From Mayamaea pseudoterrestris (lineage: Eukaryota), in the NCBI GenBank assembly GCA_027923505.1, contig BROI01000026.1, positions 62,001 through 126,000 on the forward strand: a DNA stretch of 64,000 bases. The letters run 5' to 3'. The notes beneath the pieces are model-generated. The model searched no databases. It saw only the letters and a list, made by a program, of their open reading frames with translations, and was not told where the DNA came from. Below are positions 1-64,000 of this stretch, in pieces (the stretch's first letter is position 1; every line of letters begins with the position of its first letter). The translations under genes were made by a program, and so were the position numbers.

Positions 1-71
1 CGAAACGGGTGCCAGTGAAAAGTGCGTCATGAGGCAATATAACGAAACGAGTGCCAGTGAAAACTGCGTCA
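1..71. repeat. Two copies of a 29-bp direct repeat upstream of the proteasome gene
   Basis: CGAAACG(G/A)GTGCCAGTGAAAA(G/C)TGCGTCA at 1-29 and 43-71. Confidence 0.8.
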
Positions 72-236
72 CCTCTAAGTAAGCCTTTTTGATTCGTCAT
101 GACGCGAGATCTTGCGGCTCGCGAGGATGCGCATGGATGCCATGATCATCCCATTTTGGCCATGAGATTGACGAGCAAGAACAAGTCTTCTTCCTTAGCA
201 ACTACTTGTATTACTGTTACTCTCTTTGTTACTATC

Positions 237-1043
237 ATGGCATCCCTTATCCAAGCAACGACAGCCTCCTCCAGTTTCCACCGCGAGCATACGACTCGCC
301 CCATGGTGACTGGCACCAGCGTCGTTGGCTTGGTGTACAACGGCGGCGTCTTGCTCGCCGCCGACACGCTGCTGAGCTACGGAAGCATGGCCAAGAGTCA
401 GAACGCCGAGCGCATCAAGGCCATTGGAAACAGTTTCGTTGTGGGAGCGTCGGGAGAATATTCCGATTACATGAAACTCTTGCGCGTCTTGGAAGACAAG
501 CACTTGAGTGAGACGCGGACTGGCATCATTGAGGACGGTCAAACCGAAGTCACGGCGGAAAGTACATGGAACTATTTGCGCATGTTATTTTACAGCAAGC
601 GCAACAAGATGAATCCATACTGGAACGAAGTGCTGGTCGCTGGCTTTGGTAACGTCAAGGATGCTGCTGGCGCGACGACGGGCGGTGACGGCGAAACGTC
701 CAAACCCTTTTTAGGCATGGTGGACAAGATTGGAACGACGGTATCCGGAAACACGCTGGCGACTGGATTCGGCGCGTGGCTGGCGCTGCCGCTGCTGCGC
801 GAAAAGTGGAGACCCGACTTGACGGAAGGTGAAGCCCGGGCGCTGCTGGAGGATTGCATGCGCGTCTTGTTTCTGAGAGACTGTCGGGCCAGTCCGCGCA
901 TTCAGCTGGCCAAGGTGACGCGAGACGTCACCACTGGCAGTGTCGTGACGGCGGTTTCGGATCCGTACATTCTGGAGACGCAGTGGGATTCGGCGGAGTT
1001 TATGCGGCCCGTGGCTGGCTTGGAGGGTGATGGTGGTTGGTAA
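237..1043 (+). CDS. PSMB4: 20S proteasome subunit beta type-4 (beta7, PRE4-like)
   Basis: Motifs TTRPMVTGTSVVG, AADTLLSYGS, GASGEYSD, RNKMNPYWN, ATGFGAWLALPLLR, CMRVLFLRDCRA. ATG 237 chosen over ORF start 99. Confidence 0.93.
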   Translation: MASLIQATTASSSFHREHTTRPMVTGTSVVGLVYNGGVLLAADTLLSYGSMAKSQNAERIKAIGNSFVVGASGEYSDYMKLLRVLEDKHLSETRTGIIEDGQTEVTAESTWNYLRMLFYSKRNKMNPYWNEVLVAGFGNVKDAAGATTGGDGETSKPFLGMVDKIGTTVSGNTLATGFGAWLALPLLREKWRPDLTEGEARALLEDCMRVLFLRDCRASPRIQLAKVTRDVTTGSVVTAVSDPYILETQWDSAEFMRPVAGLEGDGGW

Positions 1044-1513
1044 TGGTATATACATGAGTGCGCAAAGCGTGGAAGCATGGGCGATGGCGGTCACGGACTA
1101 TGATAGGGTGGCATGTAAGGAAATGGAAATGAAACCGCTTTTATATGAAGTTATCAGGAGTAATTAGTACTGTATAGGAAAGAGAAGTCCACATCGCTTT
1201 CGTCAAACAAGCAGCAAGAACAAATGAATGCTCTTGCTCACAAGCCATTAAATCATATGCATTGTTACTGTGTACAAGTTTAATATAAGTTTTTGTCGCT
1301 GCCGGACGCCGCAGTATTTCTCATTGGAACCTTGTCGCTAGCTCAAAGTCAACTATCGTTGATCCGTTTCCGTCGAGTGACGTGGATGTCTGCGACGGCG
1401 GTACACTTTCAAGCACAGTCAAATTGCGCACGTCGAAACGCGACGAATGAGCGACCCAAAAATCATGGAGGATCATCATTGGATCAGCAAACAGCAAGCA
1501 AATACAAGCCTTT

Positions 1514-1569
1514 TGTATCACGAGAAACGCATTCAACTGCATGTATCACGAGAAACGCATTCAACTGCA
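1514..1569. repeat. Perfect 28-bp tandem duplication
   Basis: TGTATCACGAGAAACGCATTCAACTGCA x2. Confidence 0.9.
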
Positions 1570-1721
1570 AGTAGACGAGGCAGCCAAGCTACAGAAGGAG
1601 TAACGTGCTCGCTTTCAACGAGTCTTGCATTGGCTACGGTAGATCTGCAGACACCAGCGAGTCAAGCAGCGAGCAGGATTGAAAGGAGGCAGCGAGAACG
1701 GAGCGAGGAAACTGTTTCAAC

Positions 1722-4700
1722 ATGCTTCGCTTTAGCCATTGCTTGATTGCAGTGCTTGGTTTGACGACGCTACCATCCATCGAGGCATTCAACTCGTTTC
1801 TGCATCAATTAGCTACCAACGGAAGAGGAGTCTCGTCGTGGAGCGGCCATCATCATCCGCCCAAGACCTTTGGAATCGTTCCAGCAACACGCAGCAAGGA
1901 AACGAAAGCGTCACAGCTGCACGCTCATCGATTCGACTTTACCAATAGTTACCTTTCGTCACTATCAGGCAGTGGCACTGGGTTCACTCGCACCAAGGCC
2001 CTCTTTGACAGTGCGCGAGATAGTGGCGAAACGGCTACTGCATCTACGACTACTAGTACAGACGATGATGGCTTGGACTTGGAACTATTGCAGTCACAGG
2101 CGGGCGGCGCCAGGAAGCGAAAGCGCAAGTTGAACAAGAAGCAAGCCTCGACGCGACAAGTCAAATTTGTAGAGCCGTCCAGTAAAGATAGTGAGAAGGA
2201 GAAGGAGGCGAACAACACTAAAGGTGCTGCTGCATTGTCGACAAACGATTTTGCGGAAACGGACATTGCTGACTCGCTACAAGAGACTATAGTTGAAGCA
2301 AGGGAAAACGCATTGGCGGAAAGTGATGATGTAGCTGGCACTACGTTGGAACCAGATGGTGGAGCGGCTAAAATTACTATTGATGCTGCACCCAGCGAAA
2401 CTACAATCAACAATTCCGCAGACGCGGATGAGCAATTTGAAAGCAACGATGCGCCAGACAAGCCGCTCGAAATAGCTTTTGAAAGTGAAACCAATGATTC
2501 AATTCTAGCTGCACCGGACCTTGACAAGAGTTGGGATGTGAACGGGGCGTCCATGAAGGAATCACCAGTGGATGCGACAGCAACGGACGAAGACGAGACT
2601 GTTAGTGCCTCCGACGACGAGGAATCAATTTCGCTTGTGGATATGGATGAAACGACTGCGGCTATTGATCCGGTGGACGATGAATCACTAGCAGTCGATG
2701 CAGCCACGCAGCAATCAGCGAAAGAGTCGAAAGATGCGATTCAAATGGACGAATCCGACCAACTTTCTCCCATTGCTGATCTTGCCAAAGTTGAAACAAC
2801 GTTGCCTGTCGATGAGGAACCAGGTGCCACTGCTGATTTAGTGGAAGACGAACCTGCGGTAGAACCCGAGCAGCAATCAGATGCGACCTTTGAACAGGAT
2901 CTTGACGCTGACCTTGACGCCGATGAGTCAACTGTCTTGAACGATTATACAGTTACGAAGGAAAACGAGCAAGTTGAATCTGCTGCAGCAGCTGACGTTG
3001 CTGCGCCAAGCGTTGAAGCGAAAGCGTCTACGAGTACAGTCAAAAAGTCGTTTGCGCCAGGCAACAGCAGTGGCGGCTACAAGATTGTCTCCGACAGTGG
3101 CTTTTTGGGTGGACTTTCCGGCAAGTCGATTGTGATCCAGCCCGTCGCGGCAGAAAGGTCTTACGAAAATGCCGCGGATTTAACAGCGGACGAAGGTAGT
3201 GCCGAATTTGACGAGCCTTTTGCGAGCTTCGAGCAATCAACAGAGCCTATTACTGGTGTTGCAGAGAAGGAGACTATTGAGGAAGAGGTGCCTGTCAGCC
3301 AGTCGGATAATATCTTGGTCGCAGAAACTACGCCGCAGGAAAATGCCGAGGATGTGGAGTTGATGCCATTGCCTCCTGCTAATGACGCAACGGCCGAAGC
3401 ATTCGGAATGGGAACGCAAGTTGAAGACGATGCGTTCGTATCAAATATTGCGTCGCGAGACGACGCGGCTGCCGTAAATGATTTTGATTCCTCCATTGAT
3501 ATCAATGGCGAATCAGTGTTCGAGGACCCACCCGAAACAGCGTCCCCCGAGTCGGGTACGTCAGAGCTTGTATTCGCCGCAACCGAGAACGAAAAAGCGA
3601 GCTCGGCTTCGATGAATCTGAGGCCCAAACAATATTGGCGTGCACCAAACGTGACGGAAAGTGTTGCACCACGAGTCGAGAAGGTTGATGGTCTCAACAT
3701 ATTCTCGGCCCATGTGATTGATGATAGCTTCCGTTCATCGACCATGCTTGGCGAAACGCTAGATGATCAAATACAGCACATGATTGCGGCCGCTGACGAA
3801 TATGACTTGATGAAATTCATTATTCTGCAGCGGCGAGGCGAGCACGAGCGCGACATTCAATCGTTTGAAATTGTACTAGCGCCGGACACGTCTGCTGACA
3901 TTGGTTGGACGCTTTACAATATGGATAAATTCTCTGGGCATAAGGATGTGGACGACGGTATTTTAGGAGGGTCCATTTTTGTTGGGCCCAACGAGTTGGC
4001 CGAAGTAACTGTCAATTACGTTGACTCAACGGAACGAATCGGAACTGGCACACCAATCCAAGGAAACGAGGAGACTGTCATTCGTTGTGCCAACCGCGGC
4101 GCCGAGTGGTATGTGAACGGAGAACTTGTGGCGGCGACACCTCAGTTTCGACGAGGAATATGCGCCAACGGCATTCCAGCACCTTATGTGGGTATTCAAA
4201 AAGGTTTATTTCGGTTCACTAAGATTGAACTTGTAGACATTCCTGCAAAAAGACCGCCTGCCGGCTTGATATCGGGCGACACTTCCAAAGAGCCACCATC
4301 TGCTTCGATAGAAGGCGAAACAAGAATGGAACCTAATGAGAGTTCGGTATTAAACTCAGGTGGCGACGACCAGGTTCAATTTGCCAAGGATAATGGGACG
4401 GTTGCGACTGAAAATCCTGATATATCAGCACTGATGGAAGTCGACACGGATGGTCAGTTAAATGATAATAATTCTCCTGCCTTTGACACCGACATAAAAC
4501 CAACCGAATCTGGATCGACTGACATGATCATTGAATCTAATGATGATTCGAGTGCGGAAGTTTGGCTGGATGAATCGGGTGTGGATTCTGTAAAGTTTGA
4601 ATCAACAAAAATGTCCAGTGATATCACTGACGACTCGATTGTTGAGAAAACTACGGAAAGTGCGCTGGATGGGGTTGATGAGGACACTGCTGATTCGATG

Positions 4701-7700
4701 GATGCAAACACTGTTTTGGAAACAGAAACGGACAGACCAATGGACACGATAGACGACACTAGCTCACCTGCGGCAGCTGCTGATAGCCTCGATAAACAAT
4801 CAAGGGACGCAAGCGAGCTTGCCGCTAGTGTTGCGACAGCTACAGTCAATGAAGAGTTGGCACTGGGCAAGAAAACCTACTTGCCGACTCGGAACATGAA
4901 GAATGTCACAACGTCTGGTTACCTTGGCGAGCTCACTACTTCGTCGCCTCCGTCAGAATTGACCACCGGCGAGGTATTATATGAAGCAGCGGCATCGACT
5001 GCTGCCCAGCCTGTTTCTGCTGTGTCGAAAGCCGAGTCCGAAAGTAATGAAACATTGCCTGCTGCACCTATTCCTGCGAGTATTCTCAGTCTTCCAGACG
5101 AACAACGCAACCGAACAGAGACAGCAGCGGCAGCCTCCCAAGTTTCCAAGGCCAATAACGACAGCTTTGCTTCGTCAATGTCTAAATCAAACTCAAATCT
5201 GGCTTCTTTTGACGAACAACGAGTATTCGAAGCAAAATCTTCACAATCAACTAATCTTTCAGCTGCCGCTATGTCGCCTGACATGTCGGCAGACGCCATG
5301 ACTGGGAACGCAGCACCTGCTCAAAAGAAATCCTACGCACCCGGTGGCGGCACTATGCGAAATGTCACTACATTTGGGTATCTGGGTGATCTCAATGCCG
5401 GGCCTAAACTCGAAGCGGAGAAGACAGATTCTATCGACGAATCATTAGATCTAGCTACCGAGGCTAGCTCTGCCCAACTTCTGGCTACAGAACAGATCGA
5501 AAACACCACTGTAAGTGATGGAACAATAAAGGAAGATCAGTATGCGCCAACTTCAAATGTCACGGCCAAGAGTTTGCCAAAGAAGTCATACTCGCCCACA
5601 AGGAACATGAAGAATGTTACTACTACTGGTTATCTAGGAGAACTGGCCCCTAAAGCCGTACCTCCAGACGATCAAGCGATGCAGAACATAAAAGAGGTAA
5701 CCCACGAGCCTCCTTCCGTCACTTTTGGTTCAATAAAGCCGAATGGGGTACTTCAGGAGCCATCACCTGTGTACTTGCGTCAAGTTGATTATGTTGCCAA
5801 GACACCATCGAAACCATCGCAAGCTAATGTCAAACAACCGGAGCCAGTTCTTGTTGCTTCGGGTGGGGGCAGCTCGTCGGGCATGGATCTGAAATCAGCG
5901 ACACAACACTCGAATACAAGGAGCAGCGGTTTGAGGAAGAATGGCACAACTTCTGGCTATCTTGGCGAGATGAGCAGCAACGCGCTGTCTCCATCTACAG
6001 TAGTTGATCGTGTCAAATTTATGGCGACTGAAACTTCTCGTTCAAACGTTGTACATGGCGAGGGCGACACAAGGCTAGAGCAGCATGGCGCCATTAATGC
6101 CTCGCACGATCGTAACTACAGGGTGGTCGGTGGCGATGACGACAATTTTACGAGCAATTTGCGAGAATTCAGTGCTGGACCAAAACGTTCCGATCTGATT
6201 AATGCGACGAGGAGTGTCCCAGCTGACATATCTGACACCGGAACCGTCCCACACGTGATACCAGCACCAAACTCGTCATACATTAACGTCGCTTCTAAAA
6301 TTAAACAGCAGAGCAAAGCGAAGCACGGCGGCAGCGAGGTCCAGCATGGCCATACCTCTAAGGCAGCATCAAGAGAGAGACGAGAAGATGGCGCGTCGGT
6401 AACTGATACACATTCGCCCAAAGTCATTGATGCACCCCAATCTTTGTCTGGGTCGCCTGCCAAAGCGCCGTTCCCTTTCTTTTTTGCCGAAATGGATGGG
6501 TTAAAAAATACGGAAGAGATTGCACATAGCAAGGTTGATGTAGCTGCCATCACAGACGAGGCACCCCAAGAATGGAAGGCCGCTGAAAACGCAACGGAGA
6601 TCAGGATTGCGCCACCACCTATGGATATTCAGCACGCAGCGGAGCGCGTTGTGCATAAGGTCGAGCACCATGTAGCACATATTGGAAAGGCTATGTTGTC
6701 CGAAACTGCCAAAGGTGTAGAAACGTTTTGGGCGAAAATAAAAGAGTCCAAGCCATTTCGACCTATACCAATTCCGGATGTCAAAGACATCGATTTGACT
6801 CCTGAACTCGATACAAAGGGCATGACGGAAAGAATAATGAAGCGTCTTCCGCAGGAGAACCAGGCCAGCGGCGCTGGAGGCATATCGACATGGGACGGGT
6901 TTTTGAAAGCCGAAGAGAACTGGTCCAAGTTAAAGGAGTCGAAGGCGTTCCGCCCAGTTGGTAGTAACTCTCCACCCCAGTTTGTCGTGACTGACGGAAC
7001 ACTTGGTAATCCTAAATGCTGGGAAAAGCTTCGCATGCAACGAAATAAAAAGCTTGATTACGATGTTGTCGTTTGCGGCGGTACACTAGGTATCTTCTTT
7101 GCTACTGCGCTGCAGTTGAAAGGTTTACAGGTTGCAGTCTTAGAAGCTGGAAAGTTACGCGGTCGCGAGCAGGAGTGGAACATTAGCATGGACGAATTAT
7201 TGGAGCTGAAAAAGCTCGGTGTGTTGTCTCAGGAAGACATTGACGCTGCCATCAAGACGCAATTTCCTGGCTGTCGAAGTGGTTTCAAGAATATGGAAGT
7301 AACACCTTTGGAACAAGGTTACTTTGAAAATGGAATTGGTTACGAATGTGTGACAAAGGATGTTCTTAATTTGGGCATCTCACCAGCCACCTTGATCGAA
7401 CGTGTTGGTCAGCGGTTCAAAGATTTGGGTGGCGTCATTCGAGAGGATGCTCGACTTTACGGTGTTACTGTGTCTGACAACGTGGGTAGTGCTCTCGACT
7501 TAGGTGCTGACATGGAACCTATTACTTCTAGCCTGGTGCTTGACTGTATGGGCAACGCATCTCCTATCACTCGCCAACAGCGATGGGGAATGAAACCTGA
7601 TGGTGTCTGCGCCGTTGTGGGATCTTGTGCGGGAGGATATGACAAAGAGACAAATCTTATCGGCGACATTATCTACACGAACACCGAGATCCAGGACAAG

Positions 7701-8597
7701 GGAGAGGAAGGTATGCTACAATACTTTTGGGAGGCTTTCCCTGTGGGTATTGGTCGTGATGGGAAAGAGCCTGGTACAAGCGACGTCAAAACGACCTATA
7801 TGTTTACCTACATGGATGCCAGTCGAAAGCGTCCGTCTCTTGAAACTCTCATGGAGGACTACTGGAAACTTTTACCAAAATACCAACGGTCGATCAAAAA
7901 CCCTGAAACTGATTTGGATATCAAAAGGGTCTTGTTTGCGTACTTCCCAACCTATCGCGATTCCCCTTTGCAGTCACAATGGAACCGTGTCCTCGCGGTC
8001 GGTGATGCTTCGGGCATTCAAAGTCCTTTAAGTTTCGGCGGCTTTGGAGCACTGACGCGACACTTGGATAGAATATCAACCGCTGTTTCGGAGGCAGTAC
8101 AAAATGAATGCTTGAGCAAGGACCAGTTGAGCGAAATAAATGCGTATACGCCAAATCTGAGTGCAGCTTGGATGTTTCAAAAGGCAATGTCGGTCCGCAT
8201 GGGACAAAAGGTCGACCCCAAGTTTATCAACCGCCTTTTAGCCGGTAATTTTGAGGTCATGGACAACATGGGCGAACGAACCATCAAACCTTTTCTCCAG
8301 GATATAGTTAAAATTGATTCTCTCGTCGGAAGTCTGGCGCGAAGTTTTGTGGCCGATCCAACATTTATGCCGGAGATAGTCAAGCATGTCGGTATCCCGA
8401 CGCTTGTTGAGTGGATTGGTCACGTTGGCATGATGGGCCTGTATACGGCGTTGGACACAGCCGTTTCACCTATCCTCAAGCCTCTTGTCAAAAATATGGA
8501 GGACCCGAAGGAACAGTTTCAATGGAGACGGCGAATGGAAGCGTGGAAGTTCGGAAGTGGACGTGACTACGTCTTTTCTCCCGGCAGAGAAGAGTAA
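1722..8597 (+). CDS. CruA/CruP-family (lycopene cyclase-like) FAD oxidoreductase with ~1700-aa acidic N-terminal extension; probably plastid-targeted
   Basis: C-terminal ~520 aa has YDVVVCGGTLG, GREQEWNIS, LDCMGNASPI, VGDASGIQSPLSFGGFGALTRHL and WKFGSGRDY, typical of CruP. N-terminus is a signal peptide ending IEA-F followed by a Ser/Thr/Arg-rich transit-like stretch. Single 2291-aa ORF. Confidence 0.85.
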   Translation: MLRFSHCLIAVLGLTTLPSIEAFNSFLHQLATNGRGVSSWSGHHHPPKTFGIVPATRSKETKASQLHAHRFDFTNSYLSSLSGSGTGFTRTKALFDSARDSGETATASTTTSTDDDGLDLELLQSQAGGARKRKRKLNKKQASTRQVKFVEPSSKDSEKEKEANNTKGAAALSTNDFAETDIADSLQETIVEARENALAESDDVAGTTLEPDGGAAKITIDAAPSETTINNSADADEQFESNDAPDKPLEIAFESETNDSILAAPDLDKSWDVNGASMKESPVDATATDEDETVSASDDEESISLVDMDETTAAIDPVDDESLAVDAATQQSAKESKDAIQMDESDQLSPIADLAKVETTLPVDEEPGATADLVEDEPAVEPEQQSDATFEQDLDADLDADESTVLNDYTVTKENEQVESAAAADVAAPSVEAKASTSTVKKSFAPGNSSGGYKIVSDSGFLGGLSGKSIVIQPVAAERSYENAADLTADEGSAEFDEPFASFEQSTEPITGVAEKETIEEEVPVSQSDNILVAETTPQENAEDVELMPLPPANDATAEAFGMGTQVEDDAFVSNIASRDDAAAVNDFDSSIDINGESVFEDPPETASPESGTSELVFAATENEKASSASMNLRPKQYWRAPNVTESVAPRVEKVDGLNIFSAHVIDDSFRSSTMLGETLDDQIQHMIAAADEYDLMKFIILQRRGEHERDIQSFEIVLAPDTSADIGWTLYNMDKFSGHKDVDDGILGGSIFVGPNELAEVTVNYVDSTERIGTGTPIQGNEETVIRCANRGAEWYVNGELVAATPQFRRGICANGIPAPYVGIQKGLFRFTKIELVDIPAKRPPAGLISGDTSKEPPSASIEGETRMEPNESSVLNSGGDDQVQFAKDNGTVATENPDISALMEVDTDGQLNDNNSPAFDTDIKPTESGSTDMIIESNDDSSAEVWLDESGVDSVKFESTKMSSDITDDSIVEKTTESALDGVDEDTADSMDANTVLETETDRPMDTIDDTSSPAAAADSLDKQSRDASELAASVATATVNEELALGKKTYLPTRNMKNVTTSGYLGELTTSSPPSELTTGEVLYEAAASTAAQPVSAVSKAESESNETLPAAPIPASILSLPDEQRNRTETAAAASQVSKANNDSFASSMSKSNSNLASFDEQRVFEAKSSQSTNLSAAAMSPDMSADAMTGNAAPAQKKSYAPGGGTMRNVTTFGYLGDLNAGPKLEAEKTDSIDESLDLATEASSAQLLATEQIENTTVSDGTIKEDQYAPTSNVTAKSLPKKSYSPTRNMKNVTTTGYLGELAPKAVPPDDQAMQNIKEVTHEPPSVTFGSIKPNGVLQEPSPVYLRQVDYVAKTPSKPSQANVKQPEPVLVASGGGSSSGMDLKSATQHSNTRSSGLRKNGTTSGYLGEMSSNALSPSTVVDRVKFMATETSRSNVVHGEGDTRLEQHGAINASHDRNYRVVGGDDDNFTSNLREFSAGPKRSDLINATRSVPADISDTGTVPHVIPAPNSSYINVASKIKQQSKAKHGGSEVQHGHTSKAASRERREDGASVTDTHSPKVIDAPQSLSGSPAKAPFPFFFAEMDGLKNTEEIAHSKVDVAAITDEAPQEWKAAENATEIRIAPPPMDIQHAAERVVHKVEHHVAHIGKAMLSETAKGVETFWAKIKESKPFRPIPIPDVKDIDLTPELDTKGMTERIMKRLPQENQASGAGGISTWDGFLKAEENWSKLKESKAFRPVGSNSPPQFVVTDGTLGNPKCWEKLRMQRNKKLDYDVVVCGGTLGIFFATALQLKGLQVAVLEAGKLRGREQEWNISMDELLELKKLGVLSQEDIDAAIKTQFPGCRSGFKNMEVTPLEQGYFENGIGYECVTKDVLNLGISPATLIERVGQRFKDLGGVIREDARLYGVTVSDNVGSALDLGADMEPITSSLVLDCMGNASPITRQQRWGMKPDGVCAVVGSCAGGYDKETNLIGDIIYTNTEIQDKGEEGMLQYFWEAFPVGIGRDGKEPGTSDVKTTYMFTYMDASRKRPSLETLMEDYWKLLPKYQRSIKNPETDLDIKRVLFAYFPTYRDSPLQSQWNRVLAVGDASGIQSPLSFGGFGALTRHLDRISTAVSEAVQNECLSKDQLSEINAYTPNLSAAWMFQKAMSVRMGQKVDPKFINRLLAGNFEVMDNMGERTIKPFLQDIVKIDSLVGSLARSFVADPTFMPEIVKHVGIPTLVEWIGHVGMMGLYTALDTAVSPILKPLVKNMEDPKEQFQWRRRMEAWKFGSGRDYVFSPGREE

Positions 8598-8801
8598 TAG
8601 CACTGGCACCGAGAAGACACGCTCACCAAAACCAATTGCTACCTCTATTGCGTCTACATGGCATGGAAACTGAATTGTCAAGACTTACTTGATATATACT
8701 AGTAGATACAATCACAAACGTTACTGAACATTCGTTCCACCTTGAGTTTATGATGATGATAAAAAGCCGCAGATAGCCAGCATTGTATTCACCGATGGTG
8801 T

Positions 8802-10515
8802 CTATAGTGCTTTGCTCACTGGCAGATGCTCCGATCCCCAACCAGGACAGGCTTGCGACACCGTCTCGTTGTGCTCATGTATCCAGACCAGTAGTTTAAG
8901 TACTTGCTCCGGCGTCAAAATCTCTCGGCACCGGCTCAGTCTATCGTGAAAAATGCGCGTCTTTTCCTCGCAAAGTTCCTTAAGCTTGTTCAACAACGCC
9001 AGGCACTGCGTCAATTAAAAAAGGAGAAGACATTATTTTGCTACTTCCTTCTTCACTGTGCAACAACTCCATCTCACGTACCTCACGCAAATTGGCGCAG
9101 ACGGTGCGAATCTTGGCGCGCTGCTCCAAAATCTTTTTATTCTGCGGTCCAGTAATGCCGAGTTCTTTTTGCAGCAAGCCAACAATGGGATTCGTCGTTG
9201 GCTTGCTCGCCAGTGTTCGACTAATGGGCGCATCTGGTTGAGGATTGCTGCCTCTGCCATGTCCGCCTCCAGTCGTTGAACCATTCATTAACGGCCCTTG
9301 TCCCAGCGTATAGAGGCCCATTTTGGTCACATTCGTCGGATTCGCCAATCGTTCCAGCTGCTCCAAATGCCACTGCAGTTCCAAGTGTCGACGTCGGCCG
9401 TAATCACTATACAGCTCCTGGTAGTGATCAATGAGCTTTTGCATTTCGTCCGGACTGGCATTCTGCTGCTGCAACAATCGCGAAAGCTGGTGCGCGTGCT
9501 CGTCGCGATCCTGGTTGGCTCGCTGATTTTGTGAGCAAAGGGCGGCGAGGCGTGATTGTAGAATGGCATTCTCCTCCTGCAGTAGCGCAAGCTTTGCGTC
9601 GCAGTCTGTGGGACGAGGCCGTTTCCGGCGTTTAAATGCCGATGCTGCTGATGCATTCGTAGTTGTGGTAGATTGCCTTGTCGCCGCATCAGAATCAGTT
9701 CCTTCCGTAGATTCGGCTGCAACAATCGAGCGTTTGCGGCTATTTTCATTCTCGCTGTTTTGCAAGGCTAATGCAGCTGCTTCAACTGATGCAGTAGGCA
9801 TTGGTACTTGCGCTGCATTGGCTGCAGTCGCACCTGATGACGTCGTGGTTGATGTAGTCAAACTCTGCAACGCTTGCATTGGCAAATCAATCCCCAGCCG
9901 CGAGGCTAGCGTCGTAAATTGCGCAAGTAGCTTGGAGCGCTGCTTGTTATCGTCAGCTGGTAGTAATTGTTGTTGATGCGTTTGCTGCTGCATCAATTGG
10001 GACTGCTGCTGCTGTAACAGCGCTCCGCCACCGAGGTGCGCTGCTGCAGGCTGCAGTCCGTTTCCTTGATGCTGCGGCGAATGAGTCGGAACGGGAATTA
10101 CTTGTGTACTATTCGATCCATTCAAGCGCTGCGTAATCTGGCAACCTCTAGCGTCATCACTGATGTGCGTTTGCATTGCAGTTTGCGGTGCAAGAGTCGC
10201 AATTGGAGCTGCTGCTGATTGCTGCAGCGCTCCTCCTCCATTCGCTACTGCTGCACTATCATCCATGACTCCAAAATCATGCAGCAGAGCCTGCTCCGCC
10301 GCTGTTAAGGTTTCATTCAATGCATAGGACGATGACGAGGAATCTTCATTTGCATTTGCAGCAGCAAGTCCTTCCAACGAGGCCGGAAGCATAAGCTGAT
10401 GATCCATGCGAATCATTTCATTGTAAAAGAGTGATTCTAGCAAAGTACAGTCAAGACTGTTATCCGGTTCATTCTGATCTGAAAAAGCATCGTTATTGTT
10501 ACCAAAGTCATTCAT
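8802..10515 (-). CDS. bZIP-like transcription factor with helical C-terminal domain; intron 9006-9081
   Basis: Basic region KRRKRPR followed by leucine heptads (LALLQEENAILQSRL); Q-rich region. GTACGT...GCAG intron joins ...ANLRE to CLALLNKL... in frame. Confidence 0.72.
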
Positions 10516-10855
10516 GCTACTGAACAGCTATTGCTCAATGTATGCTGCTCGTTGTAACGGCGCATATCTGATGCATCATTTTCCCATGGTGATGAACCGA
10601 AGCCGAAAACCAGACGCGTGTCCTTCGAGCGCAGGGGAGTATTCACGATGGGACATTCAGCTACTCGCTAATAGGAATCTAAGCAGACGCAGCGTCCTAC
10701 AGCGCAAGCATGTCTTTCATTTGCTTGCAATAACATGCAAGAGTTTAGGACGAAGAGACAATCATTTAGATTTTTATGCATACTGACCTTATTTGTCTTG
10801 TTTGCACCTTAAATACGAACAGCTGCATCCATCTACTGAGTAACTTATGCTGTCT

Positions 10856-11812
10856 CTACCATCGAAAACCTAACTTGTTTAACATTGCTTCCCGCTCATC
10901 CGTCAGTGGCGTTAGCTTGCCTTGTCGCTTGGCGCGGCCCTGCTTTCGCTGCCGTATACACCAGGCACCTAACGCACCGTTTTGCCTCTTCGACGGCATG
11001 GCGCCAAACCTTTGAGAGGCGCGTTGAAACTCCACCAACTCTCCGTAGCTCGCTAGCCATCTTGCATCTAGAGCGTTCCATTTGAAATCAAGTTGCTCGA
11101 GGCGCTGAATGCGCTCCTCCGTCATTTGGGTCTTGGGGTCGTTTCGTTGTAACAACTCATAGTGTTTTCGCTGCATACTGACCCATATGCCCAGCCGCCG
11201 GTTTGGTGCAAAGTCGATTGGCACGAGAGTATGCTGATGGTTATTGTAAAACTCCTGCAAGGCTTGATACATGCGATTCCAAGAGGCATTTCTTCGTTCC
11301 CATACAAATCCAATTGAGTTAAGCAAGCGAATGCGTTCGGCCGTTGCTTGCGCGTGTTTGTTCTGTAAAATCTGCCCTAAACCTTGCTTGTCTCCATGTT
11401 CCTCCTGTAGCGCCTTTAGTTTTCGTTGGTATTTGGTGTACATTTGTTGTTGGCTCCGGCACCATGCGTGTAATACGTTTGTATCATTCACCTCCAATAT
11501 CTCCGCGTATTTTACATCTGAGGGAAAGCAACCATTTTGTTTGACATAATCTTGGAGCTGCTTAAATCGATCCTCCCAAGAAACTTTTGTAACTGGACCG
11601 GAAGGAAGGGCTTGCGTCGTTGCTGGAATCTGTTCCGTGACGGCATCTGAAAAGTGAACAACGTCATCGTCGGAAAGCAATGGTTGCCTCGATGAATTGA
11701 AGCGGGCTTGATATTTACTATAAGAATTGTGCGATGTAGATATTAAGCTTCCAGCAAGGCAGCGAGTGATTCGAGGTGAAGTGATGGTCCGAAGCAGCGG
11801 TCGAAGCGCCAT
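10856..11812 (-). CDS. Helicase-associated (HA) repeat protein, mitochondrial-type presequence
   Basis: Three repeats of W..(R/M)..L..(F/Y)...L..W...QR...ER...L..(I/L)(G/D)F.W; Arg/Ser-rich N-terminus. Confidence 0.88.
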   Translation of the reverse strand: MALRPLLRTITSPRITRCLAGSLISTSHNSYSKYQARFNSSRQPLLSDDDVVHFSDAVTEQIPATTQALPSGPVTKVSWEDRFKQLQDYVKQNGCFPSDVKYAEILEVNDTNVLHAWCRSQQQMYTKYQRKLKALQEEHGDKQGLGQILQNKHAQATAERIRLLNSIGFVWERRNASWNRMYQALQEFYNNHQHTLVPIDFAPNRRLGIWVSMQRKHYELLQRNDPKTQMTEERIQRLEQLDFKWNALDARWLASYGELVEFQRASQRFGAMPSKRQNGALGAWCIRQRKQGRAKRQGKLTPLTDEREAMLNKLGFRW

Positions 11813-12017
11813 GGTTAAAATTGTTGTGCGAACGAACAGTCAACGACGGTTGTCGTAACGCGACTGGATTACCAGAGTACCATTCCGACAACAAAGCACA
11901 TCGGGCGCGTCAGGCTAGCTATGTAACTCCCGGTGCTATAATGGCTAATGACCGGAATGCTACTAACAAGAATATAGATGTTACGGTTAACAGGAACTAG
12001 AAGGTTGTACACAAGCA

Positions 12018-13436
12018 CTACAGAAGTCGCTTTCGGACCCGACGAATCTTTTCGCCACTGCACAATGTTTTTGCATCCTCGGCCTGCTTTTGCTTCTGCT
12101 GCTGCTGATATTTTTCAATCAGCTTGCAAACGAACAGCATTGATTGAGCTCGTAGTGGCGAGTCGGCGCCTGTTTCAAGGCAAACAAGATCCTGGGCCAA
12201 CACGTCAAGGCAGCGCTCCTGTAAGCTAGAAATGGATGTGACGAACGTTTCGCCGCCGTGCAGCTCGCGCTCCTTCTCCAGCAACGGCCACGCAGCTTCC
12301 TTGGCAACCGTTGGTAGCGACTGTACAGATGTTAACAAGCCAAACAACTCCTTGTCGACCGTATGCGTCTTGCAAAACAAAGCGACAATCTGACTGGGGC
12401 GAAGGATGGTCTGCGGGACGCTCTTTGTAAGCTCAAGCAGTTTCATCAGCGTCGACAAGTCGCTCGCAGCGACCAGCTCTGTGACAAGCTCGTCCAATCT
12501 GTCACCTTTTAGTCTCTCACAATTATTCTTCAGAAACGCCAACACAGCCTCCACAACGGGATGAATGCCCCGCGGCAAAGCAACGCGAAGCAATTCCGCG
12601 CAATCCTCTTCGCGCATACAATGTGTCCAGCTGTATCGAATGTTTTGGGCAAGACGGGACACCTGGAAGTAATCTGCTAGCCAATACAAGTATGGCGTAC
12701 CAGCAAAGCAGACGGCTTTGAACATGGCTTCTGCTCCACCTTTGGAATAGTGCAAGTACATGTAGTCAAGCAACATTGGAACACAAAAGGCAGTCTTTGC
12801 ATCCAGCTCAATGCGACTCATGTTCTGCGAGTCTTCGACATAACCTTGCCCCTCTTTATTTGCCGCGCTGAAAAGCCCGTCGAAATACTTGCTCGCACTT
12901 GCAAGAATGACCTTGTGGCAATGATATTCACGAATCGCCACAACGCCATTTTCTTCATAACAAAACTCGAGTTTGTAGTCAGAGTAACTCTCATCTGGAG
13001 CATGACGCCAGTCGAGGACCTTGTCGTCTCCGTGAAACAATATTGGAAGGTTACCAAATAGATCTTGCAGGGGCCACCATCCTCTTGTAGGAGGCATATC
13101 GTCGAAAGGAGTCCCGTAGCAGATGTAAAAGGACAGTTCCGTACCGCAAGAAATGGTCCAGCGGACGGCGTGCCTGCGATCGGCAGGGAGCCGTACAAGC
13201 TCAAAACTGACGCCTCTTCCACCCAATTGCCCGATCTTCTCGTAGAATGGATAGGAAGTTCCTTTCATGTCAGTTCGTTTCCCGATGAGTGCATAGGTTC
13301 CATTGACAGCGTCAACAGATGCACCAAACACTGTGATTGAAGCCGCTGGATGTTCTCGCATCGTAAGAATTTGCTTCGCCTCCTCCAGACGCAACTTTGG
13401 CTTGTGACTTTGTAACACAGAGGAGCGTTGGTTCAT
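12018..13436 (-). CDS. BTB/POZ-domain protein
   Basis: YSDYKL...YHCHKVILASASKYFDGLF...LLDYMY...LADYFQV. Start uncertain (ORF extends to 13511). Confidence 0.82.
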   Translation of the reverse strand: MNQRSSVLQSHKPKLRLEEAKQILTMREHPAASITVFGASVDAVNGTYALIGKRTDMKGTSYPFYEKIGQLGGRGVSFELVRLPADRRHAVRWTISCGTELSFYICYGTPFDDMPPTRGWWPLQDLFGNLPILFHGDDKVLDWRHAPDESYSDYKLEFCYEENGVVAIREYHCHKVILASASKYFDGLFSAANKEGQGYVEDSQNMSRIELDAKTAFCVPMLLDYMYLHYSKGGAEAMFKAVCFAGTPYLYWLADYFQVSRLAQNIRYSWTHCMREEDCAELLRVALPRGIHPVVEAVLAFLKNNCERLKGDRLDELVTELVAASDLSTLMKLLELTKSVPQTILRPSQIVALFCKTHTVDKELFGLLTSVQSLPTVAKEAAWPLLEKERELHGGETFVTSISSLQERCLDVLAQDLVCLETGADSPLRAQSMLFVCKLIEKYQQQQKQKQAEDAKTLCSGEKIRRVRKRLL

Positions 13437-13664
13437 GTCCGGTGCGTGGATGTTTTGGAAAGCGTGTAAACATTCTCGTTGCGAAAATCGAGTGTGCATG
13501 TCGTAACGCAATTTGACATTACCGGTGCGACGAGAGTGCGTGACGCACTCTTCATCGATTCGTTCGTTCGTTCCGACGTGACAACCATTAGACTGCTTCG
13601 ACTGCCCTCATTTATTTCTATCCACAAAGGCGCATTCATTCATTCAAATCTCTTCATTGTCAGG

Positions 13665-15615
13665 ATGTTCACTCCTAGTAGAGCAGCTGCAACAAGGGTC
13701 GCTCGTGCGATTAGGAGGCATAATGCAGCAGCAAGTAGCAGTCACAGCTCGTTTCTTTTGCATTGTCGCTACAAGTCGACTGCACAGGATCATGAGGAAA
13801 CATCCGTCGACTTTGAATACGTGTTAAACAAGGACGGAGACGTTCAAAAGCAAAGCAAGCAACAGTTGCATGCAGCGCAGGAAATCGTTTCCTTTCCAAC
13901 CGATCAAGACGTTGCTGGACAGCCAGTGCTGCTCAATGCCAAGGAGCATGTGATTGGCTACTTGTCGCGCATTCTGAATGCACGAGTCTACGAGGCAGCG
14001 GTCGAAACGCAACTGCAGTATGCGACAAACTTGAGTGCTGTAAGTAAATGTTGATCATACATAGTTTGTTCGCTGTGGAAACATGCGAATGGACTTGCAG
14101 GCTGTACGATTTGTCCTCACTTTGAATTCTCGTATCAAACTCTCTCATCACATACAGCAACTGAAAAACAATGTATACTTTAAGCGCGAAGACATGCAAC
14201 CAGTCTTCTCCTTTAAAATCAGAGGCGCTTACAACAAAATGACTCATTTGACGCAGACGGAACTTGATCGCGGCGTCGTTGCTTGCTCGGCTGGCAACCA
14301 CGCCCAAGGCGTGGCACTGTCGGCCCGCATGCTTGGCTGTCGCGCCATTATTGTCATGCCACTGGCCACGCCAAGCATCAAGGTCAATGCCGTGCGGAAC
14401 CATGGAGGACCAACTGTGGAAGTTCGATTGTTTGGAAATACCTATGATGACGCAGCCGCCGAAGCCAAGCGACTGCAGGAGGAGGAAAAGCTGACCTTTG
14501 TTCATCCCTTTGATGATCCATACGTCATTGCTGGACAAGGGACCATTGGAATGGAAATTTTGAAACAAAGTGTTGGGCGACCACTTGATGTTATTTTTGT
14601 TTGCTGTGGTGGTGGAGGCTTGCTGGCGGGAGTGGCCGCCTACGTGAAGCGAGTTCGACCTCATGTCAAGGTGATTGGCGTCGAGGCGGAGGATGCAGCC
14701 GGCATGACGGCGTCGCTAAAGGCAGGCAAGGTTGTTTCACTGCCAGGAGTTGGGTTGTTTGCCGATGGCGCTGCCGTCAAGACTGTCGGACAGGAAACCT
14801 TTCGCGTCTGTAAAATGCTAGTGGACGATATGATCACAGTCAGCACGGACGAACTTTGCAGTGCCATTAAGCTGGCTTACAATGATGCTCGCGTCGTCCT
14901 GGAGCCAGCTGGTGCACTTGCCGTGGCAGGGTTGAAAAAGTATGTCAAGGAGAACGAAATTTCGGGCCAAACCATGGTGGCAATCACATCCGGAGCAAAC
15001 ATGGATTTTGATCGGCTCCGATTCGTGTCGGAGCGGGCCGACGCATCGGAGCGGACTCTGGCAGTTACGATTCCAGAAACGGCGGGTACCTTTCGAGCAC
15101 TGTACAGCTTGATTTGGCCGAGAAATGTGACCGAGTTCTCCTATCGCTTCAATAATCACGGCGACGGCGAAGCACACATTTTCATATCCTTCCAACCTGT
15201 CATGAATATTGAGAATGACTTTGGCGCCGTCATGCATAATTTGGAAGAGAATGGGTTTGCCTGCATTGATCTGACGCACAATGAGCTTGCAAAAGTGCAT
15301 GTTCGACACTTGGCTGGTGGTCGTTCCGCCGTTCCGAATGAGCGACTCTTTCGCTTCGAGTTTCCAGAGTCACCAGGTGCGCTGCAAAGATTCTTGCTGA
15401 GCCTCGACATGTCTTGGAACGTTAGTTTGTTTCATTATCGAAACCACGGTGATGACTTTGGTCGCGTCCTTGTCGGCATTCAGGTTCCTCCATCGTGCGA
15501 AGACCGCGTTCCGCCGTTTTTGAACAATCTTGGCTACAGCTACGTTGAAGAGACGCAAAACCCAGCATACCAATACTTTTTGCGGCCCACGGGCGACACT
15601 AGTCACAAAGACTAG
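13665..15615 (+). CDS. ilvA: Threonine ammonia-lyase (biosynthetic threonine deaminase); intron 14040-14157
   Basis: KREDMQPVFSFKIRGAYN (PLP lysine), SAGNHAQG, CGGGGL, SGANMDFDRLRF and two regulatory ACT-like domains. GTAAGT...ACAG intron restores the frame. Organellar presequence. Confidence 0.96.
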
Positions 15616-15759
15616 GTCGATGACAATAATTGATACATTTTGTGCATTCAGGCATGCTCTAGTTAATGTAAACCACGAATTCACTGTTGATGCGGGTAGG
15701 ATGCAACGACTAACGATGATAAATCATATCTCTGTCATTCTGCAAATTACTTTATTCAT

Positions 15760-17119
15760 TTAAATTTCATATAGGACTTTTCCCTTGCTCTTTCCGGCCT
15801 CCAAATAAATGTGACCCTCCGCTGCTTGATCAAGTGGAAAGGTCGTGTCGACCGACACCTTGAGCTTGCCATCCTGCAGCCACCCAAAGATTTCATTCGC
15901 TCGCCACACGAGCTCCTCTCGCGTGACGGTGTAATCCAGCAGCTTGGGACGCGTCACATACGCCGACTTGCCAATGAGTCGCAAGACTGGAAAGGCAGGA
16001 ACGGCACCAGACGCATTACCAAAGGAGATGAAGATTCCTCTTCGGGCCAGCGAATCAATGGAAATGTCAACCGTCGCCTTGCCAATGCCGTCAATCACGC
16101 ACTTGACGCCGTCACCATTGGTAATCTCCTTGATGCGGCCAACAACGTCCACCGACTCATAGTCTTCGTAGCTCGTTCCAGCCACCTCATCCAGCAAGAT
16201 AAGCTCATCACATCCCAGTGACTCGGCAATATCAGCCTTGCCTTTTGGCGCCGTTCCAATAACCTTGAAGCCGCGCAGCTTGGCCATTTGCGCCGCCCAC
16301 TGGCAGGTACCTCCCGCAACTCCATGAATCAAGCACCATTCACCCTCCTTGATCAAGTTGGCATGCGCACTACTCGTCAAGTAATGCGCCGTCATGCCTT
16401 GCACAACGCACGAGGTTGCCACATCCAAGCCAACATCTTCCGGAACCGGCAATAGCTTGCTCGCCGGAACTGCCGTATACTCGGCGTACGATCCAAAGAC
16501 ACTGTAGGCGACGCGGTCACCAATTTGAATGCCTTGCGCGGCAGCTTCGTCACTGACGGCAGCCACCAAACCGCCTCCCTCCTGGCCGCCAACGAACGGA
16601 AGATCGCGAGCATACAATCCCTTGCGATGGTACGTGTCGATAAAGTTGATTCCGGAATATTCGTTGCGGACCAAGACGCCGCCCTTGGGCAAAGCTGGTG
16701 TGGGATAGTCGGTTTCAACCTTGAGTACGTGGGCGTCGCCAGTTTCGCGAATGACTGCGGCCTAATGATGGAGAATTGTGATGATGATTAAGGATAGAAG
16801 GAAGATGTTGAGAGAAGTTGTTTCATTGCGACGCAAGAAAAAGAACATATGAATGAGCCGCACAAGGCCTTGCATCGACACGCTAAGCATTCCTTCTAAT
16901 GATGGATGTCTGTCATCACGTCTGCCTTGCCTTCTCCAGCAGTCAAATTCTCCAGTGCGGAATTCTTATGCAATCCTCGAAACAAGCAAAGGAAAATGCC
17001 GCGTTTTGCTGCCTCTACGCTACACTACTCACCTTCATGGTTGCTGGAATGGTCGATGCCGACATCATGCGACTGCTGACAGCTCGAGAACTGCGAGAGA
17101 GTGCTGCTGCGGCGAACAT
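15760..17119 (-). CDS. NADPH:quinone oxidoreductase (zeta-crystallin/Qor family); intron 16762-17032
   Basis: GINFIDTYHRKGLY, GQEGGG, QGMTAHYL, FGNASG, VTRPKL. Exon 1 MFAAAALSRSSRAVSSRMMS...MK|GTGAGT splices to AAVIRETG. Confidence 0.92.
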
Positions 17120-17408
17120 ACTGCTACTAGTATGTATGGTTGCAGTAGTTAAAGATAATGGAATGGTCCTTCGTTCCTTGCTTGGTGGAACGGCGCGAGG
17201 AAGGGATGATCAAAAATCGCTCATGGTGGAGGAGCGCGGCGGTCGAATGACGTACTCGGGACTTGTCTGTCGTGACTGAAACATCCCAATGGGAAACGTC
17301 AGTGAAAACCTCATTGAATCGTTCCGTTACTCGCTTGCGACCACAAAATTTTGAATGCGTCGCTCACTTTTTCTTTCGTTTACTGCTCCTCATTCAATTC
17401 ATTACAGT

Positions 17409-19280
17409 ATGACGAGCGCGACTCCACCAGAGGAGATTGAGCGACAGCATCAGGCTGCTATCAAAGTAGCGCAACAGCCTCCAATTTACGCGAAACCGCC
17501 GCTGCTAGTGGAGGAAATTCCGCTGCGATGCAAAGTCAAGCGAAAAGCGCCAATAGATAATGTTCCACCAAATGCAAACGACGACATGAATGACACCGAC
17601 GCAGGCCCATGTTGGAGCTCACGGGGCCATGTAGATGTTTCGGAAATTGCAGAATTTTTACGAGAAGGGTACGATGATATCAACAAGCCGCCGCCGACAG
17701 CATCGTCGTCGTCGAGCAGCAGTGGCGAGGATGAGAAAAAGTCATCCGATGAATACGCAACGACTTCTGTCTCTCCTACAAACCTTTGGAACGCTTCCAA
17801 TGCTAGCAAGTACAATGTGTCAGTGCGACGACCCTCGCACGATGCATGGGGCATTGGAAAAGTCATGCTCGTCTTCGCCGACGACTTTTTGCAAACAACC
17901 TACGAGTTTCCATACTACACCAAGTTTCGAAAGGCGTTGAAACCTATACTTGAAGTGTTGCAGATTCAGGAATTTCAAATTGTGCGACTGCTGTTTGCTT
18001 CGCTGCCGCCGGGTGTCACCATTCCCGTTCATCAAGACTCGGGCATGTGGGTGCGGCAGACGCATCGAGTCCATGTCCCAATACTTGTCAATGATCCGTC
18101 GCGCGTCGTCTTTACGTGCGGGCATGCAATCGAATTTATGCAACGAATACATTGTCAACCAGGTCATGTATTTGAAATCAACAATCAATCATATCATGCT
18201 GTGAGCAACTGTGACGAGAAGCATCGAGTGCACATGATACTCGACTACATGGATGCAACGGCGACACTTCCGCAACGCATTCTACTCAAGCCACACCAAG
18301 TGTTGCTGCAGACGCGGCGATCCATTGACTTGCTCGAGCGCAAGGGACAGCGGCCAACGCCGTCATTTATCATTTTGGGCGCCCAAAAGGCTGGCACGAC
18401 GAGTCTGTTTGAATACTTGATGCAGCATCCATTGATTGTTTCGCCAAAACGACGAGAAACTCATTTGTTTGATTGGCGGTGGATTAGTGAAGTGACAAAG
18501 ATAAAGCAACCAACATTGGCGCAAAAACAAACATGGATGCACAAGTTTTTCCACCACGCCGAGCTGGAGCGACATGCAAGTTGCATGACGGGCGACTCGA
18601 CGCCATCCTATCTACTGGACAGTCGGCGCGTCATTCCACGTTTGCGTGAAACGATTACATGGCCGCTCAAATTCTTTGTCATGCTTCGCCATCCAATCAA
18701 GCGGGCAGAGTCGCACTACGCCATGGTGACCAGCACGCAGGGAACCGAGGCGCAACTACATGCGCGCGGCACGGAATGGCGAGACAAGTCGTTTGCGCAA
18801 GTGGTGCGGGAGGAGCTGCTGCGCATGAAGGAGATTGGACTCATTCCATACTTTGACATTGAGAATGGGCTTGTTGATGAAAGCATTTACAACGATTTTG
18901 CGTATACGCAGGAAGAAACTGCTGCGTGGGACCGCTATTTGAAAAACATTCCACTAAACACCGGCTCGCACAGTCTGCTGGGCCGCGGCATGTACGAGCT
19001 CAACCTGCGATCATGGATGAATACGTTTCCGCGCGATCAATTCATGGTGATTCAACTTGAGCGCATGACGACGAACGTGCATGACACGTTGGACGCTGTC
19101 TGGAAGCATTTGCAAATACCGGCGTACGATATCGAAGATGTTGCGCCCAAGAATCAGCGCTCGTACGATCGTATCGCGAACGCTGACATGGAAGCATATC
19201 TGACGCGATTTTATGCGCCGCACAATCGGCGGCTGCGGAAGCTGCTAGGCGAAGAATGGAATGGAGTATGGGAGATGTAA
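17409..19280 (+). CDS. Fusion of aspartyl/asparaginyl beta-hydroxylase-like 2OG-Fe(II) oxygenase and PAPS-dependent sulfotransferase
   Basis: LPPGVTIPVHQDSG (HxD), HRVHVPI, YHAVSN...RVHMILD; then FIILGAQKAGTTSLFEYLMQHP (5'-PSB loop), MLRHPIKRAESHY (3'-PB), FYAPHNRRL. ORF opens at 17355. Confidence 0.88.
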   Translation: MTSATPPEEIERQHQAAIKVAQQPPIYAKPPLLVEEIPLRCKVKRKAPIDNVPPNANDDMNDTDAGPCWSSRGHVDVSEIAEFLREGYDDINKPPPTASSSSSSSGEDEKKSSDEYATTSVSPTNLWNASNASKYNVSVRRPSHDAWGIGKVMLVFADDFLQTTYEFPYYTKFRKALKPILEVLQIQEFQIVRLLFASLPPGVTIPVHQDSGMWVRQTHRVHVPILVNDPSRVVFTCGHAIEFMQRIHCQPGHVFEINNQSYHAVSNCDEKHRVHMILDYMDATATLPQRILLKPHQVLLQTRRSIDLLERKGQRPTPSFIILGAQKAGTTSLFEYLMQHPLIVSPKRRETHLFDWRWISEVTKIKQPTLAQKQTWMHKFFHHAELERHASCMTGDSTPSYLLDSRRVIPRLRETITWPLKFFVMLRHPIKRAESHYAMVTSTQGTEAQLHARGTEWRDKSFAQVVREELLRMKEIGLIPYFDIENGLVDESIYNDFAYTQEETAAWDRYLKNIPLNTGSHSLLGRGMYELNLRSWMNTFPRDQFMVIQLERMTTNVHDTLDAVWKHLQIPAYDIEDVAPKNQRSYDRIANADMEAYLTRFYAPHNRRLRKLLGEEWNGVWEM

Positions 19281-19585
19281 TTTTACGTGCAGCAGTACCG
19301 GTCTATTCTTGAGATTTATGGCGCATCGAGCTGTACTTTATAACGTTATCGAAGTTAAAACACTAATTTTTTTGGTTTGCGTCTGCCACTTTCTAATTTT
19401 CCAGAGCCGCAATTAGAACTGGTTGCGCATCGAATCGTGCTCGGCTATTGGTACGTGACAAGCACTCAAAGTAAAAGCAAGCGCGTAATCTACCATTCAT
19501 GAACACATTACATAACAACAATCAACAGTTGACAATTGCACTCCAATTTTGGACGTAGTGATTGCCTATCAAATGCGTGGCAAAA

Positions 19586-22500
19586 CTATTTAAACCCAAG
19601 CAGCGGGAACACCAGGCTCTTCAGCTCTGCCGGACCGGAACCGCGTGCCTGGCCACCAAGTTGTTCGCGACGGTGAATCTTCCAAAAGCGAACATCAGGC
19701 CTGTCTGAACTTCTCACCTCGCCTTCGTCAACAGGCCATGCAGCGTAAATGTCGTAAAGTTCCTTGACGTAGTCATTTGGATGCCAATCGGCCTTCATTT
19801 TGGCCAAACCATCAGAGAAAAATTCGCAGAGCGTGCGGTACTCTGTTGTCCAGCGTGCCTTGTCAAAAATATTCGTCAGCATAGTCAGCGCTTCCTCGTT
19901 AAGCGCCTTTTTGTCAGCTGTTGCGGCTCGGAGTGCTAACATTTGGGGTAGCTTTTTCTGAAGGAAGGTTTCGATAGGAGCCGGCACTTCCTTATCGAAC
20001 CATACCTTAAGAACTAACCAGATTGCGGCATGGTTGCGATTGACATTCTGACCCTTGGCAATGTATACAAGATCAGCAAACGGATTTCCTTCTGTAAGCT
20101 TCATCGGCATGAAAAACTTTTCTTCATCCGGCCGTACGTTTGAGGTATCGTACACCAACTTTGCAAAGTACTGTATTGCAATGGACTTCTGTTCGCTTTT
20201 GTTTTTTAGTCTCAACTGGGTGTCGTCACTCTTGCTTGCCTGCTGTACATTGGATTTGAGAGGGCCTGTGCGCTGGTTGGCACTGACCGTCCGAAGTGGC
20301 TTCTTCTTCTTGCGACTTCGAGCAGCGGGCTTGGAAGTATCAATTGCACTCTTCCATTCCTTTTTCAACTTCACGACCACATCGTTTATCCCAGAGGCAG
20401 GCGCGCGCAAAGCTCTTTGCTGCTCCGGTTCGACTTTGACTTGACTTCTCGTTTTGGCGTTGTATACGATGCTTTCCTCAAATCTCGTTATAGTACAGCG
20501 CGGCTCAAATTTCTTTTCACGACTGTTCTCGTACCGAACATATATCATGGCGTGAGGATTGTCACTAAGTTGCGTATCGTTTGGGTCAGCGACCATAATA
20601 TGTGCTTGGTGCGGCGTCATCTTGTCTATGTCTTGTCCATGCCAGACATTCACAAACGGGCCCTTGTGTTTCAAAAGCTTTTTATAGGAAATGCAATTTT
20701 CAGCTTGCAATTGTGGTTGCTGTTCCTCAGTCAACATGTGAGCAGGGTACGGAAAATTTAAGGTCGCCATGTCGATCGGTAAGTCATCCGGATCAATGCA
20801 ATCTTCAGCTTGCGATTGTGGTTGCTGTTCCTCAGTCAACATGTGAGCAGGGTACGGAATCTGCAAGGTCGACATGTCGATCGGTAAGTCGTCCGGATCA
20901 ATTGGTAAACTAAGCCGTTGGGCATTCACTGGCTTTGGTTTCGACATGCGTAACATATCGTAAGCGCCGGCGACTGTACCAAGCGCCACATGTCTCGGTG
21001 CACCGTTTTCCTTGTCTGAACTGCAGTCGTCATCCGAAGTAGCACACATCATCTCAGTCTTTCCAGTTTGGTTGTCATCTGCTATCAGGCGATCCACAGA
21101 TTCGCTCATGGGCTCTGAAGATGCCGAATTCTTACCATTGCCTTTTAAGGCAGCGGCTACAGCGACAACATTTTGCTCGACGCATCTCAGCTCGATGTCG
21201 CGTAACTTTTGCGACAACTTTTCAATTTCGGCTTTCTTTCTTGCCGCGAATGCTTTGTAGCGATTGTTCTGAGCATCGAGTTCCACACGCAGCTCATGAT
21301 TTGTCTTGGAAAGCATGACTGCCTTGTCATCACTGGCTTGCTTGGCTATACAGAGGTGATCGTTTTCGACTTTAAGAAGGGCGAGCTCCGCGTTCTTCTG
21401 CTGCAGCGACACGGTAGTATCTGACTCTCGACCCAATTGCAGCTCTTGATTCGCTTTTGCAAGCAAATTTGCCTTGTCATCGCTCGCTTGTTTTGCTTTG
21501 TGAAGCTGATCATTTGCTTCTTGCAATGCAGCAATTTTCTCATCCTTTTGCTGAATAGACAAGGTAATAGCTGCTTTTTGGCCCAATCGCAGCTCTTGAA
21601 TCGCCTTTTCAAGCAAACTTGTCTTTACATCGCTCGCTTGTTTGGCTATGTGAATCTGATCAATAGCCTCTTGCTGTGTGGCGAGCTCTGCATCCTTTTG
21701 CTGCATGGACAAGATCATTTCTTCGAGTCGAACCTTTTGATTTGCAATTTCTAGGCTTCGATCATCTCGGAGCCGGTTGTTTGTGGCATGAAGACTTGTG
21801 ATACTAAGCCGCAGCTCCTCAATGCGTTTCTCAGCAAATTCTTTTTCTGTGCGCAGACGTTTATTAGTGTCTTCAAGCTCCAGCATCTTGATAGACCACT
21901 CAGTTTGCAGCCTGGAGACGAACGCCTCAGCCGCAGCACTTTTTTCGGCATCATCTTCTCCATGAGACATACTCTGTCGCTGCGCGTCGGCTTGCAGCTG
22001 CTGGTTAAGCTTAGAGAGTCGAACTAACTCTAAATTTGTCGCTTCTTTCTCGGCATGTAATTTTTCGGTAATGTCTCGAAGACGGAATATTTCGTCGCCT
22101 CTTGACGGCGCAACCAGATTGGGGCTAGCGGACGGCTCTTGCTCAAAAGGAACCTGCGCTTTGCCTGCCGGAAAGATTGGTTCAGCAGGTTGTCGATTAA
22201 CTTGAGCCCGAGTCTTGATAGTTCTGGCACAGCATGCAAAATCCAGCGTGGACTGCGTTTCCGTCGAGTAGATTTTGGAAGACGAGGCGCAACAAATAAA
22301 GGCCAACCGAGTGTTTCCGGAGAGCGATGGTTGCAGCACGCGAGTAAGCTTGGAGTCTCGATAGTTCAGAAACGGCGTCTCTTCGCCTAGTGCTCGTATG
22401 ACTGTCGAAAGGGCCAAGAGACTAACGATGCGATGAAAGTGAAAGAATGGTTAGAATTCGCAGCTTCAAAATGTTTTCTGATCAGTTCCGAACCTACCTC

Positions 22501-23626
22501 TTGTTGATTGAGCCTCCTTCAGTTTGACGTTTCTTTTGACATTCCTCGGTTTGACGATTCTCTTGGCCAGTCTTTTTCTTTCCGTTGTGCCGAATCCCCT
22601 CCGAACCAGCCAAATCTACCAAGTCCAGCGTCGAAACTCGCTTTAATGGGCCTCCTACTGAATCTTGGCTCTGCTGGCTATCCTCGCCTTCGTCGTCATC
22701 AGTTTGACTTTCGATTGTGATGCGAAAGATAGTGTGGCTGCGAGACGAGCGTTGATTCATGTTGGTCTTGGCAAACTGTCGAGATTTCTCACCGATCGCC
22801 AATAGCTCAAGTAGACTGTCGAAATCGTCGACGCTTTCTTCCTTTGCATCTTGTACAAAAACGCGGCGATTTTGATCTTCTCGTACTTGGAGCGTCTTCG
22901 AATCGGGCGATAGTAGATCACGAATTTCTTCATTGTAAACTTCTAAAAAGCTCACTCGGACTGAGAAGATGCGCTCCGGTGTGCTCTGAATGTGCTGGAA
23001 TATGTCTGATGCCGCCATGTGAATGATTCCTCCTCGCTTCGTTGCGGTTCCGTCGGCAATCGTGCCGGAGCCTTGCATAGTAAAGGTCTTGCCAGAGCTA
23101 GTTTGGCCGTACGTCATGATAGCGCCATTAAACCCCGAAAGAGATGACGTGACAATTGACTTGGCGACAGCCTCGTAAACGTCTTCCGTGGTAGCCTCTC
23201 CGTCAAAGGCCTTGTGGAACTCAAAAACAGCTCCGTCCTCCTTGAGCATGACCGTATTGGCGTCAGTGTCAACTTGCCAGACACTTTCATCTTCCTTGCC
23301 ACACAGTGGACGCATGCGAATGGCCACTGTCAATGTAGCGAGTCGACGGAGGGCATGTGAGGTGCGATTTTGAGGAGAATGGGAGTCGAGTGTTGTTGAC
23401 TGTCATATGTCAAGCATACCACTTTTCGATACACTGCCAGCTTCATTCTCTTACCCTTTACAGGTTCCTCTCCCATCGAGAAGTCAACTTTGCGAGATTT
23501 CTTTGCTGTTGTCAGCCGTCGATGTGGTGTTTTGGCTCGCATCGTGGATGACAGGTATCGATGCTTCGGAGTCGTCATCGACGTCCGTGCCGACACTGCA
23601 GCCGGCTTCTTTGGCGTCTTGTACAT
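19586..23626 (-). CDS. Kinesin motor protein (kinesin-7/CENP-E-like); introns 23327-23454 and 22422-22497
   Basis: Splicing gives EEPVKVAIRMRPL, YGQTSSGKT, SFLEVYNE, NQRSSRSH, DLAGSE, INKSLLAL, YRDSKLTRVLQPSLSGN, followed by coiled coil. Confidence 0.93.
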
Positions 23627-23699
23627 TTTCAAGTAGAATCTACAGGTGTTTTGTCTTCCTAAGGGTTGGTGGATCAGGTCTGAAGGTATGCCGATGCCT

Positions 23700-23780
23700 T
23701 GTTGCTTGGAGAGTTTGTGATGCGATGCTGGTTTTGTCGTTGTTGCTTGGAGAGTTTGTGATGCGATGCTGGTTTTGTCG
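23700..23780. repeat. ~41-bp tandem duplication upstream of kinesin start
   Basis: TGTTGCTTGGAGAGTTTGTGATGCGATGCTGGTTTTGTCG x2. Confidence 0.88.
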
Positions 23781-24062
23781 GATTTATGCGTGACATTCAT
23801 CGCGAGCCGGCGGAGCAAATGATACCTTTTGCTGAATGGAGACTTGGCTATGTTTTTCGCCATTTAAATTATCGTCGTAGCGGTACTGCAAGCTTCTGCC
23901 TCCGATTCCCTCCGCGATCTTTCGCAAAAGATCCGAGCACTACTCAGATATAGACTTATCGAAGTGCAACCGTTTACATAACTTTTCATATATCAGTAAC
24001 AACATATATCGATTTGCTTTCGTTTTCCAGTCACGTCTGCTACATTTAGTCATTCACTTTGC

Positions 24063-25901
24063 CTATGCATCATAATCCTGCGACTGCGATGACAGCGGCG
24101 CATCGCTCAATCGCAAGTACTCCCTAGTAACCGCATCCATGTGTTTGTTGACAAAGCCTTCAGCCAATAGCGCACCCACGTGTTGCTCGAGGCGTTCTCG
24201 AAAGGTTTCCCATGGTTCACTGTCGTTAAAAACGTGTTGGACGGCATGCATCAATTGTTCATGTGAAAGTCCAACAAGACCAGACTCATCGTGGCCGCGT
24301 TCATAAGAACTTCGATTCTTTGCAGAGGTAAATGGCGGCAGTATAGTGGTAGCTCTCATGTCGCTAGCACGGCGATGATTGGCGTTGTTGCTCCGGCGGC
24401 GTAGCGGTGGAATATGGGAGGAAGGTGACTGTGACATGGACTCCTCGTTCAGGTGAGGCTCAGTACGACTCGATGGGTTTGCTGCCGCAATATTGGATGG
24501 TGGCGACTGTGACATGGATTCCTCGTTTAAATGAGGTTCAGAATAAATCGATGAATTTGCTGCCGCAATATGGGATGGAGGCGACTGTGACATGGACTCC
24601 TCGTTCAGGTGAGGCTCAGGATAAATCGATGGATTTGCTGTCGCAATATGGGATGGAGGCGACTGTGACATGGAATCCTCGTTGAGATGAGACTCAGAAC
24701 GACTCGATGGCTTTGCCGCCGCGTAGCTCTTTAATGTCGCATCAGAATCCTCCGCACCTCTTGCCGCCATTTTATATCCAGCGACAGCAGCAGCAACTGC
24801 TTCCTCCGCCGTCGCCTGGCTGCTGCTAGGTTGCGTCATGGTGAGCATGGTCGACAACTTGTTGGCGTCATCGTTCAGCCAGTCTCCATCCGAGTCTTCA
24901 TCATCGTCGAGATCATGTGCAATGCTTTGACCGACTTTCTTGTCAGCCATGTCCGTTTCCGATGCACTCAATCCGCTGCTGGCGGCGACAGAATCATCGT
25001 CATTTTCGTCGCGTCCGCCATGACCCACTGATGCATGTCCACTAGCGGTATTCGTTTCATGTTGCCAATTGGTTGCATGACTGTGAGCAAATGCTTGTTG
25101 ACGCTGAAAAGCAATGCTGGTGGTGGCGTCGCGTTGCATCGCAGAAGAATGACACGTCTTGCGGGCTGTCACGGGGCGCTTGCGGCCCGGCGCAGCATGG
25201 GCCGTCTGACTTGCGCGTCCACTTGCAGTTGTCGTCGCTCGTTGACGCGTCGCGTCTGCATCAAAAGACGCCGCTGCGTCAATACCATGGAAGTGATTCG
25301 CCGTGGCCTGCGGCTGCGTCTTGATGCGCTTGCCAAACCGACGGTTCCAGTTTTCTGCCGCCGTAGAAGTCTCCTGCTTGACGCGCCGCTCCAAAGCAGC
25401 ATCCGCTTCCTGCGGCGTTCGACGCGCCCGACGACGAGGACGATTGGAGGTCGTTGCGTTGGTATCATTATTGTCATTGTCGTCGTCCGTCTTTAAAAGA
25501 GTTTCCTCAAACGTCTTGACACGATCAGCTTCCACGTAAAACTCTCTATCGTTGCTCTGGTACCGGACCAACACCAGAGACTCGCCCTCATCACTGACTT
25601 TGGTAGCCAATTCCATCTGCTGCTGCATCACTTTAACGTCGCCTGCCGCTTGATCCAAGCGCATGGGTTTATCTATGTTGTCAATCACCAAATTGGCTGG
25701 ATGGTAAGTCTTGCCATGCAACACATAGACGAGCGCTCCCAATGGCTTGCGTTTGCGACGCTTCATTTGCAATTGATGCGTGGAGGAAGATACAGAGTCG
25801 GGCTGCAAGTTGTTATTGTTGCTGTTGTTGCTGTCGGTGCTTGATGTGGAATCGGCTTTTCCTGCTGCGGCTGCCTGTCGGTCGTCGTTGCGAGGAGGCA
25901 T
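24063..25901 (-). CDS. Hypothetical protein, probably nuclear; N-terminal beta-barrel-like motif, four 25-aa repeats, short helical C-terminus
   Basis: 612-aa ORF, NLS-like KRRKRK, repeats EPHLNEESMSQSPPSHIA(A/T)AN (75-bp period, ~24415-24720). Confidence 0.7.
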   Translation of the reverse strand: MPPRNDDRQAAAAGKADSTSSTDSNNSNNNNLQPDSVSSSTHQLQMKRRKRKPLGALVYVLHGKTYHPANLVIDNIDKPMRLDQAAGDVKVMQQQMELATKVSDEGESLVLVRYQSNDREFYVEADRVKTFEETLLKTDDDNDNNDTNATTSNRPRRRARRTPQEADAALERRVKQETSTAAENWNRRFGKRIKTQPQATANHFHGIDAAASFDADATRQRATTTASGRASQTAHAAPGRKRPVTARKTCHSSAMQRDATTSIAFQRQQAFAHSHATNWQHETNTASGHASVGHGGRDENDDDSVAASSGLSASETDMADKKVGQSIAHDLDDDEDSDGDWLNDDANKLSTMLTMTQPSSSQATAEEAVAAAVAGYKMAARGAEDSDATLKSYAAAKPSSRSESHLNEDSMSQSPPSHIATANPSIYPEPHLNEESMSQSPPSHIAAANSSIYSEPHLNEESMSQSPPSNIAAANPSSRTEPHLNEESMSQSPSSHIPPLRRRSNNANHRRASDMRATTILPPFTSAKNRSSYERGHDESGLVGLSHEQLMHAVQHVFNDSEPWETFRERLEQHVGALLAEGFVNKHMDAVTREYLRLSDAPLSSQSQDYDA

Positions 25902-26523
25902 GCTGCTTGAATCAAAATCAAAAGCTATGCAATGTCTTATAAGCGATACAGCTTGTTAGGTTTGTTCCTACAGGACAATGTAGTAAAAGGTACGCGTAGT
26001 AGCGACGAAAGCGTTGATGCAACATCAGATCGCGCCATGGTGAAACCAATCGCACGCGCCGTCGGATCGTGCGCGCCGGCCTCGCCAGATTGGGATCGTA
26101 GCGGTACTGGCTTCCTTTCTCGTTTCGAAACGCACACGATGATGTTGCTTGCTATGTATACAACAGCTATACGAGGACTCGTTTGATGACTATGTGGGAT
26201 GCATCCAAAGACGTCGGTGGGTTTATCTTTAACTTCAAAACACGCAAATTGACGATTCAGCGGCCGGCAACGCGTCGCGACCTTGCCTTGCGTCTTGCGC
26301 ACCTCCATTGGCCACGTGGACGAAAGCAATCGCAATCGCACCTCCAAACTCGTTCTCCAATGCTCCGCTTACATCGTGATGGGCGTCCATCACGGTGCTA
26401 GTGCCAGCGTGGAAGGTAATGTAGGATTGGAGTCGACGACTCTTTCATTCACTCCTTGCTTCAAAAGCAGCACCTCTTGAACATACCCGGTAGATCCCAG
26501 ACTTGAATCCACAGCAATACACC

Positions 26524-26994
26524 ATGAATAATACCGCCGCAGGAGCAGCCACGGACGGACGCAAGTCAGTATCAGAATTGAAGCGTTGGTTGGAACGCTT
26601 TGGAGAACGCAATCAGCAGCATTTTCAAGTCAATCAGGTTGGCGTCCGCCGCGCTCGAAGCATTCAGCGGCGCATTGAAAAGTTTGAGAATCGATGCAAG
26701 GGCGACAAGGAAATAGTCGTTGCCGCTAGTAGCAGCTTTGACAAGACGTTACGCATTAGTCGATCTGGAGCTGAGTTAAAAAAGGAGTTGTCACTGAGCA
26801 GCAGCGACGATGAGCAAGGTGCCACGGCACTTTTGGTAGAGGACGAACTTTTGGGGCCTGTCATCGAACCGACTCCAAATACAGACGCCCAATGGCTTGC
26901 GTTTGCGACGCTTCATTTGCAATTGATGCGTGGAGGAAGATACAGAGTCGGGCTGCAAGTTGTTATTGTTGCTGTTGTTGCTGTCGGTGCTTGA
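26524..26994 (+). pseudogene. Truncated 5' copy of the 27679-29640 gene
   Basis: First ~120 codons match the full gene, then run into the antisense of the neighbouring gene fragment. Confidence 0.75.
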
Positions 26995-27051
26995 TGTGGA
27001 ATCGGCTTTTCCTGCTGCGGCTGCCTGTCGGTCGTCGTTGCGAGGAGGCAT
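26791..27051 (-). pseudogene. Truncated 5' copy of the 24063-25901 gene
   Basis: MPPRNDDRQ...KRKPLG identical to the full gene, then diverges at junction ~26888. Confidence 0.75.
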
Positions 27052-27678
27052 GCTGCTTGAATCAAAATCAAAAGCTATGCAATGTCTTATAAGCAATACA
27101 GCTTGTTAGGTTTGTTCCTACAGGTAATGTAGTCAAAAAGTACGCGCAATGCTATGAAAGCGTTGATGCAGAATCAACCCGCCATGGTGAAACCAATCGC
27201 ACGAGCCGTCGGATGTTATGCGCGCCGGCCTCGCCAGCATTGGATCGTAGCGGTACTGCCGATTTCCCTTCTCGTCTCGAAACGCACACGATTGATGTTG
27301 CTTGCTATGTATACAACAGCTATACGAGGACTCGTTTGATGACTATGTGTGATGCATCCAAAGACGTCGGTGGGGTTTATCTTTAACTTTAAAACACGCA
27401 AATTGACGATTCAGGGGCCGGCAACGCGTCGCGACCTTGCCTTGCGTCTTGCGTACCTCCTTGGCAACGTGGGACGAAACAATCGCAAACGCACCTCTCC
27501 AGACTCGTTCTCCAATGCTCCGCTTACATCGTGATGGGCGTCCATCACGGTGCTAGTTCCCGCGTGGAAGGTAATGTAGGATGGGAGTCGACGACTCTTT
27601 CATTCACTCCTTGGTTCGAAAGCAGCACCTCTTGAACATAGTCGGTATATCCCAGACTTGAATCCACAGCAATACACC

Positions 27679-29640
27679 ATGAGTAATACCGCAGGTGCAA
27701 CAACGGACGGACGCAAGTCAGTATCAGAATTGAAGCGTTGGCTGGAACGCTTTGGAGAACGCAATCAGCAGCATTTTCAAGTCAATCAGGTTGGCGTCCG
27801 CCGCGCTCGAAGCATTCAGCGGCGCATTGAAAAGTTTGAGAATCGATGCAAGGGTGACAAGGAAATAGTCGTTGCCGCTAGTAGCAGCTTTGACAAGACG
27901 TTGCGCGTCAGTCGATCTGGAGCTGAATTAGTAAAGGTTGTGTCACTGAGCGGCAGTGACGATGAGCAATGTGCCACGGCACCGTTGGTGGAGGACAAAC
28001 CTTTGGTGTCTGTCATCGAACCGACTCCAAATACAGACGCAGACTCGATCGGTAATGCCATTCCCAAAGAGCCACTGGTGAAGCAGATTGAGCCTGACAC
28101 TTGCAATCCAGTTAAGACAGAACTGACGCAGGATCCAGTCGAGAGCTTTGACGAAATGTACACTTCGTCACTCGAAGCCTTTGAGGAGACGTGCTCGTCG
28201 GCAGAGTCGGAGGTTGAAGTATTTGAGCAAGAGGAAGCTATTGAGACAGTTTCGACAAAGCCAGTCTTTCGCGACTTTTCTAACTTTAAGTTTCGATCGA
28301 CGGTCCTTCAATGTGCAAGCTCGGACGATGATTGCGACGACGAGCCCACGTACAGCAGCAATGTTCGCGCCACAACCAAGGAGGCTTCAGTTCACAAACA
28401 CAAGCACCAAAATTACATGGTGGTTGGTTCCGAAGGTAGCAGTTTTGCCGCTCAACCGCGTTCTTGGGAGGAGCTTGACGTCTTTCCGTCGCACTCGTGG
28501 GAGGAAGAGGAGGACGAGTACGATAAAGCTCCCAAGTGGCACCCAAATGCGCTGCCGCAAGTCCTTCACGACAAGAGGACGTCTGACTTGATTGGTGATT
28601 TGGCTTTTGATGGGTTTGAGGATGCGTCATCGGTCGGTGTACGTCAAGGCGCAAATGTTGGCTCTTTCCGCAAGTTCACCGACGGAGCCAAAACGTTGGT
28701 CGGTCGGCGTCACAAGAGCACCAGGGCCATGACCGAAAAGTCGTCGTCGACCAATCCACCGGTAGCGACATCTACCATTCACCGGCGAATTCCTCGTTTG
28801 CTTGGCAAAGCTGGCAAGAACCAAGGAGCTTCGTCTACGATTGGCAGCGAATCATCGCAGCCCATCACTCCTTCACCAGCACCAAGTGAATTAGCACCAC
28901 TCGTCACCACAAGCATGTACAATGCGACCATTTGTCCCTCGGATTTGCTGACCTCGAGCAGTCTTGAGTATTTGTGCAATGGAACGTATCCGAGCAACGA
29001 CGCTGCATCGCACTCGAGCTTGGAACAAGATTCAAACACAGTTTCAACTTGGAGCGAAGACAGTGCGCTGCCGTCCATCTTGCCCGACGCCTTGGACTAC
29101 AGCATGAGTCGCATGTTTGCCTCGTCATCGTCGCAAGAAAATGAACACCCAGCGTTGACGATTAGTGATCATGATCAGTATGGATACTCCAACCGCACTC
29201 GCCGACGCAAGGATCTTCCGCCTCCAATCCTTGAAGTATCCACCATGGAGGAAGCGGATGACACTTCCGTGCGTGCATGTCATTCACAGGAAGAGTCGAA
29301 CCGTCCAAATCTTGGTGAGCTTGTTTTAAAGTCAAGCTCCTTTCCTAATCTTATGCCCAGTGATAAGCGGTCGACGAATGCAGTGACACTGACAGTTGTC
29401 GCTGAAAATGGAACTGTTTCGGATGCAGTATGCAAACCCAAGACTCTTGCTGCAGCTCACTCCTTTGATTCTCCAGAGCGCGACCAGGAAAACAATAAAC
29501 CGTTTTCGCAAGTACAAAAAGTCAAGATTGTCTTGGAGCAGCAGTGGGCGGCTGCCAAGGAACCCGTCCATGTGAAGAAGGTGCAGTGGGCGTTGGATCG
29601 CAAGACGGGTGGCTACAAGAAGAAGATTGTCTTGATTTGA
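27679..29640 (+). CDS. Hypothetical disordered protein with conserved terminal motifs
   Basis: ~650-aa ORF; N-terminal KSVSELKRWLERFG...QHF and C-terminal VKKVQW...GGYKKK. Confidence 0.7.
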   Translation: MSNTAGATTDGRKSVSELKRWLERFGERNQQHFQVNQVGVRRARSIQRRIEKFENRCKGDKEIVVAASSSFDKTLRVSRSGAELVKVVSLSGSDDEQCATAPLVEDKPLVSVIEPTPNTDADSIGNAIPKEPLVKQIEPDTCNPVKTELTQDPVESFDEMYTSSLEAFEETCSSAESEVEVFEQEEAIETVSTKPVFRDFSNFKFRSTVLQCASSDDDCDDEPTYSSNVRATTKEASVHKHKHQNYMVVGSEGSSFAAQPRSWEELDVFPSHSWEEEEDEYDKAPKWHPNALPQVLHDKRTSDLIGDLAFDGFEDASSVGVRQGANVGSFRKFTDGAKTLVGRRHKSTRAMTEKSSSTNPPVATSTIHRRIPRLLGKAGKNQGASSTIGSESSQPITPSPAPSELAPLVTTSMYNATICPSDLLTSSSLEYLCNGTYPSNDAASHSSLEQDSNTVSTWSEDSALPSILPDALDYSMSRMFASSSSQENEHPALTISDHDQYGYSNRTRRRKDLPPPILEVSTMEEADDTSVRACHSQEESNRPNLGELVLKSSSFPNLMPSDKRSTNAVTLTVVAENGTVSDAVCKPKTLAAAHSFDSPERDQENNKPFSQVQKVKIVLEQQWAAAKEPVHVKKVQWALDRKTGGYKKKIVLI

Positions 29641-29843
29641 CATTGTTGCTTTGTTTTGTCGCGTGCGTAATGGGCAAACGTCTCGACGAGTGTCAATTGA
29701 ATGCTTATTGGTGAGCATTACCTTTCGATTTATAGTGTAATCAGCAAACGCGTCCTATCGCGTATAACTTGCATCACTATAGCTTATTTTGACGCCATTC
29801 GCCGTCGTCTCATTGCTGTAGTAGACTCCCTTCTCTTTGTCTG

Positions 29844-30404
29844 CTAGCATTTAAGATTGAAGCTTCGTCCATAGCCCAAGTCGCGAAAGACACTGCACGA
29901 AGTAACCTTTCCATTAACGACTTGCGCTTTGACTTGTCCCACCATTGTGCCTCTCCCTTCACTCTTGTTAGACTGTCCCAAACCAAACGGCAGCGGCACA
30001 GAGCTGCGACCAAATCCTCCCTTTTGAAAGGATGCATTGAATCGCAGCAGCAATGTTCCCGGTGATGGACTGCCAAAGCCTAGTACATTATTCACCTTCT
30101 GGAGCCGACCGAGCTCATTTTCGGCAGTCTTGTCTCTGCGTAGGGCCGCAACAACCACGTCAATACCCTTTTGCGCTTCCTGTTGTGATATTGGAGTTGC
30201 TGATAAAAAAGTTGTGGACTGTCTTCCTCGTTGTTGGTTGGAATGATGAGTGAGTGATGTTGAAGGCATTTGAGCGAATCGATCCGACTTTGGACTCATC
30301 CTACGAGAAGATGATAGATTTTTTGTAACGGAAAATGCAAGAGTCTGTACCATCATTAATGATAGTATCATGGACTGTATACAGCATCTCGAGGTTGGTT
30401 TCAT
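29844..30404 (-). CDS. Hypothetical protein with bipartite plastid-type leader
   Basis: Signal peptide ending TLA-FS, Ser/Arg-rich transit peptide, compact basic domain (RFNASFQK...VFRDLGYGRSFNL). Confidence 0.7.
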   Translation of the reverse strand: MKPTSRCCIQSMILSLMMVQTLAFSVTKNLSSSRRMSPKSDRFAQMPSTSLTHHSNQQRGRQSTTFLSATPISQQEAQKGIDVVVAALRRDKTAENELGRLQKVNNVLGFGSPSPGTLLLRFNASFQKGGFGRSSVPLPFGLGQSNKSEGRGTMVGQVKAQVVNGKVTSCSVFRDLGYGRSFNLKC

Positions 30405-30765
30405 TGCGATAGGAAATGTTCTACGGCAATGGCAATGGAAACAATGTGGATAAAAATCTGGATGATGTTGACAGTGAATCGAATGTCGGCATATGTGTCG
30501 TTCCGGTATTGAAATGATCGAACGTAACGTACGTCGTACGACGTATGTACGAGTCATTCGACGTACTGTACCGGTACGGGTACGTTCATCGATTGCGTCC
30601 TCGTCAAGACCCTAAAGAGTGTTTTAGTTGTTTATCTTTGAGCACCATGCACCATTTTTTCTTCTTGATTGTACTACAAGTAAGAGTAAAGGTATCACAC
30701 TGCGCGTAGATACATTAGTACACCCACCGTACTCATTATCAATATGACTACATTTTGAATGACAC

Positions 30766-30837
30766 TCCCCATTGGCGCAATGGTAGCGCGTTCGACTTCT
30801 AATCGAAAGGCTGCAAGTTCGAGTCCTGCATGGGGAA
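30766..30837 (+). tRNA. tRNA-Arg(TCT)
   Basis: Acceptor TCCCCAT/ATGGGGA, D arm GCGC/GCGC, anticodon arm TTCGA-CTTCTAA-TCGAA, T loop GTTCGAGTC, T-rich tract downstream. One A-C mismatch in the T stem. Confidence 0.9.
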
Positions 30838-31281
30838 CATTTGTTTTATAGAATCAACTTCAATTTTGCTTCCTCGGCATTACAGGGTTGCTTGAAAATT
30901 CCATGATGTAAAAGCTTGAGCCACAGCTTTTGACTTTGGCTGAGCTGCTCTCCACATCATGTGGACCAACATGCTTTAGGCAAGGCACCAACACACTTTA
31001 ATTGATAAGCTTTTTCCCTCCCCTGCCACTAGTGCAGTAGCTTTATGATGTTACTAGAACTTTTTGTTGTCATGACGCTGCCACTATCAGAAAAGCAGCT
31101 TGATGATGTTATAAGGCCACACACTGACACTGTAGCAACATGCTATGGAGCTGGTGACTGTGTGGATCTTTGCCCTCCCCAACAACTGATGCTACATGTC
31201 AGCAATGGTTGATCTGCACCAATTTCACCGCATATGTGTCCCCAAGCATAGCCAAAACAGAAATCATGGAGCAAGACTAAT

Positions 31282-31610
31282 TGACACAATATTATTGAGT
31301 TGAGTTGACCTGCGTCTTATGACAAGATGGTTAGCTACCTGTGTTTTGTATGCATTTAATCCTGTGCAGGGTTGAGTCACACTTGTGACCGAATCCTCAC
31401 ATACATGAGTGAAATCGCTGACGATCGAGGCGTGAACCTCGACCGTGAACCCAGTGAGAACGAGAAAGAAGCGCACGAGTAGAGTAGCGAGTAACATGCA
31501 CTATTCTAGCAATTGAGTTTGTTTGTTTGCTTTACGCTGGACGAAGAGGTTGATCGCTCCTAGTCCATTGTAGTCGCTGGAATAAAGGTTCGTCTGATAT
31601 TATCGTGTCA
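31282..31610 (+). repeat. LTR 1 (329 bp)
   Basis: TG...CA ends, AATAAA near 3' end. Confidence 0.96.
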
Positions 31611-31811
31611 GATTAACAGTCTTGCTAGCTTGTCTTGACCTGAGAGAGCTGTGCGAAAGAGAGAGAGTGAAAGAATCGAGAAATTGAGAGAGAAAGAGCA
31701 GATTCCTTGCGGCGTCGTCAATCCGAATACTTGACGCGAGCGCGTAGAACAGGATCGTATAAGGCTCGACTGCATTGAGAGCGGTTGTTGTGTGAGAAAG
31801 GACTTGCGGAA

Positions 31812-32140
31812 TGACACAATATTATTGAGTTGAGTTGACCTGCGTCTTATGACAAGATGGTTAGCTACCTGTGTTTTGTATGCATTTAATCCTGTGCAGG
31901 GTTGAGTCACACTTGTGACCGAATCCTCACATACATGAGTGAAATCGCTGACGATCGAGGCGTGAACCTCGACCGTGAACCCAGTGAGAACGAGAAAGAA
32001 GCGCACGAGTAGAGTAGCGAGTAACATGCACTATTCTAGCAATTGAGTTTGTTTGTTTGCTTTACGCTGGACGAAGAGGTTGATCGCTCCTAGTCCATTG
32101 TAGTCGCTGGAATAAAGGTTCGTCTGATATTATCGTGTCA
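31812..32140 (+). repeat. LTR 2 (329 bp)
   Basis: Appears identical to LTR 1. Confidence 0.96.
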
Positions 32141-32359
32141 GATTAACAGTCTTGCTAGCTTGTCTTGACCTGAGAGAGCTGTGCGAAAGAGAGAGAGTGA
32201 AAGAATCGAGAAATTGAGAGAGAAAGAGCAGATTCCTTGCGGCGTCGTCAATCCGAATACTTGACGCGAGCGCGTAGAACAGGATCGTATAAGGCTCGAC
32301 TGCATTGAGAGCGGTTGTTGTGTGAGAAAGGACTTGCGGAAAGCGAGGTATTCACTATC

Positions 32360-35155
32360 ATGGTTTCGGTTACTGCGGAGGCTTTGCAAGCGCTCTGCGT
32401 GAACGTTTTCGGACAAGACATCCAAGAAGCGTTCTTGTTTTGGAATGTAACCACCACTACCCAGATGTTGAGATTGACCAAGGAGCAACTTGAAGCCCCC
32501 TACTGGGTCGACAGAGCCGCCATCCCACAAGGCGTTGGCCAACCTGAAGGCGCGCAACCCGACGATGCGCAGCCGGGCGACGAGCCGGCCGAAGAACCGG
32601 CCGAAGGACAAGCAGCCGCCGCCCCAGCACGATACGAAACACGTCTACCACCAGTCGACGTGAACCTTATCCTCGATGCATGCGAATGGTTTAACATGCA
32701 CGACGGAGCCCCGAACACCAAGAAGTGGGCGGAACTTGATTTAGGCAAGCTCGAGCGATTCCAAGAAAGACTCGCCGAACAAGAAATCGGTCGAAAGCGT
32801 GAAGAAGGGTACTATATCCTCGAGTCCAAGAGGGCGCAAGCCGAGCTACTTGCCAAGCAACTCGAAAATGAGAATATGAAGGCTGAGAAGGCCGAAAAGG
32901 AAGCAGATGCCAAGGGTCGTTTCTCGAACATCAAGACGAAGCGAGATTACAAGGACTACAAAACGTTCCAGCATCCCCACGGGTGGTTGAGTTGGAGCGC
33001 GTCTACCAAGGCAATCGCCAAGCTCCATGGCTGTTCTAACGTGCTCGACAGCAAGTACGTACCAGTCACGGAAGAAGAGAAGGAAGAGTTCAAGGAGCAG
33101 CAAATCTTCATGTACACTGCGTTTCGCAATTGTCTCGAAGTACCTGGATACCAATCGCTCCTAATGAAGTACGCTGACGAGTCTGACGCTCAGAGCGTCT
33201 ATCGCGATCTCGCGACCAAGTTTGGTTCCGGCGAGTTAGCTACCATCCAAGCGAACGAACTGCAAGCCAAGCTTGCGACGATTCGCCTAGATTCGACCTG
33301 GACGAAAGGACACTACAAGTTCCTAAACTACATCGAACAGCTCATGAAGAATCTCGAAGAGTTCCGTCCTGGAGTGACGGATGACAAGAAGAAGTACTAC
33401 TGGCTCCGAGCTGCAGTGGAAGGCGACGAAGAATTCGGCCCCACGTGCACGACATTCGACCAGCACTTGACATTTGAACGACGACGCATCATCAGTGCGG
33501 GCGGTGACCCAGATGCCGTCGTGACGGAAGATTATGACTATCTTTTCGACATGTTGTCGCAGCAGGCTTTGCGCATCGACAACAAGAACGCCAAGTTGAA
33601 TAAGGGCAAGAAGAACGCCGACCGCCAAGCGAACAACGCGAACACTACCGGCCAAGGACGTGGCAACGGACGCGGTTCCGGCCGTGGTGGAGGACGCGGC
33701 GGCCAAGGCGGACGCGGCGCTGGACGAGACGGTGGACGTGGCACCCAAGCGGGCCGCGGTTCCGGAGGACGAGGCTCTTCCGCGCCACTACCAGCAGCCG
33801 GCACGCAAGCGCATCGGGAGCGATTCCCTGGTGATTATCTGAACTTTGAACAGTTGTTGCAGGCCCCCTGGTCGTACATGTCGTACGAACGACTCGGCCG
33901 ACTTAACGAGGACGAATACGCTCAGCTCATGGCTCGACGCGAAGCCGTCCCAAGACCCGCCACAACAAGACGCGCGAACAACGGCAACCGCGCGAATAAC
34001 CAGCAGTCACAAGCGGCTGCCTCGGTGCCTGGTACAATCTTGTATCAGAATGACGCTGTCTCGATCGCCCCGACGACAGCCACTCAAGGTGCACCGGATG
34101 ACATGATTAGATCTTTCCTTGCGAACGCCGCGTCGTCTCGCACTCAAGCTGCGAATAACACCCAGCAAGAGTTTATGGGAAGCGACGGCCGTCGGTACCG
34201 CGCAATGGTATCGGTGCGCTACACTGTGAATCGAGCTCGCAGCAACGAGACCCGCCAAGGATCGCTGATTGACGGCGGTGCGAACGGTGGACTCGCTGGA
34301 AGCGATATGAGAATCTTGAGTACTACCAACCACACGTGTAACGTGACAGGTTTGAGCGACCACACGGTTCGCGACCTCCAAGTCGGAACTGGCGTCGCAT
34401 TGATTGAGACTCGGACTGGACCCATTATCGGTCAGTTCAACCAGTATGCTTTGTACGACGGTGCTGAATCCATTCATGCTCCATCGCAGCTTCGTTCGTT
34501 CGGCCATCTGATCGACGACGTCGCTCGCTCCCAGAACGGAGCACAAGCCATTGTCACCAGTTGTGGCAAGACCATCCCCTTGGCGATCCGTGACGGCTTG
34601 CCTCGTATGGATATGCGTCCGCCGACGGACGCAGAGTTGGAAATGTATCCGACGGTCATTTTCTCTGCGGACACCCTTTGGGATCCGGCGGAGCTGGATA
34701 ATGAATGGAACGAAGAAGAACTTGAGTTTAATCGTCGCTTCGACGAATTGGAAGAAGCCCACGGTTTCGTCGACGCCCGCATGGATGACTTCGGCGACGC
34801 CACCTACCGGAACAACATGAACTCAGTGGAACGTGTGGTGCAGTATGTCGATCGCAATCAGGCTGATACGACGCGCCAAGCCAATGCACGACGCATAATG
34901 CCACAAGAACCTGACTACCAAGCGCTTCGACCCTACCTTGGCTACACCACTCACTTGAACGAGTCAAGCGCACCATTAAGAATACGACACAGCTTTTCCG
35001 TGCATCGGCACACACCCCATTTCGCCAACACTTTAAGTCGCGATTCCCTGCCGCCAATGTGGTTCGTTTCCATGACGATACGGCGACAGATACCTGGTTT
35101 TCCAAGGAACCCGCCTTTAACGACGGAATCCGCGGCCATGGCGGATGCAAGATGA
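32360..35155 (+). CDS. gag: Retrotransposon gag-protease; homologous frame ends ~34950
   Basis: Gag-like helical region, GRG-rich tract, aspartic protease LIDGGANGGLAG. Confidence 0.85.
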   Translation: MVSVTAEALQALCVNVFGQDIQEAFLFWNVTTTTQMLRLTKEQLEAPYWVDRAAIPQGVGQPEGAQPDDAQPGDEPAEEPAEGQAAAAPARYETRLPPVDVNLILDACEWFNMHDGAPNTKKWAELDLGKLERFQERLAEQEIGRKREEGYYILESKRAQAELLAKQLENENMKAEKAEKEADAKGRFSNIKTKRDYKDYKTFQHPHGWLSWSASTKAIAKLHGCSNVLDSKYVPVTEEEKEEFKEQQIFMYTAFRNCLEVPGYQSLLMKYADESDAQSVYRDLATKFGSGELATIQANELQAKLATIRLDSTWTKGHYKFLNYIEQLMKNLEEFRPGVTDDKKKYYWLRAAVEGDEEFGPTCTTFDQHLTFERRRIISAGGDPDAVVTEDYDYLFDMLSQQALRIDNKNAKLNKGKKNADRQANNANTTGQGRGNGRGSGRGGGRGGQGGRGAGRDGGRGTQAGRGSGGRGSSAPLPAAGTQAHRERFPGDYLNFEQLLQAPWSYMSYERLGRLNEDEYAQLMARREAVPRPATTRRANNGNRANNQQSQAAASVPGTILYQNDAVSIAPTTATQGAPDDMIRSFLANAASSRTQAANNTQQEFMGSDGRRYRAMVSVRYTVNRARSNETRQGSLIDGGANGGLAGSDMRILSTTNHTCNVTGLSDHTVRDLQVGTGVALIETRTGPIIGQFNQYALYDGAESIHAPSQLRSFGHLIDDVARSQNGAQAIVTSCGKTIPLAIRDGLPRMDMRPPTDAELEMYPTVIFSADTLWDPAELDNEWNEEELEFNRRFDELEEAHGFVDARMDDFGDATYRNNMNSVERVVQYVDRNQADTTRQANARRIMPQEPDYQALRPYLGYTTHLNESSAPLRIRHSFSVHRHTPHFANTLSRDSLPPMWFVSMTIRRQIPGFPRNPPLTTESAAMADAR

Positions 35156-38100
35156 TGCAACTGTTCGTCGGCAAGAAGAGCTTGCTGACGAGGGGATACC
35201 CACTGAGAACCGAGAGTGACATGCCCATGGCGCTCGAAGACTTCATTCGAGACATTGGCGCTCCCGACTTGCTCATTAGCGATAACTCGCGAGTGCAGCT
35301 CGGGAAGCAAGTTGAAACCTTGTTGCGATTCTACGCGATTCGTGACCAACAGAGCGAGCCCGGATACCAGAACCAGAACCCTGCCGAGCGTCGCATCCAA
35401 GAAGTCAAGTCATCAGTCCAGAACATCATGAACCGTACGGGCGCACCCGCTGGAGCCTGGCTCCTATGCGCGCTGTACGTAATCGCCTTATTCAACAATC
35501 TGGCGACCGAGTCCCTCAACTGGAAGACCCCTACTGAAGCCGCCTTCAACCGAGTACCCGACATTTCGCCGTTCCTGCAGTTCAAGTTCTGGGAACGAGT
35601 CCTGTACGAAGCTGGAGCCGACGAGCCGCCGACATTTCCTCACACCAAGGAAGCAGCAGGACGCTGGGTCGGCATTGCAGAGAACAAGGGTGACATCCTC
35701 ACGTACCAAGTTCGATCCGATCGGACTGGAATGGTTGTCGTCCGATCCAACGTTCGTCCCTTCTCCGAAGGACGTAACCTACGCGCTGAAGCCGAAAGCG
35801 CCCCTGAACCCGAGTCCGAACGACCACTGTTCGCGGAACCTGTCTTTGACGCGCGCCCTGCGCGTGAACGAGTCCAAGTCGAAACTGTCGACGAGTTTGA
35901 CGATGAGTATGACCTAGTCGGTCCGGTGTTTGAACACGACCTTACACCGACCCCAGCGCCTGATTCTGGGGGAACCGTGGATGAAGACGCATTCACGTTG
36001 GAAAGCGCTGCCGAGTTAGCCGGTTTGGATCCCGACGGACCCATGCCGTCCTTTACTCCGGCTGAACTGATGGGACGCACTGTCCTTCTTGACGAGGAAG
36101 ACGGCTCCACGCGACGTTACAAGGTTATCGAGCAACTGAACGATCGCGATGAAGCCAACCACAAGATCATCAAGTTCCGATTGAGTCTCGGCGACGGCGA
36201 CGTCGACGAGCTTATTACCTACAACGAACTAGCCGACCTGTGCGAGCGGCAAGATTCTTTACGACTGGGGGACGATGACAACGACGACCAGTACTACAAG
36301 TTTGATTTCATCGACGGACATGAAGGTCCACTGACACAAGCCGACGCTACGTATCGCGGCTCATCCTACAACTTGCTCATCCAATGGGCAAATGGCGAGA
36401 AGACCTGGGAGCCACTCGCATTGATTATCAAGTCCGACCCTGTTACCGTTGCCGAGTACGGCAAGCGCAAGGGTATGCTGGACAAGGATGGATGGAAGCG
36501 CTTGAAGCGCATGGCAGGACGCACGAAACTGTTTAACCGCATGTGCAAGGCTGCAAAGAAGAACCGTGTCCAAGAAGCGCGTTTCAAGTTTGGCGTTCAA
36601 GTTCCTAATACCTGGAAGGAAGCGAACCGCCTCGACGCTGCTAATGGGAACACCCTGTGGGCTGACGCTGTCAAGACTGAGATGGAGCAGCTACACGAGT
36701 ACGACACTTTCATCGACAAGGGCATCGGTGCCTTCATGGAAAGTGACTGGAAGCGCATCAACGCGCATCTTGTTTTCGACTGCAAGAACGACCTACGACG
36801 TAAGGCTCGACTCGTCGCCGGGGGACATTTGACCGCTCCGCCCAAGGACTCCGCCTACTCCGGCGTTGTATCTATGCGAAGCATTCGAACCATAGCACTG
36901 TTAGCTGAACTGAACGACCTCAAGTTTTGGGCTGCCGATGTCGGTAACGCCTACCTCGAGGCCAAGACCAAGGAAAAGGTCTACATTGTTGCCGGTCCCG
37001 AGTTTGGACCATTGGAAGGCCATACCTTGGTCATCTACAAGGCACTATACGGATTGCGCACTTCTGGCGCGCGTTGGCATGAGCACTTTGCCGACACACT
37101 CCGCGACATTGGATTCTACCCAAGTTACGCGGACCCTGACGTCTGGATGAAAGACTGTGGCACTCACTACGAGTACGTCGGCGTGTTCGTCGACGATCTG
37201 GCTATGGCCATGAAGGATCCACAAGCCTTCACGGACCTCCTCAAGGACAAGTACAAGTACAAGTTGAAGGGCGTCGGCGACATCAAGTATCACCTTGGAG
37301 CCGACTTCTATCGTGACCCCGATGGAACCCTCTGCATGAGCGCGAAGACCTACGTCGGTCGCATGCTCAAGAACTACGAGACCATGTTTGGCGAGAAGCC
37401 ACGCAAGCGCAAGTCACCGCTTGACGACGGGGACCACCCCGAACTTGACCTAACCGAAGAGCTGGATGCCCGTGGCATTCAACAGTACCAGTCTCTTATC
37501 GGTGCCCTCCAGTGGGCAGTGACCCTATGTCGACTTGACATTCATTGTGCCGTAATGACACTTGGCCGATTCCGCTGCGCCCCGCGCCGCGGACACCTGG
37601 ACCGAGCCAAGCGAGTCTGCGGTTACCTAGCTGAGTACCCTGATGCGGCGATTCGTTTCCGGACGAAGATCGTCGATCACGGGGAACCTACCAAGTATGA
37701 TTGGTTGCAATCGGTCTACGGCAACTCAAGCGAAGAGCTTCCGTGGAACATGCCGATCCCGAAGGGCAAGCCTGTGCAACTAACTACCTTTATGGACGCG
37801 AACCTGTACCATGATTACACTACTGGACGTTCCGCAATGGGAGTCCTGCATTTCCTGAACCAGACGCCCGTCGAATGGTTCTGCAAGCGTCAGAATACTG
37901 TCGAGACTGCAACGTACGGATCCGAGTTCGTCGTCGCCAAGACCGCGACGGAACAGATTATGGATTTCCGATACTCCCTACGCATGTTGGGAGTTCCTTT
38001 GAGTGGACCAGCCTGGATGTTCGGCGACAACGAAAGTGTCAAGAAGTCGTCAACGATCCCGCACTCCACACTTTCTAAGCGACACAATGCGCTCGCCTAC

Positions 38101-38277
38101 CACCGAGTTCGCGAGGCCATTGCAAGCAATGTTCTGTACTTTGAGCACATCTTCGGCAAGCAGAACGTCGCCGACGTTCTTACCAAGTTCTTGCCGCATG
38201 CCACGTTCCGACCCCTGATCATTCCGATTCTTTTCTGGAAGGGTGATACGGCAAACCGATCGTTGTCACAAGCCTAG
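34951..38277 (+). CDS. pol: Retrotransposon pol: integrase, chromo-like domain, reverse transcriptase, RNase H
   Basis: TDTWFS, LISDN, QNPAERRI (integrase DDE); KARLVAGGH, ADVGNAYL, KALYGL, FVDDL (RT); MDAN, TYGSEF, GDNESV (RNase H). Confidence 0.95.
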   Translation, partial: SLERVKRTIKNTTQLFRASAHTPFRQHFKSRFPAANVVRFHDDTATDTWFSKEPAFNDGIRGHGGCKMMQLFVGKKSLLTRGYPLRTESDMPMALEDFIRDIGAPDLLISDNSRVQLGKQVETLLRFYAIRDQQSEPGYQNQNPAERRIQEVKSSVQNIMNRTGAPAGAWLLCALYVIALFNNLATESLNWKTPTEAAFNRVPDISPFLQFKFWERVLYEAGADEPPTFPHTKEAAGRWVGIAENKGDILTYQVRSDRTGMVVVRSNVRPFSEGRNLRAEAESAPEPESERPLFAEPVFDARPARERVQVETVDEFDDEYDLVGPVFEHDLTPTPAPDSGGTVDEDAFTLESAAELAGLDPDGPMPSFTPAELMGRTVLLDEEDGSTRRYKVIEQLNDRDEANHKIIKFRLSLGDGDVDELITYNELADLCERQDSLRLGDDDNDDQYYKFDFIDGHEGPLTQADATYRGSSYNLLIQWANGEKTWEPLALIIKSDPVTVAEYGKRKGMLDKDGWKRLKRMAGRTKLFNRMCKAAKKNRVQEARFKFGVQVPNTWKEANRLDAANGNTLWADAVKTEMEQLHEYDTFIDKGIGAFMESDWKRINAHLVFDCKNDLRRKARLVAGGHLTAPPKDSAYSGVVSMRSIRTIALLAELNDLKFWAADVGNAYLEAKTKEKVYIVAGPEFGPLEGHTLVIYKALYGLRTSGARWHEHFADTLRDIGFYPSYADPDVWMKDCGTHYEYVGVFVDDLAMAMKDPQAFTDLLKDKYKYKLKGVGDIKYHLGADFYRDPDGTLCMSAKTYVGRMLKNYETMFGEKPRKRKSPLDDGDHPELDLTEELDARGIQQYQSLIGALQWAVTLCRLDIHCAVMTLGRFRCAPRRGHLDRAKRVCGYLAEYPDAAIRFRTKIVDHGEPTKYDWLQSVYGNSSEELPWNMPIPKGKPVQLTTFMDANLYHDYTTGRSAMGVLHFLNQTPVEWFCKRQNTVETATYGSEFVVAKTATEQIMDFRYSLRMLGVPLSGPAWMFGDNESVKKSSTIPHSTLSKRHNALAYHRVREAIASNVLYFEHIFGKQNVADVLTKFLPHATFRPLIIPILFWKGDTANRSLSQA

Positions 38278-38288
38278 ATCAAGGGGGA

Positions 38289-38617
38289 TGACACAATATT
38301 ATTGAGTTGAGTTGACCTGCGTCTTATGACAAGACGGTTAGCTACCTGTGTTTTGTATGCATTTAATCCTGTGCAGGGTTGAGTCACACTTGTGACCGAA
38401 TCCTCACATACATGAGTGAAATCGCTGACGATCGAGGCGTGAACCTCGACCGTGAACCCAGTGAGAACGAGAAAGAAGCGCACGAGTAGAGTAGCGAGTA
38501 ACATGCACTATTCTAGCAATTGAGTTTGTTTGTTTGCTTTACGCTGGACGAAGAGGTTGATCGCTCCGAGTCCATTGTAGTCGCTGGAATAAAGGTTCGT
38601 CTGATATTATCGTGTCA
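38289..38617 (+). repeat. LTR 3 (3' LTR, 329 bp)
   Basis: Two substitutions seen versus LTR 1/2 (AAGATGG>AAGACGG; CTCCTAG>CTCCGAG). Confidence 0.96.
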
Positions 38618-38679
38618 CTAATGGGGTAGTCTATGAAGGCCATACACTGTAGCACCATGGAGCTGGTTACTGTGTAAAT

Positions 38680-39440
38680 GTCTGTCTAATCACATTGCAG
38701 TCTACCAAAGGACCAACCAGTCAACAATTCCTGTAGCGCCCCTGAAATAAGAATGTTAACGCCATTCTGGTGTGATTTGGGCACTTACAGGGCTTGCTAT
38801 AGGGGCGTTTGAATGTCACGGCATCTGTGGGCTGAGACTGGTGACAAGTTGTCACCAAATACATTGCCATCCCCTGAGACACCAGCCAAGCCTACCATAA
38901 CAGGGCTTGCTGTAGGGGCGTTAGAATGTCACAGCATCTGCGGGCTGAGACTGGTGACAAGTTGTCACCAAATACATTGCCATCCCCTGAGATACCAGCC
39001 AAGCCTACCATCTTGTAGCGCATCCTGAATATTGATGTTGGCACCATTCTGGTGTATATTGGGCACCTACAGGGCTTGCTGTAGGGGCGTTTGAATGTCA
39101 CAGCATCTGTGGGCTGAGACTGGTGACAAGTTGTCACCAAAAACATTGCAATCCCCTGAGACACCAGCCAAGCCTACCATTGTGTAGCGCAGCCTGAATA
39201 AGGATGTTGGCACCATTCTGGTGTGATTTGGGTGTATACATGGCTTGCTTTAGAAGCCTTTAACTGTCAAGGTATCTGCTGGCTAAGACTGGTGACAAGT
39301 TATCTCTAATCACATTGCAGTCCACAGACACACCAGCCAGTCAGCTTATCTTGTAGCGCTCCTGAAATAAGGATGTTGCCACTATCCTGGTGTTCTTGTA
39401 GCGCTCCTGAAATAAGGATGTTGCCACTATCCTGGTGTCT
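38680..39440. repeat. Degenerate ~170-bp tandem repeat array
   Basis: Recurring CAGGGCTTGCTGTAGGGGCG...GAGACTGGTGACAAGTTGTCACCAAA...CCAGCCAAGCCTACCAT; units ~38732, 38899 (short), 39012, 39181, 39350 (partial). Confidence 0.9.
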
Positions 39441-39647
39441 ATGGTTCATGGGCATGGTTCTAAGTATGAACTCGCGAAAATGCTGCCGACTCAGTGGTAC
39501 TTCTGAAGATGTCGTAGCGGTGATAGTTGATTGCGTTCGACGTGATTCGACCATGGCAATTGCACTCCTATCTGGAAGGAGCCGCTTTTTCCCTGGTACA
39601 CAAAATACTTGAGATCCGATAGGTCGCACGGCAATACCTTGATTCGA

Positions 39648-41450
39648 ATGATTAAGACGTTAATGATGACGTCGACGAGTAGTAATCATGCTGAAGGACA
39701 CGAGGAACGAGAGTTTCTAGACGCTCAAGAAACCATGCAAGACGTTGAAAATGCGCAGCAGGAGGAGCAGCAATCACTTCCGTCAGAATCATCTTCATGG
39801 AGGCGCCTGCTCTTTCCCTTTTCGTCGCCAGCCGCAGCTGCGGCGCGCGAGCAAGCAAATAACTCTCCTACGCCTACGCCTGCTGCTGCTTCACACTCAA
39901 ATTCACAGTCACTCCATACAACGCCTCTTCGCGACAATAGCTTGTCTCGCAGTGAAAGTAAGCGTTCGCCACCGGAGACGCAGGAATTCATCGTTTGGAA
40001 CTCGACGCCGGCGCCCGACGAATCAACGACGATTGGCGAGTCGCTGTCGACGCCGTTGCTGCAATTTACGCCGTCGCAGCAATTGCTCTTTCATAGCGAT
40101 GTTTTGAATGACGATGCAGACAACAATCAAAATCATAATCAATTACTTGATCATGATGCAGATGGAGTCGATTTGCTTGCTCCGCCTCCAACGAGTTTGC
40201 GTCGCCAGCGAAGCTCGTGGAGTCGACGAAGCAATCGAAGGCCGACGCTGAATGGCTTGAATTGGTTGAACGTTTTGGCCTTTAGTCTCCATGCCGCAGT
40301 CTTTGTTTGGACTACGGTTGTATACTGGCAAAAGCATTATCATCAAGATAGCGACGACAATCACCATGCACCAATTCAAAAGCAACGTCTTCCACTATTG
40401 ACACCAGCATCATGGTATTTTTGGTACGCCACAAAGTTTCCCATGATTGGCTTGCAGGCTGCCTTTTGCTTGGCGCAGTTGCTACCCATGTATCGCAATC
40501 GATCCGTCATTCAGTCGGGACGAGATGGCGGCGTTGGCGTTTCCTTTGCACAAGTTTGTGTACTTCAATTGGTGGCGACAATTTGCTGGAGCTTGACCAT
40601 GAACATGCAACTTGTTCATATGGAATCGCAACAGTCGGTTATGAATGAATTTACGGTGGACGACTTGCTGGACGATGTCAGCGAACAACCCGATTTGGAG
40701 CAAATTGTGCAGCATCCTTGGGGGTGGCGCGCGTTAATGCTTGTTCAAACGACTGCCACGGCCTTGACTCTAATGGTCATGGCGGCCCTTTGGATGCGAC
40801 GAAGTTCCTCGTCTATCATGGCATCATCGTCTGGATCATCATTTTGTGGCATTGTGCGACGCGTAGTGGACCATGTCGCATTGGAGTTGCCCTTTTCGTG
40901 GCTGCTCGGAGCTTGTTGTGTGGAACTGGTGCATTTGCTAGCGGTGCTAGTCTTGCAATGGGAGACTCCGTTTGAACCACGCTTCTATGGTGCTTGGCCA
41001 AGGGCAATGGATTACACTGGACTGGCGTGGCTACTACCAGTGGCGTTGCTTTGTCTGCTGGGTTGGCGACCAGGAGCGGGCAGTGCCAGTGGCGAGAGTC
41101 CAGACGATCATGTCATGAACGCCATTCTCATGCAGCAATCATCGTCCGCAGCATCACCAACGCCGGCCTGGCGACCCGACTTTTGCGTGCCGGCAGTAAT
41201 TTTGGTGGCATATGTGAGCATTTCCACGCGATTGGAAGAGTTGCAGCGACTCAAGCTGGAAGGAGACGAGGATGCAGCATCGGCGATTCACTTTTACGGT
41301 GGGACGGACGTCGTTGAGTCATTTGTAATAGTCAGCTTTGTGTTGACTGGCACTGTTGGTGTAGTATGGATCTTGGCGCTGATTGTTTGGTTGTCGAGGC
41401 AGTTTTGCACCATTCGTGTCGTACAGGTCGTGCTCGAGGATGATTATTAA
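39648..41450 (+). CDS. Multi-pass membrane protein of unknown function
   Basis: Disordered N-terminus, then about 8 hydrophobic segments (LNVLAF..., LTPASWYFW, LAQLLP). Confidence 0.72.
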   Translation: MIKTLMMTSTSSNHAEGHEEREFLDAQETMQDVENAQQEEQQSLPSESSSWRRLLFPFSSPAAAAAREQANNSPTPTPAAASHSNSQSLHTTPLRDNSLSRSESKRSPPETQEFIVWNSTPAPDESTTIGESLSTPLLQFTPSQQLLFHSDVLNDDADNNQNHNQLLDHDADGVDLLAPPPTSLRRQRSSWSRRSNRRPTLNGLNWLNVLAFSLHAAVFVWTTVVYWQKHYHQDSDDNHHAPIQKQRLPLLTPASWYFWYATKFPMIGLQAAFCLAQLLPMYRNRSVIQSGRDGGVGVSFAQVCVLQLVATICWSLTMNMQLVHMESQQSVMNEFTVDDLLDDVSEQPDLEQIVQHPWGWRALMLVQTTATALTLMVMAALWMRRSSSSIMASSSGSSFCGIVRRVVDHVALELPFSWLLGACCVELVHLLAVLVLQWETPFEPRFYGAWPRAMDYTGLAWLLPVALLCLLGWRPGAGSASGESPDDHVMNAILMQQSSSAASPTPAWRPDFCVPAVILVAYVSISTRLEELQRLKLEGDEDAASAIHFYGGTDVVESFVIVSFVLTGTVGVVWILALIVWLSRQFCTIRVVQVVLEDDY

Positions 41451-41588
41451 AAGTTGATGGCAAAACGGCAATACCAAAATTGTTCATGGAACAAAGTTAA
41501 TTATATATACGAGTAAAACAATAGCATATAATAGTTGCTACTATGTATATCCAGTCTGTCAAAAACGGCAATGCTTTTGCACCTGATA

Positions 41589-43231
41589 CTACCTCCGCTT
41601 GGGGAACAATTCTTTCAATTCTGCGCAGCGAGTTAGCTCATACGTCTTGGCTTGCTCCAATTTTCGCGTTCGCGCCGATTCATCCTTTAATGCCTTGGCA
41701 CTTTGCTCTAGTTTTCGCTTGTGCTCAACTTGTCGGTTGCATTCGTTCGAAAGGTATTGTTCGTATGCCTTTTCAACCATGGTTTCAACCTGACCAAGCT
41801 GATATCGATTGCGATGATACGTTTGTAAAAAGCGATCTGATACAAAGAAAGGAATTTCCTTTACCGTAGTCAGTCGAGTCTTTAGTTGATTCACAAATGG
41901 TGGCTTGTGCTGATGTAGGCAGTGCGAGAAAAAAGTAGAGTCAGTCGCCACACGACACTTGGCACATGCACATCACAAGGCAAAGAGTTACTCACCGACA
42001 GACTGAAATACTTGTTCTCGCCAGGCATGGGTCCGCTAAACGAATCGCTCCCATCTGATTGCGCCATGAACGACAGCAAAGCAAATAGCAGAACCGGCAA
42101 AACCTGGAACAGCATCTGCATTAATGTTCGGTCTGCTTGCGCCTGCGGTCGGCCACCGGCTTGCTGTCGCTGCCGTGGTTGCGGCCGGCCATTCTGAAAG
42201 TGAACGCCGCCGTTTGGTCCAAAACCCGACGTGTAGACACGAAAGCCTGGTCCACCGGCCATGCCGTTAAAAAACATGTTGAAAATGTCCTCCGGCGAAA
42301 CGTCGCCATGAGCCGTTCGCATGTGTGGTCCTCCGCCACCGCCGCCACCGCCGCCACCACCTGAGCGATTGTCAGGGTCCTCTGCGATCGAAGCGAACGA
42401 GACGAATATTCATGAGTCGAAATATCGACATCGTATTCGTACGTTTGCCTCATCCCTGCGGACACGACGCCAAAGGCATGCACAAGACGTATACGCACCA
42501 TCACCGTATCGATCATAAATATGTCTCTTTTGCGTATCACTCAGCGTCGCGTATGCCAACCCAACCGCCTTGAAGGCTTCCGAGGCTTGCGGCGCCGCAT
42601 TCTTGTCGGGATGCACTTTCAACGACAGTTTGCGGTAGGCCGTCTTGATTTGCGCATCGGTTGCATTTTCCGTAATGTTCAAGACTCGATAGTGCCCTCC
42701 GCGACCACCTTGACGTGCTGCGAGTACGCGCTCGACAATTTTAACTTGGTCAGGTGTATACTCGCGGCCGCATTCGCCCGTCTTTGTGTTTGCGGCGGTT
42801 GGTGCAGCAGCTGCAGCTGCTGGGCGAGCGGAGCCATTGCTTCCTTGATGACTGCTGCTGCTGCCTCCATTACTATCTGCTGTATTATTTTCCGTTGAGC
42901 TTGTTGCAGATGCTTGTGAAAGCAGAGCTTCCACTCCAGGAAGAGCATGTAGCTGAAGACTCTTGTTCAAAAACTTTTTCGCCTTCGCCAAGTCTCCCTG
43001 CCGGAGCGCCGTCACTCCAATGTCGCGACACTTTTCCGCCTGCTCTTTATTAACCTAAGCAGTATTAGAAACGAAATGATGAGAAAGAAGTGAATAGATA
43101 CGAATGATGAATGATGAAACCGAAGGAACATGAATAATGCTGGACACGTAATCCATCCATGATTTTACCATCATGATCATCTCTCAATCGCTCCCTTTTT
43201 GCTTGCTATAGAAAACAATCCTTACCTCCAT
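41589..43231 (-). CDS. DNAJB12: DnaJ subfamily B member 12/14-like ER co-chaperone; introns 43055-43225, 42382-42498, 41910-41995
   Basis: MEVNKEQAEKC start after splicing, J domain with HPDKN, SPEDIFNMFF, one TM helix, C-terminal DUF1977-like region. Confidence 0.9.
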
Positions 43232-43823
43232 GATTTGATAAATAGTTTGATTCTTGTTTCCCAGTGCTTAATTTCTTCTACAGTTTGGTTGCGTGACAAG
43301 TCTCGACCGACGACTCCAATCGAATCGACTCCAGTTTCTTTATGCGGCGTTCGTTTAATACAGCTTGATTTGGCCAATCGACTCCTTTAATATTCAATTC
43401 AGACGCTAATCAATCTATGAATATCAAAGATTTGTTTCTTGCCGTCCGCTAAATCAAGCTTAGCCGCTCTACTTTGGTCGACGAATGGCCATGGTCGATG
43501 GCGCCGCGCCGCGTGTTCATTCGTCTCCGGGTGTTCCGAGGCGAGTCACGCGTGCGCGAACGTGAGTAACGTTAAGATAACAATCTTTGCTTCTTTTCAT
43601 AACCGCTCGATGGGTATCCAAGCGTTTTTGGCGAGCGACGCAAACGACGAATCGAATCAAATTCGAATGGCGGCTTTGAAGTGAAAGAGACTCATTCCTT
43701 CGATCGTTGCTGCGAACACTACTACATTACTTTGCAACGCATCGCGAATATCGCATTATCTTTAGCTCTCGATAGTCGTCGAGCGAAACTCCTGCCGCGC
43801 TAATCGTTCCAACGAGCAAAATC

Positions 43824-45953
43824 ATGACGACGTCGGCAACCAACAGCGACCAGCAGCCGCGAGTGCACATTGTCGACATGAACGCTTCCTTGCTCTCCAT
43901 GACGGCAGCAGCAGCTTTGCAAGCAAATGATACAGCCGTCAGTAGCTTGACTGACATGCAACTTCCAGAAACAGCGACAGTTGCATCGGAAAGCAATGGA
44001 ACGGAGGTTTCGTCCGTCGCTTTGCTTCGTGGATGGCTCGATGACTTTGGCAAGCAGCAAAAGCAACACTTTCAAAAGAACAAGCACAAGGAAGAAGTAG
44101 TGCCTGAGCAAAAGGAGCATTCGCCAGTGCCCATGCCGCCGAGTCAAGTACGTCAGCTCAAAGGAAAGTGGAGTTCCAAGGTTGCAACTGCTTCCCGAAC
44201 GAACAAGGCGACGCATACTGCACCAGCCCCTCGCGTTGTCATTCAACATTCGACACCAAAGAAGATCGAGCTCGAAAAGGTTCAAGCAACGAATGATGGA
44301 TATGCATCAGTCAAGGAGCTTTCGGCATGGCTGGCGAGCGATCCAACGAACAGCACCACCATGATGCGTAAAAAGATTTTGAAGGGACGCAACATTGAAG
44401 CCAAGTCGGCAGTCTTTGCCGGGAGTGCAGCGCCGAGTAGTACAGTAGCGACAATGCAGCAACCTACAGTAGCTGCTGCTGCTCCCAGTAAGAATCACCG
44501 CCGCATGTCACTTTCCACAATGCCAGTTGCGGCAACGACTCACGTCGCCAGCCGACGCGCCAGCATGGCGCCACGCGAGTCGACCATGGACACTTGGGAA
44601 ACGAGTAGCCTCATAGGTGACGGCAAGACTAGCGAAGCGACTGGACTGGACGTTCTTGGCCGCGCCATGACGGAGATTGGAGTCAGTAGCAGCGGAAGCG
44701 ACGATGCCGCCGAAATATCCAGTCGCGCCAAGAACATGTGGCGGCAAAAGACACCACCTCGACCAATGGCTGCTCCACGACGGTATTCCATGGCGTTGGC
44801 GCTGCCGACGAAGAACCAGCATGCTACCGTGACTGACCGCGGTCGATTGCCATTCAACAGTCCGGCGTTGAAGAAGAAGCTAGTCGTCAATGTGGCAGCC
44901 GCGACGTGCGACAACATAAGTTTAAAAGAGCGCAGCGATGGAGCTCCCATGGTCGACATGGAGTCAAGCGATCAGTATGATAATGTCATCGAGATAAATT
45001 CGTCCGAGCTTCATGTGCCGCAAGCAGATGTGCAGGAAACCTTCCGTCGACCATTCACTCGATCGGTGTTGCAAAAACCAGTTACACTATTTGGCACCGC
45101 AGATGACGCCCAACCGTTCAAGCCAGCAAAGCGCACAGTTGATGACGGAGAGCAGACTCTCAAGACTTGCAGCTTGACTGCCGAGGAGCCGACGGAAGTC
45201 TCCATTGATCCGCCTATTGTCATGGCTAGCTCGACACTTTCCTCTTGGCCGGACACTGATATGAGCTACCAGCTGACTGATTCCGAAACTGCTGCGATAG
45301 CTAATGGAATTGCAGCTGACTGTGGAAGCTTCAATCTTGACATGATTGTTTCGTCTCATCAACTTTCCGAATATGAGAGCTACACTAGCTCTGCGAGCGA
45401 CTCGCAGCAGGTAGCCACGAAGCAGGAAGGCAACATTGCAAAGAACGGAATGCACAGTTGTCCACAGCTGCCATCTGTTACGCTTGACATTTCTAAACTA
45501 CGGAACACTCTAAAGCCACGTTCTGACAGGAAGGAAAAGAAAGATGACGAAAGCGACATGGGTCCTGTCGGTTTCCATGCGGCGCGCGCAAGTTTTCTCG
45601 CCAAGATTAATCCTCCTCCCAAGCCGGATCCAGAGCAGGAGGAAGACGAATGCGAGGAGGATTTGAACAAGCCAATCGACTTTCGCAAGGCTCGCGCGCT
45701 GCTCGTCAAGCGCTCCAAGCAGAACGGTAACGACGTGGAAGTCTTGAACAAGGTGACGCGTCGCAAGGCCAAATTTGAAGGCATGATTGGGCAGCAGCGC
45801 CGCCGCGCCTCTGTAGGGTCGACGGACGGCTTGTCGCGAGAACTTTTGCTTCACCGTGCCTCGTGGCAGCCCGTTGACAAACCAGGCAAGTTTGAAAAGG
45901 TGTTTGTTGGAGCTGAAGTGGCGCCGAAGAAGACTCTCGATGATCTTCCATAA
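43824..45953 (+). CDS. Hypothetical disordered protein sharing motifs with 27679-29640
   Basis: 709-aa ORF; SSVALLRGWLDDFG...QHF, GYASVKELSAWL, C-terminal W...GKFEK...PKKTLDDLP. Confidence 0.72.
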   Translation: MTTSATNSDQQPRVHIVDMNASLLSMTAAAALQANDTAVSSLTDMQLPETATVASESNGTEVSSVALLRGWLDDFGKQQKQHFQKNKHKEEVVPEQKEHSPVPMPPSQVRQLKGKWSSKVATASRTNKATHTAPAPRVVIQHSTPKKIELEKVQATNDGYASVKELSAWLASDPTNSTTMMRKKILKGRNIEAKSAVFAGSAAPSSTVATMQQPTVAAAAPSKNHRRMSLSTMPVAATTHVASRRASMAPRESTMDTWETSSLIGDGKTSEATGLDVLGRAMTEIGVSSSGSDDAAEISSRAKNMWRQKTPPRPMAAPRRYSMALALPTKNQHATVTDRGRLPFNSPALKKKLVVNVAAATCDNISLKERSDGAPMVDMESSDQYDNVIEINSSELHVPQADVQETFRRPFTRSVLQKPVTLFGTADDAQPFKPAKRTVDDGEQTLKTCSLTAEEPTEVSIDPPIVMASSTLSSWPDTDMSYQLTDSETAAIANGIAADCGSFNLDMIVSSHQLSEYESYTSSASDSQQVATKQEGNIAKNGMHSCPQLPSVTLDISKLRNTLKPRSDRKEKKDDESDMGPVGFHAARASFLAKINPPPKPDPEQEEDECEEDLNKPIDFRKARALLVKRSKQNGNDVEVLNKVTRRKAKFEGMIGQQRRRASVGSTDGLSRELLLHRASWQPVDKPGKFEKVFVGAEVAPKKTLDDLP

Positions 45954-46291
45954 ACCCAAAGCAGATAAGTCGTCAATAGAAAGGTAGAATTGATAGTAAA
46001 CAGCAAGTTTTGGACGATAAAGCATAGTAGTAGTGAGCTTGCGGCAAAATATCAGTACTTTTGGATGAACGCATTCACGGCGGCGACCTATTATTATGTT
46101 AAAATTGTAACTAATCGGAAACGAAAGTGCCCTTTTGAGATTTTTGCCTATAAGTGAAAGACGCACTAGGAAATTGGTATTGTATTGTGTTTCTTTATTA
46201 TTTTAGCAGGAAGTCAAAAGAGTGTACGCACAGTGCCAAGCGCAACGCATGCATCACACCATCCCTTTCAACTTCCACTTCGTAGACTGAT

Positions 46292-47503
46292 TCACGCTTC
46301 ATCCGTGGTTGCGTGTCGATACTTGTTTCGTCCAAAGCAAGCCTGCCGATTCTTTTGTAGCAAAGCGAGCAATTCGGAGAGCAAGTTGGCCGTCGGTGCA
46401 TTGTTTGCATGCTGGTAACCTAGAAGCGGCAATCGCAGCACGAGGCGAAGCAAGTACTCGCATCCGTAAATCTGGACGAGCGGTTTGCTGGAATTGCTAC
46501 TGTCATTGCTGGCAACATCATTAGCTGCAAGTATTTGGTCATACTGTCGTCGCTCCTGCGGATACAAGAGACAGACTGGTAATGCTTGATGAAACAACTG
46601 TCGCAACTGGTTGCAAAACTCGACTCGCGAAAGATGATCCTTGGCAGCATCCGTGGCTGCCTCGGTAGCGTTAGCATCTTCATTTGTAATAGCATCACCC
46701 GATTCATCGACTACATGCGTTTGCTTTTGTTGCTTTCGTTCCTCCTTGCAAAAGTGATCAAGCACCTTGTCAATGGAAACTGCCGCTGGCAAGTCGTGCC
46801 TCAAGTTTGATCCGCAAATGGCTTCGTATTCATCCACCAATACCGTTCGTAGCGTAAATGGCAGTGCGAAGCAAACGTCTTGCTCGGAAAAGTAGTGCGA
46901 CGGCGCTGCAAACGTTCCATTTTGCGAAACGTGGAGCCGGCGCTTGCTCGAGTCTCGTGGTTGCTGCCCTTGCTCCATCTGCGGCTCGAAATCGTCAGAC
47001 TTGCGCTTGGCCTTGCGTTTGGAATTCTCCTGGATGCTATTTTCCTTGTCTCTGACTCCGTGCCGTGGTGTCGCAATCTTGGAGCGACAGCCGTGCTGCT
47101 GCTGCATCTCCAACCGTTCGAATGGAATCCACTCGTCCCACTGACTGCTGCTTTTCGGACCGTACGGATGGACTAGCGCTTGTGAATGAGAGACTCGCCG
47201 AATAATTCCACTCCAATACAAGTCGCTTGCAGATGTAGTAGTCGTTGTCGATGCTGTAAAGGCGTTGTTGAATGTTGCGTCGTCATCGACGCTCACTACT
47301 TGCTGTCGAACGCCTGCTGCATCTTCGCCTTGCACTTTGACGTAGACTTTGTCTCCGACTGCAAACGAAACAACATTATTTTCCGGGGTAGACGATTGCG
47401 CTTCTTCATAAGTGCTGCCTTGATGAATGACAGCATCACTGCTTGTGCTGCTGCGATTGTTAGGAGGAGGCGTCGAGTCGATTTGCATTGCAACGACTGA
47501 CAT
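46292..47503 (-). CDS. MRG15/EAF3-like chromatin protein (chromo-barrel + MRG domain)
   Basis: FAVGDKVYV, QWDEWI; LPFTLRTVLVDEY, ALPVCLLYPQERRQY, IYGCEYLLRL. Confidence 0.88.
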   Translation of the reverse strand: MSVVAMQIDSTPPPNNRSSTSSDAVIHQGSTYEEAQSSTPENNVVSFAVGDKVYVKVQGEDAAGVRQQVVSVDDDATFNNAFTASTTTTTSASDLYWSGIIRRVSHSQALVHPYGPKSSSQWDEWIPFERLEMQQQHGCRSKIATPRHGVRDKENSIQENSKRKAKRKSDDFEPQMEQGQQPRDSSKRRLHVSQNGTFAAPSHYFSEQDVCFALPFTLRTVLVDEYEAICGSNLRHDLPAAVSIDKVLDHFCKEERKQQKQTHVVDESGDAITNEDANATEAATDAAKDHLSRVEFCNQLRQLFHQALPVCLLYPQERRQYDQILAANDVASNDSSNSSKPLVQIYGCEYLLRLVLRLPLLGYQHANNAPTANLLSELLALLQKNRQACFGRNKYRHATTDEA

Positions 47504-47937
47504 GCTGCTGTATCGTATGTAGCCTCTCGTGTTAAATGTTAGAAATGCTATTCAGCTACTCAATTAACTCTTATGACAGTGATTGTAACAAGATGAGTTA
47601 ACAATTGAGATGGTACGATCAGTCACAATGTAGGTGCAAAGGTACCATCATGGTGAAGATTGGAGGCCGGTGGCTGCATGCCGACAGAAGATGACGTAGT
47701 TAAACCCGGTACGACATATAAGTGGCACTCAGAGTTAGTTGAATCACAGTGAGCCAAAATGTCTCGAAGAAGTCATAAGTTCAAATGACTGTGTCGAGAA
47801 GGCCCATGTCGATGCGTCACTGTTCAAGGGCATAATAGACAAGCAAGCAAGATCAAGTTACGGTTGAAGTGGCAATATTAGAATGTTCACAGCTGTGCAT
47901 TTTTAATCGTGCCACCCATGCCACGCGCCACAATTTC

Positions 47938-48349
47938 AGAAATCCTGCGGATGACGTCATCAAGCGCCGGACGGACGTCACGAGAAAACTTCAAATAAAG
48001 TTCGCGTCGCCCTTTTTCACCAACGCGCAAAGCAGCACAGTGCAACAAAGCTTCTACATCAATCTAAAGACAACTAACTAACGATTTATAAAGAAAGATG
48101 TTGGCGCAGACTGGTCCCGTCGCTTGGGAATAGATTCTTTGGGGATGTTGAGGTGCGGAACGTTTTTCGCTCAAGCGGGCAAGTGCGACATCCATCGGTA
48201 CTCGACTGCGTCTTAGGATTGCTCGCGCACCTCCTCTCCGATTTTTACTCGTTGGTAACCGTTGGAAAGCCCGTCGAGTCGTAAATGAAATGTGATGCAT
48301 AACTAAAAAACGTCAAAATGGTCATTATGACGTCATCCGCAGGATTTCT
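47938..48349. mobile_element. Putative MITE-like segment with perfect 23-bp terminal inverted repeats
   Basis: AGAAATCCTGCGGATGACGTCAT (47938-47960) and its exact reverse complement (48327-48349). No TSD evident. Confidence 0.5.
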
Positions 48350-48579
48350 ATCCGGCCAGTCTTATATCTCGGGCATTGCACGCTTCGAGGTCGCAACTCC
48401 GCGACCAAGTTGGTCTTGATAGGTCGATTGGTCTTCCTTGCCTAATCGTAAAATTATCACAGACGAAAGGCCCAGCAAGTACGTTGATCATCAGTTCATC
48501 ATCAGCCTTCTTTCAAATTCAAAGCATTCAAAGCATTCATAGCATTCAAGCCCAGCCTTCATCTTACCATACAAGTACC

Positions 48580-49134
48580 ATGCCATTCCTCAAGTCATCA
48601 CGATCGGGACCATCTCGTATTCGAAACTTTGTGAAGCCAAAGTTTCTTCTGTTTGGAAGCAGCAACGATTCCGCCAGCGTCTCGTCGGCGCTGTCCGTGT
48701 ATGATCGGTCATGGGATGATGACAAAGTATTGGCCGATCCATACGTCTTGGTACGCATCCATGAGCAGGAGCACAAGTTGGAACATGTTTCGCAAAACAT
48801 TGAATCCATCAAGAATGTGCTCCTGTGTCGATGCAGCAACGGCGGCGGCAACGAAATGACCTTTCGCATTTCGCTGGCGCAGTTCAAGAATGCCAACGCT
48901 GACCGCGACCACTTGCTGGGAGTGATTGGGTCATTGGAGTATCTGCGACGAGAGATTGAAGATTCCGAGGAGCGATTCGACTGGAAAAAGCAGTGCGACG
49001 ACTTGGTGACTGGCGAACCTCTTCGGTTCAGCGTCAAGGATGATGGAAACCTTTCGTTGGATGAGCTCAAAGAGCAGGTTCAAAGTTACTGTCGGATATT
49101 GGATGACGATGTTGATGATGGTTATTACGAATGA
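48580..49134 (+). CDS. Hypothetical protein
   Basis: ORF from MPFLKSS; helical/coiled-coil character. Confidence 0.55.
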   Translation: MPFLKSSRSGPSRIRNFVKPKFLLFGSSNDSASVSSALSVYDRSWDDDKVLADPYVLVRIHEQEHKLEHVSQNIESIKNVLLCRCSNGGGNEMTFRISLAQFKNANADRDHLLGVIGSLEYLRREIEDSEERFDWKKQCDDLVTGEPLRFSVKDDGNLSLDELKEQVQSYCRILDDDVDDGYYE

Positions 49135-49476
49135 GCACACCCTGTAAATATGTAGCTTAATGCATAAAATATATGTTACATGATAAAGATGAATTCTTGT
49201 TTACAATGTCATTTGACGCGGCTACGCTTGATACTTGATGCGTCGATCAAAAAGTCAGCAGTGGCAAGGCGCTTATAGCTGCTTGTAGATGCCAATCGCG
49301 TCACTCCGCTGCCATAATCTTCAATTCCTTTCTTGCGTGTCGTCTGTCAATTTGGAACTACCCATTCGTCGGGCAGTTTCGGCTGCACCTATGGCGGGAG
49401 CACCAATAAACCCGCATAGGCTGCTGCGTAGACGCGTAGACAGTTAACTACTACCAAGTAAGTCAGTGAGTTATTC

Positions 49477-50472
49477 TTATTCCTTTTCCTTTTTTGCCGC
49501 CATGATTTCGTTGGGTGTTTGTCCGTCACGATTTGGAACATGTTGGGCTTGTTCATTCACCAGCAAAAGGTACTGGACTGTCTCAAACGGTGCATTGCTT
49601 CGGCAAGCAACATGCAAGGGATAGTTTCCGCAATTTTCTCGCATGGAAGCTACTTCTGATTGACTCAATATCATTAGCAGAGCCGTCTGTGCATCGTTTG
49701 GTGACTTTCGAAGCAGCAAGTGCAATGCCGTCTCTTGGCGAGGGCCGTCGGGTTGCGAAAGCACTTGCGGAGCCGCGTGAATGAGGAGCGACAAGACGTC
49801 TGGCGCACATTCGTGCTGAATCGCCAAGTGAATGGGATATGAAAAGTATTCATTCGAGTTTAAATGCATGGGAATGCTTCTTGACGCAGCGGCTGGATCT
49901 CCTCGGAGGAGGTGCTGCACAATCTCAACCGAAGCGTTGGAATGAAGGCACGCTCGATGCAGCAAGTCATCCTGACGACCCAGTGGCTCAATGGTTGAAG
50001 CAATGACTCGTTGTCTTTTGTTTGCATGGTTCATGGTGACTGCTAGCTCCGTGGAATGCGTCTTGTAGCGTAGGACTCGCTGGAGAAAGGCCGAAGGCTC
50101 CGCAAAAATGGAAGCAACTTGCACGTCGGCTTGAAAGACTCGCTTTTTATAGGGAGGAGTCATTGGTTGATGACTTGAGCTAGCGTTACTCAAGAGCGAA
50201 TAGGACGATGAAGTTGAGCAAGCTCCAAGAGATGGAAGCATCGCCGTTGACTCGTCGAATGAAGGAGGATCAATTTTGCATGCCGCAAAGGATGCGCTGT
50301 TGGCCCTCGGCAAGTTCTTCAAAACTAGCGGCTGATCCGCCATGCTTGCCAGCATATTGGTGATGCTTGTATCGCTTCCGCTCGCTGTCAGTTCCATAGT
50401 TACCGTCGCTATATCCCTTGGTCGATCGATGATTGTAAAACTCTCTCCGCTTCGACGGGCTTTCCCATCCAT
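49477..50472 (-). CDS. Ankyrin-repeat protein (paralog 1)
   Basis: LLHRAC, YPIHLAI, ETALHLLL, NYPLHVAC, GQTP. Start uncertain. Confidence 0.85.
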   Translation of the reverse strand: MDGKARRSGESFTIIDRPRDIATVTMELTASGSDTSITNMLASMADQPLVLKNLPRANSASFAACKIDPPSFDESTAMLPSLGACSTSSSYSLLSNASSSHQPMTPPYKKRVFQADVQVASIFAEPSAFLQRVLRYKTHSTELAVTMNHANKRQRVIASTIEPLGRQDDLLHRACLHSNASVEIVQHLLRGDPAAASRSIPMHLNSNEYFSYPIHLAIQHECAPDVLSLLIHAAPQVLSQPDGPRQETALHLLLRKSPNDAQTALLMILSQSEVASMRENCGNYPLHVACRSNAPFETVQYLLLVNEQAQHVPNRDGQTPNEIMAAKKEKE

Positions 50473-51069
50473 CTCGGATCTGTTCCGCAACGATACCCCA
50501 ACACGATCCGCTGCTTGTTCTATGCTTCCGAAATGTCCAGAAATAATGTCAATGACAGTCAAACTGACGCACCATTTTCTATCAGGCAATGATCTTCACT
50601 GACGCACTTCCAAAACAAAACGGCAAGGCATATAACAAACTAGTATCAATTACGTAGCGGCCCATGTCACTGACTATCGCACGACCTATCGGAGTATACA
50701 ATGTCGCTCCAAGAGTACAAGCGATCCGGCCAGCCATTGTTGTAGGAAACCCTTCCGAGGTCACTTCCTTGACACTGCTGCCAAATCCGAACTGGTTAGC
50801 TACGATGAAGCAATAACCTGCCAACCTTGGTTCTACGCCGAAGCACATGTGAGAGCGATAGTTCCGCGGTGGCTTCCTCGTGGCGTTGCAAATCCGAACC
50901 GAAGTATGAGTAGGAGTTGAGATTTATTAGCTACCCGAAATAAGTGTAACACATTTGCTACTCAGGCTAGGCTATTCACAAATTGGCGAGAGGAATGTAT
51001 GCGTCGCCTTACTACGCACGGTTACTAAGGAAGCGCATGAGACCAAACCATTTTATGTTTATGCTACGA

Positions 51070-52200
51070 TTATCTGCTTTCTTCGCGTTGCTTGTAAATC
51101 ATCAGCAGAGTCTCCGGAGTCTGCCCATGGACATTTCTGGCGCTGCAGGCATCGGGACAAACGTGAACAAGATACTGTATAACATTGCTACTAGCTCCAG
51201 ATTGACACGCAACGTGCAACGGAAAGTTACCTTCATGGTCAACGATTGAAGCAAGGCCTGGATGCCGCAGCAGCATTTCCAGCATGACTTGCTGCTCGTG
51301 TGGCGCGAAACGAAGTAGAATGTGCAAGGATGTTTCAAGCCGAGCGCCGTCTGGTAGACTGAGTACATGAGGCGCTGCTTGAATGAGGGCGTCGATGGCT
51401 TCAGGTCGAGCATTGTGAGTGATAGCAATATTGAGCGGATACATGAATGAATCAATTGGTGTCGGCGTGTAAAGCGACGCGGCTGCAGTGCTTGTCGTCT
51501 TGACATCCGTGTCCATCTGTGCGTGTGACAAAGCTGTCGTGGACAGCCTTGGATTCAGTGGACGTGATGCTGCCATTGGGTCGGCAAGTAGAAGCTGTTG
51601 GACTTGGCCAAGTGTAACGTCTGAGCGACAGCATGCTCGATGTAGGATGAATTCATCGTTTCGTATTTGGAACGCTAGTTCATGTTGTACCAAGCCTGTT
51701 CCAGATGGTCTTCGGTCTTGACAAAGCTCCAATGGTTGTGATGCTGCTTTGCTTCGTAGCACTTGTTGCAAATACGCCGATGGTTCCGCAAAGAGCGAGG
51801 CAACTTGCACACCGCCGATGCATCTTGTTTGCGGTGGCGACGGTGCCATGCTAAAGGGTGACAGTGGTTGAAAAGAAGACTCGAGATGTTGCTGCACACA
51901 AAGATTTCGAGGAATAACGGGCGTCGTCATTGCTGCAACAAAGTCTTCCGAGCTGCCTCCCTTCATGTCGTCGCTGTCGCTGCTGTCCTCTATCGAGTTC
52001 TGTTGTATGCGTTTGGTTGTCTTTACTGCTACTGATGTTAAGCTCGTTCGGTTTGGGTTTGAAGACATGGCTAGCAATTTTAGCTTCGTTTTTGATTTGT
52101 GAGCCGACGACCCTCTCGCCGCTTGGATTGCTTCGATGTCGCCGCTGGAAGGTGGCAGACGACGAACTTGTTCCCGGTTCGGACGGGTTCGATGCGACAC
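51070..52200 (-). CDS. Ankyrin-repeat protein (paralog 2)
   Basis: ILHRAC, YPLNIAI, ETSLHILL, NFPLHVAC, GQTP. First in-frame ATG is 52068. Confidence 0.85.
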   Translation of the reverse strand: MSHRTRPNREQVRRLPPSSGDIEAIQAARGSSAHKSKTKLKLLAMSSNPNRTSLTSVAVKTTKRIQQNSIEDSSDSDDMKGGSSEDFVAAMTTPVIPRNLCVQQHLESSFQPLSPFSMAPSPPQTRCIGGVQVASLFAEPSAYLQQVLRSKAASQPLELCQDRRPSGTGLVQHELAFQIRNDEFILHRACCRSDVTLGQVQQLLLADPMAASRPLNPRLSTTALSHAQMDTDVKTTSTAAASLYTPTPIDSFMYPLNIAITHNARPEAIDALIQAAPHVLSLPDGARLETSLHILLRFAPHEQQVMLEMLLRHPGLASIVDHEGNFPLHVACQSGASSNVIQYLVHVCPDACSARNVHGQTPETLLMIYKQREESR

Positions 52201-52799
52201 TTCCGTCGAAGCGCAGAACCGTCGCCAGGGGCAATACTGGTCGAGTCACGCCGAGTCATTCAAATCTTACGTGTCAATCGTGTCAACTCTTGCTGCCGGC
52301 AGAGAAGCCGACCGTATTCCGCAAGTAATTGCCAGAAACATCCTTGTGACTACACTTTGGATTAGTCTTGGTTCAAATGCGAACTATCGAACGTCCGCAC
52401 ATAAGTCAAATAACGCCAGAGACTCCAGAATGACGAGTGACAAGGACGTTGTTGTTTCTTGATCACAGTCATTCTTCAGAATTAACCGCTACCGTTATGT
52501 TGGTACAAGCTGTCATGTCAATCGGGACGGAATCGACATACGTCAAGGTCATTTTGGTCGTAGCGGGAATCACCGTGGTCGTAGCGGGACATCGAAACTC
52601 GGCCACCCTTCGTCCTCCACCATGACGACGAAACCCCCTACAAACACTCTTGCTGCATTTAACATTCTTGTCCCTAGCTCGCTCTTCATGAACGAAGGAC
52701 CCACGAACTGGTCTATTGACTTATTTTGTGGACTATAGAATCATAGAGAAACAGAAGCGGAACGCCGCAATTCTCTATTTAATTGAAGAGCAACCTGCA

Positions 52800-55700
52800 A
52801 TGAACTATTCTGAGCAACAACACGACGAGTCTGACAGTGACGCCGGAGCTGCAAGCTCCTCCGATGACGACGTAGAGAATGATTGCTTGAATCGAAAGAT
52901 CGCTCGACGCCAGAGGCAGCAAATGGAAGATTTGTACGGCAGCTTTCTTGACTCGGACGACGAAGGCGGCAACACGTTTCGCAAGTTCAATCAACATCGC
53001 AGCAGCAATTCTGATGGTAATTCAAGAAAACATGGCGCACCAGTGTTTGTCAAGACGAGTCGAGCGGAAGAAGACGTAGCTGAAATTGAGTCAAAACCAG
53101 TGTTGCCCACGCAGACGCAAGCAGCTACTGAGAGTGCAGCCAACGAGCTGCAAGACGACAATCAACCCGACGAGGATGAGTTGAAACGTCGACGAGAAAT
53201 GGAGGAAAAGAATCAACGTTTCTTGGAGCTGCTGCAAAAAGGCAAGGGTTTAAAGAGGGCGCCTGCGAGTCGAAGCAATCACGGCGCGTCTTTGCGCGAA
53301 AGCGTACGAGAAGCAAAAGTTGACGCACCGTCAATGGAACCAGCGACTCTACTTAATTCTCCTTCCACTGGTGGACTTGGACTAGGCGCCACTGCATCTG
53401 TTCCAATGCAATTTGGTGGAACGAATAGTCGAGGCCTGTCAAAGCCGCCAGCGGCTGCAATTCCCAAGCCAGCCACGTGGGAAAAGCACACCAAGGGTAT
53501 CGGCAGCAAGCTATTGGCAAAAATGGGTTACTCGGGACAGGGTGGCTTGAACAAGCGACTGCGGACCATGAATACGACAGAAGAACTACAGCAACCGGAT
53601 GCTGCCGCGGCCATTGCAACTCCATCGGCTGCGAATGGCACTGTTGAAACCAAGGGCATTTCGCAACCCGTACAAGTCAAGGTGAGGCCGAGTGGACTGG
53701 GACTGGGGTTTGGAAACTTTAAAGAGGCATCTTCGCTATCGCAAAACAAGCAAATTGAGGCGCAGGTTCGTGGAATTGATGTAATAGATGATAAGCCAGC
53801 TAATGCTGCTAGTCGACAGGCATCTGCGTCAAGTGGCAGGAGTGGAGGAGCCTCCTCCTCAGCCTTGCCCAGCGTCAAGGATTTGTTGAGCGAGCAGTCT
53901 TGGCGACGCGGCGCCAAAGGTAGCAAGAAACGAAAGCGAACAGTGGTGCCCTATACGGAACTTTTAAAGCAGCAGCCGGCGAACAAGCAAGTCATTATCG
54001 ACATGAGAGGACCAGCGTTTGACGATTCGGGTGAAGACCATGATGCAAATGGCCAAGCTCAGTTGGGTGTGGAGCTCTTGCACAATGTTTCACTTCTACT
54101 CAATACGTATGAAAACAAGCTATACTCACAGTCCACTTTTGTCGACTCGTCGAAGCGTAAGCTGGCGAGCATAGAATCGGACGTTCAAAGTATGGAAGAA
54201 CGGCGCAGCGGCACGCAGGAACGAATTCAAAAGCTTGAGCGAACACGTTCCATACTAGCCATGATTGGTCAGCTTTCAAATCCTGCATCTGTAAACCCCG
54301 ACACTGTTATGGAGAAAGTGCGCCTGCTTTTGACGGAGCTTGGAGACACGTTCACCGCTCAAGAAAAGATTGATTTAAACTTTTCAGAGGTACTAGTTCC
54401 TGCCTTGCTGGCATCGGTCGTCGACTCGAGCTTTCTTGAGAACTGGAATCCACTTAAAGATCCATTGCAGCGCTCCAAAATTATCATCAGTTCTGTAGTC
54501 GGTGTTGTCATGTCGCCAGACCACGCAAACAGTATGGAAGCCGCGCAAAACCTACTGACGAGTAGCTTGCTGCCGAAAATCAGAGCTGCTCTGGCATCGG
54601 TTCGCTGGGATCCAGTGCGAGACATGGATTCTGCACTCGATCTGTACGAGATTCTGATCGAGAGGCTCGCGGAGATTGACGAGACTTTGCAGCAACAGGT
54701 TAGCGACGAAATAAATGTCTTACCTGGATCTGTCAATTCGCCTCAGCTGGTGGAGATTGCGAAAGAAGTACTGATACGCGATGTCGTTTTTCAAAAGTTG
54801 TCGACAGCGCTTGGTCGCTGGAAGCCAGAGCTTGATGATGCATCAAGACTCAAGGATCGAATCGATCTCTGGGTTATACCTTGGCTGCCACATTTGGATC
54901 ACGAAGGACTTTTGCCGCAGCTTGTATCGGAATGCAAGCGCAAGGTCAAAGCGTCTATCACGTTTCTTCAAAAGGAAATAAAGGATGATGGAGACTTTAT
55001 CGCAGCTGTGATAGAAACACTGCGCTCGTGGAAGGGTGTACTCAAGGAAAAGACATTGCACGACATCGTTTCCACAGATGTCTGTCCTCGGCTGGCCCGA
55101 ACATTTTGTTCGACGAAGGCCATGGTTGCATCGCTCTCAGCCGACTGGTCGGTTGTGGAACTCGTTTTTCAGCTAAACGATTCGCGCCTGCTGTCAGATA
55201 TCGAGTTCCTGGCTTTAATGGAAGGCGACATTTTATTGCCGTGGTATGATGCAATTTACGATTGGTTGTCGAAGGGTGGTCATATAGACAATGCTGTTGA
55301 GAGCTATTTGGATATGAAGACACGTTTATTTCAGTGTGCAGGTTTTGATTGTCACTGTCCGGGAGCATCGCGTCGCTTGTACGAAGATGAGACCATTTGC
55401 CGGGTGTTTTATTCGTTACTGCTCATGTTCCGGGCATTGGTTGATGCTCGCCAGGCCGATATTAGTGTATACTCTTCTGGGCATTTTAGAAGTACGTTCC
55501 GATCGGCACTTGTCCGTCGCACAAAAGAAGAGCAGAGAAGAATTGCTGACGAACTTGCGAGGATGGACGGCGGAGTTGTAGGTGAGTCTGATTTGGGCAT
55601 GGATACACGCCTGCGAATGAATCGTTCCGGCCAAACACCGACATTTAAAGAGGTCGTCGAAGAATTCGCAAATGAACGAAGCATTCTGTTTCAGCCTAAG

Positions 55701-55847
55701 CAAGGTAGCAATGCTACTAGGGATGGAAAACCGGTGTATGTCTTTGGAAAAGTCCCTATCTACTTTGATGCAGATGTCGTTTTCGCTTTGAATGATGGAG
55801 AGTGGGTGCCAACGCCCCTTCAAAAGCTAGTTGATCGAGCTAATTGA
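52800..55847 (+). CDS. TFIP11: Tuftelin-interacting protein 11 (Ntr1/Spp382), spliceosome disassembly G-patch protein
   Basis: EDLYGSF, WEKHTKGIGSKLLAKMGY (G-patch), VRPSGLGLGFG, IIDMRGP, ELLHNVSLL, LWVIPWLP, TFKEVVEEFA. Confidence 0.92.
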   Translation: MNYSEQQHDESDSDAGAASSSDDDVENDCLNRKIARRQRQQMEDLYGSFLDSDDEGGNTFRKFNQHRSSNSDGNSRKHGAPVFVKTSRAEEDVAEIESKPVLPTQTQAATESAANELQDDNQPDEDELKRRREMEEKNQRFLELLQKGKGLKRAPASRSNHGASLRESVREAKVDAPSMEPATLLNSPSTGGLGLGATASVPMQFGGTNSRGLSKPPAAAIPKPATWEKHTKGIGSKLLAKMGYSGQGGLNKRLRTMNTTEELQQPDAAAAIATPSAANGTVETKGISQPVQVKVRPSGLGLGFGNFKEASSLSQNKQIEAQVRGIDVIDDKPANAASRQASASSGRSGGASSSALPSVKDLLSEQSWRRGAKGSKKRKRTVVPYTELLKQQPANKQVIIDMRGPAFDDSGEDHDANGQAQLGVELLHNVSLLLNTYENKLYSQSTFVDSSKRKLASIESDVQSMEERRSGTQERIQKLERTRSILAMIGQLSNPASVNPDTVMEKVRLLLTELGDTFTAQEKIDLNFSEVLVPALLASVVDSSFLENWNPLKDPLQRSKIIISSVVGVVMSPDHANSMEAAQNLLTSSLLPKIRAALASVRWDPVRDMDSALDLYEILIERLAEIDETLQQQVSDEINVLPGSVNSPQLVEIAKEVLIRDVVFQKLSTALGRWKPELDDASRLKDRIDLWVIPWLPHLDHEGLLPQLVSECKRKVKASITFLQKEIKDDGDFIAAVIETLRSWKGVLKEKTLHDIVSTDVCPRLARTFCSTKAMVASLSADWSVVELVFQLNDSRLLSDIEFLALMEGDILLPWYDAIYDWLSKGGHIDNAVESYLDMKTRLFQCAGFDCHCPGASRRLYEDETICRVFYSLLLMFRALVDARQADISVYSSGHFRSTFRSALVRRTKEEQRRIADELARMDGGVVGESDLGMDTRLRMNRSGQTPTFKEVVEEFANERSILFQPKQGSNATRDGKPVYVFGKVPIYFDADVVFALNDGEWVPTPLQKLVDRAN

Positions 55848-55870
55848 GCGGCATCAAAGTGTATATGGAT

Positions 55871-58800
55871 TTAGTTTGTTTTCCTATGTATACCGTTTAC
55901 GTGGCGAGTAGAACCTCGTTGCATGCTACTACTTTTTCGTTGCTCCTCCATTCTTGACTCTAGCCGTGCATGCCACCACTGCAATGTTTCACGCGGCGAG
56001 AAGAGCCGAATAGCCAGTTGCTCATCCGCAGATCGTACAATGTTCCGCTTCGCTATAATAATCCGCGAATTGTCTTCCGCGATGGCATATTCACACTCAG
56101 GCAGGTACATTGAGTAAGTGGGCAGGCATCCATTCCACTGATCTCTCAGTTGTATCTCAGCTTGTTTTGTGTCGCCATAAAATGATGATGCACTCAACAC
56201 AGTGTCCGACGCACTCTTGATGATGTGCAAATGATCATCGGACGTTGTAACGGCAAGTCCAATTTCGAAAACACTTCGATTGCTGCTTTGAAACTCAATC
56301 GCCTTGACCTCCTTCACACGGTGGCTGTCGAACAAATTACGTGTTGTTAACGCCTGCAAGTCAATGGGTGATCCGATGTCTGAATGAAACGTGCGAGATC
56401 GGTTCATTATAGAAGATCTGTTTGGCTTCATCGACAGTTTCACTCTCGATAACTGCTGCAACACATTTTCGATAGATTGCTCGTGCTCCAAATGCGATTG
56501 CCTTCCAACTTCCAACTCAAGCTTACAAGGGGTAAGTAGCTCGTTAATGCGAATATAGATCTTGCGACGACGCGGAATGAAAGAAAGCAAGACCTCTTTG
56601 GTGCGCGTCCGACGTAGCGAATCTAAACTTATGATTTCGTCATAAAGATTGGCCATGCGCAGAAAATTTTCCTTCCAACCCGCCATGCCACTCTTGATTA
56701 TGGTCTTGTAGGATGCCTCAGCGAGCCAACGGTCATGGGTCCGGTTGTCGCAGTCGTTGAGCGTGCGTCCCTCGGCGACTTCATACTGATCTGCAACATT
56801 TTTTATCGCATAGGGTGAGCTTAATACCACTGCAGACTTAGTTTGTAGTCAACTTCACATCTGCTTACCCCAGGCCTCCTGAATCCTGGACTCGATAAGT
56901 CCGACTTCGGAAGTCACTTCATTGCCCCTCCTTAACAATAGCAACGCATTCTTCACAAGATCAACCCGTAATTCCGTCATGGCAAGCACATCCATGTCGA
57001 GCAACTCGTTATCTTCGCTGACGCGGTCAGAGATTTCTCGCAAACATCGATACATTGGGTCTAATACTGATGATTCCTTAGCCGTGTTTCGTCGCAACTC
57101 GGCAGTCCTGCTCCGATTGTCAGCGCCAGATACCAAGTCTCCTTCATCGTCGAGGAACGAATCGCTGCATATGTTTTTGAGCATGAGTGAATATACAGCA
57201 AGAGCATTGAATGAGCTCTCGAGCAAGTCTTCAACATGATCTGTCTGCTTGAGCATTCTTTGTATAATAATGCGATACCAACTCCATTCCGTTGTCATTG
57301 TGTCTAGCTCAGCCATTGCCCAGCAACGGCGCTTTGACTCGATTGCTGTCATGACGGCCATGGTTTCCGAAGCGTCCCGACCCAATTCTTCGTTAAGCAG
57401 CTTCAGAGGCTGAAGTGCTCGTGCCTGTGATAGCTCCTCATCAGTTGGATCCTCGACGACAATGTTCATGCCATCGTCAACCGTGTATTTACGAAAACGA
57501 TATATACCTCGTTCCTTGCTCAAATAAGCGTCCGTCAAGGCGTCAACGTCGATTGGCCCTTCAAACATGGCATCCATCTCGCTAGCATCCTTATCAAAAA
57601 ATTCTTCCAGCGACATACGCTTACCGCCCGCTTCAATCTTGGCTGACGTGACAGAATTTTCGCCGTCACTAGCGAGTGGTTCATGGCCAGCAGGGGCAGG
57701 GAACAGGTCTACTAATTTATCGGATTTGCTGTCATACAAGGCACCCTCAGGTGCAACCTTGGCCTCTTCAGATGCTGCTGTGGAAAGCGAATCCGGTTTT
57801 ACAAGCCCATCGACAACCGCATCGACGGCTAGTCCATTGCCTGGCACAGCGTTGACCATGAATTCTTTCATAATGCTCGTCTCGTCGAGCATATCCTGCT
57901 GCGGCGGCGGATCATGTCTTTTACTTGACTCTGCCAAACTTTGCCGCGACAAATCATTTTCTCGTACAGATTCACCCCCTGTTGATGATTGTTGCGTAAA
58001 TGACGAAGTTTCTGTACCAGTTTCATTCGCATTGCCCGCGAGAGCGTCGTCCAAGCGCGACATTTCCAAAGATATTGCAATGGCTTTATTCGTAAGCAAT
58101 GGTTCCACTTCTAATGGCAGTCCAAAATGATCGTCTACTCCAATTGTCGAGTACGAGTCAAGCAGCGATACCTCGGATAAATCGTTATCCTCCACAAGAT
58201 TTTGCGGCCTTGCGACAGGCTGTTGCAGCGACGATGAATCCACAGACACTAAATCGTCCTCATTCACTCCAACTTCCTCGTGTCGAGTAACAGCGCCGTT
58301 TGGTTGGAACGCATGTTCTTGCGGTGGGATTTGATATTTTGCATGCCGAAGGCCTTTGGAGCGAGTTTCGATTGCCTCGCCGCTGTCGACGACGGCACCA
58401 CCACCACTAGCACTCACAGTGTGATTCCGCGACTGCTGCTCCAGTCGACCATCACCAGTGGCATTCACTTGTGTTTGCTTGTTTTGCATATTGTCATACT
58501 GCTCATCGTCTCCTCCTCCATCTCCTTGTTCACCAGTGTCGTGACTGCCGTGGCTGCTAAAGGACGACCCATCGTGGTAAATGCGCATATCATCGCCCGA
58601 GTCTACCGACTGACAGGTTTCCAGCGCTGGCAACAAGTCACTGGAACCATGTGGAGTCTTGGTATCCATTGGCTCATTCGTCGTCGTTAGTATTATATTG
58701 CTTGCTGATTGCTTTGATACCTTTTGCTCCAACGGCTCGTCTGAGTCACAAAACGACGGCGACAGTAGTGTTTCTGGTTTCTGCTCCTCAAAAGAGTTCA

Positions 58801-59527
58801 TGGTCAGTGAGGAAGCTGACTTCAATATAGCATTTGTCGTTGTTTGCTGCGGCAGCTGCGGCTGCGACGGAACACTAATGCGCGTTGGCACTGGAGGAGA
58901 CGGAGACTGCTGCAGCAAGGGTTTTGCCTTTGCTGTTAGTTCCTGCACGATCGCTTGCTGTTTCTTTGTCTGATTTTCCTTGTAGGCTCTAAATAATGCT
59001 TGGGCTTCCAGTTTCACCTTGTCCATGCTGTAGTTGGGAACGACGATTATGCAGTCGCCAAGTGTAATTGTTCCGTCGTCCGAGAATGGGACAGCAACAA
59101 TGTCCGCACCTTTGCTGCGGAATACGGAGCGCTTGAGTCGCACCAGCTTACTAGGAATGACTTCAATTGTATTTTCCTCGATAATTTCTGGATGAAAGTG
59201 ATGCAGGGCGACAAAATGCTCAAATTGTTCAGATGCAGCAGAGGCAGCCGTCGTGCTGATGCCGCTCATTACATCATTCATTTCGTGTGCTGCTGCTTCC
59301 TCCTCTTCGACTTGCAGCAACTCGTGCAATCGCTCAAGATTCCCATTGCCCTTGTCATCCTCAACTCCATCATTAAAGTTAACATTCAGTTGCAAAGCCT
59401 TGCGCCAAGTCGATTCCAGTGCCGACGCCGCACCAACGTGAGCGCCTCGACGGTCGTGCAGCACTTTAAAGACGGCCGATACGCCGCTGCACTCCTTGGA
59501 ACCGCAAATGCAAGTCAATTTACGCAT
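55871..59527 (-). CDS. Large hypothetical protein; intron most likely 56791-56868
   Basis: 890-aa and 319-aa ORFs joined in frame by a GTAAGC...GCAG intron. Cys/His N-terminus, helical middle, PH-like C-terminus. Confidence 0.68.
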
Positions 59528-59685
59528 TCGATACTTTGTTAATTGTAATTTGTAAGTGGTGTAGTCGTAATGAATGCTGCACTACCTATCAAGCTAAGAT
59601 GACTCGTGTCGAATGGAAGAACGACGAAACGGAGGTGCGCCATGTCGAGCTAAACCGATACGACATCTACCTAGCACAGTGGGGT

Positions 59686-59987
59686 GGCAGGCAGCCGACC
59701 ATGCTTGGAATGCCGCTTTGGTGACTATCAATCTGCCAATCCTTTACCAATGTGTATATGGTGTCAGGGTGTGATTTTGAGCCTCATTGTGTGCAGAAGG
59801 GGATTTGATGTAGCGAAAGAAGGCAGCCCTCTTCTTGCAGGGCCCTGGCACATGCAATACAGGCAGGCAGCCAATTCATGCTTGGAATGCCACTTTGGAT
59901 AATGTCAATCTGCCAATCTCTTACCAATGTGTATATGGTGTCAGGGTTTGAGTTTGAGACTCATTGTGTGCAGCAGGGGATTTGCTG
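59686..59987. repeat. Diverged direct repeat, period ~176 bp
   Basis: GGCAGGCAGCC...CATGCTTGGAATGCC...TTACCAATGTGTATATGGTGTCAGGGT...CTCATTGTGTGCAG at 59686 and 59862. Confidence 0.85.
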
Positions 59988-60143
59988 AGAAGAATGAATG
60001 CAGTCGTGTCGGAGTGGTGTCTGTCCGCGACTCAGCTGACTGCGACTGCCGCGCGCGATTCTCCACCATGGCAAACAGTTGTTTCGTTCCAGCGAAGGCG
60101 ACAATCCATTGTACATTCACAAGTAGTCTTTACACTATATCAC

Positions 60144-62839
60144 ATGTCCTCCTCTAAGCTATTATTGTCACGGAAGCGCCGTCGTTTGTCGCAAGAAGAT
60201 GCTGTCGCTGCTGGTGCCTCCCCCGGAAGTCTCATGGCAATGTTTGACAGCGACAAGCAGCAGGAGCAGCAAGCCACTCGACCTGCATCTGCCACACGAA
60301 TCAAACAGGAAACAACAAGCAGTCATAGCGCAGATGATTCATGCCAGATGAATGCAATATACTCGCAAGGAAGTCAATGTCGTAATCGCCCAAATGCTGC
60401 TGCAGCAGCATCTCCGTTAACGAGCAAGAGGAGGCTGACGACGACGATGCCCATCAAGCAGGAGGGGGAAGCTTCACCAACGTCATACTTGCCTCGAAAG
60501 CAGCAGCAGCAGCAGCGACAAGTCATTTCGTCTTTGTCTGTTTTGGAAGTACTGGAATCGTCGGACAATGATGATGCATCGAGTCAAAAGTCGAAGGTGC
60601 AACGTGCAAGACACAGTAATTCTTCACCACGCAAGCCGCGTCAGCAGATCACTGGTTCGGATGACAAGCAATATATGCAATCAGCAATCAGGTCTGCTTC
60701 TCCTTTGTCAAGCCGCAAGCAACAATTGCAGCAGCCGTTTGCATCAGTATTGGAGACAATGGCAGTTCCACAGCGGCCGCCGCAGCCTTTGCAATGGGAC
60801 TCTTTGACGGGAGGAAATGCTGCTGGAGCAAGTACACAAACGACGGTAGATATGACTTCGCCGCCAAGCAAACAAACGATTACCACCAAGCGTCACTCTA
60901 GTTGCAAGTCTGGCGTCGTGGACTCGCTGGCGCAGCTGGAGACTCTTCAAGTACACGAACGACGGTAGATATGACTTCGCCGCCAAGCAAACAAACAATC
61001 ACGACCAAGCGTCACTCTGGTAGCAAGCCTGGCGTCGTGGACTCGCTGGCGCAGCTGGAGACTCGAGGAAATGCTGCTGGAGCAAGTACACGAACAAAGG
61101 TAGATGATCTGGTGGATGAGCATGGAAAAGCTTCAAGAGATTCGAATGACGACTTTTTGGCATGCTTGTTTTCCACGTTGAGTGACGACAACGACTCGGA
61201 TATTGACGAAACGACTCCAGTCAAGTCAAATCGCGCCAAATCGTTTCATGATGCAAGGCATATGGTGTCATCGTCGCCTACGACGAAACAAATTGCATCT
61301 GCAACAAAGTCATCGTCCATTCTCGAGCAAGCCACGACGACACCTTTTCCAATGCAAGTTAAATGTATGAAGCAGCCGAATAAACAAAGGCTGCACTCGC
61401 ATTTGCCATCGCGTCGAAAATTTATGCAGCAATCAACCTTGCCATCGTCAATGCCGCGAGTCAAGAAGGAACGCAACGAGCACGACTCGACTCCGCCGGC
61501 CAAGTTGACGAAGCATGGACAGCCAAAGGTTGCGACTGCCAAAGCCATCAAAAGACAAGCCACCAAATTGGAGTCAAGCGAGGACGAATCATACTCCTTG
61601 TCAGAAGCGCCCGCTTCAGAGGATGATTCTGACAATGATTTTTATCATTCTGCTGTCACAAAATGGAATCAGCATGCTCCGCAGGAAAGGAACAGCGAGA
61701 GCGACGTCCAGAATCAGGAGGTTGCTTCAACATTGAAAAGGCCAGAGCCATCAAGCCAAAGTAAAAAGTCGGTGAAGAATGCAGCATCATTGACTTCCAT
61801 ATTCTCCTCTGTGCTGGAACAATCGGCCAAACCTCCAACCAGCAGCACGAAAAGGAAGCGATTGACCAAGTACACCGAGCCGATATCGTCACCGAACGGA
61901 CATTCGTCTCTCAAGCAAGGAAACGGGGCAGGCAATAGTATTGTCAAGCCTAACAGTTTTAAAAAGAAACCGACGCAGGATCCACTGGCGCCTACTAATT
62001 CGTCATCATCATCATCCGCATCCTCCACCTCGTCGTCGAAAGGGTTCGATATGGACGACAACAACAACCAAACCGAAGATGAGAGCCGCATGTTGGATTC
62101 CAACAAGAGTTTCGACGGCTCACACGCCAGTGGTAGCACTGCCACTGACGACAAGAAGGATTGGATGAGTGACGCAACGAGCGGATGGGACGCCCATCGT
62201 GACTTGTTTGCCCAATCGGAGGAAAAGTTTTTTGACAATAACACTGGATACGAACCAATGTCATCGAGCGTCATTCGGTACGCTTTGGCAACGATGAAGA
62301 AGGAAGCGAGCCGCATTGTTCGTTACGGGCCAGGGCACGAGCAAGATACAATGACGCAGCAACCAACGCCTTTGCAGCAGGTGCAGTGGAGGAAGCATTT
62401 TGACGCGATTATTGCGTCGGTTCATCAGCGAATTCGCGAAGAAGGATTGCCCAATGTTTACATTCGAGCGGAAACGTCGTTTGACGCGACGGAGCTACTG
62501 CCAACCAAGACGGCCAAGCTGTTGGAGCAGGCTCGCGAGAATGACAAGATGGCAGGAACACTCAAGCCCAAGCACCGCGAGTGGGAGCACAAGGATTTGG
62601 AAGCCTCGCTGGCGAGGGCCGAACTTTCGCAAGAATTGGACCATTTGCTGAAGCAGGGACAGTCGCTGCGCCATCCGAGACTGGATGTGTTTCTAAACGA
62701 GACGCAAAACGAATCGATTGCAAACGCTGCCAAGCCAATGACGCTCTACAAATCGGCTCCAGCTGGCAGCATGAAATTATTCGTGGACGGTTTCGCCGCT
62801 CATTGCGAATCACAGCTCCAGAACGACTCTGTTGGTTGA
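60144..62839 (+). CDS. Low-complexity hypothetical protein split by a frameshift at ~60946
   Basis: Two overlapping ORFs with the same composition and a shared peptide repeat (TTVDMTSPPSKQTITTKRHS). Confidence 0.55.
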
Positions 62840-62974
62840 AGCAATATTATTCATCGCTGCAACTGCTATTGGTACAACGCTCAATGATATTGGATGATAG
62901 ATTGATCAACGTTAACATGCTAATTCATTATTTATTATCCACTGATCCCGATTCATCCATTCACCTCGCCACTA

Positions 62975-64000
62975 CTACGTCAGTGGCTGCGCCGCAGCCG
63001 CCAAGTTGATTTGCGCCCGCGCCAGCTTGGTGCGCAAGTAGTAAACGTAGGCGGCCAGCAGAACGGCCGTTGTCAAGAATAGTCCAATCGCCACTGCCGC
63101 CGCCTTACTCTTGCGCGTCGTGGATGTTCGAATGACGCCATCGGAGCGAACAATCTTGATTCCTTCCATGTAGCTGCATGACGACTCGTTGGGATAGTCA
63201 ATCTCGAGGCGCGTTTCGCATTTGCCGGAAAGACTGTACATGGTCGCGCAGCCTTCGCCAGCGGCGTCAGCAGCTGCATCGTCGCCATCCGCGTCATAGT
63301 CTTGACATCCTAGGCAGCGTGTTGAAACCAAGGATGTTTCCGAATAGGGCAAGACAAAGCCTCGACTCTTGTAGAATGCAGTTTCGCCATTGGACGCAAA
63401 GGTGGTGCATGCATTGTCGGAAAAGACTCCGAGTTTCACATCGCCGCCTTGATCGGCGCAGTAGGGTCCAATGTAATATTCCATGTCGTTAGCATCGTCT
63501 CCATTGGCATTCGCGTCATCTCCATTGGCATTGTCAATGTCAACCTGAGTGCAGTAGGCAAAATTGGCCGGCTGGAAGTTGTCATTGGCGTCATTGCCGT
63601 CGTCCAAGCAACTCGTCATGCCGTAGTCATCGTAACAAGTCGCCACGCAATTCTCCTCGTCGTCACTTCCATCGCAAGCAGCTTCGCAGTCAGTCTTGGT
63701 GGTGGCGCAGACGCTCTCCTGCTCATTCTCCAAGACTTGCAAGTACGACGAGACGAAACTACTCAAGTCGATAATGTAGTCGCCAAACTTGCTCGTACAT
63801 CCAGTACTCTTGTCATTGCTGCAACTGTCCGACGGACAAAGGCGAAAACGAGCCAGTCGCTTGGTGAGGATGCGGACGGAGTCTTGATCCTCTTGATTAT
63901 TGTTGTTATTGCCGTCGCCATTATTCTGCTGCGAGTTGTCGTTCCACTGCTGCACATGGTGACAGCCTTGAAACTTCATCGAGTAGCCGCTCAGAAAGGA
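62975..64000 (-). CDS. Silicanin-1-like type I membrane protein (5' end outside window)
   Basis: YSMKFQGCH, RFRLCP..SC...GC...FGDY, YYIGPYC, Cys-rich acidic N/D-rich lumenal region, C-terminal TM and short tail. Confidence 0.8.
   Translation of the reverse strand, partial: SFLSGYSMKFQGCHHVQQWNDNSQQNNGDGNNNNNQEDQDSVRILTKRLARFRLCPSDSCSNDKSTGCTSKFGDYIIDLSSFVSSYLQVLENEQESVCATTKTDCEAACDGSDDEENCVATCYDDYGMTSCLDDGNDANDNFQPANFAYCTQVDIDNANGDDANANGDDANDMEYYIGPYCADQGGDVKLGVFSDNACTTFASNGETAFYKSRGFVLPYSETSLVSTRCLGCQDYDADGDDAAADAAGEGCATMYSLSGKCETRLEIDYPNESSCSYMEGIKIVRSDGVIRTSTTRKSKAAAVAIGLFLTTAVLLAAYVYYLRTKLARAQINLAAAAQPLT

Follow-up and report, generated by a model that had tools for sequence, protein, structure and literature searches.

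A CruA/CruP-type flavoenzyme of the diatom Mayamaea pseudoterrestris carries a long acidic arm with five copies of a short module also found in stand-alone repeat proteins

CruP (Synechocystis sll0659, Arabidopsis AT2G32640) is a flavoprotein paralogous to the lycopene cyclase CruA. Its catalytic role is presented as unsettled in reviews, and sll0659, of which AT2G32640 is the plant homologue, is listed in the proteome of the cyanoglobule, a lipid droplet (PMC12223511). A second group of relevant systems comes from the pyrenoid. In Chlamydomonas, a short motif repeated in the disordered, positively charged protein EPYC1 is described as occurring on multi-domain proteins too and as directing these to the condensate. 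PYCO1, the Rubisco linker of Phaeodactylum tricornutum, a pennate diatom, is described as a basic (pI 10.03), disordered protein with a plastid presequence, ~80-aa tandem repeats and two kinds of aromatic stickers. CsLinker belongs to the same kind. Published criteria for such linkers are disorder and repeated elements spaced 20–120 residues apart (PMC11570498), while DPC2 (Diatom pyrenoid component 2) is reported to be a Rubisco-interacting hub of the pyrenoid matrix in T. pseudonana (bioRxiv 10.1101/2023.10.26.564148).

We analysed a 64,000-nucleotide stretch of M. pseudoterrestris contig BROI01000026.1 (the window), in which an open reading frame at 1722..8597 encodes MPSEU_000986700, a hypothetical protein in NCBI (P0122, 2282 aa, 100% identity). 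The protein begins with a signal peptide that has Phe at +1, continues with an acidic arm of 1,670 residues (pI 4.3, D+E 17.3%, in agreement with the acidic extension of the preliminary description) and ends in a CruA/CruP-type flavoenzyme; its C-terminal 600–650 residues are of the same kind as CruP. The features of the gene, all on the + strand, are as follows.

1722..8597, +: whole gene, a single ORF (2291 codons and the stop)
1722..1790, +: signal peptide, aa 1-22, then Phe at +1 (..SIEA|F), read by eye from the translation
1944..1976, +: NSYLSSLSGSG, a copy of element 1 (DYLSxLSG) of the family module; SYLSSLSG starts at nt 1947
2061..2141, +: conserved island (aa 114-140) with an acidic run, Leu-Leu and a Lys/Arg cluster, collinear with P0123
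3042..3116, +: module copy 1, KKSFAP..GFLGGL, which diverges most from the others (motif scan, alignment)
3630..4259, +: predicted folded beta-sandwich, concanavalin-A-like in the model, aa 637-846, common to P0123, P0125 and P0127
4869..4934, +: module copy 2, KKTYLP..NVTT.GYLGEL (motif scan, alignment)
5325..5393, +: module copy 3, KKSYAPGGG..NVTT.GYLGDL (motif scan, alignment)
5580..5645, +: module copy 4, KKSYSP..NVTT.GYLGEL (motif scan, alignment)
5934..5972, +: module copy 5, RKNGTTSGYLGEM, without the KKSY.P element (motif scan)
6468..6500, +: conserved Pro-Phe-Phe element PFPFFFAEMDG upstream of the enzyme, alike in extensions of orthologues
6639..8594, +: CruA/CruP-type FAD flavoenzyme module, aa ~1640-2291 (homology)
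7056..7151, +: dinucleotide-binding beta-alpha-beta of the enzyme (sequence)
7992..8048, +: GDASG..SFGGFG block of the enzyme (sequence)

Arm and enzyme are encoded in one frame with no internal stop, and the NCBI model is identical to this ORF. RNA-like contigs covering 2801-8661 contain no splice joint within the ORF, and one of them (6129-8023) bridges the arm/enzyme border. Note that run X1 is cDNA-like, as judged from a 76-nt GT..AG-type intron visible in a neighbouring gene. The only other long-armed orthologue found, the metagenomic P0123 (1912 aa), has a collinear architecture, and its enzyme is the sister of the MPSEU_000986700 enzyme in the tree (support 0.999). The arm was seen only in MPSEU_000986700 and the cluster of P0123, which sets them apart from CruP. 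The idea of one gene for arm and enzyme is therefore supported, although the RNA-like contigs do not by themselves prove a single transcript.

The enzyme belongs to a large set of homologues (3537), the best 120 of which are 65–78% identical to it; P0123 is 76% identical over 652 aa. The usual length of the enzyme in diatoms is 590–720 aa, about 650 in most, among the matches listed. Its atlas neighbours, with scores of 0.97–0.99, carry the names 'Lycopene beta-cyclase' (a 574-aa protein of Streptophyta), 'Lycopene cyclase, CruA type' and 'Lycopene cyclase family protein' (Cyanobacteriota), and a cluster-mate (at least 90% identity) of the Attheya orthologue P0014 bears the JGI name 'lycopene cyclase CruP'. 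The VVCGGTLG and AVGDASG blocks are invariant in all 12 aligned diatom sequences, and weak partial matches to DAO, hydroxylase and GG-reductase cover aa 1771-1820 (DAO, E 2e-4 in orthologues). The neighbour names, together with the FAD-binding beta-alpha-beta and the GD-type motif, bear out the earlier description of the enzyme as CruP-like and place it in the CruA/CruP kind, an assignment made by source-given names and not by a tree with reference CruP. A scan of genome contigs found no relative. The CrtL/CrtY lycopene cyclases were discarded as a candidate family: TIGR01790 scored 13 bits, to be compared with a cut-off of 209.5, and PF05834 gave no match.

The arm carries the KKSY.P-type element (K[K]S[YF].P) at aa 441, 1050, 1202 and 1287 (nt 3042, 4869, 5325 and 5580), and [GS][YF]L[GS].[LM] at aa 76, 460, 1066, 1219, 1303 and 1412. 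When the entire window was translated in six frames (127,996 codons, ORFs of at least 150 aa), the four strict YL matches and the four KKSY.P matches all fell in the ORF at 1722..8597, and no other window ORF of at least 150 aa contained either. When the residues of the arm were shuffled 20,000 times, the observed counts of 4, 6 or 4 paired matches were never attained (mean expectation 0.004 and 0.008). The five motif copies and the SYLSSLSG string noticed initially lie where they had been placed, and the five copies far exceed chance. Their spacing is irregular: the KKSY.P elements are separated by 609, 152 and 85 aa, with ~109 aa on to copy 5, and two of these four intervals (85–609 aa) lie within 20–120 residues.

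A profile built from the five copies (37 positions) gave eight matches at E<=0.001 among 1.84 billion representatives, six of them true by eye: two further Mayamaea proteins, and metagenomic proteins in which 2 to 10 stretches matched (one of these proteins is a fragment). One consensus fits 41 modules from nine proteins, and the family module reads [DS]YLSxLSG, ~8 residues, KKSYAP, ~10 residues, GYLGxL. Full-length stand-alone proteins contain it about 7–15 times: in the same genome, MPSEU_000014600 has 11 modules and MPSEU_001057200 has 15, with the same beta-sandwich at its end. In the metagenomic diatom repeat proteins, which have a pI of 9–10, the module recurs with a period of ~50–78 aa; in the stand-alone P0124, P0126, P0128 and P0135, the pI is 9.1–9.9 and S+T amounts to 23–29%. 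KKSY.P spacings are mostly 62–78 aa in P0124 and P0126, GYLG spacings are ~45–100 aa in P0128 and P0135, and P0125 has KWKP seven times within its modules. Since MPSEU_001057200 bears both modules and the same beta-sandwich, the arm is, as far as can be read from these sequences, a captured cassette of a short linear module and a beta-sandwich, both of which also occur without the enzyme.

Several comparisons bear on whether the modules are maintained. The arms of MPSEU_000986700 (P0001) and P0123 are 35% identical over 753 aligned residues, with near-identical modules. In copies 2–4, the codons of conserved K, Y, L and G differ synonymously at third positions. Among the 33 allelic differences listed for the ORF, those in the arm comprise 4 synonymous and 9 non-synonymous changes, none within modules, and those in the enzyme 18 synonymous and 2 non-synonymous changes. 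On this sequence record, the arm spacers drift and the modules are held by selection. The repeated motif, common to P0123 and the stand-alone repeat proteins, is a short linear module that is multivalent and under selection. It recurs in stand-alone proteins with plastid-type presequences. Most orthologues lack it (it is found in the N-terminal extension of 7 of the 121 among the matches listed, 21 of these 121 being incomplete sequences without any extension).

The preliminary description had regarded the whole arm as disordered. Its composition does suggest disorder outside aa 637-846 (a statement on composition only), but this stretch is beta-rich, hydrophobic and conserved (61% identity to P0123, 44–46% to P0125 and P0127), as expected of a folded domain. 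An AF2 model from four sequences had medium confidence (pLDDT 58.9, pTM 0.61). Foldseek with this model retrieved galectins and CBM66 (E ~1e-4, range 1e-4 to 1e-3; TM 0.34–0.58), and VIA retrieved PL7 lyases, a GH16-family endoglucanase, CBM66 and galectins (Z 9.3–10.6, rmsd 3.1–4.4 A, 129–166 aligned residues, for ranks 1–10 without rank 6, a 1082-aa sialidase that was set aside; 75 chains had Z of 8 or more). The stretch gave no Pfam match. The medium-confidence model predicts a beta-sandwich of the concanavalin-A type, resembling galectins, CBM66, PL7, GH16 and SPRY in fold, whereas sequence identity to such sandwiches is just 4–15%.

Diatom bipartite plastid presequences follow an Ala-x-Ala|Phe cleavage rule ('ASAFAP'). 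By eye, a signal peptide with an aromatic residue at +1 is recognized in MPSEU_000986700 (..LPSIEA|FNS), and the same Phe arrangement in P0126 (..AAYG|FSS), P0125 (..AAAA|FGS) and P0102 (..VAFA|FSG); the presequences of the linker-like stand-alone relatives likewise end in Phe. As judged by eye, residues 1-22 have the features with which a bipartite plastid presequence of the diatom type begins.

We compared the module proteins with the pyrenoid systems. The extension of the orthologue P0102, which has five YLDxL-type motifs, matched the DPC2 family (Pfam PF25195) with E 2e-7 and 31.8 bits over profile positions 44-102; this score, like those of all DPC2 matches, lies below the curated gathering cut-off of 70 bits. 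Weaker matches were obtained with P0111 (E 0.013), P0149 (0.033) and P0005 (0.28). By contrast, MPSEU_000986700, searched whole and in nine pieces, gave no match at E<=1 or E<=10, nor did the stand-alone repeat proteins, even at E<=10. Matches of the module HMM to the DPC2-like extensions were not significant (E ~1–4 among 155 proteins), and the idea that DPC2 itself may contain the same YLxxL motif comes from the match coordinates only. No outside link other than DPC2 was found for an extension with YLxxL motifs.

As for PYCO1, its general features are common to the stand-alone P0124, P0126 and P0128, and the spacing of repeated elements published for linkers is found in P0124 and P0126. Its stickers KWSP(R/Q)GGS (KWSPRGGS) and GTGYNP were found in none of the 171 proteins compared, and membership of the PYCO1 family was accordingly rejected. 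P0126 and the motif profile A1 gave no meaningful match to sequences of solved structures at E<=10. An arm pI of 4.3 versus the basic PYCO1 speaks against a linker role for the window protein; an acidic arm alongside basic stand-alone relatives would make it a client instead. The Chlamydomonas Rubisco-binding-motif system is alike in that a module is present on stand-alone repeat proteins and, in five copies, on a sandwich-bearing enzyme, and a module-bearing enzyme with a carbohydrate-binding-type beta-sandwich resembles tethers of the SAGA1/2 type as these are described. The likeness is architectural only: the sequences are unrelated, and the window arm is acidic and irregularly spaced. The linker-like architecture of the stand-alone relatives and the sub-threshold DPC2 match of P0102 lend indirect support to the pyrenoid idea proposed initially; the window arm itself is acidic and has neither PYCO1 stickers nor a DPC2 match.

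These data can be accommodated in a model in which the modules would serve as docking sites, or stickers, holding the enzyme multivalently on the same partner or assembly that is bound or built in the plastid by the stand-alone repeat proteins, which are basic and disordered. The module family and its selection point to multivalent docking, the part of the earlier tether proposal that survives; a purely disordered chain does not. We regard docking of the enzyme to a plastid assembly through its modules as a tentative reading, somewhat short of an even chance. The leading candidate assembly would be the matrix of the pyrenoid or the region around it, in analogy to green-algal pyrenoid clients that carry the linker's Rubisco-binding motif, but that the pyrenoid or Rubisco is the target remains unlikely. 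On this model, the long arm gained by a plastid flavoenzyme would dock it to a scaffold of the chloroplast, with the carbon-fixing pyrenoid as one possibility. New here are the folded domain in the arm, the three-part module family, the captured cassette and the sub-threshold DPC2 match of a related orthologue.

The same docking could be directed elsewhere, to plastoglobule-like lipid droplets, thylakoid margins, the envelope or a homotypic network of module proteins. The presence of CruP sll0659 in the cyanoglobule proteome (PMC12223511), which argues against the pyrenoid reading by pointing to another sub-compartment for the enzyme family, and the lack of a direct DPC2 match in the window protein are consistent with this, and in disordered chains motifs combining an aromatic residue and Leu can be homotypic stickers (compare the GTGYNP tyrosines of PYCO1). 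No hydrophobic or amphipathic membrane segment was found in the arm, however, and the DPC2 link of a YLxxL-bearing extension argues for the pyrenoid; another target seems unlikely too.

Alternatively, the arm could be a passenger, a piece of a repeat gene fused upstream and cleaved after import or acting independently, without positioning the enzyme. Indeed, modules and beta-sandwich exist as independent genes, and most orthologues among the matches listed work without an arm. The extensions of P0123, P0102, P0008, P0111, P0007 and P0016 contain strings like PFPFFFAEMDG, and this conserved Pro-Phe-Phe ahead of the enzyme could mark a mature N-terminus. Yet the fusion is kept, collinear, in two lineages, and in other diatoms this enzyme bears shorter extensions with YLxxL motifs, which suggests that motif and enzyme are durably linked in function. 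We consider a passenger arm distinctly unlikely.

Very unlikely, in our view, is that the modules are sites of processing or modification (N-glycosylation in the ER lumen, or Lys/Tyr modification): an N-x-[ST] sequon lies 5–12 residues upstream of the aromatic core in all five window modules, and NVT occupies that place in all three P0123 modules, but stand-alone members have KVVKE, KPVKE or KAVAP there and yet keep KKSYAP and GYLGxL, so the sequon is not part of the conserved core. Finally, that the repeat family is secreted, as cell-surface or adhesive material of a raphid diatom that glides, and that the long ORF is mis-joined or chimaeric, is extremely improbable: the basic stand-alone proteins abound in Ser, Thr, Gly, Ala, Pro, Tyr and Lys, as extracellular matrix proteins typically do as well, and the beta-sandwich fold is common among carbohydrate-binding modules, but the ORF is continuous, an independent metagenomic lineage has the same fusion, one contig bridges arm and enzyme, Phe follows the signal peptide in 4–5 members of the module family, and the enzyme family belongs to plastids or cyanobacteria.

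The region 1722-8597 (+) of the window from Mayamaea pseudoterrestris, a freshwater raphid diatom, is a single open reading frame (ORF) of 2291 codons that joins a plastid-type presequence, a long acidic arm and a C-terminal CruP-type enzyme; the arm is made of selected modules and a folded domain, both common to stand-alone repeat proteins. Residues 1-1700 of the ORF product are 100% identical, at 99% coverage, to the NCBI hypothetical protein MPSEU_000986700 (P0122, 2282 aa), the difference being confined to the extreme N-terminus (window 1722-1760; the deposited model begins MMLGLTT, which leaves no space for a signal peptide). The ATG at 1722 is the first in frame, 13 codons past an upstream stop; translated from there, the product opens with a complete signal peptide and then Phe (..LPSIEA/FNS), the pattern of diatom plastid presequences. 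On these grounds the deposited 5' end of MPSEU_000986700 looks mis-predicted.

The locus is present in four public sequencing runs (X1-X4). In X1, a contig omits 76 nt (9006-9081) whose CT..AC ends are those of a GT..AG intron of the neighbouring minus-strand gene (ORF 8980-10515, rich in Gln and Ser). Given this intron joint, a maximum record length of 8-11 kb in X1, X3 and X4, and the 56-kb record and intergenic coverage of X2, we read X1, X3 and X4 as cDNA-like and X2 as DNA-like. X1 contigs cover 2801-8661, one record crossing the arm-enzyme border (6129-8023), and no splice joint within the ORF was found in the contigs of the runs. None of the four runs, the DNA-like X2 included, covers positions 2001-2800, and this gap is therefore uninformative. 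The proposal that arm and enzyme belong to one gene thus stands as far as contigs, which cannot prove a single transcript, are concerned: they give no sign of two genes or of splicing-out of the arm. Many single-base differences occur along the locus and point to heterozygosity or strain variation, and an allele with an in-frame 3-nt insertion (ACG) at 3239, in the arm, was seen in both X1 and X2.

At E≤0.001, 3537 homologues of the last 600-650 residues were found; those listed (120) share 65-78% identity with this part and range from 530 to 1008 aa, most having 590-720 aa. Pfam and NCBIfam return weak, partial matches to FAD-binding folds only. Because the protein atlas neighbours are named lycopene beta-cyclase (Streptophyta, 574 aa), lycopene cyclase CruA type and cyanobacterial lycopene cyclase family, and because a fragment clustering with the Attheya orthologue at at least 90% identity bears the JGI name 'lycopene cyclase CruP', the label CruP-like given in the preliminary description is reasonable, as one that follows source names. 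A scan of genome contigs with the enzyme alignment gave eight pattern stretches, none of them a relative. The function of CruP is itself described as unsettled in a review, and PMC12223511 places Synechocystis CruP in lipid-droplet proteomes.

The five motif copies previously noticed in the arm were recovered exactly where they had been placed. When all six reading frames of the window are considered (127,996 codons; ORFs of at least 150 aa), the four strict YL matches and the four KKSY.P matches all fall in this ORF, and 20,000 shufflings of the arm residues never reached the motif counts observed: the copies are not due to chance. At the DNA level, copies 2-4 show synonymous third-position differences beneath the conserved Lys, Tyr, Leu and Gly, so that their likeness is maintained by selection on the peptide and is not the trace of a recent duplication. 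The ORF also holds 33 of the 40 listed allelic differences (223 further differences lie outside this list). Among those listed, the arm carries 4 synonymous and 9 non-synonymous differences, none within a module, and the enzyme 18 and 2, respectively; small as the sample is, it agrees with spacers that drift freely, modules under constraint and an enzyme under strong constraint.

A 37-position profile built from the five copies was scored against 1.84 billion representative proteins and found eight proteins at E≤0.001, of which six proved true on reading (P0129 and P0130 were judged unrelated). Two are encoded by Mayamaea itself: MPSEU_000014600 (P0124), which carries 11 repeats of STGDYLSAMSGS..GPKKSYAPGGGSMKVVKESGYLGNLN besides a presequence and a coiled-coil-like stretch, and MPSEU_001057200 (P0125), with 15 repeats and a C-terminal beta-sandwich that is the same as the arm's, without the enzyme. 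Metagenomic members are P0126 (777 aa, 10 repeats), P0127 and its cluster-mate P0134 (repeats plus beta-sandwich), and P0128 and its cluster-mate P0135. A single consensus describes 41 modules of nine proteins: A-S-T-x-DYLSsmSG, about 8 residues, then pKkSYAPgGgk.K.VketGYLg.L. The window copies are degenerate members of this family that keep the second and third elements, the first being found as NSYLSSLSG at the N-terminus of the window protein. Since modules and beta-sandwich occur in enzyme-free proteins, the arm is a cassette that exists independently and has been joined to the enzyme.

Pfam has no model for the module or for the module-repeat proteins (a Pfam match of P0125 to a calpain EF-hand, with no matched stretch, was set aside as a repeat-driven artefact), and a literature search on the motif and the Mayamaea proteins retrieved no description of either. 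Two further searches were negative: a word-based comparison of arm residues 1040-1330 with shorter proteins gave nothing at E≤10, being insensitive enough to miss the module-bearing enzyme relative P0008, and a degenerate DNA pattern encoding KKSYAPGGG, scanned against metagenomes, matched six loci, two with the peptide in frame and neither related.

The arm had been described as disordered. Residues 23 to about 1690 are indeed acidic (pI 4.3, D+E 17.3%) and poor in hydrophobic residues, and no membrane segment was found in the arm. The exception is residues 637-846, a predicted folded domain. This stretch is 61% identical to P0123, the other long-armed orthologue, and 44-46% identical to two other proteins. 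An AlphaFold model from four sequences is all-beta (pLDDT 58.9, pTM 0.61), an earlier AF2 model from two sequences having been unusable (pLDDT 34.7). With this model, Foldseek retrieved galectins and CBM66 at E about 1e-4, and an independent structure search gave Z scores of 9.3-10.6 to PL7 lyases, a GH16-family endoglucanase, CBM66 and galectins. We therefore assign the domain, with medium confidence and as a prediction, to the concanavalin A-like beta-sandwiches, a fold that does not reveal the ligand. The protein atlas returned only low-recognition, beta-rich leads for the domain, and a metagenome scan with its alignment gave 183 pattern stretches and no relative.

P0123 (1912 aa, metagenomic; its cluster has three members of 1834-1958 aa) is the sole other match to the arm among proteins of 1260-4010 aa. 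Its parts come in the same order as in the window protein: a YxSSLS element, an acidic-LeuLeu-basic island, an acidic spacer, the folded domain, three PKKSY[AS]P..NVT..GYLGELE modules, a Pro-Phe-Phe element and the enzyme. The two proteins are sisters in the enzyme tree (support 0.999), which comprises the 66 of 122 sequences containing the anchor motif. Two of the smaller elements lie in the window as follows.

2061-2141 (aa 114-140), + strand: conserved island with an acidic run, Leu-Leu and KRKRK..KK (DDDD..LLEALLLQG..KKKKRRK in P0123)
6468-6500 (aa 1583-1593), + strand: Pro-Phe-Phe element followed by acidic residues, upstream of the enzyme

The basic cluster of the island resembles a nuclear-localisation-type patch, which is odd in a plastid protein. 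The Pro-Phe-Phe element recurs in the extensions of P0123 and of five further enzyme relatives (P0102, P0008, P0111, P0007 and P0016), and may show where the mature protein begins or be a contact site of its own.

Part of the motif is found on the enzyme in other diatoms as well. The core [SGNAT][YF][LM][DGSENQ]x[LIM] occurs in the N-terminal extension of 7 of the 121 other enzyme homologues, and KKSY.P in that of 2 (21 of the 121 are sequences cut short, without extension); all enzyme domains combined contain the same cores only twice. In several homologues the motif directly follows the presequence, e.g. ..AFA/FSGNYLDNL...SYLDQL. Residues 21-78 of P0102, which has five such motifs, match Pfam PF25195, 'Diatom pyrenoid component 2' (DPC2), at E 2e-7, scoring 31.8 bits where the curated cut-off is 70; weaker matches were obtained with P0111 (E 0.013), P0149 (0.033) and P0005 (0.28). 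The YLDxL motifs map, from the match coordinates, to profile positions of about 21-26, 45-50 and 69-74, and these coordinates suggest that DPC2 itself may bear spaced YLxxL motifs. Neither the window protein nor the repeat proteins matched PF25195, even at E≤10, and the module HMM gave no significant match to the DPC2-like extensions. DPC2 is described by Nam et al. (bioRxiv 10.1101/2023.10.26.564148) as a pyrenoid-matrix protein, an abundant hub and a Rubisco interactor in T. pseudonana, a species in which no repeat linker is reported to have been found.

The stand-alone relatives share the architecture used in pyrenoid linker searches, i.e. disordered proteins with repeated elements 20-120 residues apart, as worded in PMC11570498. 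KKSY.P recurs mostly every 62-78 aa in P0124 and P0126, GYLG recurs every 45-100 aa or so in P0128 and P0135, and all four proteins are basic (pI 9.1-9.9) and rich in Ser+Thr (23-29%). They are not homologues of PYCO1, which is reportedly absent from centric diatoms: its stickers KWSPRGGS and GTGYNP occur in none of the 171 proteins collected. Seven P0125 modules read GGGKWKPVKE, with Trp where other members have Met, Phe or Val; the likeness to the Trp-centred sticker of PYCO1 is superficial and the motif a different one. Compared with the sequences of solved structures, P0126 and the motif profile met nothing beyond a chance 10-residue match (E 3.7). Green algae already provide the principle of a sticker shared by linker and clients; what is new here is the module, the cassette and the fusion of the cassette to a CruP-type enzyme.

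We infer that the modules are docking sites: several weak contacts would tether the enzyme to the partner or assembly that the stand-alone proteins bind or form, and the beta-sandwich would add a second contact (a complex prediction of beta-sandwich with module scored 0.01 and gives no answer either way). This retains from the preliminary description the idea of a multivalent tether, in that the modules are under selection and common to stand-alone repeat proteins, and abandons that of one disordered chain. The linker-like relatives and the DPC2 hint make the pyrenoid matrix the leading candidate target; we still hold it to be a rather unlikely one, given how acidic the arm is and that cyanobacterial CruP has been recorded in lipid droplets. 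A rival reading has the enzyme docked to a non-pyrenoid plastid assembly. The fusion could also be a passenger or a polyprotein, to be weighed against the part order conserved in P0123. Were the modules instead modification sites, the N-x-S/T sequon lying 5-12 residues ahead of the aromatic core in all five window modules (aa 448, 1061, 1214, 1298 and 1407; NVT three times, NGT and NSS once each) would be accounted for, as would NVT in all three P0123 modules; the corresponding module position of the stand-alone repeat proteins is devoid of it. Finally, a secreted family would have to be reconciled with N-termini that, in the stand-alone relatives too, consist of a hydrophobic signal and then Phe.

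To our knowledge, the way Rubisco is packed into the pyrenoid has not been established for most diatoms. The locus yields a concrete peptide code, i.e. a module common to one enzyme, one protein with a lectin-fold domain and two highly repetitive basic proteins, in one genome, and at the sequence level this code is faintly linked to DPC2, a pyrenoid protein. If its target is the pyrenoid, candidate linkers would be named for a large diatom group, and a carotenoid- or ROS-related flavoenzyme would be placed at the site of carbon fixation. A bolder and doubtful proposal brings these elements together: the module would be a naviculoid pyrenoid-matrix sticker with a YLxxL core shared with centric DPC2, proteins of the MPSEU_000014600 and P0126 type would be Rubisco linkers serving diatoms without PYCO1, and the same code would recruit, as clients or tethers, both the CruP-type enzyme and the beta-sandwich proteins. 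If true, this would be the diatom counterpart of the Chlamydomonas Rubisco-binding-motif system. If the target is another one, the locus still defines a plastid docking system not described before and offers a clear example of scaffold-cassette capture by an enzyme.

At the window start, X2 depth reaches about 2900 over positions 1-400 (about 30-45 elsewhere) and a number of contigs end or reverse direction at positions 65-75, which together indicate that a high-copy repeat adjoins this end. A 314-aa ORF upstream of the gene (99-1043, +) resembles, by eye, a proteasome beta-type subunit.
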